Source: Treponema sp. (lineage in GTDB: Bacteria; Spirochaetota; Spirochaetia; Treponematales; Breznakiellaceae). Taken from it: 60,864 nucleotides of DNA. The position numbers were made by a program, and so were the translations under genes. The notes under the pieces were generated by a model, which was not told the origin of the DNA, did no database searches, and worked only from the letters and a program-made list of their open reading frames with translations. Every line of letters starts with the position of its first letter. The stretch's first letter is position 1. Location of the stretch: contig JAISSH010000064.1 of NCBI GenBank assembly GCA_031273265.1, positions 1 to 60,864 of the forward strand, read 5' to 3'. Shown here piece by piece: positions 1 through 60,864 of this stretch.

Positions 1-30
1 GTAAGCTTTCGCAAGTTCGATAGAGTTCAT
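1..30 (-). CDS. 5' end of a gene running off the left edge (MNSIELAKAY...)
   Basis: ATG at 30-28 on the minus strand, open to the edge, with TTGAAT-N17-TATATT 8 nt upstream; too short to assign a function. Confidence 0.4.
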   Translation of the reverse strand, partial: MNSIELAKAY

Positions 31-70
31 GTAGTATCAATATACTTTTTTAGGGCAAATAATTCAACAC

Positions 71-99
71 TTGCTAAATACCGTACTTCCTGCTATCTT
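71..99 (+). promoter_or_regulatory. sigma70-type promoter for the GH43 gene (probably leaderless mRNA)
   Basis: TTGCTA-N17-TATCTT with extended -10 TG; the -10 ends 6 nt before the ATG at 106; no SD. Confidence 0.6.
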
Positions 100-105
100 G
101 TAACC

Positions 106-1137
106 ATGAAAACTCGATACTTAGTCCCTAATGACTACATGGCAGACCCTTCAGTTCACGTTTTTAACGGCAAGGTGTTTATTTACCCCTCTCACGACTT
201 GGATAGCGGTGTCGGCGAAAACGACTCAGGCGATCACTTCAATATGAAGGACTACCACGTCTTTTCAATGGACGATGTCGAGAACGGCAAAGTGACCGAT
301 CACGGCGTAGTTCTCGATGTTAAGGACATTCCTTGGGCAGGCAGACAGCTCTGGGATTGCGACGTTGCCTGTAAAAACGGCAAATATTATATGTATTTTC
401 CGCTCAAAGATAAAAACGATATTTTCCGCATCGGGGTCGCCGTCGCGGACAAGCCCGAAGGTCCCTTTGTTCCGCAGAGCGACCCAATTCGAGGCAGTTA
501 CAGCATCGATCCTTGCGTCTTTGAGGAAAACGGCAATCATTATATGTACTTCGGCGGTCTTTGGGGCGGTCAGCTTCAGCGTTACCGCGATAACAAATCG
601 CTGGAAGGCGTTTCTTTCAAGACCGACATACCGGGAATTCCGCGTCAGCCCTTCGGCTTCCCCGGCGATTTCTTTTTCCCTGCGGACAACGAGCCGGCTA
701 TTCCTCCGCGTGTGGCAAAACTCAGCGGCGATATGTTCCAGTTCGCCGAAGAGCCGCGCTCTGTTGTTATTCTTGACAAGGACGGCAAACCCATTAAACA
801 GGGCGACACAGAACGCCGTTTTTTTGAAGCGTCATGGATGCACAAGTACAACGGTAAATACTATTTTTCATATTCGACAGGCGACACTCACTTTTTATGT
901 TACGCGACAGGCGACAGTGTTTACGGACCTTTTACCTATCAGGGAGTGATTTTAACGCCGGTAGTAGGCTGGACGACTCATCACGCTATCGCGGAGTACA
1001 AAGGCAAGTGGTATCTGTTTCACCACGACAGTGTTCCTTCCGGCGGAAAAACTTATCTGCGAAGTTTAAAAGTAGCGGAGTTGAAATACAACGCGGACGG
1101 ATCGATACAGACGATTGAAGGCGGGGGCAGCGGCTGA
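106..1137 (+). CDS. Glycoside hydrolase family 43 beta-xylosidase/arabinofuranosidase (GH43_1-like), no signal peptide
   Basis: ADPSVH..IYPSHD, YSIDP, YFGGLWGGQLQ, RRFFEASWMHKY and GWTTHH motifs. Confidence 0.9.
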   Translation: MKTRYLVPNDYMADPSVHVFNGKVFIYPSHDLDSGVGENDSGDHFNMKDYHVFSMDDVENGKVTDHGVVLDVKDIPWAGRQLWDCDVACKNGKYYMYFPLKDKNDIFRIGVAVADKPEGPFVPQSDPIRGSYSIDPCVFEENGNHYMYFGGLWGGQLQRYRDNKSLEGVSFKTDIPGIPRQPFGFPGDFFFPADNEPAIPPRVAKLSGDMFQFAEEPRSVVILDKDGKPIKQGDTERRFFEASWMHKYNGKYYFSYSTGDTHFLCYATGDSVYGPFTYQGVILTPVVGWTTHHAIAEYKGKWYLFHHDSVPSGGKTYLRSLKVAELKYNADGSIQTIEGGGSG

Positions 1138-1179
1138 TAAACTTCAGCGTTTAACTTGCCCCGCGATTGAGCCTTTACC

Positions 1180-1704
1180 CTAATCCTTAAAAGGAATTTT
1201 TTCCAAAATAGAAAACTTAACGGCTTTTTCTACTGATGATCGCCATGTTACCTTGTCATTGCCGCGATAATTAAATTCCCTGTTTACGGAAAAATAAAAG
1301 CCAAATCCGCCGAATGATTCATCAGGATAGTTTGCCGCCCGCGTTTCGCCTTTGTGAACGGAAGGATCAAATTTGGCTTCGGACTCGTACAGGAAATTGT
1401 CAAGCGATAATCCATAAATACTGCCGTTCTCGACAATACATTTTGGATTTGTCTTTTCTGCGTCATCCGCCATCCAAAGGCTTAATTGTCTTATGGTATC
1501 GTCGTCCCCTTTTTCCCCTTCAAAGTAGAAGATTTTGCCTTTTAAGTCATTTTCCGGCATTTGTTTGCCGGTAATCGCGTTATAAGGGGGCGCGAAAAGG
1601 CATACAGTGAAATCCGTATCCTTTTTAGGCCACAGCGGGTCACGCTTGCAGTCAAAAACCTGCCTGTGCGTAAACCGTTTTTTGAACAAACCTGTTTCTT
1701 CCAT
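1180..1704 (-). CDS. Hypothetical protein
   Basis: 174-aa ORF with AGGAG SD and an upstream TAGACT-N17-TATCAT promoter-like element; no family recognised. Confidence 0.7.
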   Translation of the reverse strand: MEETGLFKKRFTHRQVFDCKRDPLWPKKDTDFTVCLFAPPYNAITGKQMPENDLKGKIFYFEGEKGDDDTIRQLSLWMADDAEKTNPKCIVENGSIYGLSLDNFLYESEAKFDPSVHKGETRAANYPDESFGGFGFYFSVNREFNYRGNDKVTWRSSVEKAVKFSILEKIPFKD

Positions 1705-1827
1705 TTTTGTTTCTCCTGTGTTTATGATAGCGGGTTATGGCGAAAAAGTCTACCATATAGTCAACTGGTTTCCATAATATAAAAAGGGCTATTTGCAGTA
1801 CAATTTACCCTTAAATACCAGAATTGA

Positions 1828-2499
1828 CTATCGTTTTGATAAAAGCCGGCGGTTGATTGCGGTGCCTGTTATCTGCACAATTTCAACAAAGATCAAAATG
1901 ATGACGACTGCCGCGATTGTTACGTCCGTCCTGAAACGGTAGTAGCCGTGGTTGATTGCGGTAGTCCCAAGACCGCCGCCGCCGATTGCGCCCGCCATTG
2001 CGGAATAGCCGATTAAATTGATGATTGTAAGGGCAAGACCGGAGACGAGGGCGGGCAGAGACTCCGGTATCAGCACTTTGTAGATGATTTGAAAATTGGT
2101 GGAGCCCATCGCCCTTGCCGCGGTAATCACGCCCCTGTCTATTTCAAAGAGGGCGGATTCGACTACGCGCGCGACAAATGGAGCAGCCGCGATTGAAAGC
2201 GGTACGATTGCCGCGGCGGGACCGATGCTGGTTTTCATGATCATTCTTGTAAATGGAATGAGAAGGATCATCAATATGATGAAGGGCAGGGAGCGCAAAA
2301 GATTTACAACGCGGGAAAGAATGTTGTAAGTGATTCTTTGCGGAGCAAGTCCCGAAGGAGAGCTTGAGTAAAGGTAGATTCCAAGCGGAAGACCTAGAAT
2401 CGAGGCAAAAAGGGCGGATGCGAACGTCATTACAACAGTTTCGAGCGTCGCTTGCGGAAACTCGGAAATGATTATTTCGAGCAATTTTTCTTTAGCCAT
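1828..2499 (-). CDS. metI: Methionine ABC transporter permease
   Basis: VNLLRSLPFIILMILLIP, AAPFVARVVE and GYSAMAGAIGGGGLG motifs. Confidence 0.92.
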   Translation of the reverse strand: MAKEKLLEIIISEFPQATLETVVMTFASALFASILGLPLGIYLYSSSPSGLAPQRITYNILSRVVNLLRSLPFIILMILLIPFTRMIMKTSIGPAAAIVPLSIAAAPFVARVVESALFEIDRGVITAARAMGSTNFQIIYKVLIPESLPALVSGLALTIINLIGYSAMAGAIGGGGLGTTAINHGYYRFRTDVTIAAVVIILIFVEIVQITGTAINRRLLSKR

Positions 2500-3211
2500 G
2501 AATTAAATCCTTCGCCGCCTGTGTTTTCGGCGCGTCAAAAATTGAGGAGACGGTTCCCCGCTCCACGACAAGTCCCTTTTCAAGAACGACTACCTGTTGG
2601 CAGGTTTCGTGTATCACTTCCATCTGGTGGGTGATTAAAAATACCGTAATGTTCAATCTGCTGTGTAAATCCTTAATCAGCGATAAAATTGAGCGGGTGG
2701 TCTGCGGGTCGAGGGAGCTTGTCGCTTCGTCGCAGAAAAGCACCTGCGGGTTTGCAGCTAACGCCCTTGCGATTGCCACCCGCTGTTTCTGCCCGCCTGA
2801 AAGTTCGCTCATCCTTGCCTTTCGCTTGTCCCTGATGTCTGTCATTTCAAGAAGTTCGTCCACTCTTTTATTTATCTGCGCCTTTGTCATACCGGCGATT
2901 TCCAGCGGGTAGGCGATATTTCCCGCCGCGTTACGCGATCCAAGCAGGTTGAAATTCTGAAAAATCATTCCCATTTTTCTGCGCCGCTGGAGAAGGGCAG
3001 TTCCAGTCAATGTATCGACGCGCTCATTATCGTAATAAACCTCTCCCGCGTCCGGTCTTTCAAGAAGGCTTGTTATGCGCAACAAAGTGGATTTTCCCGC
3101 GCCGCTTTTACCGATGATTCCGAAAATACAACTGTCCGGGATTTCAATATCTATGCCGCGCAGCACATTTATACTAGGATAGGCTTTGGAAATTCCCTTT
3201 AGAACAATCAT
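2492..3211 (-). CDS. metN: Methionine ABC transporter ATP-binding protein (short form)
   Basis: Walker A GKSGAGKST, LSGGQKQRVAIARAL, CDEATSSLDPQTT; overlaps metI; only 239 aa. Confidence 0.88.
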   Translation of the reverse strand: MIVLKGISKAYPSINVLRGIDIEIPDSCIFGIIGKSGAGKSTLLRITSLLERPDAGEVYYDNERVDTLTGTALLQRRRKMGMIFQNFNLLGSRNAAGNIAYPLEIAGMTKAQINKRVDELLEMTDIRDKRKARMSELSGGQKQRVAIARALAANPQVLFCDEATSSLDPQTTRSILSLIKDLHSRLNITVFLITHQMEVIHETCQQVVVLEKGLVVERGTVSSIFDAPKTQAAKDLIHG

Positions 3212-4294
3212 TTATCCCGCTATTTCCTTCAAACGTTCAATGATATTGATGTGCTGTGTGCAGGCGTCCTCGCATTGTCCGCAGGATGTGCATTTTCCCG
3301 CGACCGATTTGTCAAGACTCCAGTGCCACTTCAGACGCTCTCCAATCGGGTCTTTGGAATTTTTGTTTAACAGTTTTTGGTTATAGGAGTCCATGAAATA
3401 GGGAATTGGAATCTCCTGCGGGCAGTTGTCGCAGTAGGCGCAGCCTGTGCAGATGCCCTCGAAGGAAGCCGAAGCCTTCGATTTGGTTTCTTCAAGCTCC
3501 GCGGCGGTGCGCGGTTTGTAACCTTCAATTGCCTGCAGTGCTTCGTTAAGGTGTTGGATTGTATCGAAACCGACAAGCGTTACGCTAATTTCGGGATGAT
3601 CCCAAAGAACACGAAGCGCGGCGGCAACTGTGCTTTCGCCGTCGCGGCGGATAAATTTGAAAAGTTCGGGATGATCGGGGATAACGCCGCCGCCAAGCGG
3701 GTTCATCACAACAGCTCCAAGTTTTTTTTCCCTGATTGCATCGAACGCCTCCTGCCTTGTCTGAAAATTGTAGGCGGAATAGCCGAACAGCACGCCTTCA
3801 AAAACTCCCTCCATCAACAGTTCCCTGATTTCGCTTTTAATAAGGTGGCTAGAAATGCAGATGTGCCGGATTAGTCCTTCTTCTTTTAATTTTCTGAAAG
3901 TTTGAAGAATACCGTCTTTTTTTCTGTTTTCCCAGCCGCCCAGACTGGTAATGCACCAGATATGGTAAAAATCAATCGCGGGAATATCCAGTCTTTTTAA
4001 CTGCGCTTCAATTTCCTTTCTGATACCGGTCTCGGTACTCTCGAAAGTTTTTGTAGCGGAGAAATATGGCAGTCCCAATTTTCGCATTTCCGCGAAACCC
4101 TTGCCGAAAACCGTTTCGCTTCTTGTCTCAAAATAGCCGGGCGCGGTGTCAAAATAATTTATCCCGCCTTTCGCGGCGGCAACCATCATGCGGACACATT
4201 CATCGTGATCGTCCACATTTTTAAACCTCATTCCGCCAAACCCAAGAAGAGAAACCTTTTCCCCTGTTTGACCATATTCCCTGTAAATCATCAC
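3212..4294 (-). CDS. Aldo/keto reductase with C-terminal 4Fe-4S ferredoxin domain
   Basis: VSLLGFGGMR, INYFDTAPGY, VMNPLGGG; CTGCAYCDNCP and CTSCGQCEDAC. Confidence 0.88.
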   Translation of the reverse strand: MMIYREYGQTGEKVSLLGFGGMRFKNVDDHDECVRMMVAAAKGGINYFDTAPGYFETRSETVFGKGFAEMRKLGLPYFSATKTFESTETGIRKEIEAQLKRLDIPAIDFYHIWCITSLGGWENRKKDGILQTFRKLKEEGLIRHICISSHLIKSEIRELLMEGVFEGVLFGYSAYNFQTRQEAFDAIREKKLGAVVMNPLGGGVIPDHPELFKFIRRDGESTVAAALRVLWDHPEISVTLVGFDTIQHLNEALQAIEGYKPRTAAELEETKSKASASFEGICTGCAYCDNCPQEIPIPYFMDSYNQKLLNKNSKDPIGERLKWHWSLDKSVAGKCTSCGQCEDACTQHINIIERLKEIAG

Positions 4295-4335
4295 TTTTCC
4301 CCCACGGAAATTATAACAGATATTACTTGTTAACT

Positions 4336-5259
4336 CTATGGCGCGAGTTCGTCCAGATTAAACGGGGTTTCTTGATAGACGTAATTCAGCCAGTTGTCGA
4401 AGAACAGATTCCCATGCGCGCGCCAGCGGACGACAGGCGCTTTTGAAGGGTCGTCGCCCGGGTAGTAATTTTTCGGTAATTCGATTGGAAGCCCCTTTTC
4501 AATATCGCGGCGGTACTCGCGGTCGATGGTGAGCGGGTCGTATTCAAGATGTCCCGTAACGTAGACTTCACGCCCGCCGCGCGCGGTGGCGATAAAAACG
4601 CCCGTATCGGGAGTTTCGCTCTGAATCGTGAGACGCGGCTCGGCGGCAATGGCGCCGCGGTCGCTGGCGGTGTGCCTTGACTGCGGAGCGAGAAATTCGT
4701 CGTCAAAACCGCGAAAAAGGGCATGGTGCTGTTCGTTTATCGCGTGGGGAAAAATGCCGAATAATTTTTTCTCAAGCGGGTATTTCGGGATTTTATAACG
4801 GCGGTAAAGACCCGCCTGCGCTCCCCAGCAGATGTGCAAAGTGGAAAAAACATTTTTATCACAATAGTCAATTATTTGCACAAGCTCGTCCCAGTAATCG
4901 ACTTCCTCAAATTGCATGGTCTCCACAGGCGCGCCGGTGATAATCAGTCCGTCAAAACGCACTTTAAGACTGACAATTTCTTCCGCGCTGATATAAAATT
5001 TTTCAAGGTGTCCAGGCGGCGCATTCTTTGAAGAGTGGCTGTTCATTTTCAAAAAGGTGATGTCCACCTGCAAAGGGCTGTTGCCAAGAAGCCGCAAAAG
5101 CTGAATTTCCGTGACTACCGTAGTGGGCATAAGATTGACAATTCCAACCTTCAGCGGTCTTATGTCCTGATGCTCCGCGCGGTCGTCGGTTATCACAAAA
5201 ACCCGCTCACTGGAAAGCGCGTCAAAAGCGGGCAGTTCTCTGGGTATCTTTATCGGCAT
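4336..5259 (-). CDS. metA: Homoserine O-acyltransferase, MetA family (probably acetyltransferase)
   Basis: MPIKIP start, QDIRPL, NLMP, ITGAPVE, ICWGAQA (catalytic Cys), TGHLEYD. Confidence 0.93.
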   Translation of the reverse strand: MPIKIPRELPAFDALSSERVFVITDDRAEHQDIRPLKVGIVNLMPTTVVTEIQLLRLLGNSPLQVDITFLKMNSHSSKNAPPGHLEKFYISAEEIVSLKVRFDGLIITGAPVETMQFEEVDYWDELVQIIDYCDKNVFSTLHICWGAQAGLYRRYKIPKYPLEKKLFGIFPHAINEQHHALFRGFDDEFLAPQSRHTASDRGAIAAEPRLTIQSETPDTGVFIATARGGREVYVTGHLEYDPLTIDREYRRDIEKGLPIELPKNYYPGDDPSKAPVVRWRAHGNLFFDNWLNYVYQETPFNLDELAP

Positions 5260-5328
5260 GGCATATTCTTAGCATGTTTTTGTGAAAAAACCAAGTCTGA
5301 AATAACTTAATGGCGGACTGTGTCATTT

Positions 5329-5370
5329 GGTTAAAGCCGTCTTTCTAAGAAAACGACTTTCTTACAAATT
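5329..5370. repeat. Palindromic (REP-like) element, copy 1
   Basis: GGTTAAAGCCGTCTTTCTAAGAAAACGACTTTCTTACAAATT; imperfect hairpin similar to 6457-6497. Confidence 0.65.
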
Positions 5371-5413
5371 TAACATTTCGCTCCTAATTCAAGGCTGTTA
5401 CCACTGCATCCGC

Positions 5414-5442
5414 TTGACTTTATTTCCAAAAGCCGTTATATT
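5414..5442 (+). promoter_or_regulatory. sigma70-type promoter of the small-protein/GNAT operon
   Basis: TTGACT-N17-TATATT, followed by an AGAGGT SD and the ATG at 5461. Confidence 0.7.
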
Positions 5443-5460
5443 TTAGCCAGAGGTAACGAA

Positions 5461-5733
5461 ATGGGAACAAGCAAACGCGCCCGTAAGGGCGTTGACGAAA
5501 CAATGCGCCACGTTCCGGCGCAAGAAAACTCGCTGCCTACAGTAAATATAGACCGCATTTATGCGGGCGTGCGCGCCGCGGAAGCCAAAGTCAAACCAGT
5601 GCAACCCACGGAGATAAGAGACAAAAAAATTGCCCGCGAAGTCATTGAGCAGATTCGTAAACCCATACCTGCTTCGGTGTATCGGCGAAACAGGGAACTT
5701 GCCGACTTAATCGGCAAAATGACCATGAAATGA
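5461..5733 (+). CDS. Small basic protein, putative antitoxin
   Basis: 90 aa; ATGA overlap with the downstream GNAT; own promoter. Confidence 0.6.
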   Translation: MGTSKRARKGVDETMRHVPAQENSLPTVNIDRIYAGVRAAEAKVKPVQPTEIRDKKIAREVIEQIRKPIPASVYRRNRELADLIGKMTMK

Positions 5734-6290
5734 GCATCCGCCTTAAAATAACTACAAAAAATGTGAGAGACTATTTTTTTCTTGAAAAACTCACTCCTGA
5801 AAAACCGTCTTTTTTATTTAAATGTTCTATTGAAGAATACAATGATTACCTTTTTCATGACGCAATCCGTTCACTCAAAGACCATATCGCAAAAACATGG
5901 CTGCTCTGCGAACATAAAACCGGAAAAATCGCGGCGTATATGTCGCTCATCATGGACGCAATCAAGCTGTCAATGACCGAAAAAGAACTTCACGGTCTCA
6001 ATTACCCATTTAAGACAATACCAGCCATGAAGATAGCCAAACTTGCGGTTGACGGCGGTTTTTCAGAAAGATACAAAGGCATAGGCTCTTTTATGATAAA
6101 CGCCGCTATCGGTAAGGCTTTCGACTGCAACGAAGATTATTGCGCCGCCCGTTTCTTGACAGTAGACGCTGACATAGAACACGATAAAGGCGTACTTGTC
6201 TTTTATGAAAAAAATGGCTTTACCCCCAATGCCGAACTCTCAAATAAAAACCGAAAAACAATCAGCATGAGGAAAGACCTATACAAGTAG
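5730..6290 (+). CDS. GNAT acetyltransferase resembling TacT/AtaT-type toxins
   Basis: FKC..EEYNDYL, IPAMKIAKLAVD, YKGIGSFMI, FLTVDA and FYEKNGF motifs. Confidence 0.8.
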   Translation: MSIRLKITTKNVRDYFFLEKLTPEKPSFLFKCSIEEYNDYLFHDAIRSLKDHIAKTWLLCEHKTGKIAAYMSLIMDAIKLSMTEKELHGLNYPFKTIPAMKIAKLAVDGGFSERYKGIGSFMINAAIGKAFDCNEDYCAARFLTVDADIEHDKGVLVFYEKNGFTPNAELSNKNRKTISMRKDLYK

Positions 6291-6366
6291 GGAATTTAAA
6301 ATTCTTATATCAAAGACTGTCTTACATAGAAATTCAGAAGTAATACGAAGGTTTTTAGAACCACAA

Positions 6367-6402
6367 CTCTGCGTTCTCTGCGCCCTTTGCGCCTCTGCGT
6401 GA
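6367..6402. repeat. Short tandem 8-9 bp repeats (CTCTGCG core x4)
   Basis: CTCTGCGTT CTCTGCGCC CTTTGCGC CTCTGCGTGA. Confidence 0.7.
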
Positions 6403-6415
6403 ACTCTTAGGGAGC

Positions 6416-6454
6416 AAAAAAAAGCGGGCGGCGCTATGGGCTAACGCCGCCCGC
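6416..6454 (-). terminator. Intrinsic terminator of the surface-protein operon
   Basis: Perfect 10-bp stem GCGGGCGGCG/CGCCGCCCGC with an 11-nt loop, followed by T8 on the minus strand. Confidence 0.85.
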
Positions 6455-6456
6455 GG

Positions 6457-6497
6457 GGTTAAAGCCATCTGGTTAAAGACGGCTTTCTTACTAAATT
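6457..6497. repeat. Palindromic (REP-like) element, copy 2
   Basis: GGTTAAAGCCATCTGGTTAAAGACGGCTTTCTTACTAAATT; stem AAAGCCATCT/AGACGGCTTT; same orientation as copy 1. Confidence 0.65.
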
Positions 6498-6506
6498 AAC
6501 ACCGTA

Positions 6507-8135
6507 CTACGGAACCACCGCAATTCCAAATATGTCATTACTCGAATGTTCGGTTGTATAAGTGAAGACTTTACGTTGTGGAAATGGCTCTGTTAATACC
6601 ATGTATTGGTGATAATAAAGTCCATACACCGAGCTGAGTGCATATGCATCGCCGTCTGAAAAAACAACCGTTGAGGTATCTCCAGCAGGCAGAATGGTTA
6701 CATTCCCTCCCGTATCCCAACGGCAGGAAGATTGACCAAGAATACCATAAAACGCCGGAACGCCATTCTCATCGACTATCGAATTGATACGCCACCCATC
6801 AGCGAAAATCGTTAATGCGCTGTCTCCCATACGCCAATAAAACACCCCATAGCTGCCGTTGCTTTCATAGTCATAGCCATAACTGCCTGCAAAATACACA
6901 TTGCCGTTCACAACCTTTGCATCTCTTATATTATCGTCATACCCCCTTAATAGGCTGATCGCGGTAGCAACCCCGTTTTCATTCCAATAATAACACCCCG
7001 TTGTAGTTTGAAACGGTATATACACATTGCCGTTATGTACGGCAAAGCGTCCGGTGTATCTTTGGGTGTATAAATTTCCAGAGGAAGGGGATAACGTTGT
7101 CAGCTCCCCCGCTCCGGTTCCGCCTGCGATTTTCCAAAGATAAAAAGAAAGGGTGGCGTTGTATTCGGCGCCGAAGCTGCCGGTAATATAAATATCACTG
7201 CCGTCCGCGGCAATGGAGAGGATATTCGCGTTAGGGTTTGAGCCGTTGATAAGGTCTGTTCTTGTGCCGTTTTTCCAGTAACAGAGAAAAGTATTACTGC
7301 CGGTAGAGTAAGACCCGGCTATATACTGATCGCCGTTGGCGTCGTAAATAATGACTCTCGCCGCAGAGCTTTTTGCTCCGGCAGTAGGAACTTCCAGAGG
7401 GAATAATTCCCCGTCTAGCCAGTAACATGCCCTATAGTCATAAGAGCTATCACTGGGCTCTTGATAGAGCCCTACCGCGACAACGGATTTAGTTATAAGT
7501 ATCGGGAAATCTTGCGTGAAGTCTCTGACCAGCAGACCGTTCTCAATGGTCGCGGTTACTACCACTCTCCCCTTTGCCGTCGCCACAAGGGTATTGTCGT
7601 ACATTACCGCGCCGGTTGTCCCCGCGTCTTTTATGCTCCACTTTATTTCCTTATATGATGCGTTGGACGGGATAACCGTGCCGTTTAACACACCGGAAAG
7701 GTCTCCAATCGGCAAGGCTCCCGGAATTCCGATTATCTCCCTGACCGCATAGGGCGCTGAAAGCGAAATGATAATGGAAAAATCCTGAGTGTAATCTGCG
7801 CCTGCTCCCAAGCCGTTCTTGATACGCGCGGTTACGGTTACAGTCCCCTCGTCGTTAGCTGTCAAGCGCGTTCCTTCCACCACCGAGTTAGTTCCGCCAT
7901 CCGCCTTTACCGACCACTCGGCTTTTTTATTGGTAGCGTTTTCAGGTTCTACGGTTCCCGACAGGGATATTGCAATGTACGGCACGCTGACGTCAGGTAT
8001 TCCGCTTATGCTTTCAACAGGGACGAATTCGCCCCCGCCGTCCTCCGGTCTTTCATCAAAGCCGAAACAGGCGGTAAACAAAACCGCTGTTACAGCAAGC
8101 GCGGCAATACAAAAATATTTAACTATACTTTTCAT
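6507..8135 (-). CDS. Lipoprotein with two tandem bacterial Ig-like (Big_2-like) domains and a beta-rich C-terminal domain
   Basis: Signal peptide ending LFTAC; two repeats of GTV.P.NA..K...WS.K..G.T....L.A...G.V.VTA.I.NG; CYW(L/K)(D/N)G repeats. Confidence 0.8.
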   Translation of the reverse strand: MKSIVKYFCIAALAVTAVLFTACFGFDERPEDGGGEFVPVESISGIPDVSVPYIAISLSGTVEPENATNKKAEWSVKADGGTNSVVEGTRLTANDEGTVTVTARIKNGLGAGADYTQDFSIIISLSAPYAVREIIGIPGALPIGDLSGVLNGTVIPSNASYKEIKWSIKDAGTTGAVMYDNTLVATAKGRVVVTATIENGLLVRDFTQDFPILITKSVVAVGLYQEPSDSSYDYRACYWLDGELFPLEVPTAGAKSSAARVIIYDANGDQYIAGSYSTGSNTFLCYWKNGTRTDLINGSNPNANILSIAADGSDIYITGSFGAEYNATLSFYLWKIAGGTGAGELTTLSPSSGNLYTQRYTGRFAVHNGNVYIPFQTTTGCYYWNENGVATAISLLRGYDDNIRDAKVVNGNVYFAGSYGYDYESNGSYGVFYWRMGDSALTIFADGWRINSIVDENGVPAFYGILGQSSCRWDTGGNVTILPAGDTSTVVFSDGDAYALSSVYGLYYHQYMVLTEPFPQRKVFTYTTEHSSNDIFGIAVVP

Positions 8136-8146
8136 AAAACCCTCCT

Positions 8147-9025
8147 TTACTCGCTATCTACAGGTTCGCTTTCCGATTCGCCGTTCTTATTTTTTTTCAG
8201 GGCAAACGTAACTTTGGCGGTTAGGCTGACGCGGTGCACCGGCTCGATGTTCTGCCCCAGCACATGGACGTTGTACTTCAGGTACGTCTCAAACTTATGA
8301 GAGAAGCTCGGCGGAAGAAACTTCGCGCCTACATACAGCCCGGTCGATAAAAAATACTGAGACGTAGCGTACTCGTCGCTGGCGTTCATGTAAGGAGCGC
8401 AGAAAAACCTTAAGGGCAGTCCCGCTTTCAATATCACGTCCTTCCCCTCTAACGGATACTCAAAATGCCCTTCAAGTTCCCATGTATAGTCGTGATAATG
8501 GCGTACCCAGTCGCGGTATTCGGCTAAATTGTCGCTTTGATACTGCGGAGGGTAAAAAACATTCTCAAAATAAAGGTCAAGATAAAAATAACGGTGTATT
8601 AAGACATCGAAGTAAAGACGGTAAGCCCAGCCCCATAACTTTTGATCCTGATCCAATAAGTCCGGTTCTGAGCCGACTACGGGCGGGATAAGTACCCCCA
8701 ATGCGGCTGACACTCTGAACAGTTTGTCCAGCTTGTCAGAAGACAGCAATGCGCCCTCTCCCAAAACATAGCCCTTTGCGCCTATATACAAACTTCCCAA
8801 GCCGATGTCGGGGTGTTTTTTAAGCCCGCTTGTCCACATCGCCTGTATGTTGAACCAGTCCGAAGTGGCGAATTCAACTCCGAGACTCCAACTGACAAGG
8901 TGGGTTCCGATATTGTGGCTGTCGGTAAAACGAAGCTCCCCTTCGGGAAGGATCGACGCTTCTTCGCCGTAAGCCGCCCCCGCCAAAACGCACAACGCAG
9001 CAAAAACACTAAATAATTTACGCAT
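8147..9025 (-). CDS. Exported protein, possible outer-membrane beta-barrel
   Basis: Signal peptide (..AGAAYG), alternating aromatic/hydrophobic strands, AGGAG-type SD. Confidence 0.6.
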   Translation of the reverse strand: MRKLFSVFAALCVLAGAAYGEEASILPEGELRFTDSHNIGTHLVSWSLGVEFATSDWFNIQAMWTSGLKKHPDIGLGSLYIGAKGYVLGEGALLSSDKLDKLFRVSAALGVLIPPVVGSEPDLLDQDQKLWGWAYRLYFDVLIHRYFYLDLYFENVFYPPQYQSDNLAEYRDWVRHYHDYTWELEGHFEYPLEGKDVILKAGLPLRFFCAPYMNASDEYATSQYFLSTGLYVGAKFLPPSFSHKFETYLKYNVHVLGQNIEPVHRVSLTAKVTFALKKNKNGESESEPVDSE

Positions 9026-9045
9026 AATTCCTTTTCTCCTTTTTG

Positions 9046-9678
9046 TTAAAAATTAAACCAGTGACCGATCATCAACCCTCCGCTGAACAGAAAGGGGTAG
9101 CCGGTCCTGATAAACGGCTCAAGATAAAAACCCCTCAGGGGGCTTATAATAAATTCGTTGTGAAAAAAGAAACGGAAGCCCGCGACAAAGTCAAAGGTGA
9201 AGCTGTTTTTTCTCCGTTCTTCCTCGATGTAATAAACCGCGCCGAAACCGAACTGGGTGAAAAGCGCGGCGTTAAAAGACGGGTTGTTCAGCACGTAAGG
9301 AGTGTAGAACCTGATGTGACCAAGCACCTCTGTCGCGGTAACGGTGTTGCCGTCGTTGTGCAGGGCGGCGCGGAGACCCAGCGCGATAATTTGGGAAAGG
9401 TAGCGGTCTATGGTGACGCCGTAGCCTGTTTCAACGTTTTCCCTTGTGTTCCCTCCCGTTTCAAAACTCGCGCCCAGCGACCATGGGAAATCCCTCCACA
9501 CGTGGAACTCGTCTAAAGGGAGAACAATGCTTGCTTTACGCGCGAGGTTGGACGGCTTTCCCGGATTTTCCTGAGAGGATTGTTCTTCTTGCGGTTGTGG
9601 GTTTTCTTCCTGCGCGAACAGAGCGCCCCCGAAAGCAAACAACAATACGCTAATTGCGCCTAACAAAAGTTTTTTCAT
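9046..9678 (-). CDS. Exported protein, probable small outer-membrane beta-barrel
   Basis: Signal peptide (..GALFA), amphipathic strands, FYLEPFIRTGYP, C-terminal Phe (GHWFNF). Confidence 0.7.
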   Translation of the reverse strand: MKKLLLGAISVLLFAFGGALFAQEENPQPQEEQSSQENPGKPSNLARKASIVLPLDEFHVWRDFPWSLGASFETGGNTRENVETGYGVTIDRYLSQIIALGLRAALHNDGNTVTATEVLGHIRFYTPYVLNNPSFNAALFTQFGFGAVYYIEEERRKNSFTFDFVAGFRFFFHNEFIISPLRGFYLEPFIRTGYPFLFSGGLMIGHWFNF

Positions 9679-9687
9679 TATTCCTCC

Positions 9688-11292
9688 TCAATCCCTGTTC
9701 CGCGCGAGACGGAAACCGACAAAAGCAGTATCAAAAGCGTAGGCCTCATGGGCCGCGTTCGACTCCACTCTAGAAAGATCATCCTTATCATAACTGTAAA
9801 AATCATTTCCTAAGTTATAAACCTCCTCAAATTGTTGTTGTTCGGAAGGCCAGTCTATCCAATGACGTACCATGCCCATCATGTCGTATAACTCACTGCC
9901 GTTGGGAAGGACGACGGGAATCATTCTCCCGACCTCTCCCGTTTGTGCATAGGCTTCCGGTGAGAACGCCCATAAATATTTACCCAGTTCATTCAGATCA
10001 TCAATATCTGTACCGGGCCATCTATAATCCCAGTGGGCTCCGCCGGGGTTTGCGCCTTTCGCCGCGTAATACCATTCCTGAATGGTGGGCAGGCGATAGC
10101 CGTTATATCCAGCCGTTTCTACTGCGTCATAATCAATCAATTCATCAACTGCATCACGGCTGTCCCTCAGCGGCTCTCCGTTGGTATCCCGGTATACCGG
10201 TTCTAACCCGTCCATTTCGCTGTACGCGTTGCACCAAACAACAGCCTCGCGCCAGCCGAGCAGCGTTACCGGGTGCAGTTGGTTTCCAATGGACCGCGGA
10301 TATAAGTTGGTATATCGCGACCCCCCTTGGTTTCCCTTACGGGCAAAACCGTAGTTCACGGCTTCTGCGTGATCCCAGACGATCTTCCACAGTTCCCATG
10401 TTACCGGGCACTGCCCCATTAAAAAGCCGGGCGTGCTAAAATCGCCTAATAATTGATATGTATTGTATTTACCGGTGCCCCAAGCAGAAGAGCTTACATT
10501 TCCTGCCGGAATGGATACCATTGCAATGCTCTTTGGATACAGTTCATTTTTATTTAAGAATGTTACCTTACAGGGAACGCTTTCCGTTACGGCGGCTCTT
10601 CCGCCAATGGTGTTGGTTATCTCAACATAGTAGTACACCGTCCGCGCCGACAGAGTTTCGCCTCTCTGCATAGTGTAAGTATCGCCGGTCGCTCCGCTTA
10701 ACAGCGAACCGCCCCTGCTGGTGTTTTGGTCGTTCACATACCATTGATAGCTCAAGGTTCCGCCTTGAGGCGGAAGATCAGCCGTTACCTTAATTTTAGG
10801 AATTACTCCGCTGCCGATAAAGAACGCACCTATCCTCGGCTCTACCCATATTTGTATGTTTCTCGCCACCGCGTTAGGTTCTCCCCTTACGACGGTCAGT
10901 CGGTAATCGGCTCTTTCCATGTGTTTAATCTGAACCGTCAGGTGTATCGTTTTGTCCGCGTCGCCGATGAAGTCAAACTCCAATCCGGTTTCGCCGTCGT
11001 TTATGCACACTGCTGAAACGGTCGCTTCTTCTTCAGTTCCGGCGTATATCGAAAAACGGTTTGCGTCTTTGGCGACGTACACCGTGTAGTCAAAGACGGA
11101 ATTACTGAAAGCGGGGGAAAGCGACGTTCCTCCTGCCAGCACAATCTCGTCGGCATAGGCGGTTATCTCCAGAAAATCCAGTTCTGAAGGGGCTCTGAGA
11201 ATGCCGATGACCTGCTGGTTTTCGTCGCATGAAGTGAGCGCGAAAAGCGCAAGAATGCATGCGAACGCGAGTAAATTGAGGCGTTTTTTCAT
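9688..11292 (-). CDS. Lipoprotein with cadherin-like beta-sandwich, Ig-like and FGE/sulfatase-modifying-factor (C-type-lectin fold) domains
   Basis: Lipobox LTSC; LSPAF....DYTV; LSYQWY; HPVT..WREAVVWCNAYSE..GLEPVY, GYRLPT..EW.YAA.G, LYDM.G, VGFRLAR. Confidence 0.85.
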   Translation of the reverse strand: MKKRLNLLAFACILALFALTSCDENQQVIGILRAPSELDFLEITAYADEIVLAGGTSLSPAFSNSVFDYTVYVAKDANRFSIYAGTEEEATVSAVCINDGETGLEFDFIGDADKTIHLTVQIKHMERADYRLTVVRGEPNAVARNIQIWVEPRIGAFFIGSGVIPKIKVTADLPPQGGTLSYQWYVNDQNTSRGGSLLSGATGDTYTMQRGETLSARTVYYYVEITNTIGGRAAVTESVPCKVTFLNKNELYPKSIAMVSIPAGNVSSSAWGTGKYNTYQLLGDFSTPGFLMGQCPVTWELWKIVWDHAEAVNYGFARKGNQGGSRYTNLYPRSIGNQLHPVTLLGWREAVVWCNAYSEMDGLEPVYRDTNGEPLRDSRDAVDELIDYDAVETAGYNGYRLPTIQEWYYAAKGANPGGAHWDYRWPGTDIDDLNELGKYLWAFSPEAYAQTGEVGRMIPVVLPNGSELYDMMGMVRHWIDWPSEQQQFEEVYNLGNDFYSYDKDDLSRVESNAAHEAYAFDTAFVGFRLARNRD

Positions 11293-11478
11293 ATAAGACT
11301 CCTTAAATTGGGTTTGGTGAGGAAATATGATTGATATAGTGATAAATACGCAGTTTTTTGGCGTATTTTAATGGGCGGCTGCCGCTCGGACTGAAGTCCT
11401 CGCGCCGTTTTTGGGTGGTTTTTAAGTTTATTGAGCCTACAACGTTTAGATTTGGTTGATCTACACCGCTTCGCGGTG

Positions 11479-11538
11479 CTATGTTCTGTTGGGGGGGGTA
11501 ATAGCCAGATTTATGGACAAAGATGTTAAATTAGACAT
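11479..11538 (-). CDS. Leader ORF (MSNLTSLSINLAITPPNRT) containing a C8 tract; extendable by slippage
   Basis: ATG at 11538, C8 at 11498-11491, TAG at 11481-11479; C7 or C9 would give 82- or 78-aa ORFs ending at the start or SD of the gene at 11292. Confidence 0.55.
   Translation of the reverse strand: MSNLTSLSINLAITPPNRT
11491..11498. repeat. G8/C8 homopolymer, candidate phase-variation tract
   Basis: GGGGGGGG on the + strand within an AT-rich leader. Confidence 0.75.
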
Positions 11539-11607
11539 TTTTTCTTAAAATACCCCTTTTTGTTGTTTTACGAGATTTTCGCAGTGCGAATACATCCCTC
11601 TGTTTGT

Positions 11608-11637
11608 ATAATATTCCATATCTTGAGAGTTTGTCAA
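11608..11637 (-). promoter_or_regulatory. sigma70-type promoter for the leader and surface operon
   Basis: TTGACA-N18-TATTAT on the minus strand. Confidence 0.65.
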
Positions 11638-11764
11638 GGGTTTTTTTGCAGGGAATTGTTCGCAAAAGACTTCACGCAAAGACGCATTAGCCATATAAGT
11701 CTAGGTTGTAACTTACGATTTTTTGCGTTTTTATGGAAAATTCATGAAAAAAGTCATTTTTTTC

Positions 11765-11794
11765 TTGACAGCACATAAAAAAGGCTAATAAAAT
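11765..11794 (+). promoter_or_regulatory. sigma70-type promoter for the response regulator/kinase operon
   Basis: TTGACA-N18-TAAAAT. Confidence 0.65.
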
Positions 11795-11939
11795 TTACTT
11801 AACGGATCGGCGTACGAGGGTGTATGCGGTTCTTTATAAAAAGTTGTTCTCAGAAGTTTCCCGGCGTGTTTTTAAATCCTTGAAATAGTCGGCACAGGCT
11901 GAGTTGAATTTTTAGTCCAAAAAAGGGGGTTGAGACGCG

Positions 11940-12959
11940 TTGAAGACAATTTTCGTCGTGGATGACAGCGACACCAACCTGTCTATGGCAGAAGTAGCTC
12001 TTGAAAACCAATACCGCGTAATGACAATGCCGTCTGCGGCAAAAATGTTTTCTTTTCTGGAAAAAATCAAACCGGACATGATTATCCTCGATATAGAAAT
12101 GCCCGATATAAGCGGTTTTGCCGCGCTGGAACAGTTGAAGTCCAACGACGATTGGAATGATATTCCGGTGATGTTTCTCACAGGTTATACGGACGCCAAA
12201 GTGGAAGCCAAAGGTTTTGAAATGGGAGCGGTTGATTTTCTTTCAAAGCCGTTTTCTGCGCCCGTGCTTCTGAACCGGATCAAAAATCATCTGGATGTTG
12301 ACGAGATTATCCGCGAGAGGACGGCGCAGCTTAACCGGATGCAGAACAGTATCGTATCTGTTCTGGCGGATATGGTTGAAAACCGCGATAAAGGAACAGG
12401 CGGGCATATTGAACGCACGTCCATATATATAAAAATACTGCTGGAAGCCATGAAAGAACACGGGGTATACGGGGATGAAATTGGCGAGTGGAACGCGGAA
12501 AAGATGATTTCATCCGCGCGTATGCACGATTTGGGAAAAATCATCATTTCAGACATTATTGTAAACAAGCCCGGCAAGCTGACTCCGGAAGAATACGAAA
12601 TTATGAAAACTCACGCTGTCGAAGGGGAGCGCATCATTGATGAAATTATTTCCCGCACCGGCGAGGGGGAATTTTTGCGTAACGCGAAACTGTTTGCCGG
12701 CACTCATCATGAACGCTGGGACGGAAACGGCTACCCGCGCGGGCTTGCGGGCGAAGAAATTCCCCTGCAGGGGCGCATAATGGCGATTGTAGACGTGTAT
12801 GACGCACTTGTTTCCGAACGTCCGTATAAAAAAGCGTTTCCGCACGAAGAAGCGGTGAATATCATCATGGAAAATTCAGGCGCGTTTTATGATCCAAAAA
12901 TAACTGAAATTTTTTATAAGGTAAAAGACCTTTTTAAGGAAGTGAGGTCGAGGTTATAA
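11940..12959 (+). CDS. Response regulator with HD-GYP (cyclic di-GMP phosphodiesterase) domain
   Basis: Receiver VVDD..LDIEMP..FLT..SKP; MHDLGK, HHERWDGNGYPRGL, DVYDAL. Confidence 0.92.
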   Translation: MKTIFVVDDSDTNLSMAEVALENQYRVMTMPSAAKMFSFLEKIKPDMIILDIEMPDISGFAALEQLKSNDDWNDIPVMFLTGYTDAKVEAKGFEMGAVDFLSKPFSAPVLLNRIKNHLDVDEIIRERTAQLNRMQNSIVSVLADMVENRDKGTGGHIERTSIYIKILLEAMKEHGVYGDEIGEWNAEKMISSARMHDLGKIIISDIIVNKPGKLTPEEYEIMKTHAVEGERIIDEIISRTGEGEFLRNAKLFAGTHHERWDGNGYPRGLAGEEIPLQGRIMAIVDVYDALVSERPYKKAFPHEEAVNIIMENSGAFYDPKITEIFYKVKDLFKEVRSRL

Positions 12960-15900
12960 TGCACATTGTATTCAAAAAGTTATGGAAAATTGTAACTCAT
13001 GTGCAGGTAATGGTTGTTTTTCTAGCCTTCGCGCTGATGGTTTTTTTAAGTTATTTTTTCATGAGCGATATTGAACGCAAACACCTATTGCGCGACGTAA
13101 ACAACGCAATCTCAAATACGCAGGCTTATATCGAAGCAGACCTCATGGAGCCTGAAACCACGCTTGGCGTGATCGCGGAGAATGTCCGCAGTATGATTGT
13201 AAACGGCGTCGGTTTTGAAGATGTAAAAAAATATATTGACATTACCACCGAATATATAACTACGGACGAACGGCTGATGTCTTACGCTACCGGCGTTTAC
13301 GGCGTTTTTGACGTGTTTAACGGAGAATTCTGGACAGGCATAGACTGGATACCGCCCGACGATTTTGTGCCCGAAAGTCGTCCGTGGTACAAGGCGGCTG
13401 TCGAAGCAAAAGGAAAAGTCGGAGTTACAGAGCCGTATTTGGACTTATCGCTGAACGTAATCGCGCTTACTTTCGCGCGCCAGATTTTTGACAACAATGG
13501 AAATCCGCTGGGCATTGTCTGTCTGGATATAATGCTCGACAGGATCAGGGAATACGCCATTAACACCCATGTTACCGGAGACAGCTACGGAATACTGCTG
13601 GACAAAGATTTCCATGTAATCGCCCATCCGCACCCGGCGTATATAGGCAAGCCGATAAGCGCCATGAACGACGGTCCGGCGATTCAACATGATGTATTAC
13701 AGGGAGTGGAAATTTCCGAACGAAAAGCCACGGATTATAACGGCAACACGTCCGTTCTTTTTGTCCGCCGGTTGAATAACGGCTGGTATATGGCTGTTCT
13801 TGCCTATGCGAAAAAATACTATCAAAGTATAAGAGACATAGGGTACATTCTCACCGCATTGGGACTTCTGCTCGCCGTTATTCAAAGCGTAATTTTGTTG
13901 AGGATAATAAGAGCGAAAAAATACGCCGAAGAACGCACGCAGATAATGCTTGATTCTACCCCGCTGTGCGCCAATTTTTGGGACAGGAAACTTAACAACA
14001 TAGACTGCAACCAGGAAGTGTTAAAACTTTTTGATTTACCAAACAAAAAGGAGTACCTTGATAGATTTTTCGATTTATCGCCTGAGTATCAGCCGGACGG
14101 AAATCTTTCAAAAGAAAAGGCTTTAGCTTTTATTAAAAAGGCGTTTGACGAAGGCTACTGCCGCACCGAATGGATGCACCGTAAACTGAACGGCGAACAG
14201 ATTCCCTGCGAAGTTACGCTTGTCCGCGCCAAGTACAGAAATGATTTTATAGTCTGCGGATACACCCGCGATTTACGCGAGCTTAAAGCCGTTATGGTAA
14301 AAATGCGCGAAGCGGACGAGTGTACCCAGCTTTTATTTGACGCTACGCCTCTTAGCTGTTTTATGTTTGACAAGAACTACAATGTTATCGTATGCAATCA
14401 GGAAACTGTCAGACTGTTTGAGTTGGCGAATAAACAGGAATTTATCAGCAATTTTTTTGAATTTACGCCGGAATACCAGCCAAGCGGAGAATTGTCAAGG
14501 AAAAAAATCAACGGTTATGTTGACGAGGCGTTTGAGGAAGGCTACTGCCGGTTTGAGTGGGTACAAAAAAAACTGAACGGCGAACAGATACCGACGGAAG
14601 TTACTCTGGTGCGCGTAAAATTCAGGGGTGAATACGCCGTTGCCGCTTATGTCAGGGATTTAAGAGAGCTTAAGGCGATGATAGCTGAAATGCGAAGAGC
14701 CGAAGTCGCGGAAGAGAGCAACAAGGCAAAGAGCGACTTCCTTGCGAAGATGAGCCATGAAATCCGCACGCCCATGAACGCAATTTTGGGAATTACCGAA
14801 ATCCAGCTTCAGGATGAAACTCTGCCGCTGGTTACAAAAGAGGCGCTCGAAAGAATTTACAATTCGGGCGACCTTCTGCTCGGCATAATCAACGACATAC
14901 TTGATCTTTCAAAAATAGAAGCCGGCAAACTGGAATTGTCTCCCGCTCCTTATGATGTCGCAAGCCTTATCCACGATACCGTAAAGCTCAACATTATGCG
15001 CTACGAAAGCAAACCTGTCGAATTCTCGCTTAAGGTGAATGAAAATATACCCGCAACTCTTGTCGGCGACGAACTGCGTCTCAAGCAGATTTTGAATAAC
15101 ATTCTTTCAAATGCGTTTAAGTATACCCAGAAAGGCATGGTCAATATGACGCTTTCGATGGAACAGGAAAGCGTCGAGGACAACTCGGATGTAAAACTTA
15201 TTATTGTAGTTAACGATACCGGACAGGGAATGACGGCGGAACAGGTTCGCAAGTTAGGCGATAAATACGCGCGTTTCAACATGGACGCCAACCGCAAAAC
15301 CGAAGGAACCGGTCTTGGCATGAATATTACGCTGAACCTGATCAAATTAATGAGCGGCGATATTTCGGTAGAAAGCACTCCGGGCATGGGTTCGACATTT
15401 ACGGTACACCTGCCGCAGAAATGCAAAAGCAAGGCTCCTATCGGCAAAGAGCTGGCGGAAAATCTGATGCAGATGAACGTACAAAACACGACCAAAATGA
15501 GGAACACGCATATCACCCACGAGTTTATGCCATACGGACGCGTTCTTGTCGTAGACGATGTCGAGACAAATTTGTACGTTGCCAAAGGGCTTATGGCTCC
15601 CTACGGATTGTCGATAGATACGGCTCTCAGCGGGTTTGAAGCTATAGATAAAATCAGGGAAGGCAACGTATACGACATTATTTTTATGGACCACATGATG
15701 CCTAAGATGGACGGCATCGAAGCCGTAAAAATAATACGAAGCACCGGCTACCATAAGCCGATTATCGCGCTGACGGCAAACGCCCTTGCGGGTCAGGCGG
15801 AAATGTTCTTTAACAACGGCTTTGACGATTTTATTTCAAAGCCGATAGACATCCGCCAATTGAACAATTCGCTGAACAAGCTTATACGCGACAAGCAGAC

Positions 15901-16507
15901 GCCCGAAGTGATTGAAGAAGCCCAGAAGCAGAAGGACAACCTGTACGCGTCCGGCAGACATAATGGGTCGGTTGACCCGCAGCTCGCCGAATTTTTCGTC
16001 CGCGACGCTGAAAAAGCGGCGACGATTCTGGAAGCGATAAGCAGGAACAGATGCCGCAGGGCGGATGATATTTCCATGCTGATAATAAACGCGCACGCGA
16101 TGAAGAGCGCCCTTGCGAACATTGATCAGACCGAGCTTTCAGCCGCGGCTCTCAGTCTTGAACAAGCCGGACGGGATCAGGATATGAAGGTTATCTTAAA
16201 CGAACTTCCCGTGTTTGTTCAGTCTCTTTTCAACATTATCGAAAAACTCAAGCCGAAAGAAGATGACGACGCGGAAGGAGAAGCGCAGACGGATAACGAC
16301 GTTCCGTTTTTACAGGAGAAATTGCTCGCAATACAGGCGGCATGCGCGTCCCTCGACAAAAAGTCGGCGAAAAGCGCGCTGGCGGAACTCAAGCTGAAAA
16401 CATGGCCGCGCTCCACAAGAGAAAACCTCAGCTCCATTGCCGAACACCTGCTCCACAGCGAATTTGAGGAAGCCGCGTCCATAGCAAAAGAAATCTACTT
16501 TTCCTGA
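12959..16507 (+). CDS. Membrane hybrid histidine kinase (Cache-PAS-PAS-HisKA-HATPase-REC-HPt-like)
   Basis: Two TM segments, RPWY Cache motif, duplicated PAS, MSHEIRTPMN, NAFKYT, DTGQG, GTGLG, FMDHMMP, AHAMKS. Confidence 0.92.
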   Translation: MHIVFKKLWKIVTHVQVMVVFLAFALMVFLSYFFMSDIERKHLLRDVNNAISNTQAYIEADLMEPETTLGVIAENVRSMIVNGVGFEDVKKYIDITTEYITTDERLMSYATGVYGVFDVFNGEFWTGIDWIPPDDFVPESRPWYKAAVEAKGKVGVTEPYLDLSLNVIALTFARQIFDNNGNPLGIVCLDIMLDRIREYAINTHVTGDSYGILLDKDFHVIAHPHPAYIGKPISAMNDGPAIQHDVLQGVEISERKATDYNGNTSVLFVRRLNNGWYMAVLAYAKKYYQSIRDIGYILTALGLLLAVIQSVILLRIIRAKKYAEERTQIMLDSTPLCANFWDRKLNNIDCNQEVLKLFDLPNKKEYLDRFFDLSPEYQPDGNLSKEKALAFIKKAFDEGYCRTEWMHRKLNGEQIPCEVTLVRAKYRNDFIVCGYTRDLRELKAVMVKMREADECTQLLFDATPLSCFMFDKNYNVIVCNQETVRLFELANKQEFISNFFEFTPEYQPSGELSRKKINGYVDEAFEEGYCRFEWVQKKLNGEQIPTEVTLVRVKFRGEYAVAAYVRDLRELKAMIAEMRRAEVAEESNKAKSDFLAKMSHEIRTPMNAILGITEIQLQDETLPLVTKEALERIYNSGDLLLGIINDILDLSKIEAGKLELSPAPYDVASLIHDTVKLNIMRYESKPVEFSLKVNENIPATLVGDELRLKQILNNILSNAFKYTQKGMVNMTLSMEQESVEDNSDVKLIIVVNDTGQGMTAEQVRKLGDKYARFNMDANRKTEGTGLGMNITLNLIKLMSGDISVESTPGMGSTFTVHLPQKCKSKAPIGKELAENLMQMNVQNTTKMRNTHITHEFMPYGRVLVVDDVETNLYVAKGLMAPYGLSIDTALSGFEAIDKIREGNVYDIIFMDHMMPKMDGIEAVKIIRSTGYHKPIIALTANALAGQAEMFFNNGFDDFISKPIDIRQLNNSLNKLIRDKQTPEVIEEAQKQKDNLYASGRHNGSVDPQLAEFFVRDAEKAATILEAISRNRCRRADDISMLIINAHAMKSALANIDQTELSAAALSLEQAGRDQDMKVILNELPVFVQSLFNIIEKLKPKEDDDAEGEAQTDNDVPFLQEKLLAIQAACASLDKKSAKSALAELKLKTWPRSTRENLSSIAEHLLHSEFEEAASIAKEIYFS

Positions 16508-16544
16508 ATTTTTTTCGCCGTTTCCGTCACATGCTTTTGCCTCC

Positions 16545-16574
16545 GTGAAAGAGTAGTGGTTGTTAAGGGGAAAT
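16545..16574. repeat. Direct repeat, copy 1 (partner at 17850-17879)
   Basis: GTGAAAGAGTAGTGGTTGTTAAGGGGAA vs GTGAAAGAGTAGGGTAGGTTAAGGGGAA, 24/28 identical. Confidence 0.65.
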
Positions 16575-16599
16575 ACACCAATATTTTATTTTTTCATGT

Positions 16600-17685
16600 T
16601 CATTTTAATCCTATTCCAGCCCCTATCATAAAACTACTTTTGGGTTCTCCATATAATATATAACGGTATTTCCCAGTAAAGTAAAAACGCTTAAACCAAA
16701 GGTAAAGACCAATAGATGGATTAAATACCATTTCTTGTTCTGATAAATAATTTGTCCCAGAATAATTAACTTGTTCATTTGTAGTATTAACAACACACAT
16801 TTCACCGCCGGCGCTTATCCATAACCAATCAAAAAATAACGGATAGGTAATTCCAAAAAACCAATTAAAAACGCCGATTGATTCCTCTATGTAACTAAAT
16901 TCATAGTTGTTTTCCCAATTTTTAGGTTCCGAACCTATACCCGTATAAAAACCCATACCATTTCTAAAATAACCAAATTCAATACTTAAAGGAAAATCTG
17001 GAAAGTAATTATACCCGATTAGCCAGCGCGGTTCTCGATCTACAAAATCCATAGTAAAAAAATTGGCTGTGTTTTTAGCAGTTCTCTTTTGATTCTCTCG
17101 TAATTCTTGGTTTGCCTTTGATATACTTCCATCGTTTTGCCTTATAGGAATGTTGTCTCTGTTTAACGTTTTCTCTACTGTCCCTCCATTTAATAAAGAT
17201 TTTATTTTTTTATCGGCTTTTAAATCAATGCCGTTTGATGTAATTACAATACTTGTTTCTAATTCTATCGCCCTGACATTAAAACGCAATTCTTTTCCGA
17301 TTGAATATATTGTGCCGGCAACTACTATATTTGCTCCTACCATATTACCTAATGAAACCATAAAATTATCATCGACAGCACCAGAATATTGAAAGTTAAT
17401 CTCCTCTTTTAAAATTGGCATAGCTTCTCTTTCAACAATTTTTATATTAGGTCTGTTATTATTAATAATATATGAAGTAATTCCTTCAGTTATGTATCTC
17501 GAAAGTTCTTCATTGCCAGAGGAAATGCCTATAATTGCCATTATGGAATTTGGAGGGATATTACTAACCAAAAAATTACCTTGAGCGTCTATAGCCCTAT
17601 CTAAATTTCCCTCTGAAGAGCCATTAGCATATAGAAAATATGTAAAATTTATCGCAATGATTATAAATAATAATTTTCTACCCAT
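16600..17685 (-). CDS. CsgG/HfaB-like domain protein with C-terminal beta-barrel-like region
   Basis: Signal peptide; IVER....L.EEINFQYSGAVDD....LG...GA...V.G; ends FMIGAGIGLK; visibly AT-rich. Confidence 0.75.
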   Translation of the reverse strand: MGRKLLFIIIAINFTYFLYANGSSEGNLDRAIDAQGNFLVSNIPPNSIMAIIGISSGNEELSRYITEGITSYIINNNRPNIKIVEREAMPILKEEINFQYSGAVDDNFMVSLGNMVGANIVVAGTIYSIGKELRFNVRAIELETSIVITSNGIDLKADKKIKSLLNGGTVEKTLNRDNIPIRQNDGSISKANQELRENQKRTAKNTANFFTMDFVDREPRWLIGYNYFPDFPLSIEFGYFRNGMGFYTGIGSEPKNWENNYEFSYIEESIGVFNWFFGITYPLFFDWLWISAGGEMCVVNTTNEQVNYSGTNYLSEQEMVFNPSIGLYLWFKRFYFTGKYRYILYGEPKSSFMIGAGIGLK

Positions 17686-17732
17686 TTATTTATTTTACCG
17701 TGAATACCATTCATAATCAATACAATTTATTA

Positions 17733-17862
17733 TCATGCTCTGTCCGCCAGCGGATCCCAGCTGCCGCACGGGTACGGATCATTTTTGCCTGTTACTGGGT
17801 AGACGGCGAACAGTTCTTTCTTGACGGCACTAGAGCCTACGCGATATTTGTGAAAGAGTAGG
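17733..17862 (-). pseudogene. Remnant encoding a degenerate SEC-C motif (..VTGKNDPYPCGSW..)
   Basis: 17760-17793 matches 17923-17956 at 31/34 nt; no convincing start codon. Confidence 0.5.
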
Positions 17863-17879
17863 GTAGGTTAAGGGGAATT
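17850..17879. repeat. Direct repeat, copy 2
   Basis: Matches 16545-16574; an inverted partial copy lies at 18746-18770. Confidence 0.65.
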
Positions 17880-17889
17880 TGGAGGAATT

Positions 17890-18441
17890 TTATTTTCCGC
17901 AGCATTGTTTATATTTTTTCCCGCTGCCGCACGGGCACGGATCATTCCTGCCTGTTTTTGGGGTTTCGTTTTTTACCGGCTCAAGATAGGAATGTTTCAT
18001 AAAATCAATTTCTGTCATAGACGGCATGCGGAAAGAAAACGTTGTGCGTCCGTTATTATTTGTTACCGCAAAATCCCCGTTAATAATGACATCCATTCCG
18101 ATAAGCATGTCGCAACCGTTAAGCACTCCTTCGGCAACTTTAAGATTAGGAAATGTTGTATTATTAGGAAGGGATAAATTAATAAGGTAAACATTGCTTA
18201 TAACATTTTTGTCAGACGGAGTACTTATCATTGTTTTTGATAACGGCTTCAAATTTAATTGTTTGGCAACTTCCTGCGTAATCAGGGAGAATGCCGCACC
18301 GGTATCCCAGAGGGCTTTGATTTCAATATTATGCTGCCTGTTATTTGCTAGACCTATTTTTGCGGGCGTAACCAGATACCTTGATATACCTTGATATCTA
18401 TATGTGAAATAGTACCCTTGTTTTGAATTTTTCTCGCTCAA
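17890..18441 (-). CDS. Retropepsin-like aspartyl protease fused to a C-terminal SEC-C motif
   Basis: ALWDTGA catalytic motif, [26 protein letters not shown]. Confidence 0.88.
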
Positions 18442-18455
18442 GATGCCTTCCAGCC

Positions 18456-18704
18456 CTACGCGCGAACGGGCATAACATTTCCCTGAAAATGATGCACCAT
18501 TTTCTCTTTGTCATCAAAGCATTCCTGAATCAAGAAGGTCCCCGGCTCTTCGGTTTTCAGCGTATTTTCATAGGCGGCCAAAAAATCGTCATAGACCGCT
18601 AAAATGCTGTGATTTTTTACGACGACAAATTTCTGCCCGTAGGTACGGTACAAATTCTCCATGTTTTCGAGGAAATAATCAAAATCCTGATCCTGCTGGT
18701 TCAT
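18456..18704 (-). CDS. Small acidic protein, DUF5678-like
   Basis: 82 aa; YF..N...L...YG.KFVVVK...IL.VYD....AY....GTFLIQ pattern; directly upstream of the aspartyl protease. Confidence 0.7.
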
Positions 18705-18831
18705 GCTTTAATTATCGCATATTTTGGGGGTAATCTTCAACCCATAATCCCCCCAAAATTCCCCTTCACCCCTCAAGTCCCATTTTCTGAGTCTTTTTTA
18801 ACTATTTTTGGATTTCTTTTATCATTCCCGC

Positions 18832-18860
18832 TTGACATTTTTTTTGAAAACAGGTACGCT
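18832..18860 (+). promoter_or_regulatory. sigma70-type promoter of the rimP-nusA-infB operon
   Basis: TTGACA-N17-TACGCT. Confidence 0.65.
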
Positions 18861-18884
18861 GTAAACAGTATAGTTTTTCAATTT

Positions 18885-18911
18885 AAAAAGGGCTGCGAAA
18901 AGCCCTTTTTT
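18885..18911 (+). promoter_or_regulatory. rimP leader hairpin/attenuator
   Basis: AAAAAGGGCT-GCGAAA-AGCCCTTTTTT between the promoter and the rimP start. Confidence 0.7.
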
Positions 18912-18933
18912 CTTTGTTAAACGGGGTGGGAAT

Positions 18934-19407
18934 GTGCGGTATATCGCTAAGAACGAGGAAATTGAAGAAGTCGCTTCCTTGCGTCAGCCGCTGAAGGAAG
19001 TTCTTGAAGGTCTTGGGTTTAGTCTTATTGAATTGACTGTTTTCCGGCATCGCGGAAGCGTGCAGGTAAGAGCCGTTATTTACAACGGAGCGTCAGTAGG
19101 CGTAGACGACTGCACAAACGCGCACCGCGCGATTATGCCGAAGCTGGAATTGGCGTTTCCAAAGCAGGAAATCTCTCTTGAGGTGTCCTCTCCGGGGACG
19201 GACAGAACCATCAGGGACGGAGTTGAATTTACCCATTATACGGGCAAGGGAGTACGGTGTTACCGTAAGGATATTTCAGACTGGACGGCAGGCGTTTTGC
19301 AATCCGCCGATGAAAAGGGGGTTGTCTTGAAAACGAAAGAAGGAAACGTAAGGCTGGAATTTGATATTATAGCGAAGGCAAAATTGGATGGCAGCTTACA
19401 ATCATAG
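18934..19407 (+). CDS. rimP: Ribosome maturation factor RimP
   Basis: VGVDDC and LEVSSPG.DR motifs; upstream of nusA. Confidence 0.9.
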   Translation: MRYIAKNEEIEEVASLRQPLKEVLEGLGFSLIELTVFRHRGSVQVRAVIYNGASVGVDDCTNAHRAIMPKLELAFPKQEISLEVSSPGTDRTIRDGVEFTHYTGKGVRCYRKDISDWTAGVLQSADEKGVVLKTKEGNVRLEFDIIAKAKLDGSLQS

Positions 19408-19441
19408 CTGCGATATTTAATTCTTCACAAGGAGGTATGGT

Positions 19442-20932
19442 TTGGGAACTGATATGTCACAGGTAATTCGTCAATTAAATCAGGATCGCGGAATCCCTGA
19501 AGAATTGATATTGAAAACAATCGAAGAAACATTAAGAGCCGCGTACAAACACCGTTTTGGAAACGCGGAAAACGCGGTCATTCGGTTTGATGATGATAAT
19601 TTGGAAGTTTCGATTTTCGCCCAAAAAACGGTCGTTGAACAGGACGGAGTATACGATCCTGTAATGGAAATTGAGTTAAGCGATGCCAAAGAGCTGAACC
19701 CAGAAGCCGACGTCGGAGACGATATATTGGTGGAATTGGACCCGAAACAGTTTGATCACAAAACTGTTCAGAGCGCGAAGCAGACAGCCCACCAAACAAT
19801 CAGGGAGATACAGAAAGACAGCCTGTATTCCGAATACAAAGATAAAGTAGGCGAAATTATTATAGGTTATTACCAGCGGGAAAGGAACGGAAACATCTAT
19901 GTTGATTTGGGAAAAATAGAAGGAATACTTCCCAGAAAGTTCCAGTCCCCTAGGGAAACTTACCATGTTAACGACAGAATCAAGGCTCTCATCGCCGAAG
20001 TAAAAAAAGAAGGGACAGGTCTGAAAATCGAGCTTTCAAGGACTCACACCGAATTTGTACGCGCCATTTTTGAACTGGAAGTTCCGGAGATTTACGACAA
20101 AACCGTAGAGATACATAAAATTGTGCGCGAACCCGGTTTCCGCACAAAACTTGCCGTATACTCAAACCGCGAAGATGTTGATCCCGTCGGCGCGTGCGTC
20201 GGTCTAAAGGGCGTGCGCATTCAGGCTGTAATCAAGGAACTGGAAGGGGAAAAAATCGACATACTCAAATACGATCCCGACCCGCGGCGCTTTATTAAAA
20301 ACGCGCTGTCGCCCGCCGAAGTGCGCGAGGTGATAATTCTGGACGAAGGCAAGCATCAGGCGTTAGCTGTAGTAAACGACTCCATGCTGTCGCTCGCAAT
20401 CGGAAAACAGGGATTGAACGTGCGCCTTGCGAACAGGCTTGTAGACTGGAATATCGACGTAAAAACCGAATCCCAGTTCTCGGAAATGGACATCGCAGCC
20501 GAATCCCGGCGCGCCGTTTCGGAGCTTTTCGGAGATACGGAAACCTACAACGATGAAATTTCCCGCATCAGCGAATTGCCCGGCGTTGACGGTCGCATCG
20601 CGCAGATACTGCTTGATAACGGCGTTGATTTCATCGAAGACTTTATCGCGCTCAATCAGGAAGAGCTGGAAGCCAAGGGCTTGACTGCCGCCGAACTTGA
20701 CGGACTGCGCAGGCTTATCGAAGAGAACGTGGAAATTGTTGAAGAAGAAGGAGAAGGGGAGGAAACAGCAGAAGAAGAACAGGAAGAAAAAGCCGCTGTT
20801 AATGAAGCCGAAGAAGAAGCCGAAGCCGAAGAATATGAATGTCCCGAGTGCGGAGCAAAAATCACCGTGGATATGACCACCTGCCCAAGCTGCGGCATAG
20901 GCTTGAGCTTCGAATATGAGGAAGAGGAATAA
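19442..20932 (+). CDS. nusA: Transcription termination/antitermination factor NusA
   Basis: REPGFRTKLAV, DPVGACVG, AIGKQGLNVRLA; C-terminal CPECG..CPSCG. Confidence 0.96.
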   Translation: MGTDMSQVIRQLNQDRGIPEELILKTIEETLRAAYKHRFGNAENAVIRFDDDNLEVSIFAQKTVVEQDGVYDPVMEIELSDAKELNPEADVGDDILVELDPKQFDHKTVQSAKQTAHQTIREIQKDSLYSEYKDKVGEIIIGYYQRERNGNIYVDLGKIEGILPRKFQSPRETYHVNDRIKALIAEVKKEGTGLKIELSRTHTEFVRAIFELEVPEIYDKTVEIHKIVREPGFRTKLAVYSNREDVDPVGACVGLKGVRIQAVIKELEGEKIDILKYDPDPRRFIKNALSPAEVREVIILDEGKHQALAVVNDSMLSLAIGKQGLNVRLANRLVDWNIDVKTESQFSEMDIAAESRRAVSELFGDTETYNDEISRISELPGVDGRIAQILLDNGVDFIEDFIALNQEELEAKGLTAAELDGLRRLIEENVEIVEEEGEGEETAEEEQEEKAAVNEAEEEAEAEEYECPECGAKITVDMTTCPSCGIGLSFEYEEEE

Positions 20933-20941
20933 AAGGTAAAT

Positions 20942-23452
20942 ATGGCGGAAGATACTGACAATACGAAAAAACAAAAAGCCCCATTGATTAAGCGTTCCGC
21001 GAATGAGAGTGAAAGCTCCTCGCAGAAAAACCAGGCGGAACAGGGCGAACAGCGCAAAGTCAAGGTTGTATTGAAAAAACCGGCTGCGGCTTCACCCAAA
21101 AAAACACAGCATAAGGTCATTGTCAGCTCTCCCGCGGGTAAAACGGTAAAAAATAAAAAAAGCGACAGCTCTGATGATACTGCCAGAAGGGAACATAACA
21201 GAAATCAGGCGCATGACGCGAACCATTCAGGCACGCAGGCAAGTTCATTTACAATCGCGCAAAGACCCGCGGTCGCGGCGGGCAGGGTAGGCGGCAAACT
21301 TGTTGGGGGTCATCAGGGACATTCCGGGCACAGACCGCCGCGTCCGCAAATGCGCGGGCAGGGCAAACCGAATGACGCAGGTCCCGGCAGGGGAGGCATG
21401 GGTCAGCGTCCCGCTGGAGCGGGAACAGGAGGACCGAGAACAGGCGGCTTTGCGCCGAGACAGGGAGGAAAACCCGGAGGCTTCGGCGGCGGCTTTTCAC
21501 GCCCGTCTCAGGGAGGCGGACGCGGCGGCGGCATGAACGCGGTTCCCGCCGGTCCTATTCCAGAGGGCAAGGGACAGTCTAAGCGTAAATTCCTTACAAA
21601 AAAACCTGTCTACAACAGAAAAGAAAAAGAACTTGAGATGGAGGAAAAACTCCTTCAAACCAAGAAAAAAATAACCCACGTCGCAAATCCGGTTCCTAAA
21701 TCCATCGACATCATGGAAGTTATCTCAGTTTCGGAACTTGCGCGTAAAATGAATTTGAAAGCGTCCGACCTTATCCAAAAACTTATGAGCATGGGGCAGA
21801 TGGTTACTATTAACCAGCAGATCGACGCGGATACCGCGACAATTCTTGCCGCCGAATTCGGCGCGGATGTAAAGATCGTCAGTCTTTATGATGAAACGGT
21901 AATAGAGACGGCATCGGACGAGAACGCGGTATTGCTGCCGCGCCCTCCGGTAGTTACCGTTATGGGACATGTCGATCACGGAAAAACCAAACTGCTGGAC
22001 GCAATCAGAAAATCCGATGTTGTGTCGGGCGAATTTGGCGGCATTACTCAGCATATCGGCGCGTACATGGTGGAAACGCCTCACGGCAGAATCACTTTTT
22101 TAGATACGCCGGGACACGAAGCCTTTACGCGCATGAGGGCGCGCGGCGCACAGATAACGGATATTGTTATCCTTGTCGTAGCCGCGGACGACGGAGTTAT
22201 GCCGCAGACAATCGAGGCGATCAATCACGCGAAAGACGCCGATGTTCCAATTATTGTCGCTGTAAATAAAATTGACAAACCGGAAGCGAATCCGGACAGG
22301 GTAAAGAGCCAGCTTTCCGAGCTGGGACTGATGCCGGAAGACTGGGGCGGACAGACGATGTTTGTTGAACTTTCCGCCCTGCAAAAAACCGGCGTTGACA
22401 AACTCATTGACGCGATTCTTTTGGAATCGGAACTGCTGGATCTCAAGGCGAATTTTCAGCGTAACGCGGAAGGAAAAATACTTGAATCGAAAGTTGATCA
22501 CGGACGCGGCATAGTAGCGACCGTAATGATAGAAAGGGGAACGCTTGCGGTGGGCGATTCATTTGTAGCCGGCGTCTGGCCCGGCAAGGTTCGCGCGATT
22601 TTTAACGACAAGGGAGAAAGGCTTTCAAGGGCGACGCCCTCCATGCCGGTTGAAGTTCTTGGTTTTGAAGGCATCCCGAACGCCGGCGATCCTCTGCAGG
22701 TAGTTTTGGACGAAAGAGTCGCGCGCGAATATTCTTCCAAGCGGCAGGAACTCAAACGGTTTGAGGACGCGAAGACAATCAAAAAGATCACCATGGATAA
22801 TCTGCATGACATGATCAGCGACGGCGCGATTCAGGAGCTTAAAGTAATAATAAAAGCGGACGTGCAAGGCTCCGCCGAGGCTCTCAAGTCGAGCCTTGAA
22901 AAATTGTCTACAAAAGAAATACGGCTTCATGTTATTCAGGCGCTTCCGGGGCCTGTCAACGAAGGCGACGTTGATCTCGCGATTGCGTCTAACGCCATTG
23001 TTATCAGCTTCAATGTTCGTCCTCTTCCAAAGGCGAAGATTCTGGCGGATCAGGAAAAGGTAGATATTAGAAAGTACAATATTATTTACAAAGCAGTGGA
23101 AGAGATAAAGCAGGCAATGGAAGGAATGTTGAAACCGGACACAAAAGAGGAAGTCGCCGCCACTGTGGAAGTTCGGGAAACATTCAAAGTCCCGAAGATC
23201 GGCACTATCGCAGGCTGTTATGTGCAAAGCGGAATTGTCAGGCGGAGCGGCGTTGTAAACGTGATAAGGGATCAAATTGTGATTCATAGCGGAAAAATCG
23301 CGTCTCTTAAACGTTTTAAGGACGATGTGCGCGAAGTAGCCGCGGGATACGAGTGCGGTATCGGTCTTGAAGGTTATGACAACATTCAGGCGGGCGATCA
23401 ATTTGAAATAATTGAAATTATAGAAGTAGCGCGCAAATTGAGCGCTTCCTGA
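20942..23452 (+). CDS. infB: Translation initiation factor IF-2
   Basis: [38 protein letters not shown]. Confidence 0.97.
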
Positions 23453-23456
23453 AAAT

Positions 23457-23843
23457 ATGGCTCAATACCGCACCGAAAAGCTTGGTCAGACGATACAGGA
23501 AAAAATAGGCTCTCTTATTCTTGAAGGCAGAATAAAAGACAGCAGGGTCAGCTCTTTTCTTTCGATCACAAAGGTCAATGTGTCAAAAGACCTTTCGTTC
23601 GCCGATGTATATGTTTCCGATATTCGCGGCAGAAACATCGAAAAAGGAGCCGAAGGGCTTCAAAGCGCCGCGGGCTTTATTCAGTCCCAGCTTGGTCATT
23701 CGATGCGTATACGCAAAGTGCCCCATCTGCGCTTCCACCCCGATTCGAGCATAGGCGAAAGTTTCGACCTGATCAAAAAAATAGACGAACTTGTGCAGAC
23801 GGAAAACAAAAGCGATGCAATCGGGACTGATATTAATAAATAA
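23457..23843 (+). CDS. rbfA: Ribosome-binding factor A
   Basis: IKDSRV, SKDLSFADVYV, AAGFIQ, P.LRF..D; follows infB. Confidence 0.93.
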   Translation: MAQYRTEKLGQTIQEKIGSLILEGRIKDSRVSSFLSITKVNVSKDLSFADVYVSDIRGRNIEKGAEGLQSAAGFIQSQLGHSMRIRKVPHLRFHPDSSIGESFDLIKKIDELVQTENKSDAIGTDINK

Positions 23844-24693
23844 AAAAACAGGCGTTACTTCATTTCAGGCGTTAGGTGAAATAAAACGCGCGCTTGGTAC
23901 GGGAAAAGTGGGGCACACCGGCACTTTGGATAAATTCGCGTCGGGACTTTTGGTGGTTCTTGCCGGAAGCGCCCTGAAACTCGCTCCCTGGTTTTCGCAC
24001 TGCGACAAACAGTACGAAGGCAGGATTTGCTTCGGCGTCGAAACCGACACCCTCGACCCTGAGGGAAGCGTGATAGCAGAGTCCGCCGTCCCTGTCCGCG
24101 AAAAAGTTGAACAGGCTCTCTCTCAATTTAAGGGTAAAATTTTGCAGGAGCCGCCAATCTTTTCGGCAATTCATGTAAACGGACGGCGCGCTTCAAGCCT
24201 TGCCCGTTCAGGCGAAAAACCCGAAATGAAAAAACGCCCTGTTGAAATCTACAAACTTGAACTGCGCGGCTGGGAGCCGCCCTTCGCGGACATTTTCGTC
24301 CACTGTTCAAGCGGAACTTACATTCGCTCCCTCGCGCGGGACATAGCCCTCGCCGCCGGAAGCAGGGCGCACCTTTGCGCTCTTACGCGGACGCGGGTCG
24401 CAAGTTTTACGCTGGATATGTCGGGAAAAGACATTTCCCCGCTCCCCATAACAAAAACCGTTATCGCCGCGCTTGGTCTTCCGTACTTTGAGATTACGCT
24501 GGACGAAACCGAAAAGCTCATTCACGGCAAACCGCTTGAGCCAATTCTGGAAGGCAAAGAGCTTTTTTCACAGGGGGAAACTTCGCCCGCTACCGAGAGT
24601 TTTTCGGCGGCTGTTTTCGCGGGTGAAACGCTTGCCGCTATTGTGGAAAGGTCAACCGGCGGGTGGAAATACAGGTGCGTGATAGGGCATTGA
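23815..24693 (+). CDS. truB: tRNA pseudouridine(55) synthase
   Basis: KVGHTGTLDKFASGLL, CSSGTYIRSLARD; ATG 23815 preferred over TTG 23791. Confidence 0.93.
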   Translation: MQSGLILINKKTGVTSFQALGEIKRALGTGKVGHTGTLDKFASGLLVVLAGSALKLAPWFSHCDKQYEGRICFGVETDTLDPEGSVIAESAVPVREKVEQALSQFKGKILQEPPIFSAIHVNGRRASSLARSGEKPEMKKRPVEIYKLELRGWEPPFADIFVHCSSGTYIRSLARDIALAAGSRAHLCALTRTRVASFTLDMSGKDISPLPITKTVIAALGLPYFEITLDETEKLIHGKPLEPILEGKELFSQGETSPATESFSAAVFAGETLAAIVERSTGGWKYRCVIGH

Positions 24694-24749
24694 CACATTC
24701 CCCATTTTATGCCACAGTTATACAGAAAACAGGGTTTTAGGAGATAAAC

Positions 24750-25019
24750 ATGGCTTTAAACAAAGAAAGCGCCGCCTCAATTATTACCAAATTTGGCAAA
24801 AACGACAAAGACACGGGCGCTGCGGAAGTTCAGATTGCGCTGCTTACTGAACGAATCAACCAGCTTACAGAACACTGCAAGCAGTTCAAAAAGGACAAGT
24901 CCGGACAAAGAGGGCTTTTAATTCTGGTCGGAAAGCGGCGCAGGATGCTTAAATACATTCAGCGAACCAATCTGGAAGGCTACCGCAAGTTGATAAAAGA
25001 ACTGGGACTGCGTAAATAA
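24750..25019 (+). CDS. rpsO: 30S ribosomal protein S15
   Basis: DTGAAEVQIALLTERI..RGLL..VGKRRRML.Y. Confidence 0.97.
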   Translation: MALNKESAASIITKFGKNDKDTGAAEVQIALLTERINQLTEHCKQFKKDKSGQRGLLILVGKRRRMLKYIQRTNLEGYRKLIKELGLRK

Positions 25020-27175
25020 TGATGCAAAAAGTAACACTAACAGTCGCCGGAAAGGAACTGATCCTTGAAACCGGCAGAATCGCGAAACAGGCTAACGGTT
25101 CTGTTTTCGCCCAATACGCGGGTTCGGCGGTAATTGCCACCGTATGTTCGTCATCGGAATCGGTAGAGGGTCTTGACTATGTTCCCCTCACCGTAGATTA
25201 CAACGAAAAATACTATGCCGCGGGAAAAATTCCCGGCGGTTTTATAAAGAGGGAAAGCAGACCGAAGGACAAGGAGATTCTCGTCTCCCGTCTCATCGAC
25301 CGTCCGATGCGCCCCCTCTTTGAAAAAAGTTTCGGGCGCGAAATTCAGCTTATACCGACAACGCTTTCCACCGATCAGGTGAATCCGCCGGACATTCTGG
25401 CGATCATCGCGTCATCCGCCGCCGTTCACATTTCGGACATTCCTTTCAACGGACCTGTCGCGGGCGTGCGGGTCTGTCAGGTGGACGGACAGCTTGTCGT
25501 TAATCCCACTTATGAGCAGATTGAAAAATCCACTATGGAAATCGTGGTAGCCGGAACAAAAGACGGCATAACGATGGTAGAAGGCGGAGCGAAAGAGGTA
25601 AGCGAAGAGCTGATGATCGAGGCGCTTGATAAAGCGCACGCAATGATCAAGGAATTTTGCGCGTTGCAGGAAAAACTGAGAGAGCTTGCCGGAAAGCCGA
25701 AACTTCCGCTTAACGCGCTTTCGTATTCCCTTGAAAACGTAGACGCTATCCGCGCCGCCGCTTTTCCAAAACTTCAGACGGCGTGTTTCCTCCCGACCAA
25801 GGGCGAAAGGCACGACGGGATTAAGGCGGTAAAGACCGAATTTGCCGCGCAACACGCCGCTCAGCTTGAAGATGAAAAACAGAAAAAACTTTTCGATGCG
25901 TTATTCGAAGATATGCAGTACGAAATTTTACGCTCCTCAATTTTGAATAACGGCAAGCGCGTAGACGGGCGCGGGCTTGAGGACATTCGCACAATCACCT
26001 GCGAAACCGATATTTTACAGCGTACTCACGGCTCGGCTCTTTTTACGCGCGGTGAAACGCAGGCGTTAGTTGTTACAACGCTCGGCACTGTTTTTGACGA
26101 GCAGATTTTTGACGACATCGAAGGCGACAAGCGCGAAAACTTTATGCTTCACTACAACTTCCCGCCCTATTCAGTCGGCGAAGTAGGCAGAATGGGAACA
26201 GGCCGCAGAGAAATCGGTCACGGAAACCTTGCGCGCCGTTCCCTCGAAGCGATGGTTCCGTCAAAAGAAGATTTCCCGTACACTGTGCGCGTTGTCTCGG
26301 AAATAATGGAATCAAACGGCTCGTCCTCAATGGCGTCTGTCTGCGGCGGCACTCTCGCTATGCTGCACGCCGGAGTCCCCATGAAAAAGCCGGTCGCCGG
26401 TATCGCCATGGGTCTTATCACCGAAGGAAAAGCAGGTCCCGGCGACAGGTTCGCGGTGTTATCTGACATTCTGGGAGAAGAGGATCACCTTGGAGACATG
26501 GACTTTAAGGTTGCCGGCACTCAGGACGGGATTACCGGCTTTCAGATGGATATAAAAATCGCCGGGGTAAGCTCTGAAATTATGCGAAAAGCGTTGGATC
26601 AGGCGAAACGCGGACGGCTTCACATTCTTTCAATAATGAACAAGTGCATCAGCAGACCCGCCGATCATATCAGCGAGTACGCGCCCAAAATCGTGACTCT
26701 GCGAATCGACATCGACAAAATCGGCGCGCTTATCGGACCGGGCGGTAAAAACATAAAAGCGTTATGCGAACAGTACTCGGTTAGAATCAACACCGAAGAT
26801 GACGGCACTGTAACGATTTTCGGTAAAAACACCAAAGACGCCGAGGACGCGAAAGTCGCCGTTATGGGCATAGCTTCCGACCCGGAAATAAACAGAGTGT
26901 ATGACGGCGTTGTAAAGCGCATAATGGATTTTGGCGCGTTTGTGGAAATACTCCCCGGCAAAGAAGGGTTGGTTCATATCAGCAAACTTTCCAGACAGCG
27001 CATCGCGCAGGTTACGGACGTAGTTAAAGAAGGACAGCAGATTCCCGTCAAGCTTTTGGAAATTGACAAACAGGGACGGCTCAATCTTTCATATATCGAC
27101 GCTATTGATCCAAACGGCGCTTCCGACGAGAGGGGAGGGCGCAAGGAAGAGCGTCCAAGAAACGACCGCCGCTAA
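25019..27175 (+). CDS. pnp: Polyribonucleotide nucleotidyltransferase
   Basis: ETGRIAKQANG, RLIDRPMRP, SNGSSSMAS, GDMDFKVAG; KH and S1 domains. Confidence 0.97.
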   Translation: MMQKVTLTVAGKELILETGRIAKQANGSVFAQYAGSAVIATVCSSSESVEGLDYVPLTVDYNEKYYAAGKIPGGFIKRESRPKDKEILVSRLIDRPMRPLFEKSFGREIQLIPTTLSTDQVNPPDILAIIASSAAVHISDIPFNGPVAGVRVCQVDGQLVVNPTYEQIEKSTMEIVVAGTKDGITMVEGGAKEVSEELMIEALDKAHAMIKEFCALQEKLRELAGKPKLPLNALSYSLENVDAIRAAAFPKLQTACFLPTKGERHDGIKAVKTEFAAQHAAQLEDEKQKKLFDALFEDMQYEILRSSILNNGKRVDGRGLEDIRTITCETDILQRTHGSALFTRGETQALVVTTLGTVFDEQIFDDIEGDKRENFMLHYNFPPYSVGEVGRMGTGRREIGHGNLARRSLEAMVPSKEDFPYTVRVVSEIMESNGSSSMASVCGGTLAMLHAGVPMKKPVAGIAMGLITEGKAGPGDRFAVLSDILGEEDHLGDMDFKVAGTQDGITGFQMDIKIAGVSSEIMRKALDQAKRGRLHILSIMNKCISRPADHISEYAPKIVTLRIDIDKIGALIGPGGKNIKALCEQYSVRINTEDDGTVTIFGKNTKDAEDAKVAVMGIASDPEINRVYDGVVKRIMDFGAFVEILPGKEGLVHISKLSRQRIAQVTDVVKEGQQIPVKLLEIDKQGRLNLSYIDAIDPNGASDERGGRKEERPRNDRR

Positions 27176-27186
27176 CTGGGGGACTT

Positions 27187-27642
27187 ATGCCCGCGGAATG
27201 TTGCGAGGCGCTTATAAAAGTTGTTAAAGCTCATCCTGATATTGAGCTTCCGCGTTATGAAAGCGAAGGCGCCGCGGGTATGGATTTGCGGGCGTTTCTT
27301 GAAACTGACGTAACCGTCGCGCCGTTGGGAAGGGTTAAAATACCTACCGGATTGAAGATTGAGATACCGGAAGGTTTCGAGGCGCAGGTGCGTCCCCGTT
27401 CGGGGCTTGCTTTTAAGTCGGGGCTGACTGTCCTTAATTCGCCGGGAACAATAGATTCCGATTACCGGGGGGAGTTGGAAATAATACTTGTCAATTTGGG
27501 TTCGCAGGATGTTGTAATAAAGAACGGCGACCGGATCGCCCAGCTTGTTGTGTCTCCTGTCTGCCGTTCGCAGTTTGTGGAGGCGCAAACGCTTAATTCT
27601 TCAAAACGGGGCGGCGCCGGTTTTGGTTCTACCGGCGTTTAG
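27187..27642 (+). CDS. dut: dUTP diphosphatase
   Basis: AAGMDL, RPRSGLA, GTIDSDYRGE, RGGAGFGSTG. Confidence 0.96.
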   Translation: MPAECCEALIKVVKAHPDIELPRYESEGAAGMDLRAFLETDVTVAPLGRVKIPTGLKIEIPEGFEAQVRPRSGLAFKSGLTVLNSPGTIDSDYRGELEIILVNLGSQDVVIKNGDRIAQLVVSPVCRSQFVEAQTLNSSKRGGAGFGSTGV

Positions 27643-27661
27643 GCGCGCAAACGAGGAATAG

Positions 27662-28975
27662 ATGACGCTGGTTAGTAATTTATTTTTTAAAAACAGATTA
27701 GAAGCGGCGGAAAGCAAACGTAATGTTTCCAAGACTATTTTTCTTTACATATTAAAAGAAGCGCTTTTTGCTTTTTCCATTTCATTTCTTTTTTTCTTTT
27801 TTATTTTTTTTGTAAACCAAATACTACTTATGGCAAAGGAAGTGCTTACAAAGCATGTTCCTTTCAATCTTGTCGCGCTGTTGATTCTCTATTCTCTGCC
27901 TACGATTATCGCGATGTCGGCTCCTTTTGCCTCTCTTGTCGGAACGCTTATGACAGTAGGGCGTTTAACCTCTGATAACGAAATTCTTGTTATGCTGTCA
28001 TCAGGATTTTCATATAAAAATGTTTTTTTCCCCGCGATTACCGTCGGAGTGCTTGTTTCACTTATGTCTTTTTATACTAACGACGTACTGCTTCCCGCAG
28101 GTACTGTTCAATTTAACAAATTATGGCGGAAAATTCTTGTTTCCATTCCAACATTGGAACTGGAAGCCAATTCCGTAAAAAAATTCAAGGATACTGTGAT
28201 TGTTACGGGAGACGTTATAGGCAATGTTATTGATAATATTATTATTCTTGATAAAACAAGCGACGGGGAGCGCCGTGTAATTTTAGCAAGTTACGCGGAA
28301 CTAAAGGACAGCGGAAAGGAAGGGCTTAGCCTGGATCTTGACAATGCGTTTATCCACTCGTCAAAAGAAATTGTCAGGGAAGATTATGATTACGCGCGTT
28401 CCGGCTATTTACAATACTGGATGTCAAATGAAGATATTATTCAGGCGACTATGAGCGTAAGCCCCAGGGAAATGAGTTCCAGAGACGTACGGACGGCCAT
28501 AGGCAGGAAGAGAATCGAAGTCGGCGTCCGCGCAAATGACAGAAAAGGAAAACTTATAACACAAGCATATCTTCTGGAAAGTATTTTAAGAACTGGTTCT
28601 TCGGGAGAATCATGGAATCGCAAAGCGTCCGTTGCCGCAAATTTGGAGCGTGAGATGATAACGCTTGCGGAAATTTATAGAGATCGTTCGCTTACCATTC
28701 ATATTATCGAATATTATAAAAAATTTTCCCTTCCGTTTGGAGCATTTTTCTTCGTATTTCTTGCGGTCTCTCTCGGATTGATGGCAAAGAAGAGCGGACA
28801 GACGGTAGGGTTTATTTTTGGCAATATAATCGCGGTGCTGTACTGGGTAATGCTTTTTATAGGACAAACCATGGGCTTGCGTCTGGGAACTTCGCCATTC
28901 TGGTCAATGTGGCTTCCCAATATCATTTCGTTGTCTGTCGGGGTTGTTCTGGCAATAATAAGGGTGCGAAAATGA
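27662..28975 (+). CDS. lptF: LptF/LptG family permease
   Basis: Three N-terminal TMs, GRLTSDNEILVMLSSG, three C-terminal TMs, WLPN. Confidence 0.8.
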   Translation: MTLVSNLFFKNRLEAAESKRNVSKTIFLYILKEALFAFSISFLFFFFIFFVNQILLMAKEVLTKHVPFNLVALLILYSLPTIIAMSAPFASLVGTLMTVGRLTSDNEILVMLSSGFSYKNVFFPAITVGVLVSLMSFYTNDVLLPAGTVQFNKLWRKILVSIPTLELEANSVKKFKDTVIVTGDVIGNVIDNIIILDKTSDGERRVILASYAELKDSGKEGLSLDLDNAFIHSSKEIVREDYDYARSGYLQYWMSNEDIIQATMSVSPREMSSRDVRTAIGRKRIEVGVRANDRKGKLITQAYLLESILRTGSSGESWNRKASVAANLEREMITLAEIYRDRSLTIHIIEYYKKFSLPFGAFFFVFLAVSLGLMAKKSGQTVGFIFGNIIAVLYWVMLFIGQTMGLRLGTSPFWSMWLPNIISLSVGVVLAIIRVRK

Positions 28976-30036
28976 CGTTGGACAGATATTTAATCCGTCA
29001 GTTTTTTCCTATCTTCATTGTCGCAATCTCCATGTTTGTTTTTCTTCTGCTCTTAATCGACCTTTTTTCAAACCTTGTGCGTTACCTGAATAATGAAGTG
29101 CCGTTCCTGACAATAATGCAGATTACAGCCTATTATATTCCAAAGAGTATGTCTTACGCCATGCCGATATCGCTGCTTTTTGCCGCGGCGTACACACTTG
29201 GAGATTTGTATGCCAGAAATGAACTTACGACAATTTTTTCATCGGGAATCCCGTTCTGGCGCTTTAGTATTTCTCTTGTGGTGGTGGGATTGCTCGCTTC
29301 TATTTTTTCATTTTTCCTTGACGATACTATTGTAATTCCGACACTAAAAACAAAAAATGAACTTTCGAAAGTCGCTTTAAAACAGTACTTCAGCTTTGGA
29401 AATAGAGATATTGTAATTAAAGCAAATGACGGACGGCTTTTATATTCCGTTGATTATTATGATTACGAAAAATTGATATTGAACGGCGTAAGCATTATTG
29501 AGACTGACGATAATGGGAAGTTTGTTTCGCAAATTCGCTCTCCTTCGGCGGAATGGAAGGAAACATACTGGGAATTAAAAGATGCCGTCATATATCTTTA
29601 TGAAAATGATATACTGCGGATTCATCCGCTGATCAACAATACATCGTATGACGAACCTCCTGATATGTTTAGAAGACACGCGGTAAATGTAAATGATCTT
29701 TCGGCAAGAGAAGCGGGTTTGCTGGTGAATGATCTGCGTTCCGCAGGACTTCCGTTTATCAGAGCGCAGGCAAATTACTATCACCGTTATTCGTTTGCCG
29801 CAACCTCGCTGATAGTTATGATTCTGTCAATCTCCATGGGCGGGAGATTCAGAAAAAATATTATGTTGATGAGCCTTTTTGCAAGCCTTTCTGTCGCTGT
29901 TGTTTATTATATCGCCGAGATGCTCAGTATGACGCTGGCGGGATTGAATTATATACCTCCGGTTGTAGGAGCGTGGCTGCCTGTTTTTCTGTTCATTGTG
30001 ATAGGTCTTTTTATGGTACGGGGTGCGAAAACTTAA
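28972..30036 (+). CDS. lptG: LptF/LptG family permease
   Basis: MTLDRYL start (ATGA overlap with the previous gene), RNELTTIFSSG, AWLP. Confidence 0.8.
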   Translation: MTLDRYLIRQFFPIFIVAISMFVFLLLLIDLFSNLVRYLNNEVPFLTIMQITAYYIPKSMSYAMPISLLFAAAYTLGDLYARNELTTIFSSGIPFWRFSISLVVVGLLASIFSFFLDDTIVIPTLKTKNELSKVALKQYFSFGNRDIVIKANDGRLLYSVDYYDYEKLILNGVSIIETDDNGKFVSQIRSPSAEWKETYWELKDAVIYLYENDILRIHPLINNTSYDEPPDMFRRHAVNVNDLSAREAGLLVNDLRSAGLPFIRAQANYYHRYSFAATSLIVMILSISMGGRFRKNIMLMSLFASLSVAVVYYIAEMLSMTLAGLNYIPPVVGAWLPVFLFIVIGLFMVRGAKT

Positions 30037-32527
<2,491 letters not shown>

Positions 32528-33502
32528 ATGCCGCAAAACGATAAGGAAAAAATCAGCGCGATTATTGAACAGTGTAAAAAGATAAGTCCCTGCGCCCTTG
32601 ATATACGCTATGACGAACCTATGAGCGAACATACCACTTTTAAAACCGGAGGGAAAGCCGATTGCTATTTGAGTCCTGCGGGAGAGGGTTTCCCCGATTT
32701 TTACGCCGCTCTTATTAGCCGCGCGCGCGCCGCCGGAATTCCTGTTTTTATTCTTGGCGGCGGAGCGAATATTGTTGTTTCAGATAACGGAGTACGAGGC
32801 ATTGTGCTTTACTCAGGCGAATGGAGAGGATGCGCCAATGCTGATGATGATACGACAGGCGGCGAAAGACTTGTTTTTCACAGCGGGACAAGCATTGATG
32901 AAGCCAACGAAACCGCGTCTGCCGCCGGACTTACCGGTCTTGAATTTCTTGCGGGAATGCCCGGCACTGTCGGAGGGGCTGTGTGGATGAATGCCCGCTG
33001 TTACGGCGGCGAAATCGCCGATGTTTTGGAATGGACGGAAACAATTGACAATGAAAACAGCGAGTCTGTTATTCAAAGAATTGTAACAGGGCAGGGTGAA
33101 GGAGTCGGTTTTGGCTACAAACAAAGTCCGTTTCAAAAAATGGACTGCTTTATTTTAAACGCGGCTTTTAAGTTAAAAAAAGGCGATAAAGACAAAATTC
33201 AGATTGAAATGGAAAAAAACAGGCGCGACAGGCAGGAGAAAGGGCATTACCTTTTCCCCTGCGCCGGTTCCGTATTTAAAAACAACCGCGATTTTGGAAA
33301 ACCAACGGGTCAAATCATTGACGAGCTGGGTCTGCGCGGTTTTCAAATAGGCGGCGCGCAGATAGCGCCTTTTCACGGCAATATCATTATTAACACCGGC
33401 GGCGCGACGTCATCTGACATTCGCGCCTTAATGGACAAAACAGCCGAGAAAGTAAAAGCCGCTACAGGTTTTGTTCTTGAGCCTGAAGTTCTCTTTGTAT
33501 AA
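32528..33502 (+). CDS. murB: UDP-N-acetylmuramate dehydrogenase
   Basis: HTTFKTGG.A, GLEFLAGMPGTVGGAVWMNA, AGSVFKN, H.N.IIN, LEPEV. Confidence 0.94.
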   Translation: MPQNDKEKISAIIEQCKKISPCALDIRYDEPMSEHTTFKTGGKADCYLSPAGEGFPDFYAALISRARAAGIPVFILGGGANIVVSDNGVRGIVLYSGEWRGCANADDDTTGGERLVFHSGTSIDEANETASAAGLTGLEFLAGMPGTVGGAVWMNARCYGGEIADVLEWTETIDNENSESVIQRIVTGQGEGVGFGYKQSPFQKMDCFILNAAFKLKKGDKDKIQIEMEKNRRDRQEKGHYLFPCAGSVFKNNRDFGKPTGQIIDELGLRGFQIGGAQIAPFHGNIIINTGGATSSDIRALMDKTAEKVKAATGFVLEPEVLFV

Positions 33503-33542
33503 AAAAGAACTGCGCGCGACAGCACGGTGGAGTTAAAATAAT

Positions 33543-34733
33543 TTATTTTACCAGTTCGTAGTTCCGCAAAGATTCGTCAATGAGAGGCTGGAGTTCCAAA
33601 GTTTCGTATAACGCACCGGCTTCGCTAACATTGCCGTGAAGGACGGGGTGCGGGGGTGTGAAGAGGGTACAGCAGTCTTCGTAAGGCTGTATTGAAACAT
33701 CATAAGCTCCGATGCGTTTGGATTCGCGGATTATGTTTTCTTTGCTGAAACCAATCAGAGGGCGAAGGACAGGCAATTTTATGCGGCTCTGAGTGCAGGT
33801 TAAATTTTCTATCGTCTGGCTTGCAACCTGTGAAAGGCTTTCACCTGTAATCAAACATTTACTTTTAATCATTACAGCCGCTTTTTCCGCCGCTTCCATC
33901 ATCGCCATGCGAAGAAGAACAGTAGTCCACTCAACAGGAGCGCGCTCTTTAATCCGCATCTGAACGGAGGTAAAGTTCAGTATGTAAAGGCGAATCCCCA
34001 TGCAGTAAGAGCCTGTAATTTCGGCAAGGCGGATTACTTTTTGCTTCGCTTCCAAAGACGTGTACGGGTAGGCGTGAAAATGTATCGCGTCTATGCACAT
34101 TCCGCGGCACGCCAGAAGAAAGCCGGCTACAGGGGAATCAATCCCCCCCGATAAAAGCAAAAGCCCCCTTCCCGCACAGCCCGCGGGAAGTCCGCCAAGC
34201 CCTTTTTTTCCGCCGGAATAGACATAGGCTTTTTCACGAATTTCAATTCGTATTGTTTCTTCAGGTTTGTGAATATCAACTTTCAAATCGCCTGCCGCGT
34301 TAAGCACCGCTTCTCCGGCGCGGCAGCAAAGTTCATAAGAATCGATGGGAAAGCTCTTGTCGGTTCTGCGGGCGTCAATCTTAAAAGTTTTAACGCCTGC
34401 CTGCGCGAGTTTTTTTCCCTCTTCAACACAGGCGGCGAAAACTTCTTCCACGTTTTTTTTGCAGGTAACAACTTTCGCCCAGCCTGAAATTCCGGTAAGG
34501 CGGGAGAGGACATTTTCAATTGTTTCTGTTTTTTCTTCTTGAGCTTCGATAAAAAAGCGTCCGTTCGTGGTTCTTAATTTCGCCGCCGCCGGATCGGGGC
34601 TTTCTTTCAGCATACGCATAATATTTCGTTTCAGAATATTTTCAAAACTTTTTCTGTTTTCGCCTTTAAGGGTAAGTTCCGCGAATTTTATTAGCCATAC
34701 GCCTGTTTTTCCGCGCGGTTTCGTTTCAGGCAA
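33543..34733 (-). CDS. thiI: tRNA 4-thiouridine synthase
   Basis: ELTLKGENR, THUMP domain, LLSGGIDSPVA, TGESLSQVASQT, PYEDCC. Confidence 0.94.
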   Translation of the reverse strand: MPETKPRGKTGVWLIKFAELTLKGENRKSFENILKRNIMRMLKESPDPAAAKLRTTNGRFFIEAQEEKTETIENVLSRLTGISGWAKVVTCKKNVEEVFAACVEEGKKLAQAGVKTFKIDARRTDKSFPIDSYELCCRAGEAVLNAAGDLKVDIHKPEETIRIEIREKAYVYSGGKKGLGGLPAGCAGRGLLLLSGGIDSPVAGFLLACRGMCIDAIHFHAYPYTSLEAKQKVIRLAEITGSYCMGIRLYILNFTSVQMRIKERAPVEWTTVLLRMAMMEAAEKAAVMIKSKCLITGESLSQVASQTIENLTCTQSRIKLPVLRPLIGFSKENIIRESKRIGAYDVSIQPYEDCCTLFTPPHPVLHGNVSEAGALYETLELQPLIDESLRNYELVK

Positions 34734-34750
34734 AGGCGGATTTTCAATGC

Positions 34751-35911
34751 TTACAAAAATTTCAACACCTCCGCTATCGCTTCAAGAAGCAGATCGATCT
34801 GTTCGTCTGTGGTTTGCCGTCCCTGAGAGATGCGGATTCCTTCAAGCCTCAGTTTTTCATCAATACCCATTGCCAAAAGGACGGGGCGTTCAGGCGAAGA
34901 AGACGAACATGCTGAGCCTGTTGAAACCGCGAAACCGAGATCGTCAAGGGCGCGCGCCATTACTTCGCCGGGAATGTCCTTGAATGCGACTTGCAGGATA
35001 TAGGGAGAAAAAGCGTCTTCATTTTCTGTTTTCGCGCGATGAGCCGGAATAATTGTACAACGTTCCATTTTAACAAGAGAAGTTATAAGTTTATTCCAGC
35101 GTTCTTTTGCGCGCGCGTACTCAGCCTGTACCGTTTCCGCGCCGCAGTATTTTTCAAGACAGTCCGCAAGCGAAAGCGCTCCCTGCGTGTTTTCAGTGCC
35201 GCCCCTGATCCCGCCTTCCTGACCGCCGCCTGTATAAAAAACTTCCATGGGGCGGCGCAGGTACAAAAGCCCAATCCCGCGCGGTCCTGAAATTTTGTGC
35301 GCGCTTATCGACGCGGAATCTATTCCCCAGTTCTGAATATCGACGGGTATTTTTCCTACCGCTTGCACAAGGTCGCAGTGCAAATGCACAGGAGACGGAT
35401 TTTTACGAATGACATCGCGCAGGGAAGCGATGTCCGTAACCGCGCCTGTCTCGTTGTTAACCGCCATTACGCTTGCGAAACGCGCGTCGCCGTATTTTTC
35501 AAGCGCCTTCGCGAAATTTTCAGCGGTCACCCTGCCGTAAGAATCAACAGATACGCTGCCGGTTGGTTTTCCCATTTTTTCAAGGGTCTGCATGGCTTCC
35601 CTTACGGAAGAATGTTCCGCAGGCGAAGAGATTATTCTTCCCTGTCCCTTTTTTACCAGATTGGCGAATAACGCTATACTGTTGGATTCTGTCCCGCCGG
35701 AAGTAAAATAAAGAGTATCGACAGGAACATTCAAAACAACGGCGCAGCGTCGGCGGGCGTCTTCAAGGGCGAGTTTTGCCGCCCTGCCCTCGCTGTGCTG
35801 TGACGACGGATTTCCGAAAAGAGACGAATAATCCGCGCAGGCAATGGGAGCCGAAGCCGCCCAGTCAAAGTAATGACGCCTGATACTGTTATCTTTATTT
35901 ACCATGGACAA
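34751..35911 (-). CDS. Cysteine desulfurase (IscS/NifS family)
   Basis: FTSGGTESN, VNNETG, SAHKISGP, RGGTEN, STGSACSS; adjacent to thiI. Confidence 0.92.
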   Translation of the reverse strand: MSMVNKDNSIRRHYFDWAASAPIACADYSSLFGNPSSQHSEGRAAKLALEDARRRCAVVLNVPVDTLYFTSGGTESNSIALFANLVKKGQGRIISSPAEHSSVREAMQTLEKMGKPTGSVSVDSYGRVTAENFAKALEKYGDARFASVMAVNNETGAVTDIASLRDVIRKNPSPVHLHCDLVQAVGKIPVDIQNWGIDSASISAHKISGPRGIGLLYLRRPMEVFYTGGGQEGGIRGGTENTQGALSLADCLEKYCGAETVQAEYARAKERWNKLITSLVKMERCTIIPAHRAKTENEDAFSPYILQVAFKDIPGEVMARALDDLGFAVSTGSACSSSSPERPVLLAMGIDEKLRLEGIRISQGRQTTDEQIDLLLEAIAEVLKFL

Positions 35912-35914
35912 TTT

Positions 35915-36982
35915 TTAAGACGCGGTTTTTTTCTCGTTGACCGCTTTATTCAAATAATGGATCGCCGTGAAAAACGCAAGTGTTATCAGATATACGGAGC
36001 CGAGAATCAACAAAGAGAAAAGTCCCTCAACGTGAACGGCGATAAAAATAAGTACGCCGATAATTATCTGAAGACCGAGAATCACAGCGTCTACTCCTCT
36101 GGCGCTGAGACCCAGATTCAACAATTTATGGTGCAGATGAGATTTATCGGGATCGGATATTTTTTTTCCGTCGCGAAGCCTGCGCCAAACAGCCGCCGTA
36201 GTGTCAAATATCGGAATGGCAAGAAGAGCAGCCGCGTAGAATACCGGCAGTGAAGAAGGTTTTCCTTCTTCTTTCATAAGCGGAAGAAGAGCAAAAGTTA
36301 AACCCAGAAACTGACTGCCGCAGTCGCCCATAAAAATTTTCGCTTTTGGGATCGGCGCGTTAAAGATCAAAAATCCAATTAATACGCCGAAGAGACAGGT
36401 GCAAAGAAGGACGGCTTTTGATACTCCGGCAAAGGAATAGAATATCAATCCGAGAAAAAAGACAATAATAGCGGATAATCCTCCGGCAAGACCGTCGACT
36501 CCGTCAAGAAGATTAATCGCGTTTGTGATGCCAATTATCCAAAGAAGGGTTATGGGATATGTTAAGATTCCCAGTTCAGTGAAAAATCCGCCGCCGGAAT
36601 AGAGCAATCTGTCAAAATCAAAACCGGGTATGATAACGCAGACGGAAGCTATCAATTGCAATATCAGTTTATAGCGCGGGAGCATGGGGCGGAAATCATC
36701 ATAAGCGCCGGAAAAGAGCGTAATACCCATTGCCGCGACGCACGGCAGATAACGCAGTACATTGACGCCGGAAATTCCGTACGCGATGGCGATACCCGCT
36801 ATAATCAACAAGAAAGCGGAAGCAAAACCAATCCCGCCAAGACGCGGAATATTTCCTGAGTGGATTTTTCGTTCGTCAACATTATCATACCATTCTTTCC
36901 GGTGCGAAAGCCACAGAATCAAAGAGACGGCGCCGGTTGACAGAACAACTGAAGCAATGAATATCAATAAGACCAATTTCAA
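35915..36982 (-). CDS. Undecaprenyl-phosphate GlcNAc-1-P transferase (WecA/TagO, MraY family)
   Basis: RKIH...PRLGG, YDD, NAINLLDGVDGLA, KIFMGDCGS, DKSHLHH. Confidence 0.9.
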   Translation of the reverse strand: MKLVLLIFIASVVLSTGAVSLILWLSHRKEWYDNVDERKIHSGNIPRLGGIGFASAFLLIIAGIAIAYGISGVNVLRYLPCVAAMGITLFSGAYDDFRPMLPRYKLILQLIASVCVIIPGFDFDRLLYSGGGFFTELGILTYPITLLWIIGITNAINLLDGVDGLAGGLSAIIVFFLGLIFYSFAGVSKAVLLCTCLFGVLIGFLIFNAPIPKAKIFMGDCGSQFLGLTFALLPLMKEEGKPSSLPVFYAAALLAIPIFDTTAAVWRRLRDGKKISDPDKSHLHHKLLNLGLSARGVDAVILGLQIIIGVLIFIAVHVEGLFSLLILGSVYLITLAFFTAIHYLNKAVNEKKTAS

Positions 36983-37078
36983 TTTTTAATACCCCAAGAA
37001 ATTCGCTCAATCATTTTATCAGACTACTATAAATAAAAAATAAAATAAAGTAGTATTTGGTAACAATGGAGATTATTT

Positions 37079-39544
37079 ATGCTGGTAGTTAAATTTGGCG
37101 GAACATCAACAGGAAACAGGCAGGGAATTAGCCGAATTATTGATATTCTGCGGGATAAGGAGCGCTTAGGAAAGGTTCCTGTAGCGGTAGTTGCCGCTTT
37201 TTCAGGGGTAACCGACGCCCTTATTGAGTTGGCTCAAAAAGCGGCTGGCGGGCAAAACTATGCCAAAGAGCTTGACGCTCTTCGCGCGTTGCATAATGAC
37301 CGCGCTGCGGAGTTTTTAAAGGGCGCGGAGCGAAAAAAAGCAGTTAAAGGCGTCGAAATTGATATTGAAGAACTGTCACGGACATTGGACGGTATTTCCC
37401 TTTTGGGGGAGCTTTCCAAGCGCAGTCTGGATTTGGTGATGAGTTTTGGAGAAAGGCTGTCTGCGCGTCTGCTTGCCGACATTTTTTCAGCAAACGGCAT
37501 AAAAGCCGATTTTCTGGACGCGCGGGAATTGATAAAAACAGACGCGTCATACGGCAGGGCGGAGATTTTGAAGAAAGAGACGGAAGATAATATCCGCTCA
37601 TTTTTTAAGAGTTCAAAAAAACATCTCAAGACGGCAACCGGTTTTATCGGTTCAACAATAGACGGGCATACAACCACTTTCGGACGCGACGGTTCGGATT
37701 TAACCGCCGCTGTTTTCGCCGCAGCTATAGGAGCGGACAAGCTTGAGATTTGGACAGACGTTGACGGTATCTTTACCGCGGATCAAAAACACGTAAAAAA
37801 CGCCTTCTTGATAGAAGAAATTTCCTACATTGAAGCGATGGAAATTTCCCACTTCGGCGCGCGCTCTCTTTTTCCGCCGTCGATCAAACCGGCTCTTGAA
37901 AAAGGCATACCCATTTCAATACGCAATATCTTTAATCCTTCGTCGGCAGGGACGCGGATTTATAAAAACGCCCCTCTTGGGAAATTCCCAATCAGGGGGA
38001 TAAGTTCGATAAGCGCCGCCGCGCTTGTAAGGATTCAAGGGTCGGGCATGGTGGGCGTTTGCGGCTTTTCCGCGAGAGTGTTCGGCGCGTTAGCTGCAAG
38101 AGGCATAAGCGTTATGCTGATAACGCAGAGTTCAAGCGAATATTCGATATGTTTCGCGGTACTGCCCAATGACGCGCCGGAAGCGGACGCGGCGCTGAAG
38201 GAAGAATTCGCGCACGAGATAAAAAATGGCTCTATTGAAAAACCCGTTGTGGAAGCCGATCTTTCGATAATAGCCGTCGTTGGCTCCGCGATGAAGAGTA
38301 CATCAGGCATTTCGGGAAAATTCTTTCACGCGCTGGGACGCAACGGCGTCAATATAGTCGCAATCGCCCAGGGGTCGTCGGAGACAAATATTTCCGCAGT
38401 AATTTCCAAACAGGACGAAGACAAGGCGCTCAACGCAATTCACGACGCGTTCTTTTTCGCGAACCAGAAATCCGTTAATCTATTTCTGACCGGAACGGGG
38501 CTTATCGGCGGCACTCTGCTTGATCAAATTGCTGATAACGTTGAAAAATTGGCGCACAGAGACCTGATAAAAGTGAATCTTATAGGCGTCGCGAATTACG
38601 ACAGAATGATCTTTTCGCAGGACGGGCTTGATCCCAAAAAAGCGAAAAAATTGGCGAATGAAGGCGGCAAGGAAACTGAACCTTTCAACCTTGACGCTTT
38701 CATAGAAAAGATGGTGTCGCTTAACCTTCCCAATTCATGTTTTTGCGACTGTACAGCAAGCGAGGATATTGCCGCTTCTTACGAAAAAATTCTACAGCAC
38801 TCAATACCAATCGTTACGCCAAATAAAAAAGCGAATTCGGGTTCGCTGAGTTACTATAAAAAACTGACTTCCTATTCCAGAGAAAGGGGAATCCCCTATC
38901 TGTACGAATGTACGGTTGGGGCGGGACTGCCTGTTATCTCCACTTTGCGCGACCTTTCTCTTTCAGGAGACAAGATGCGGCGCATAGAAGCGGTGCTTTC
39001 TGGGACATTGAGTTTTATTTTCAACAACTTCGACGGCTCAAAATCATTCTCCGCTCTTGTGCGCGACGCGAAAGCAAAGGGTTACACAGAGCCCGATCCG
39101 AGGGACGACCTTAACGCGATGGACGCGGCGCGTAAAGCGCTGATCCTCGCCAGAGAATGCGGGCTGTCCCTTGAATTCGCCAATGTAACAATTGAGCCGA
39201 TACTTCCCGCCGCCTGTTTCAAGGCTAAGGATATCGACGCTTTTTTCCTTGAGCTTGAAAAATCAGATGCCGCCTACGAAAAACGCCGCGCGCAGGCAGC
39301 CTCGGAAGGCAAACTCCTGCGCTATGTTGCCGTAATTGAAGAAGGAAAGGCAAGCCTTTCTCTTCGCGGCGAAAGCGAAGGCAGCCCCTTCCGCTCGCTT
39401 GTGGACAGCGACAACATTGTCGTTATTACAACCGACCGTTATTCAAAACTTCCGATGGTCATAAAAGGACCGGGAGCCGGCGCGCAGGTTACAGCCGGGG
39501 GAATTTTCGCGGATATTGTACGCACGGCGCGTACTTTGGTTTAG
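37079..39544 (+). CDS. thrA: Bifunctional aspartate kinase/homoserine dehydrogenase
   Basis: KFGGTS, WTDVDG, two ACT domains, YECTVGAGLP, GYTEPDPRDDL, GPGAG. Confidence 0.95.
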   Translation: MLVVKFGGTSTGNRQGISRIIDILRDKERLGKVPVAVVAAFSGVTDALIELAQKAAGGQNYAKELDALRALHNDRAAEFLKGAERKKAVKGVEIDIEELSRTLDGISLLGELSKRSLDLVMSFGERLSARLLADIFSANGIKADFLDARELIKTDASYGRAEILKKETEDNIRSFFKSSKKHLKTATGFIGSTIDGHTTTFGRDGSDLTAAVFAAAIGADKLEIWTDVDGIFTADQKHVKNAFLIEEISYIEAMEISHFGARSLFPPSIKPALEKGIPISIRNIFNPSSAGTRIYKNAPLGKFPIRGISSISAAALVRIQGSGMVGVCGFSARVFGALAARGISVMLITQSSSEYSICFAVLPNDAPEADAALKEEFAHEIKNGSIEKPVVEADLSIIAVVGSAMKSTSGISGKFFHALGRNGVNIVAIAQGSSETNISAVISKQDEDKALNAIHDAFFFANQKSVNLFLTGTGLIGGTLLDQIADNVEKLAHRDLIKVNLIGVANYDRMIFSQDGLDPKKAKKLANEGGKETEPFNLDAFIEKMVSLNLPNSCFCDCTASEDIAASYEKILQHSIPIVTPNKKANSGSLSYYKKLTSYSRERGIPYLYECTVGAGLPVISTLRDLSLSGDKMRRIEAVLSGTLSFIFNNFDGSKSFSALVRDAKAKGYTEPDPRDDLNAMDAARKALILARECGLSLEFANVTIEPILPAACFKAKDIDAFFLELEKSDAAYEKRRAQAASEGKLLRYVAVIEEGKASLSLRGESEGSPFRSLVDSDNIVVITTDRYSKLPMVIKGPGAGAQVTAGGIFADIVRTARTLV

Positions 39545-39552
39545 GGGGGAAT

Positions 39553-40749
39553 ATGCCGATAGCTGAGGGAATTAAAAACGCGCTTTCTTCATCTTCCATG
39601 ATTCGGAAAATGTTTGAAGAGGGAATACAGTTAAAGAAACAGCATGGAGCGGATAAAGTTTTTGATTTTTCCCTCGGAAATCCCGACATTGAACCGCCGC
39701 CGGCTTTTCACGAAATTTTTGTGAAACTGGCGCAGGAAGACGAAAAAGGCTCACACGGTTATATGCCGAACGCCGGCTATCCCCATGTGAGGGAAGCGCT
39801 TGCGAAAAAAATTTCCAGAGAACAGAATGTTAACATAGACGGCTCGTCTGTGATAATGGCGGCGGGGGCGGCGGGAGGACTGAACACGGTCTTTAAGACA
39901 ATCTGCAATCCGGGCGATGAAATTGTCGTAACGAAGCCGTTCTTCATGGAATACCGCGCCTATGCGTCTAACAGCGGGGCGAAACTTGTCGAAGCCGCGG
40001 CGTTAGACGACTTTAATCCTGATTTAGCCGCAATCGGCGCGGCTCTTAGTGAAAAAACAGCCGCTGTATTGATCAATTCACCTAACAACCCAACGGGAAA
40101 AATTTATCCCGCTTCCGTCCTTGCCGATCTTGCCTCGCTTCTTGCGGAACACGGAAAAAAAACCGGACGGCTGCCGTATCTTGTTTCCGACGAACCCTAC
40201 CGCGAAATCGCGTACACGGAAAACGTGCCGCCTTTTTTAAGCTGTTACAGCGAGTCAATCGTAGTCAGTTCCTATTCAAAGAACCTGTCTCTTCCCGGAG
40301 AGCGTATCGGCTACATCGCGGTAAACCCCGCGATGTCCGGCAGGGACGAAGTTGTCAACGGTTTGATTTACTGCGCAAGAGTGCTGGGCTTTGTTAACGC
40401 CCCCGCGCTGATGCAGAGAATAGTGGCTTCGCTTACCGACGCGCGGGTGGATGTTTCAATCTACAGGCGCAGGAGGGACGCTTTTATGAAAATTCTGGAC
40501 GAAGCGGGCATCGAGTACACCGTGCCGGAAGGAGCGTTCTATCTTTTCTGCAAAGTCCCGAAAAGCAAAACCGGAAGGAATGAAACCGATGATAAGGCGT
40601 TTGTCGAGCATTTGAAAAAAAGTTTGATTCTGGGAGTTTCCGGCTCCGGTTTTGGAAAACCCGGCTGGCTGCGCTTTGCCTACTGTATTGACGAAAAGAT
40701 AATCCTCGCATCAGGAGACGCTTTTAAGTCCGCTATGGATAGTTGGTAA
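39553..40749 (+). CDS. PLP-dependent class I aminotransferase (aspartate aminotransferase-like)
   Basis: INSPNNPTG, SDEPY, SYSKNLSLPGERIG. Confidence 0.92.
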   Translation: MPIAEGIKNALSSSSMIRKMFEEGIQLKKQHGADKVFDFSLGNPDIEPPPAFHEIFVKLAQEDEKGSHGYMPNAGYPHVREALAKKISREQNVNIDGSSVIMAAGAAGGLNTVFKTICNPGDEIVVTKPFFMEYRAYASNSGAKLVEAAALDDFNPDLAAIGAALSEKTAAVLINSPNNPTGKIYPASVLADLASLLAEHGKKTGRLPYLVSDEPYREIAYTENVPPFLSCYSESIVVSSYSKNLSLPGERIGYIAVNPAMSGRDEVVNGLIYCARVLGFVNAPALMQRIVASLTDARVDVSIYRRRRDAFMKILDEAGIEYTVPEGAFYLFCKVPKSKTGRNETDDKAFVEHLKKSLILGVSGSGFGKPGWLRFAYCIDEKIILASGDAFKSAMDSW

Positions 40750-41980
40750 GAATAAGTTCGACAGCGTCTTTTTTTCCGTCCAGTTCAAAGGACGCCGTTT
40801 TGCCCGTGCAGGAAAGCTGGTACTTTCCCTTGAAACCTTCCATGTTGATAAAACCCTCCGAATCACTGCGGACTGTTGTTTCTGTGCGCCATTCATTTTC
40901 AATTTTTGAACGCAGGGCATGGTACGACGGTTTTTCGCTGTTGTCAGTCCGCAGTAAACCGGCGGGCGCATGCAGCCACGCGTTATCCGCACACGACCAT
41001 GTTGTTATGGCGTGTACGGAAGGATGAGCGAAAAGTATTTCGTACATTTCGGAAATTTCCGCCGCCTGGCGCGCCTCTCCCTCAGGAGTAGTCCGCCATT
41101 CTTCAACCTGCCAATCGTTCAGGTCTACGATATGCGGCGGCATAAGATCGCCTGAGATGATAGTGTTTTCCGTAAAATGCAAAGGCAGGTTGAAACGGGA
41201 AAAACGCTCAATGACATCGCGCACCTTTTCAGCGCCCCAATAACCCTGATGCTGGTGCGACTGAATGCCGATCACATCAATGGGAATTCCCGCCTGTAAA
41301 CATTTATCTATTAGAATTTCATAATCTTTCGACGTGTCAAAATCGTTTAGTATCAATACCGCGTCTGGATTTGCGCGCCGCGCCGCCTGAAACACTTCCT
41401 GAACAATCCGCACCTGTCCGTATTCTTTGCATATTCGCGTAACGGCATTGTCGTATTTGTCAAAAACCGGCATGATAACAACTTCGTTGATAACGTCCCA
41501 AATATCAATCAACCCGGCGAAAGCCGATACGTCCCGCTCAATGCGCGCGATGATCTTTTTTAAGATTTCTGAGTTTGAATAATTCATGAGCCACGGCGCG
41601 CAGACCGTATGCCAGCACAGAGGATGTCCCTTTGTAATGATGTTCCGTTCGGTAAACCAGCGCGCGCTTGATTTTAAGCGCGCTTCATCAGGCTTGCCCT
41701 CTTCTGGCTCATAGCGCCCAATGTAAAAGGGCAGGGTAGCGTAATTGTTAATCGCGAAAATCTTGCCGAGTTTTTCCCGCAAAAAAGCGGCTCTTGTCTC
41801 ATCTACCGCGGTTCCGTCGCCTGCAAGTTCCACAGCGTCAAAACCGCCGCCGCCAAAGAGAAACTGATGGCTTTTCTGGCTGATCTTTACATCCTGATTT
41901 GCCGCGGGCTTTCCGTTTTCCGTAACCAGCCGCGCGCGAACGGCGGCTTTTCTGTGTTTAAATTTTTCCATAACAGGCAT
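40733..41980 (-). CDS. GH10 endo-1,4-beta-xylanase-like enzyme, no signal peptide
   Basis: KGHPLCWH, WDVINE (acid/base), IGIQSH, HFTE (nucleophile). Confidence 0.88.
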   Translation of the reverse strand: MPVMEKFKHRKAAVRARLVTENGKPAANQDVKISQKSHQFLFGGGGFDAVELAGDGTAVDETRAAFLREKLGKIFAINNYATLPFYIGRYEPEEGKPDEARLKSSARWFTERNIITKGHPLCWHTVCAPWLMNYSNSEILKKIIARIERDVSAFAGLIDIWDVINEVVIMPVFDKYDNAVTRICKEYGQVRIVQEVFQAARRANPDAVLILNDFDTSKDYEILIDKCLQAGIPIDVIGIQSHQHQGYWGAEKVRDVIERFSRFNLPLHFTENTIISGDLMPPHIVDLNDWQVEEWRTTPEGEARQAAEISEMYEILFAHPSVHAITTWSCADNAWLHAPAGLLRTDNSEKPSYHALRSKIENEWRTETTVRSDSEGFINMEGFKGKYQLSCTGKTASFELDGKKDAVELILTNYP

Positions 41981-43179
41981 TATACTACAAAAATAATGTC
42001 ACGTCCGCCTCCGGTGAGGCACTCGCCTCCGTTCTTTGTAACAACGTAGGTGTCCTCAACGCCAGCCATGCCTGTTCCGCTGACTGCGTACTTTGGCTCA
42101 AGAGCGAGAACCATGTTCTCCTCCAGCGGCTCGTCAAAACCTTTCGCTATTACGGGAAACTCGTCGATGTTAAGCCCAACGCCGTGACCCAAAAATTTTA
42201 CCCTGTGGTTAGGCGACACTCCCATAAAATGCTCCTGTCTCTCCGGCGGAATGGAAGCCATGACGGTTTCGTAGACTTTCGAGGGTATCTCTCCCGGTTT
42301 TAGCATTTGCGCAAGACGCTTCTGTATGCCGATGCAAAAACTGTGCGCTTCCAAAAAATCCTTCGGCGCTTCGTCTCCAAAAAAATAAACTTGCGTTTTG
42401 TCGCTGTGGTAGCCCTTCATTCCAAAAGCGACGTCAACAAAAACAGGCTCGCCTTTTTTCAATTTTTTCTCCGCGTCGCCAGAATAGGGAGCCCACGGAC
42501 CGTTGCCGCGGCAGCCTCCCGGACCGTCAAACCAAGTGGGAACAAGCGCGTTAGTTCCAAACCCTATCTGCCCGATGTTTATATCAATCTGAAACTGATG
42601 AAAACGCGCCATGCCCTGATAGCCCAGCCGGTACATTTCGCGCGACATCTCTCCCAAAAATTCATGCTCAGTCATTCCTTCGCGCAGAATGGCGGGGACG
42701 CTTTCTTCAAGAAGTTTGCGGTGCGCCCGCGCGGACTGGCGAATAATTTCAAGCTCGTAGGGCGATTTTACGCCGCGCACAGTCCGAACCACAGAATCGA
42801 GGAAGCCAACGTTATCCATTTTAAAATATTTCGCAAGCCGGTCGCGCGTTACGAGCGGCATGGTGTCCCCTTCGACATAAACCTCTCCCAGACTGCCGCC
42901 GGTTTTCTGCGCAAGATCGCGGTATGTGCCAATGTTGATAATTTCCTCAGATGGCAGGGGCGATTCCTCAAGAGCGCGTTCAAAACTGCGCCTGACCCCG
43001 TAGATGAGTTTTCCGTCCCGCTGGATAACTAGAACACCGTCCTGTATAGTTCCGGTAAAGTAATACTTGTTCACGCTTTCCATAATTACCGCGCTGTCCC
43101 AGCGGGGAAAGCGGCTTGTCATAAGCGCGATGAATTTTTCGCGCCTCTGTAAAAGTTCCTGTAATGTCAGTTCGTTCAT
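41980..43179 (-). CDS. Xaa-Pro peptidase, M24 family
   Basis: R.VKS.YE, GYHSDKT, GHGVGL..DE.P, LALEP, GVEDT. Confidence 0.9.
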   Translation of the reverse strand: MNELTLQELLQRREKFIALMTSRFPRWDSAVIMESVNKYYFTGTIQDGVLVIQRDGKLIYGVRRSFERALEESPLPSEEIINIGTYRDLAQKTGGSLGEVYVEGDTMPLVTRDRLAKYFKMDNVGFLDSVVRTVRGVKSPYELEIIRQSARAHRKLLEESVPAILREGMTEHEFLGEMSREMYRLGYQGMARFHQFQIDINIGQIGFGTNALVPTWFDGPGGCRGNGPWAPYSGDAEKKLKKGEPVFVDVAFGMKGYHSDKTQVYFFGDEAPKDFLEAHSFCIGIQKRLAQMLKPGEIPSKVYETVMASIPPERQEHFMGVSPNHRVKFLGHGVGLNIDEFPVIAKGFDEPLEENMVLALEPKYAVSGTGMAGVEDTYVVTKNGGECLTGGGRDIIFVV

Positions 43180-43235
43180 GAGTACAGAATAAAGTAAAAT
43201 TGTGATTTTGTCACCGCGCCGAACGGCAATATTAA

Positions 43236-44252
43236 TTAAAATTTCAGCTTAACGATAAAACGCAAGTCCGACAATGAAAGTCCCGCGCCGGCTTCGTTTG
43301 GCGAATAAAGATAATCGCCGTCATTTTCTTTCTTATACGATTCGCCAATTGTTCTGCCGATATGCCTGTAAGCGAATTCGAGAGAAAATTCGATCCTTTC
43401 CAAAGTAAAAGAAAAACTGCCACTCGGTTCAAGAAAAAGTCCCATATAGGTAAAATCACGGAATGTGATGCTTCTTAACAGATGTTCATCCATAGTGGCG
43501 CAATAGGTAAGAGGGCTGATTTGGAATGAAAGTTCAAAAGAAAAAGGAGAAAGTAATTTTGTGCCGATTGAAAATCCTGCGGCAACCAGAAGCCAATCCT
43601 GTTTGTAAGTGATTACGTTACCTGATAAATTTCCTTCATCTGGTTTGTCATTAATAGGGTAAAATGTCTCAGGATTACCGGTGATAGGATTATAAGTTTT
43701 CTCTCTTGCGTAAATTAAATATCCGTCCCTTCCGGTAAATGAAAAACGCATCCATGAACCGCTTAAAAACGGCTTAATATAAAAATAATTTTTAACTGGA
43801 ACAGAAGCACCGACAACCGCATCCAGCCAGTAAAAATCGCCGGTTTTGTTTGTGTGGCTGGAAAAATTGGTAAGCTCTCTATTTTCCACAGACATCCAGT
43901 CGCGATCTTCCATGACGCCGGAATCGGCGGGAATCCCGGTTTTATATGAAACAGAAGAAAAAAAACCCGGACGGCTCATTATATTGGCGAGATTGAAATC
44001 CAGCTTAACGCCGTAGTAAAAAACAGGTTTCATGTCCCACCTAAGTTCGCTTAACAATTCGCCCTTAGTTTCGCCGGGCGTTGGGTAGACAAGTTCAAAT
44101 GCCTGACCATAGACAAAGCCGAATTGAGTTCCAAATGAGAAAACGTATTTTCTTTCTTTATTTGAATCCAAGCAATACGCGGAATTATCCGCCAAAAAAG
44201 AAATAAAAATGATGACTAAAACCGTGAAAACGGCTATATTTTTCATTAACAT
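43236..44252 (-). CDS. Omptin-family outer-membrane protease
   Basis: SELRW, MEDRDW (Asp pair), SSH, ITYKQ, DEH (Asp/His dyad), C-terminal Phe; start may be 44246. Confidence 0.8.
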   Translation of the reverse strand: MLMKNIAVFTVLVIIFISFLADNSAYCLDSNKERKYVFSFGTQFGFVYGQAFELVYPTPGETKGELLSELRWDMKPVFYYGVKLDFNLANIMSRPGFFSSVSYKTGIPADSGVMEDRDWMSVENRELTNFSSHTNKTGDFYWLDAVVGASVPVKNYFYIKPFLSGSWMRFSFTGRDGYLIYAREKTYNPITGNPETFYPINDKPDEGNLSGNVITYKQDWLLVAAGFSIGTKLLSPFSFELSFQISPLTYCATMDEHLLRSITFRDFTYMGLFLEPSGSFSFTLERIEFSLEFAYRHIGRTIGESYKKENDGDYLYSPNEAGAGLSLSDLRFIVKLKF

Positions 44253-44262
44253 GAGAATAGCT

Positions 44263-44640
44263 ATGAAACATGTTTTTAGTCAATTGATGATTCTATTTTT
44301 TACCGCGATTCTCTTTTCATGTTTTGCTAAAAAAGATGAAAGTCCCGTTATTCCGCCTGTTACTTCCCCCCTTTCAAGGGATTATATCGGGTTTGGCGTT
44401 ATTACCGCGTCATTTACGCATATAATGGCGGACCCGGATCAGAACAGCCCTTCGCTTGGGTATCTGCGGCGCGGCTCTCTTGTTCGCATTCTCAGGCGGC
44501 AGACCGTGAAAAGCGGCGGAGTTTTTACATCATGGGTGTTGACGGAGGGAAACCAGCAGGGCTGGCTGAAAGAAGAAGTTTTAAGCATTTATGAAACAGA
44601 AAGTCAGGCGAAAACTGCTTCGGATTCTATTTTAAAGTGA
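44263..44640 (+). CDS. Small lipoprotein, SH3-like
   Basis: Lipobox LFSC; P...SP.LGYLRRG..V and GWL motifs. Confidence 0.7.
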   Translation: MKHVFSQLMILFFTAILFSCFAKKDESPVIPPVTSPLSRDYIGFGVITASFTHIMADPDQNSPSLGYLRRGSLVRILRRQTVKSGGVFTSWVLTEGNQQGWLKEEVLSIYETESQAKTASDSILK

Positions 44641-44648
44641 AGCCGTGA

Positions 44649-45716
44649 TTATGAGCGCAGGCATCCCAACTGTCCGCATGCGCCGTTTACGCCGCGTCCT
44701 TTGCGCAGGCGTTTTGTAACTTTTAACCCCTTGCTTTCCAGCAGGCCAATAAATTTTTCAATTTCCTCTCTGTCCGGTTCACGCAAAGGCTTGCCCTCAA
44801 ATTCCAGACCATCGGCGGGATTCCATGGAATGATGTTTACGACAGTATCAAGCCCCTTGGCAAATTCGGCGATGGAAAGCGCGTCTTTGCCGCGGGTGTT
44901 GACGCCGCCGAGCAGTACTGCTTCCAGAGTAACGCGCCCGCCGCCTTTTTTTTGAAAAAGAGCGAGGGCTTCCTTCACTTTTTTAAGAGGATTGGCGGCT
45001 GTAATGGGCATCAGTTTTTGACGCAGCGGCTCATCGGCGGTTGTCAGCGAGAGAGCGAGGCGAATAAAGGGACCGTTTTCGGCAATGTCAAAGAGTCCGC
45101 CGCAAATGCCGCAGGTGGAGACAGTTATTCTTCGCTTTGAAAAATTCATTCCATCGGGGTCTGTAAAAAAAGCGGCAGCCATGCGTAACTGCGCGAGGTT
45201 TAAAAGAGGCTCTCCCATGCCCATAACAACAATGTTCTCGATTATATGATTATCGCGTATATGCTCGTCGCCTAACGTATCCGCGGCGGCGTTACGCAAA
45301 AATAAAAACTGTTCGGCGATTTCTTCCGCGCAAAGATCGCGCGCAAATCCAAGACTGCCGGTTTTGCAGAAAACGCAGTCCGCGGGACAGCCCGCCTGCG
45401 TTGAAAGGCAGGCGGTAAGGCGTTTTTTACCGTCGTTAAGAAGCACGGCTTCAATTTTTAAACCGTCTTTCAGCTTTATTACCGCTTTTTTCGCCTGCCT
45501 GTCCTCATGGAAGCTGTCTATAACGCTCGAATACAGCGAAAAGCGCGAGGCAAACTCCTGCCGCAGAGAATGGGGAATGTCGGTCATTTGGCTGAAATCG
45601 CTTACTCCGCGGACTATCCATTTGTAAATTTGAGAAGCGCGAAAACGCGGGAGAGGGGAGAGCAGTGTTTCTATTTCCTGAAGCGGCAGCCCTGCCAGCG
45701 ACGGTAAATGCTCCAT
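44649..45716 (-). CDS. rlmN: 23S rRNA/tRNA m2A methyltransferase RlmN
   Basis: CLSTQAGC...C.FC.TG, MGMGEP, GACGQL; ATG 45716 preferred over the longer overlapping start. Confidence 0.94.
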   Translation of the reverse strand: MEHLPSLAGLPLQEIETLLSPLPRFRASQIYKWIVRGVSDFSQMTDIPHSLRQEFASRFSLYSSVIDSFHEDRQAKKAVIKLKDGLKIEAVLLNDGKKRLTACLSTQAGCPADCVFCKTGSLGFARDLCAEEIAEQFLFLRNAAADTLGDEHIRDNHIIENIVVMGMGEPLLNLAQLRMAAAFFTDPDGMNFSKRRITVSTCGICGGLFDIAENGPFIRLALSLTTADEPLRQKLMPITAANPLKKVKEALALFQKKGGGRVTLEAVLLGGVNTRGKDALSIAEFAKGLDTVVNIIPWNPADGLEFEGKPLREPDREEIEKFIGLLESKGLKVTKRLRKGRGVNGACGQLGCLRS

Positions 45717-45720
45717 TAAA

Positions 45721-46845
45721 TTAAATGCTATCGAGCATCTCTGATATTCTTGGGTTTTTAATTCCGAGCTTTTGAAATTCTTCAAGAGTTTCAACGGCTT
45801 TAATGCGCGAGCCCGCTTTCAGATAACAATCGGCAAGTTCAGAATAAAGACGGTAGTTCCTGCTATCCTGCTGGATCAGACGCTTGAATGACGTTATCGC
45901 TTCTTCAAATTTTCCCTGTACTTTGGAAAGCATCGCAAGCCCCATCACCGCGTATGTGTCAAATTCAATATTCAACGCTCTTTCATAAAAGTCTTTTGCT
46001 TTTTCAAATTCATTTAAATTGCGGTAAGCGTCGCCCGTGCGCGTTAGTATCATTTTGTTTTTCGGGTCCTGTTCAAGAATACGGTTCCAGTATTCAAGTG
46101 ATTTTTCAAGACGGTTCATTCCACGGTAACAGTCGGCAAGTCCGAACAGAGCGTAAAAATTATTTGGCTCTTTTTTGAGAGCCGATTCAAAATACGGTAC
46201 GCCTTCGCTGAAGGTTTTTAATTTTCTATGGCAGTTGCCGATGGAAGTTAGGACGCGGATATCAATATTTTCGCTGTTGATTGACATCATCTTTTCCCAA
46301 TAAAAAAGCGCGTCCTTGTATTCTTTGAAATCGTAGTGCAAATGTCCCAGACCGATGATGGCGTAGGGGTTGTTGTCTTCCATTTCCAAAACCCGCATAT
46401 AAATTAATTTGGAATTGGAAAAATCTTTTACTTTTCTGTAAGCGTCCGCAATTCTGGTAAGAACGGTGATATTTTTGTCGTCATGAAGAAGGTACTGCTC
46501 CCAAATTTCAATCGCCTTTTGATACTGATTCATTGCCTTGTAACAGTCCGCAAGTCCGAAAAGAGCGTAGTTGTTATCGGGATGATGCTCAAGGCATCTT
46601 TGGTAAAAATTAACGGCTTCGCGAATCTGACCCTGTTTTCTGCTCGCGTCTCCCATGCCGACAAGGGCGTAGTTGTTGTTTTCATCAAGAGCGAGAATTT
46701 TTGAAAAGCAGTCTATGGCGTCGTCAATCCTGTTTTCTTTCAGAAGATGATAGCCGGTTTTTGAAATTTCCGATATTCTGTGCTGTTCGCTCGGGGCGTT
46801 GTTGTCTTCGTGCGTTTTGTTATTCATCATTTTGCTCCTGATCAA
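45721..46845 (-). CDS. Tetratricopeptide repeat protein
   Basis: ~34-aa repeats (N.YALFGLADCY, NITVLTRIADAY). Confidence 0.9.
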   Translation of the reverse strand: MIRSKMMNNKTHEDNNAPSEQHRISEISKTGYHLLKENRIDDAIDCFSKILALDENNNYALVGMGDASRKQGQIREAVNFYQRCLEHHPDNNYALFGLADCYKAMNQYQKAIEIWEQYLLHDDKNITVLTRIADAYRKVKDFSNSKLIYMRVLEMEDNNPYAIIGLGHLHYDFKEYKDALFYWEKMMSINSENIDIRVLTSIGNCHRKLKTFSEGVPYFESALKKEPNNFYALFGLADCYRGMNRLEKSLEYWNRILEQDPKNKMILTRTGDAYRNLNEFEKAKDFYERALNIEFDTYAVMGLAMLSKVQGKFEEAITSFKRLIQQDSRNYRLYSELADCYLKAGSRIKAVETLEEFQKLGIKNPRISEMLDSI

Positions 46846-47194
46846 CGTGAAAGACGCCTATGTCTTCTGGCTCGTCAATCATGCCGCGCAGAACAAGGGC
46901 AAGCTGTTCAATCAGCGGTTCGGATTTTGTTCGATCCGGCGCGAGCCAGTACATTTGCAGGGCATCGATAAATTGATTTTTGGACTTGTAATGATCCCCG
47001 ACTCTGGCAAGTCCGTCGGAATATCCCGTGGTCAGGAAAATCCTGCGCGCTTCCTCAATTTTCCCGTCATTGTAAAGCTGGTTGCCCTTGCGGTTCAGCG
47101 CCGCCTTTGTCGGGCTTTCTACAGGTGTCGTTGAAGATACTTTGAGGAATGAGCCTTGGTCATCAAATTTTTCAAATGTTTTTTTAATATCCAT
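46820..47194 (-). CDS. Conserved hypothetical protein
   Basis: LNRKGN..YN.G..E.ARRIFLTTGYSDGL.RVGD; co-oriented with the TPR gene and rlmN. Confidence 0.75.
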   Translation of the reverse strand: MDIKKTFEKFDDQGSFLKVSSTTPVESPTKAALNRKGNQLYNDGKIEEARRIFLTTGYSDGLARVGDHYKSKNQFIDALQMYWLAPDRTKSEPLIEQLALVLRGMIDEPEDIGVFHVDQEQNDE

Positions 47195-47260
47195 AATATT
47201 TTTCTTGTGGGATTTTCTCCCTATATTATATTATCAGCGTTTTTTGTACAAAAAACAAGT

Positions 47261-47803
47261 TTATTTTACTGTAAAAAAATCTACCACCGATCTTCCGTAT
47301 TCGCGGCTGTCGGTTTTAATCAGGTTATTAATTCCGTCTTTTTGACCGGAAAACGCCGCGTCTTCGCGCGGACGGTGGATCAGGATTTTGCTATTGCCGC
47401 GCACAAGGCAGGACGACGCGATGTCCGCGATTAGCTCCCATTTGTATTTATACGGAAAGGGCGGGTCAAGGAAAATTATATCGAAGGATTTTTTCGCCCT
47501 TTTTACGTACAGTTCCGCGGGCATAAAACGGCATTGAATCCGTATTGGGGAAATGGAAACATTTTCAAGAAGGGTCTTGCGTTTCAGTTTGTCCTGTTCG
47601 ACCGCCTCAACATACGCGGCTCCGCGTGAAGCGGCTTCAAGGGCGATAATTCCTGAACCTGAAAAAATGTCAAGGAAGGAAAGCCCGGACAGATCGCCGA
47701 GACAGCCAAAAAAAGATTCGCGCATTTTGTCCATGCTGGGTCTGATTATTCCGGGAGGAACGGCAATTGTTCTGCCGCACAGGAGTCCGCCTGTTATCCT
47801 CAT
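47261..47803 (-). CDS. rsmD: 16S rRNA m2G966 methyltransferase
   Basis: MRITGG, RPSMDKMRE, LEAASRGA, FLDPPF, YG.S. Confidence 0.92.
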   Translation of the reverse strand: MRITGGLLCGRTIAVPPGIIRPSMDKMRESFFGCLGDLSGLSFLDIFSGSGIIALEAASRGAAYVEAVEQDKLKRKTLLENVSISPIRIQCRFMPAELYVKRAKKSFDIIFLDPPFPYKYKWELIADIASSCLVRGNSKILIHRPREDAAFSGQKDGINNLIKTDSREYGRSVVDFFTVK

Positions 47804-48252
47804 GGACTCCCTAAACTGCCTAAAAGTCCGTTTAATTCGGCGTTGCTTACCACAGGTTCTGTTACTGAATTGCCCGCCGGAACATACGCTTCGTCAATTT
47901 GCTTTTGCCTTTTCAAGCTGTCTTTTCTGAATTTATCGATCCATGCCTGAGTTTCCGGAAAACGGGCGGGGGAGAAGGGGCTTGTATTGTTGGTTAATTC
48001 GTTTATAAGCTGGCTGAACTGCCATTCTGCGTCCGACAGATTGTCGGCTTCAGTTTCCCTGTCCAGAAACTTGATGTTGGCAATGAACTTTTCCATGAGC
48101 ATATCCAGCACGGAATTCATGAATTCCAGATCGCCCATAGTTTGGCGCAGAAACAGCCCTGTATCCGTATCAAGATGAAGGAGGTCCCGAATCATCCTGA
48201 TTCTGACATTCAGGATAAAAATTGTATCTTCAAAATTTATTCGTTTATTCAT
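47800..48252 (-). CDS. Conserved hypothetical protein
   Basis: 150-aa helical ORF with an ATGA overlap to rsmD. Confidence 0.75.
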   Translation of the reverse strand: MNKRINFEDTIFILNVRIRMIRDLLHLDTDTGLFLRQTMGDLEFMNSVLDMLMEKFIANIKFLDRETEADNLSDAEWQFSQLINELTNNTSPFSPARFPETQAWIDKFRKDSLKRQKQIDEAYVPAGNSVTEPVVSNAELNGLLGSLGSP

Positions 48253-48369
48253 GCCTTTTCTAAGTATCGGTAAAATACGCTATAAAATTGATATGTCTTT
48301 CAGGCTGGCTGCCCCCCAAAAACAGTTTTAGGCATATATTTCTGCGAGTATGAGGTTATTTAACCCCGG

Positions 48370-48399
48370 TTGACAATATGACGATATAATTTCTATACT
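48370..48399 (+). promoter_or_regulatory. sigma70-type promoter
   Basis: TTGACA-N18-TATACT upstream of a GGGGAG SD. Confidence 0.7.
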
Positions 48400-48426
48400 G
48401 ATCAATAAGGGTAAAAAAGGGGAGAC

Positions 48427-49662
48427 ATGGACGCGCCATTACAATTAACTTTTGTCAATTTTGCCAAAGACGCTTATATTATCGTTGAGGGCAAGAGAAA
48501 CGCGGACAGGTTCTTTATTATACGGTCGGGTAAGGTGCGGCTTTCCAAGGAAGTGCAGATTGTAGCTGAGGAACAGGGCGATGTTCTGGGTCCCGGTGAT
48601 TTTTTCGGCGTTGTTTCTACCATGTCCGGTCATAGCCATATTGAGACGGCGCAGGCGCTCACGGACGTTACCCTTATATCTGTTCATAGGGATCAGTTCA
48701 GCCAGTTGATACAGAACAACGCGCCGGTTGCCATGAAAATTATCCTTCAATTTTCAAAGCGGATGCGCTACCTTGACGAAGCCCTTACGCTTCTTACCCT
48801 GAAAAATAGAGCTACGGGTGAAGACTTTGGGCACATTTTCAACATTGGCGAGTACTATTCCAAATTGAATCAGTTTAATCAGGCTTTTTACGCCTATCAT
48901 AAATACATAAAGCATTGCCCCAATGGAGCGAGTGTAAAGACGGCTGTTGAACGAATGAAAAAAATCGCCCCCTATGTAAAAAACCCTCCAAAGGAATTTA
49001 AGCCGGGAGAGAACGTTCGCGCCTATCCCAAAGACGGGATTATTTTCTGCGAGGGCGAGCCGGGAGACGAACTTTTTATCATACAGAAAGGCGCGGTTAA
49101 AATTGTCAAAATTACAGAAGATAACGAGATACTTCTTGCCGTGCTGAAAAGCGGCGATATTTTCGGAGAGATGGCTCTTTTGGAATCCAAGCCCAGAGCG
49201 GCTGGAGCCGTCGCTTACGAAAACTGCCAGCTTATGGCTGTTAACCGTGAAAATTTTCAGCAGATGATCTCAAGCCAGCCTCAGCTTATCGCGCGTCTTA
49301 CAACCCTGCTGTCCGAGCGGATTTGGCTCATCTACAAACAGCTTGCCAACACGCAGATAGACGATCCTCTGGGGCGCATGTATGATATGCTCCAAATTCA
49401 AATTGACAAGAAAAAGATCGATGTAAATAACGCGACCAATTTTTCATTTGATTTTGGAATCAAGGAATTGAGCAATATGGTAGGGCTTTCCCCTTCGGAC
49501 GGCGCGTTAATCGGGAAAAAACTGCTGGAAAACCGCGCTTTTCAGATAATGAACGATAAAATATTTGTCAAAGATGTAAGGGAAATCGCGAGACAAAACG
49601 GCTATTTCCGCAAGATGCAGCAGCTTGAAAAAGCCCGCATGGAAAAGAAAGGAATGGTTTAA
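48427..49662 (+). CDS. Crp/Fnr-family protein with two cyclic-nucleotide-binding domains
   Basis: IIVEG..ADRFFII..G.V...GDFFG and IFCEGEPGDELFIIQKG.V...GDIFGEMALL...PR.A. Confidence 0.88.
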   Translation: MDAPLQLTFVNFAKDAYIIVEGKRNADRFFIIRSGKVRLSKEVQIVAEEQGDVLGPGDFFGVVSTMSGHSHIETAQALTDVTLISVHRDQFSQLIQNNAPVAMKIILQFSKRMRYLDEALTLLTLKNRATGEDFGHIFNIGEYYSKLNQFNQAFYAYHKYIKHCPNGASVKTAVERMKKIAPYVKNPPKEFKPGENVRAYPKDGIIFCEGEPGDELFIIQKGAVKIVKITEDNEILLAVLKSGDIFGEMALLESKPRAAGAVAYENCQLMAVNRENFQQMISSQPQLIARLTTLLSERIWLIYKQLANTQIDDPLGRMYDMLQIQIDKKKIDVNNATNFSFDFGIKELSNMVGLSPSDGALIGKKLLENRAFQIMNDKIFVKDVREIARQNGYFRKMQQLEKARMEKKGMV

Positions 49663-49699
49663 CAGGCTTTTTTCATAAAAATATCCGATAATAAAAACG

Positions 49700-50254
49700 A
49701 TGAAGTACAAATTGATGATATTTGCTTTTGCCGCTTTTCTCTTCCTGCGGCAGACAGGCGTTCAGGCGCAGGAAGCGTCTCAGGAAGGAAGCGAACTGCC
49801 GCGTCAGTTCCGCCAGCTTACGCTTGGAATGAACCTTGACGACTTGAAAGAAACTCTGGTAAAGGACACTCTTTTCAATTTCCGGGGCGACAGGGACGTT
49901 TCTTTTCTGCCTATCAAGGATCAGAGCCTCGTAGAGACAACCGGTCTATCCTTTATTAAACGGGCATTTTTTCAGTTAAGGGAAAGCTCCGTTTTCATCA
50001 TGGCTTTTACCCTCAACACCGAAATCATAGACCATTATTCTGTTTTTACCCAGTTTGTTGAAAAATACGGTCAGCCTTCATACCTTGATCCAAGATCGGC
50101 TGTTTGGGAAACAGAGCAGACCCGAATCGCGATTGAACGTCCGCTGACCGTAAAATACATCGACAAGGCGGTCTTTGACGACATTGTAAGCGAATCCGGT
50201 CTTGTTGAATCCGGACAGGTGCGCCTCCGTCAGGATTTCCTGAATGAGTTCTGA
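49700..50254 (+). CDS. Exported conserved hypothetical protein
   Basis: Signal peptide (..GVQA); FRGDRDVS, ERPLTVKY. Confidence 0.75.
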   Translation: MKYKLMIFAFAAFLFLRQTGVQAQEASQEGSELPRQFRQLTLGMNLDDLKETLVKDTLFNFRGDRDVSFLPIKDQSLVETTGLSFIKRAFFQLRESSVFIMAFTLNTEIIDHYSVFTQFVEKYGQPSYLDPRSAVWETEQTRIAIERPLTVKYIDKAVFDDIVSESGLVESGQVRLRQDFLNEF

Positions 50255-50795
50255 TTATCCGTTCTTGAAATTTACCACTAACAACCAACAATCACGAACA
50301 AATGGAAGATTTAGGATTACAGGTTCGTGGTGTTTGTGCGGTTCGTGGTTAACTTTTTTCTTTATTTTCATTTTTACTACCGCGTCTTGTTCCGCGCAAA
50401 AACTTGAGGTACGGGAATTTCCCATTGAACGGGACGGACAGACGGTCGCCGTTGTAAAAGCGGAAATTGCCCGCACTCAGGAAGAACGCGGACGCGGTCT
50501 CATGTTCAGAAAAAAACTCCCCGACGGCGAAGGAATGCTTTTTGTTTTTGAAAAAGACGAGGTTCTGTCTTTTTGGATGAAAAATACCCAAATCCCCCTT
50601 TCCATAGCGTTTATCGCCTACAACGGCAGGATCATAGAAATTAAAAATATGCAGCCCCACGACCTCAATTCGGTCTCCTCAAGCCGTTCCGCCCGCTACG
50701 CTCTGGAAACGCCTCAGGGCTGGTTCTCCCGCGCCGGGGTAGGGATCGGGGACACGGTTAAAGTTGACTCGGCATTGATAAACAGCCGAAAATAG
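50244..50795 (+). CDS. DUF192 domain protein
   Basis: EIA....R.RGLMFR, GMLFVF, FWMKNT.IPLSIAFI; true start uncertain because the N-terminus overlaps repeats. Confidence 0.88.
   Translation: MSSDYPFLKFTTNNQQSRTNGRFRITGSWCLCGSWLTFFFIFIFTTASCSAQKLEVREFPIERDGQTVAVVKAEIARTQEERGRGLMFRKKLPDGEGMLFVFEKDEVLSFWMKNTQIPLSIAFIAYNGRIIEIKNMQPHDLNSVSSSRSARYALETPQGWFSRAGVGIGDTVKVDSALINSRK
50274..50350. repeat. Short 9-bp repeats in inverted arrangement
   Basis: ACCACTAAC..ATCACGAAC versus GGTTCGTGG TGTTTGTGC GGTTCGTGGT. Confidence 0.5.
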
Positions 50796-50832
50796 ACTAT
50801 AATCAAAAAAACAGCTTAAATGAGGTGCTTTC

Positions 50833-53427
50833 TTGTTCAAAGGATTAACACAGCGGGTTCAGAGGCTTCTTTCGATAAACGCTCAGGAAGAGGCGCGGCG
50901 TTTCAATTCCGACCAGCTCTTGCCGGAGCATATTATTATCGCCATGCTCAAAGAAGGCGGGGGAACCGCCTGCAAAGCGCTGATGTTTTTGCGTATCGAC
51001 TTGGGCGAATTCAAACATATACTTGAAAGTTCCATTCCGCGCATTCCCGGTCTTATAATACGCGGAGAAGTTCCTCCTTCAAAACGCACCAAGAATATGC
51101 TGGACGTTGCAACAGAAGAGGCAAGGGCGATGGGGAGCGATTTCCTTGGTACGGAGCATCTTCTTTTTGCCGCCATGCGCGAACAGGATTCAAGCGTTCA
51201 GGTGTACCTTAACCAGCGCGCCGTGGATAACGATATGATGAAGGTGATAATCCAGACCACTTTCAGTCAGCCGGGCTCAAGGAGCGACGGCGAATATGTG
51301 AGCGCGCAAAGATACCAGCCCTACCTTATTCACAGGGAAAGAACGGCTGTCCAAAGTAAAAACGGCACTGAGACGGAACGCCATGTTCCGCGCATAAAGC
51401 CGGCGACCTATCCTGTGCTTACCCCTATTCTTGATAATTTTTCGCGCGATCTTACCGCGTTCGCCAGGGCTGGGAAGATGGACCCGGTTGTCGGCAGGAA
51501 AGCCGAAATAACCCGCGCCGTGCGTATTCTTGCGCGCAGGACAAAGAACAACCCTATTTTGGTCGGAGAGCCGGGCGTCGGGAAAACCGCGATAGTTGAA
51601 GGACTCGCACAGCTTTTGGTGAGCGAGGCTGTCCCCGAAGCGCTTTCCGGCAAACGAATACTGAGCCTTGATATGGGAATGATAGTCGCCGGAACAAAGT
51701 ACCGAGGCGAATTTGAAGAGCGGATAAAAAAAATACTGCGCGAAGTGAATCAGGCGGGAAATATCATTCTGTTTATTGACGAAATACATTCGATAATCGG
51801 CGCGGGCGGCGCGGAGGGAACTCTTGACGCGTCGAATATGTTAAAGCCGGGACTTTCGCGCGGCGAGATACGCTGTATAGGAGCTACGACGTTAGCTGAA
51901 TACCGCAAGCATTTTGAAAAAGACGCCGCTCTTGAACGCCGCTTTCAGGCGGTAATTGTTGAAGAGCCGTCATTCGATGATACTCTGGAAATTTTGAAAG
52001 GCATCCGTAAAAAGTATGAAGAACACCATCAGGTGGCGTATACCGAAAGCTCGCTCCTTCTTGCGGCAAAACTCGCGCAGCGTTACATAATGGGCAGGTT
52101 TATGCCGGACAAGGCAATTGATATTCTTGACGAAGCGGGAGCAATGCGAAAACTTGAGACGCGCGAACAGCCGCCTGAAATTACCGGTCTTGAAGCCGAA
52201 ATCGGCAAGTTATGTGATGAAAAGAGCGTGTATGTAAGCGCGCAGGATTACGAACGCGCCGCCGAGGTGAGGGACAAAGTACGTCTGTTAAGGGCGCGGC
52301 TTGAGGCGGCTCAGGAGGCGTGGCAAAACGCGTCAATGAACGAGCGTCCGCGTGTAACCGATGACGATGTGCGCCGCGTAGTAACCGAAGCCACCGGAAT
52401 TCCCGTGATGCACCTTGAAGAGCAGGAATCCCGCCGTCTTCTGCAGATTGAAGATGAACTGCACAAAAGCGTGATAGGGCAGGACGACGCTATAACGCGA
52501 ATCGCATCCGCTATCAGGCGATCAAGGGCGGGAGTTTCTTCGCCGCGCCGACCGATGGGCTCTTTCATTTTCCTTGGTCCGACCGGCGTTGGAAAGACCC
52601 TTCTTGCGAGAAAACTCGCGCAGTATCTTTTCGCGGATGAAGACGCCCTTGTTCGCATCGACATGTCCGACTTTATGGAAAAACACAACGCTTCCCGTCT
52701 TGTAGGCGCGCCGCCGGGCTATGTCGGTTATCAAGAAGGCGGTATGCTCCCCGAAAAAATCAGGCGCAATCCCTACCGCGTGATCCTGTTCGATGAAATT
52801 GAAAAAGCGCATCACGATATTTTCAACATTCTACTGCAGGTGATGGAAGAGGGAGAATTGCGCGACAGTCTGGGACATACGGTCAATTTCCGCAACACGG
52901 TCATCATCATGACGAGTAACGCCGGCGTGCGTGAAATCTCAAAGGAATCGCGGCTTGGGTTCTCCTCTGGAAGCGGTCTGATGAGCGCGGGTGAAATTGA
53001 ATCGGCGGCGATGAGCGAACTGCGCCGGATTTTCAACCCAGAATTTATCAACAGAGTGGACGAAATCGTCGTCTTCAATACTTTGAACCGTAAGCAGATA
53101 GACGCCGTTTTCGACATTGAATTCGCCGAACTTTCCCGCCGCCTTGAGGAGCAGAATTACACTCTTAAAATAACTCCGGCGGCAAGACGCATTCTTATTG
53201 AAAAAGGCTGGGACCCCAAATACGGCGGCAGACCACTGCGCCGCACAATCCAGAAAGAGCTGGAGTGTCCGCTGTCTCAGCTTATTCTTGACGGGCGCTG
53301 GGAAGAGGGAGCCGTTATTACGGCGGACGGCAGAAACGGAAACATCAAATTAAGGGCAAAAAATCCCGTAACCGCCGAAGAAGAACCCGATGAGCTTGTA
53401 CTGAGCGCGCCGTTTGAGTTAACATGA
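50833..53427 (+). CDS. clpC: ATP-dependent Clp protease ATP-binding subunit (ClpC-like)
   Basis: Clp N-domain, [20 protein letters not shown]-like [25 protein letters not shown]. Confidence 0.92.
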
Positions 53428-53457
53428 TTTTATTCGCAGGGTACGGAGGAAAAACCC

Positions 53458-53775
53458 ATGAAAGATGAAAGCCTTGTAATAACAGAAGAAAAAAAAGACG
53501 GAACATGCAGGCTTATAGCGAAGGGACGCATCGATTCCAACACTTCGGATATACTTCTCTTTAAGCTGGAAAGCGCGCTGGACGAGGGGCAGAAGGTGAT
53601 AATTTTGAATATGACTCAGGTTGAGTATCTGAGTTCTATCGGAATTCGGGTTATTCTGAAAATTTACAAGCAGGCGGTTGAAGCCGGCGGTACTTTCAAT
53701 ATTGAACGTCCCTCGCAAATTGTCAAAAATATTTTGGGTATGACCGCGCTAAAAGAAATGCTTGTAACACACTAG
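53458..53775 (+). CDS. STAS-domain anti-sigma-factor antagonist
   Basis: GRIDS and V.YLSSIGIR (phosphorylatable Ser). Confidence 0.88.
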   Translation: MKDESLVITEEKKDGTCRLIAKGRIDSNTSDILLFKLESALDEGQKVIILNMTQVEYLSSIGIRVILKIYKQAVEAGGTFNIERPSQIVKNILGMTALKEMLVTH

Positions 53776-53778
53776 CGT

Positions 53779-56073
53779 ATGTATTCAATAAGAGCAAAAA
53801 TTTTATCTGTCGTTCTGTTTTTTATCGCGGCAATAGGAGCCGCGTTTGTTATCTATTCAATATCAACAACCGTAAATTACAAACGCCTGCGTCTTGAGGG
53901 CATCGAAAAAATTGTCGATTTTGAAACGGAAAAGGTAAACAAAATAATAGCCGAGATTGAACGCGGCTCGGTTTTTTTCGCGATAGGCGGTATGCTCTGT
54001 TTCAAGGCGCAGTCGGAGGAGTTAGGTGAAAGTCTGGCGGTTGAGTACATCACCAGCTTTCCAATTTCTGTCGGCGGCGGTTTCTGGTTTGAGCCGTACG
54101 CTTTCAGAAAAGACCTCTCGCACGCCAGCGTTTACGCGTATTATGACAAAGCCGAAGAAAAGGTGCTGTTAGACGTATCTTCCACCGCGAATGAATACGA
54201 TTATCACAATATGGTCTGGTACCGCGATATTGTTGACAATGTTACGCGCCCATTTCAGGTTGTCTGGACGCGTCCCTATGTTGACGACGGCGGTTCGTTC
54301 AGCCTGATGACAACGGCGGGTTCAGGCATTTTTGACGACGACGGAAAACTTATCGCGATATCAACGGTGGATTGGGAAATAGAGGAAGTCATCAGGGAAT
54401 TATCAGCCATCAGCCCGACTAAAAACAGTTTTGTTTTGCTGTGCGTACCGGAAAAAGATTACATTCTTTACAGCAGTCACAGCAAAACAGGCGATTCAAT
54501 AAAAACCATTCCCTGGGATATAAACGCGGATTCATTTACGTTTGACGGCGTTTATTACCTGCGTTTCGGCAAGGTTATGGATAACGGCTGGCTTTTGTCG
54601 GTTCAAATCCCTGAAAACGAAATTTTCTTTGAAGTGGAAAGACAAAACATTCGTTTTTCCATGATTTTCGCACTGTCGTCAGTTATAATACTGCTTCTTG
54701 CGTACGTTTTTGTTTCAAAGTTTATTAACGCGCCCATAACTCAGCTAACGACGGACGTATCGCAGCTTGCCATTGGAAATCTTGATACCAGTATAAAAAT
54801 ATCGTCTAACGATGAATTGGGTATGTTGGCGCAGACATTCAACAAGATGACAAGCGATTTGAAAAAATCCATAGAAGAAAGCGCCCATGAGCGCACGGAA
54901 AAGGAACGCATAGGCGCGGAACTGAATGTCGCCGCCGCGATACAGGCGAGTATGCTGCCGCGCCATTTCCCGCCGTTTCCCGACAGGACGGAATTCGATC
55001 TTTACGCTTCGATGATTCCGGCAAAGGAAGTTGGCGGCGATTTTTACGACTTTTATTTTATAGACAGAAATAATCTTGTGCTTGTAATAGCTGATGTTTC
55101 CGGCAAGGGTATTCCGTCCGCGCTTTTCATGGTAGTAGCGAGAACGCTTATCAAAAATTGCAGTTTCTGTAAAAGCCCGAAAGAAATTTTTGAATCGATT
55201 AACAAAAAACTCTGCGAGGGCAACGATGCGGGAATGTTTGTTACCTCGTTTATTGGCTTTTACAACATACCGTCTGGAAGATTTGTCTATGTCAACGCCG
55301 GTCACAATCCGCCGCTCTTAAAAAAGAAGAACGCTTCCTTTGAGTATATAAAGACCGCCCCCTGCCTTGTTTTGGCGTTTTTGAAAGACACAAAATATCG
55401 GCAGGAAGAAATTTATCTTGAAAGCGGCGACGCTCTGTACCTGTACACGGACGGCGTAACCGAAGCCATGAACGGCGGCAAGGAGTTGTTCGGCGAAGAG
55501 CGCCTTCAAACGTCTCTCAACAAAAATATGGACAGTTCCGCAAAAGATCTTCTTCATGCCGTGAAGCGCGACGTTGACAGCTTCGCCGCGGGAGCGGATC
55601 AGGCGGACGACATTACAATGCTCGCTCTAAAAGTCAGGGAATACTCATCTTCCGATTCGATTAAAAAATTAAAACTGGAAGCGAAAGTTGAAAACCTGTA
55701 CGTCGTAATGAGTTTAATAAACGCCGAACTTGAAGGACTGAAATACCCGTCCGATTTGCGAAATGAAATCAGCATCGCCGTTGAAGAAATTTTCATAAAC
55801 ATCGCGAATTACGCCTACGCCCCCGAAACCGGCTCCGTTACCGTTTCCATTTCCACTGTGGATAAAACGCTCATCAAATTTGAAGATTCAGGTCGCCCCT
55901 ACAACCCCCTTGAACAGCCGGAACCCGACCTGAAAAAACCCCTCATCGGACGCGAAATCGGCGGTTTGGGCGTGTTCCTAGTCAAAAAAATTATGGACAA
56001 GGTAGAATACTCCCGCCTTGACGATAAAAACATCCTTGTAATTACCAAAGAACACCCCGCGCCTTTAGGTTAA
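53779..56073 (+). CDS. Membrane Cache-HAMP-SpoIIE/PP2C phosphatase fused to an RsbW-like HATPase
   Basis: TM-Cache-TM, DELG.L...FNKM, EVGGDFYD, ADVSGKG, YTDGVTEA, DDIT; EEIFINIANYAY, D.G..YNP, GGLG. Confidence 0.9.
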   Translation: MYSIRAKILSVVLFFIAAIGAAFVIYSISTTVNYKRLRLEGIEKIVDFETEKVNKIIAEIERGSVFFAIGGMLCFKAQSEELGESLAVEYITSFPISVGGGFWFEPYAFRKDLSHASVYAYYDKAEEKVLLDVSSTANEYDYHNMVWYRDIVDNVTRPFQVVWTRPYVDDGGSFSLMTTAGSGIFDDDGKLIAISTVDWEIEEVIRELSAISPTKNSFVLLCVPEKDYILYSSHSKTGDSIKTIPWDINADSFTFDGVYYLRFGKVMDNGWLLSVQIPENEIFFEVERQNIRFSMIFALSSVIILLLAYVFVSKFINAPITQLTTDVSQLAIGNLDTSIKISSNDELGMLAQTFNKMTSDLKKSIEESAHERTEKERIGAELNVAAAIQASMLPRHFPPFPDRTEFDLYASMIPAKEVGGDFYDFYFIDRNNLVLVIADVSGKGIPSALFMVVARTLIKNCSFCKSPKEIFESINKKLCEGNDAGMFVTSFIGFYNIPSGRFVYVNAGHNPPLLKKKNASFEYIKTAPCLVLAFLKDTKYRQEEIYLESGDALYLYTDGVTEAMNGGKELFGEERLQTSLNKNMDSSAKDLLHAVKRDVDSFAAGADQADDITMLALKVREYSSSDSIKKLKLEAKVENLYVVMSLINAELEGLKYPSDLRNEISIAVEEIFINIANYAYAPETGSVTVSISTVDKTLIKFEDSGRPYNPLEQPEPDLKKPLIGREIGGLGVFLVKKIMDKVEYSRLDDKNILVITKEHPAPLG

Positions 56074-56093
56074 TTTTGCCCCCGAATTTAATT

Positions 56094-56119
56094 TAAACCT
56101 CAATAAAAAACGCCGATAT
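56094..56119 (+). promoter_or_regulatory. sigma28 (FliA)-type promoter of the flgN operon
   Basis: TAAA-N14-GCCGATAT upstream of the GAGGGG SD of a late flagellar operon. Confidence 0.7.
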
Positions 56120-56137
56120 GTAAAGAGGGGTAGAATC

Positions 56138-56647
56138 ATGATTTACGAGAAATGCAGGGATATACTCATTCGGGAATGTGCTCTTGTTCAGGAAGCCGCC
56201 GTTATACAGGAAAAACTGCGTCTGGCGGTTATTAACCGGGAATGGGCGGACTTTCAGAGCCGCGTAACCAGCATGAACGCTGTTGAAAACAAGCTGGCAA
56301 GCCTTGACGATGAACGGGAACGGCTTTTTACGGTTTTTGGGGCACTTGTTCAGAGGGAAAACTTTTCCGCCGCCAAGGACGCGAAGGGGCGTTTTTATGA
56401 AATGGTGTCTCTACTGCCGGAAAAACAACGAAATGATTTAACCTCCGTTTACCGCAGTCTCAAGCTGGAAGCGCTTAAATTGCGAATAGCGAACGACGCC
56501 CTTATGACTTACCTTGCGGGAGTAAAATCTTCGCTTAAGGAATTTTTTGACGCTGTTTTTCCGGAGCGCGGCGGAAAGATGTACACGAGCGACGGAAATC
56601 ATCTTTCACATGATATGCGAAGCATCGTGCTGAACAAGAGTTTCTAA
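56138..56647 (+). CDS. flgN: Flagellar export chaperone, FlgN-like
   Basis: Helical ~170-aa protein directly upstream of flgK; call rests mainly on synteny. Confidence 0.65.
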   Translation: MIYEKCRDILIRECALVQEAAVIQEKLRLAVINREWADFQSRVTSMNAVENKLASLDDERERLFTVFGALVQRENFSAAKDAKGRFYEMVSLLPEKQRNDLTSVYRSLKLEALKLRIANDALMTYLAGVKSSLKEFFDAVFPERGGKMYTSDGNHLSHDMRSIVLNKSF

Positions 56648-56660
56648 TAAGGAGAACGAT

Positions 56661-58550
56661 ATGACTTCAACATTTATGGGTTTGGAAATCGGAAGAAGGG
56701 GCTTGCATGCCCACCAGCAGGCATTAGCCACTACCGGTCATAACCTTGACAATGTTAAAACCGAAGGATATTCGCGGCAGAGGGTGGAAATTGTTCCCTT
56801 CGAGCCGATTTATCTTCCGGGGCTTAACCGCGCGCAGACGCCGGGACAAATTGGGCAGGGCGCGGTAGTCGAGCGCATCGAGCGCGTACGGAACGAGCTT
56901 TTGGACAAACGGATTGTTGCACAGGCTTCGGGAGAAGGTTACTGGACAGTCCGTGACCGCTATGTCAACGAAATGGAGCAGTTCTACCTTGAAACAGGCG
57001 CGAATTCAGTGCGAAGCAAAATGGATAAATTCTGGGACGGGTGGCAGGAACTATCTCAGCACGCCGCGGATAACGAATTCAGAACGGCTGTTCTTCAGCG
57101 CGGAAAGACGCTGATAGACGGTATTCATAATCATTTTAACAATTTGAAAAGACTTCAGGATCAGGCGGACGAGGATATTCAGATAACGGTTTCGCGCATA
57201 AACGAAATCACCCGCCAGATTGCCGCGCTTAATAAAGACATTACGCGAATTAAGGCGATTGGCGACAATCCCAACGATCTTATGGACAGGCGGGACCTTC
57301 TGGTTGACAAGCTTTCGTCCATAATTGACGTAACGGTAAGCAATAAAGACCCGGACGAATTTATGGTGCACACTTCCGGTCATGTGCTTGTGCAGGGACA
57401 GATCGCGCGTCAGTTTGATATGCGAAAAGATATTGACACCGAAGGCTACGCGTTCATTCACTGGCAGGACACAAAAGAAAATATTATTTTTACAAAGGGC
57501 AGTCTTGGAGCATTGATGGAACTGCGCGATTTTACAATTGAGAATGAAATTCAAAATCTTGACAATATGACCATGAATTTCACAGACCTTGTAAACGAGA
57601 TTCACAGCGAAGCCTACGGCGCGAACGGAACAACAGGAAACAATTTCTTTTCAGAATATCCCTTTGTTACAAACGTAAACGGAAACTACGACCGCTCAGG
57701 CGACGGTCTTTTCGATTCCAGTTATATTTACCGCATAAACGGGCAGAATTCGCTCGATTCACAGGCGCAGCCGGGTCTTGAAGGGGTAATGACTCTTTCC
57801 GGCGCGGAAGGCGACGTGGAAGTGCCGTACTATTCCACCGATACGGTGAATGACATTGTTACGCGAATTAACAATTCCGGCGCGGAAGTTGTCGCCCGCC
57901 TTAACCGCGACGGCAGACTTTCGCTTAAAGCGACTCCGGCGCAGACACTGAACGGTCAGCGGCTTAATCCCGATTTTGTTATACGCCATGTGGAAGATTC
58001 GGGGCATTTCCTTGTCGGCTACTCCGGCGTTCTTCTTCAATCGGGAGCGGAAGGCGCTTTTAGCTGGGACAGGGAAAACGCGGTAACAAGCCTTCGCGGA
58101 GGCGCGGAAGACTACGCGCTCGCTCCTGTCGCCCATCCGTCCGGCTGGATAGAAGTCAACCCGGCTCTTTTGAAAGACCCGACTTCAGTCGCCGCCGGTT
58201 TCGGCTACAACGGCAGGACGGCAAATCCCGGCAACGGAGACGCGGCGGCGGCAATCGCCTCGATCAGGAATACTCAGGTCATGGTCGGCAGTCATTCAAC
58301 ATTCGACGATTTTTTCGCCGATTCTGTCGGGCGCATCGCGCTTTTGGGAGAACAGTCGAGCCGCGCTCTGGAAACGGAAAATCGCATAATGAAATTCTTT
58401 ACCGACTGGAGACAGTCAGTTTCCGGCGTAAACATGGACGAAGAACTTACAAACATGATTCGCTATCAGCACGGCTACAATGCCGCGGCGCGTTTTATAA
58501 CGACGATGAATTCATTGTATGACACGATAATCAACCGCCTTGGAGTGTAG
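56661..58550 (+). CDS. flgK: Flagellar hook-associated protein 1
   Basis: GL.AHQQAL.TTGHN..N..TEGYSRQRV, NDLMDRRD, SVSGVNMDEE..YQ..YNAAA. Confidence 0.96.
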   Translation: MTSTFMGLEIGRRGLHAHQQALATTGHNLDNVKTEGYSRQRVEIVPFEPIYLPGLNRAQTPGQIGQGAVVERIERVRNELLDKRIVAQASGEGYWTVRDRYVNEMEQFYLETGANSVRSKMDKFWDGWQELSQHAADNEFRTAVLQRGKTLIDGIHNHFNNLKRLQDQADEDIQITVSRINEITRQIAALNKDITRIKAIGDNPNDLMDRRDLLVDKLSSIIDVTVSNKDPDEFMVHTSGHVLVQGQIARQFDMRKDIDTEGYAFIHWQDTKENIIFTKGSLGALMELRDFTIENEIQNLDNMTMNFTDLVNEIHSEAYGANGTTGNNFFSEYPFVTNVNGNYDRSGDGLFDSSYIYRINGQNSLDSQAQPGLEGVMTLSGAEGDVEVPYYSTDTVNDIVTRINNSGAEVVARLNRDGRLSLKATPAQTLNGQRLNPDFVIRHVEDSGHFLVGYSGVLLQSGAEGAFSWDRENAVTSLRGGAEDYALAPVAHPSGWIEVNPALLKDPTSVAAGFGYNGRTANPGNGDAAAAIASIRNTQVMVGSHSTFDDFFADSVGRIALLGEQSSRALETENRIMKFFTDWRQSVSGVNMDEELTNMIRYQHGYNAAARFITTMNSLYDTIINRLGV

Positions 58551-58570
58551 GGCGAAAAAGGAGATAGGTT

Positions 58571-59821
58571 ATGAAAAGAATATCGAGTGATATGCCGTTA
58601 AGCGACATTCAGTTTTATCTCAGGCGGCAGGAAGAACAGCTTTCAAACATTCAGGGAAAGATCGGCTCACAGAGCAGACTTCATCAATTAAGAGATGATC
58701 CCATCGCCGCGTCTCACGCCGTTCGCTATGAATCGTATCTCGCCCGTCTTGAACGCTTCGAAATAAACAACCAATACGCGATGGAACATTTCAGCAACAC
58801 CTACGATTATCTGAACGAGGCAAATTCCGTAATCCAGAGAATACGCGAACTTGCCGTAACAGGAGCGAACGGCGTCTATTCTCCCGATGATCTAAAAATT
58901 ATGGCGGTTGAAGTAAACGAACTGTTAAAAGAAATAGTGGCACTTTCCAACAAAACCGGACCCGATACAAAACAGGCATTTGCCGGCGACAAAGTTTACA
59001 CGGAGCCTTTCCGCATCGTGGAGGGAAGGGTAGACGGCGGCGAAGAGAACATGATAGTCCGCGTTGAATACCGAGGCTCAGGCGCGACACGAAGGGCTGA
59101 GATCAGCGACCGCACCTTTTTGGAACTTGACATGGGCGGGGACGAGGCGTTTTGGGCGGAGAAGATGCAGATTTTTTCTTCAGTAGACGCGACAGATTAC
59201 AGGGTGCAGAGCGCGGGCTCTTTCTTTATTGACGGAGTTGAAATTCAAGCGGCGGTCGGGGACACGTTACCCGCCATTGTCGCGAAGATCAACGATTCGG
59301 CGGCTCCGGTAAAAGCCTACATTGATCCGCAGAGCAGGGGACTTGCTCTTGAAGGAACAAGCGCGCACCTTATCCGCGCCGAAGACCGCGAAGGCGGCGC
59401 GACTGTGTTACGCGATCTGGGAATCATCAGGGGCAACATGGAAAACAACGCTCCCAACTGGGCTCCTTCGGCGCGTGTTGCCGGCGGCTCAATATTTGAC
59501 ATGGTAATCCGTCTGCGCGACGGAATGTTGAGGGGAGACAGTGAATTCGTCGGCAGTCAGGGAATCGCCGGAATGGATCTCGCCGTTAACAACATCGCCG
59601 TAAGAATGGCGGATGTCGGCAGCCGTCAGGAACGCGCCGAAATGACATGGGAGAGGATCAACAGGGAGATTCCGAACGTAACGAGTATGCTTTCCCGCGA
59701 GACCGGTCTTGATATGGCGGATGCGGCGACAGAATTGAAAATGGCGCAGTTCGCGCATCAGGCAAGCCTGCAAACGGCGGCGAGAATACTTCCCCCCACT
59801 TTGCTGGACTTCCTGAGATAA
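58571..59821 (+). CDS. flgL: Flagellar hook-associated protein 3
   Basis: Flagellin-like N-terminus (DDPIAA, RIRELAV.GANG), C-terminal TLLDFLR. Confidence 0.95.
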   Translation: MKRISSDMPLSDIQFYLRRQEEQLSNIQGKIGSQSRLHQLRDDPIAASHAVRYESYLARLERFEINNQYAMEHFSNTYDYLNEANSVIQRIRELAVTGANGVYSPDDLKIMAVEVNELLKEIVALSNKTGPDTKQAFAGDKVYTEPFRIVEGRVDGGEENMIVRVEYRGSGATRRAEISDRTFLELDMGGDEAFWAEKMQIFSSVDATDYRVQSAGSFFIDGVEIQAAVGDTLPAIVAKINDSAAPVKAYIDPQSRGLALEGTSAHLIRAEDREGGATVLRDLGIIRGNMENNAPNWAPSARVAGGSIFDMVIRLRDGMLRGDSEFVGSQGIAGMDLAVNNIAVRMADVGSRQERAEMTWERINREIPNVTSMLSRETGLDMADAATELKMAQFAHQASLQTAARILPPTLLDFLR

Positions 59822-59853
59822 AATAATTGTGAGATAATGCGGCAGGAGATAAA

Positions 59854-60294
59854 ATGAAAGTAGATACAAAGGCATTCGGGAACATTGAAGTAGATGAAAA
59901 GCAGAAATTAACAATTCCCGAAGGGCTTTACGGCTTTGAGGATTATGTCGAGTATGTTCTGATAGACGCGGAACATCAGCCTTTTTTCTGGCTCCAGTCC
60001 GTTGATGACAAAGAAATCGCGTTTGTGCTGATCAATCCCTTCCTTTTCCGCCCCGATTACGAAGTTAATATCGCCAACGAAGAGCTGAATGAAATTGGGA
60101 TAACGTCTCCAGAAAGCGCGCTTATATTCTCTATTGTTACAATTCCATCCGACGGAGGAATAATGACAGCTAACCTTCAGGGACCGCTTGTAATAAACAG
60201 GGAAACCATGACGGGAAAACAGGCTATCCTTTCGGACATACGCTGGAAAACAAGACATGACATTATCGCTGAATTGAACCGGATGGGGAAATAA
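59854..60294 (+). CDS. fliW: Flagellar assembly factor FliW
   Basis: [26 protein letters not shown]. Confidence 0.94.
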
Positions 60295-60296
60295 TA

Positions 60297-60524
60297 ATGC
60301 TGATACTTTCAAGAAAAGTAAACGAAAAAGTTGTAATCGGAGACGATATAACGGTTTCCATTATTGAAGTCCGCGGAGATCAGGTACGCATAGGCATTGA
60401 CGCCCCCAAAAAGATAAAAGTTTTCCGTCAGGAAGTTTTTGACGCAATCAAAGAAGAAAACAAAGCCGCATCCGAGTCCGCCGCCGTCATCCCGCAGGTA
60501 AACTTCGGTCCCGCCGTAAAATAA
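60297..60524 (+). CDS. csrA: Carbon storage regulator CsrA
   Basis: [24 protein letters not shown]. Confidence 0.96.
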
Positions 60525-60601
60525 ATTATTCTGAACTAACTTTCCAGCGGGCTGTGCAAGTAAAAAAAAGTCACGCAACGTTATTCTCTACCTCAACGCC
60601 G

Positions 60602-60862
60602 CTAATCGCCGCCGTCAACGGGATCGCTATTATTGTAAAAATCCGCCAGAACTTTGAGTTTCGCGCGTATCTCGCCGATAAGAGCGACTGCGTCCTGTAA
60701 GTTTCGGACATTTCGTTCAGCCGCGACCGTAAGTTCGACAGCTATGCTTCTTGCTCTTGTATTGTTTTCTCGTAACCGGCGATTAATTCTCCGCTCTCGT
60801 TCAAGTTCGCCCTCAAGCCGTCTAACAGTCTCTGTTGCTCCTCTGTGTTCGCTATAGTATCT
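60602..60862 (-). CDS. 3' part of a coiled-coil ORF entering from the right edge (overlapped by a second, interrupted frame)
   Basis: Open for 87 codons: ..ATETVRRLEGELERERRINRRLRE..NLQDAVALIGEIRAKLKVLADFYNN..; absent from the ORF track. Confidence 0.55.
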   Translation of the reverse strand, partial: RYYSEHRGATETVRRLEGELERERRINRRLRENNTRARSIAVELTVAAERNVRNLQDAVALIGEIRAKLKVLADFYNNSDPVDGGD

Positions 60863-60864
60863 CT

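Follow-up and report, generated by a model that had tools for sequence, protein, structure and literature searches.

Can the length of a single run of cytosines decide whether a bacterial surface operon is expressed? The question is raised by the leader of a four-gene operon on the minus strand of the window, by which we mean the whole 60,864-nt stretch of Treponema sp. DNA (family Breznakiellaceae; source genome G000) that was analysed. According to the original prediction, a C8 tract inside a short leader open reading frame (ORF) acts as a slippage switch: depending on its length, ribosomes would either cover the leader and be delivered to the first gene, or leave it bare for termination by Rho or occlusion of the ribosome-binding site (RBS).

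Anatomy of the leader and its operon

The locus comprises the following elements, all on the minus strand (SD, Shine–Dalgarno sequence).

11608..11637, minus strand: sigma70-type promoter TTGACA-N18-TATTAT, 11 of 12 consensus matches
11553..11561, minus strand: G-rich SD of the leader ORF (AAAAAGGGG), 14 nt 5' of the ATG
11479..11538, minus strand: leader ORF in the assembled C8 state, 19 aa, ATG at 11538, stop TAG at 11481-11479; predicted OFF state
11491..11498, minus strand: poly-C tract, C8, inside the leader ORF, ~100 nt downstream of the -10 box
11289..11490, minus strand: post-tract leader, one frame with seven stops and two open frames
11383..11479, minus strand: dispersed two-hairpin repeat in the middle of the leader (hairpins 11479-11463 and 11405-11383)
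11303..11348, minus strand: G-free C/U/A-rich stretch, candidate Rho-loading region (0 G and 12 C in 46 nt)
11299..11304, minus strand: SD AAGGAG of gene 1, 6 nt 5' of its ATG
9688..11292, minus strand: gene 1, 534-aa predicted lipoprotein with a C-terminal FGE-sulfatase-type domain (PF03781, E 6.7e-18); lipobox read from the sequence
9046..9678, minus strand: gene 2, 210-aa exported protein ending in FNF, without a Pfam match
8147..9025, minus strand: gene 3, 292-aa exported protein, without a Pfam match
6507..8135, minus strand: gene 4, 542-aa predicted lipoprotein with an Ig-like Big_2 domain (Pfam)
6416..6454, minus strand: intrinsic-terminator-like hairpin followed by T8 at the operon end, read from the sequence

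The proposed promoter, leader ATG, C8 tract and 46-nt G-free stretch with its 12 C's were all reproduced, and transcription is predicted to start near 11601. A start 3' of the tract had been named as evidence against the switch; the promoter scan of the minus strand found no promoter-like site there. Promoter-like sites flanking the tract were likewise absent from both strands (the promoter extends to 11608 and the tract begins at 11498), and the reading of the tract as a promoter spacer was rejected on this ground. The caveat attached to the proposal, an SD about 14 nt from the leader ATG, holds as well: spacings of at least 14 nt occurred at 2 of 158 GGGG-type starts of G000, so that leader initiation may be weak, yet a paralogous leader on contig C49 of G000 has the same spacing.

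The assembled tract reads into an early stop four codons beyond its end, and this frame (tract lengths of 3n+2) contains stops at 11481, 11463, 11448, 11439, 11430, 11424 and 11370, the seven originally described. With C7 or C10 (3n+1) the leader ORF encodes 82 or 83 aa and ends at TGA 11291-11289, in an ATGA overlap with the gene 1 ATG at 11292, and with C6 or C9 (3n) it encodes 77 or 78 aa and ends at TAA 11305-11303 within the TAAGGAG SD. These endings also agreed with the prediction and proved rare by chance: only 14 of 5000 dinucleotide shuffles of the leader kept two frames open to 13 nt or less from the start. Both long frames are intact across ~190 nt. The target's own frame holds the seven stops, and no tract length joins the leader start to gene 1 in frame; since neither long frame is the target frame, the gene 1 protein would never be altered. 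Whatever the frame, the tract is read as prolines.

The middle of the leader is occupied by the dispersed two-hairpin repeat, which we take to be REP-like; it had escaped the original prediction and also exists without a poly-C tract. All four repeat copies linked to a tract keep a frame open for at least 100 nt, compared to 5 of 18 tract-free copies, the other 13 closing all frames early; the four tract-linked copies share ancestry, and the fuzzy search pattern admits some poor matches. Copies were located in the window (11479-11383), on contigs C35, C57, C63, C72, C94 and C105 of G000 and at loci L012 and L018, and the repeat is dispersed in the genus. Genome G033 carries it in tandem arrays, and by eye the repeat often lies just past tRNA-like or gene ends.

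The operon genes are separated by gaps of 9, 20 and 11 nt, and all four are intact and carry a signal peptide or lipobox; the product of gene 2 would be outer-membrane-protein-like. A role of template repeats in diversifying the FGE-type domain was rejected, as blastn of its last 300 nt against the genome matched only itself. An Rfam search of 11100-12000 returned nothing at E values up to 1. Elsewhere in the window, at 5461-6290 on the plus strand, a 90-aa ORF overlaps a GNAT-like acetyltransferase ORF (weak Pfam match), a layout similar to that of a GNAT toxin-antitoxin pair.

A family of poly-C leaders

Runs of C or G in G000 number seven of length 8, two of 9, one of 10, none of 11-14 and eight of 15-20. 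Most of the seven exact C8/G8 runs are unrelated to leaders. A scan for C tracts in short ORFs ahead of surface genes, as suggested at the outset, was productive for the long runs: seven of the eight are sense-strand C in leaders (contigs C4, C20, C49, C82, C110, C117 and C127), and six of these seven precede exported-looking targets. The eighth, on contig C118, has by eye the look of a promoter G tract on the opposite strand. Six of the eight lie within 700 nt of a contig end.

The leaders paralogous to that of the window carry tracts of C15, C16 and C20. The closest in its 5' cassette (78% identity) is the one on contig C49, which has a C16 tract and likewise ends in an ATGA overlap, as do leaders on contigs C127 and C67. 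Leaders on contigs C110 and C117 and the metagenome homolog L118 share a post-tract motif, with TAG kept at +9 after the tract in all, and the 3' leader halves differ among these three and the window. The frame homologous to C7/C10 runs into the signal-peptide coding sequence at contig C110, and stops at -8 at contig C117 and at -17 at L118; unlike at the window locus, a tract length exists at contig C110 that joins the leader start in frame with the target. L118 was the one real homolog among four matches of a metagenome pattern scan, and the scan of genome_contigs gave no match. Searches for orthologs of the locus in 218 family genomes yielded only the repeat or paralogous leaders at DNA level and only a shared domain at protein level. 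At C117:14310-14530 the pre-tract segment occurs twice with a degenerate C/A run between the copies, probably an artefact of assembling a long tract.

Pattern searches of 28 family genomes, on whose listed matches the following figures rest, gave at least 201 distinct runs of at least 11 C's, of which 77 passed the filters. Runs were dropped for lack of an SD-led ORF 40-400 nt downstream (58), too little sequence (37), not being the last in a cluster (13) or lying inside ORFs (16). Removing 10 that had been picked on upstream motifs and 6 that were short or duplicate left a test set of 61 leaders, which was compared with 500 shuffles and with length-matched natural leaders of G000. A frame reaching to 45 nt or less from the start was present in 49 of the 61 (shuffles 26.4; natural leaders 33.3), and a frame stopping 15 nt or less after the tract in 54 (33.6 and 36.3); both together were found in 43, as against 12.8 in shuffles (maximum 20 in 500) and 17.6 in natural leaders. 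Among signal-peptide-like targets the combination was found in 28 of 35 (9.8 expected). Start-overlapping stops occurred at 14 loci (3.7 and 5.2), ATGA overlaps at 10 (4.1 in natural controls) and frames fused to the target at 16 (6.0 and 11.4), while many long frames end 20-45 nt before the start. The p-values overstate the case because the loci are related and unevenly sampled, one genome contributing about 11 of the 61.

Upstream of the tract, an SD and start codon open to the tract were present at 25 of 48 intact loci (shuffles 6.9, maximum 16). As assembled, the tracts of these 25 correspond to 7 ON, 14 OFF and 4 intermediate states, long tract lengths from short-read assemblies being unreliable. 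Strand usage among 93 was biased, 50 being C-sense vs. 21 G-sense, and intact cassettes are also present in two single-contig genomes, G216 and G220. Tracts of the class usually measure C11-C25, which makes the C8 of the window a short member.

The stop-codon asymmetry and terminal overlap expected in related genomes were thus enriched in the 61-locus set, and replication was partial. Of 24 runs from G116 and G185 that served as a held-out set, 13 leaders were kept. Reach was again in excess among them (9 vs. 4.3, a value attained in 0 of 1000 shuffles). Early stops, at 7 vs. 7.8, showed no excess, and the two features combined (4 vs. 2.2) were matched by 161 of 1000 shuffles; neither of these replicated. 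In other families of the order nothing was enriched (reach 3 vs. 1.7; 8 kept of 36 tracts), and the tracts there were by eye mostly promoter G tracts or in-frame N-terminal tracts. Taken as a class, the cassettes probably work by frame switching. The feature in the window is real and non-random and belongs to this multi-locus class, its own copy being possibly slow or fixed OFF.

Several further arrangements were noticed among these loci. One sub-family has a conserved pre-tract stretch in which differences fall mainly at third codon positions (386 vs. 193 and 140) and the leader start is in frame in 11 of 13. Its 24 nt read N-S-L-Y-x-N-E-L in the leader frame and also form an inverted repeat or palindrome (L161, L169, L170, L173, L174, L176, L183, L205, L246, L306, L310 and others). 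The motif was picked by eye from the same loci and is absent from the window locus; its role may lie in the peptide, in an RNA hairpin or in the binding of a protein. Divergent back-to-back poly-C tracts occur at L086 (G011:C5) and L019/L022 (G031:C1); at L086 each tract precedes a lipoprotein gene, and the sequence between divergent tracts is garbled in the assemblies. Long G tracts abutting a TATAAT-like box, several with TTGAC upstream, were seen by eye at L364, L367, L370, L382 and L385, and the same layout at L386, L388, L390-L392 and contig C118 of G000; these may reflect phase variation through the promoter spacer, in one single-contig genome at many loci. Genome G099 contains 181 runs of at least 11 C's in 3.6 Mb, and many of those fetched precede non-exported genes.

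How tract length could act on the operon

In our judgement the chances are about even that slippage in the C run forms a heritable on/off switch of the four-gene surface operon, acting through Rho polarity with reinitiation at 3n+1. Replication slippage in C8 would change the post-tract frame, exchanging an immediate stop for a run-on to the lipoprotein start. With 3n+2 C's, as in C8, the ribosome would be released at 11481, leaving ~175 nt of C-rich RNA bare, and Rho would terminate transcription close to the gene 1 start (OFF). At tract lengths of 3n or 3n+1 the ribosome would cover the leader as far as the SD or AUG and block Rho (ON), and at 3n+1 the ATGA overlap would additionally allow reinitiation. 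Being short for its class, the tract at this locus would likely slip only slowly, and the operon is likely OFF in the population that was sampled.

Of the two OFF routes first proposed, that through Rho fared better. The rho gene (TIGR00767) is above cut-off in all 23 genomes searched, including G000. A G-free run of at least 46 nt was found in 1 of 158 control leaders. The C>G skew of the window leader is +0.12; the class, with the tract left out, has a median of +0.042, compared to -0.018 for control leaders and -0.014 for exported-gene controls. Against this, the other five G000 leaders in the test set are barely skewed (-0.01 to +0.06). According to PMC12360218, Rut sites show a C>G bias and little structure, with an optimum of 60-90 nt; the window leader has the skew, a G-free run shorter than this optimum, and the two repeat hairpins. 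G000 has two full-length rho copies (C121:12820-14061 and C115:5241-6482, 90% nucleotide identity) and the other 22 genomes one each; the second copy reflects either duplication or bin contamination (4.6%). No intrinsic terminator was detected in the window leader, the best hairpin with U-tract reaching -2.9 kcal/mol. Terminator-like hairpins passing -9 were present in 18 of 61 class leaders (31 of 183 natural leaders, 20 of 183 shuffles); the long frame reaches the hairpin in all 18, and the other frame stops at least 25 nt before it in 16.

Occlusion of the RBS, the second proposed route, found no support as a class feature. It is possible at this locus, where 11330-11320 can base-pair with the gene 1 SD and AUG in a fold of -7.5 kcal/mol, but the anti-SD duplex is matched by 36% of shuffles, and the RBS opening energy lies at the 45th percentile of 289 controls, the class as a whole not exceeding controls (p 0.62). 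Because the strong SD of gene 1 is not unusually occluded, ribosomes could load there independently of the leader, which also counts against a switch through Rho. The same figures bear on translational coupling alone, in which a leader ribosome would melt this pairing and reinitiate at gene 1, with polarity secondary. The ATGA overlaps, both here and in excess in the class, speak for it, and with the upstream RNA masked, opening the RBS costs about 2 instead of 5.9 kcal/mol and the predicted probability that the AUG is unpaired is 0.28 instead of 0.02. With the pairing so ordinary and so many long frames of the class stopping 20-45 nt short of the start, coupling on its own seems unlikely.

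Somewhat less probable still is that the class is functional but this copy is a locked or relic switch, contracted to C8 and poorly initiated, that rarely or never gates the operon. The original proposal called for length heterogeneity at 11491-11498, and here it found no support: in the likely source run, a termite-gut metagenome, one unbroken contig of depth 92 spans the tract with C8 and no tract indel is listed, in contigs that drop rare variants. The runs listed as containing the window DNA are termite-gut metagenomes, with no RNA run among them. This single allele weighs against an active switch, as does the 14-nt SD spacing, and C8 is short beside the C15-C20 of the paralogs. In three other termite runs, contigs matching the post-tract sequence end in G runs 12-17 nt longer than that of the window. 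Pre-tract contigs of these relatives list substitutions around the leader ATG but none in it, and an extra G at 11552 extends the SD; they may be orthologs or paralogs. Tract length differs between homologous loci; slippage at the window locus is a prediction. Against decay of the locus stand the two intact long frames, a promoter matching 11 of 12 positions, four intact genes and a leader ATG without a listed change in the relatives. Frame switching by tract length held as a class statistic and was not borne out by heterogeneity at this C8 copy.

A tract effect independent of frame, through a variable-length Rho-loading site, pairing with the leader SD (GGGGUA) or a poly-proline pause or slippery site, is improbable. 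It would account for the sense-strand bias towards C and for the prolines in every frame, and the minimum-energy fold does pair the leader SD with the tract start. It leaves the start-reaching frames unexplained, in the test set and in the held-out leaders alike, together with the start overlaps, and GGGGTA combined with TA before the tract was found in only 4 of 14 intact loci. That the frame pattern is a coincidence of an inserted repeat and base composition, with a neutral C8, is very improbable: a dispersed repeat does fill the leader middle and exact C8/G8 runs do occur away from leaders, but most tract-free repeat copies close their frames early, the 5' cassette is homologous to that of a C16 leader, and the class statistics argue against it.

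Returning to slippage with Rho polarity, the points that weigh against it are the accessible SD of gene 1, the missing indel, the failed held-out patterns, the possibly weak initiation and the low skew of the other G000 leaders. A broader reading, which we put forward tentatively and as clearly less probable than the switch at this locus, is that the treponemes of termite guts possess independent stochastic switches all over the genome, in which the C tract supplies the mutations and also forms part of the Rho-loading site. A single portable cassette, made up of a G-rich SD, 10-25 codons and poly-C, would stand ahead of many surface genes; repeat slippage in the upstream ORF would control termination by Rho, and the same cassette could interchangeably deliver intrinsic attenuation, start-codon coupling or in-frame fusion.

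Precedents and consequences

The leader-ORF form of phase variation had been thought undescribed in spirochetes, a claim of novelty that was overstated, as a precedent exists in another bacterium. In Streptococcus gallolyticus, repeat slippage in a leader ORF was shown experimentally to control downstream surface operons, pil1 and pil3: phase variation comes from GCAGA repeats in the leader, whose lengthened versions keep an intrinsic terminator from acting (Danne et al., 2014; PMC3894217). The likeness is close: a simple repeat lies in an upstream leader ORF, an out-of-frame change lengthens the peptide and turns a surface operon on, and promoter and target coding sequence are unaltered in both. 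At the window locus, at sequence level, the transcript leader contains an ORF that has an SD and a start of its own and encloses the repeat, an out-of-frame length change carries the leader across the regulatory region, and the target is a surface-structure operon. The differences are a C homopolymer in place of GCAGA pentamers, many unrelated surface genes per genome rather than two pilus loci, long frames that in many cases overlap the start codon or continue into the coding sequence, and the lack here of the intrinsic terminator on which pil1/pil3 rely, which has counterparts in 18 of 61 class members. In 16 of these 18 the two frames are placed relative to the hairpin as in pil1.

Other known systems share single traits. 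In Treponema pallidum, surface-protein genes also phase-vary by C/G homopolymers, in the form of promoter poly-G tracts of tprL, tprE/G/J and tp0126 (PMC7864442); here the tract lies ~100 nt past the -10 box, with C on the transcribed strand and inside an ORF. By eye, tracts of the promoter type were present in other families of the order as well. A general class of switches has the homopolymer in frame within the 5' coding part of surface genes (PMC11955535, PMC3711429), where slippage likewise shifts the reading frame. The paralog on contig C110 and 16 of 61 class members have this form, whereas the long frames of the window are never the target frame and leave the protein unchanged. Ribosome cover or a DNA change sets the access of Rho to a C>G-rich site in upstream-ORF-dependent attenuation (tnaC, mgtL, corL) and in invertible-DNA switches (Escherichia coli fim, Clostridioides difficile flgB); these respond to a ligand or to DNA inversion, and the part of PMC12360218 consulted describes no case of repeat slippage in an upstream ORF. 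Full-text literature searches, covering mainly openly accessible papers, turned up no poly-C leader-ORF switches in spirochetes. New here are the homopolymer form, the spirochete lineage, the use at multiple loci and, for the locus in the window, the lack of an intrinsic terminator.

If the proposed mechanism is correct, it would extend that of pil1 to a homopolymer and possibly to Rho, and the output of the operon should depend on the remainder left when tract length is divided by 3. Assembly breaks at these genes may find an explanation here as well, six of the eight long tracts of G000 lying so near a contig end. Phase-variable genes of these spirochetes would systematically go unnoticed, their tracts being located outside both promoters and annotated coding sequences. 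A family of termite-gut symbionts would then randomise its surface lipoproteins and outer-membrane proteins combinatorially, and since the host has no adaptive immunity, phage, predation or attachment may be the drivers.
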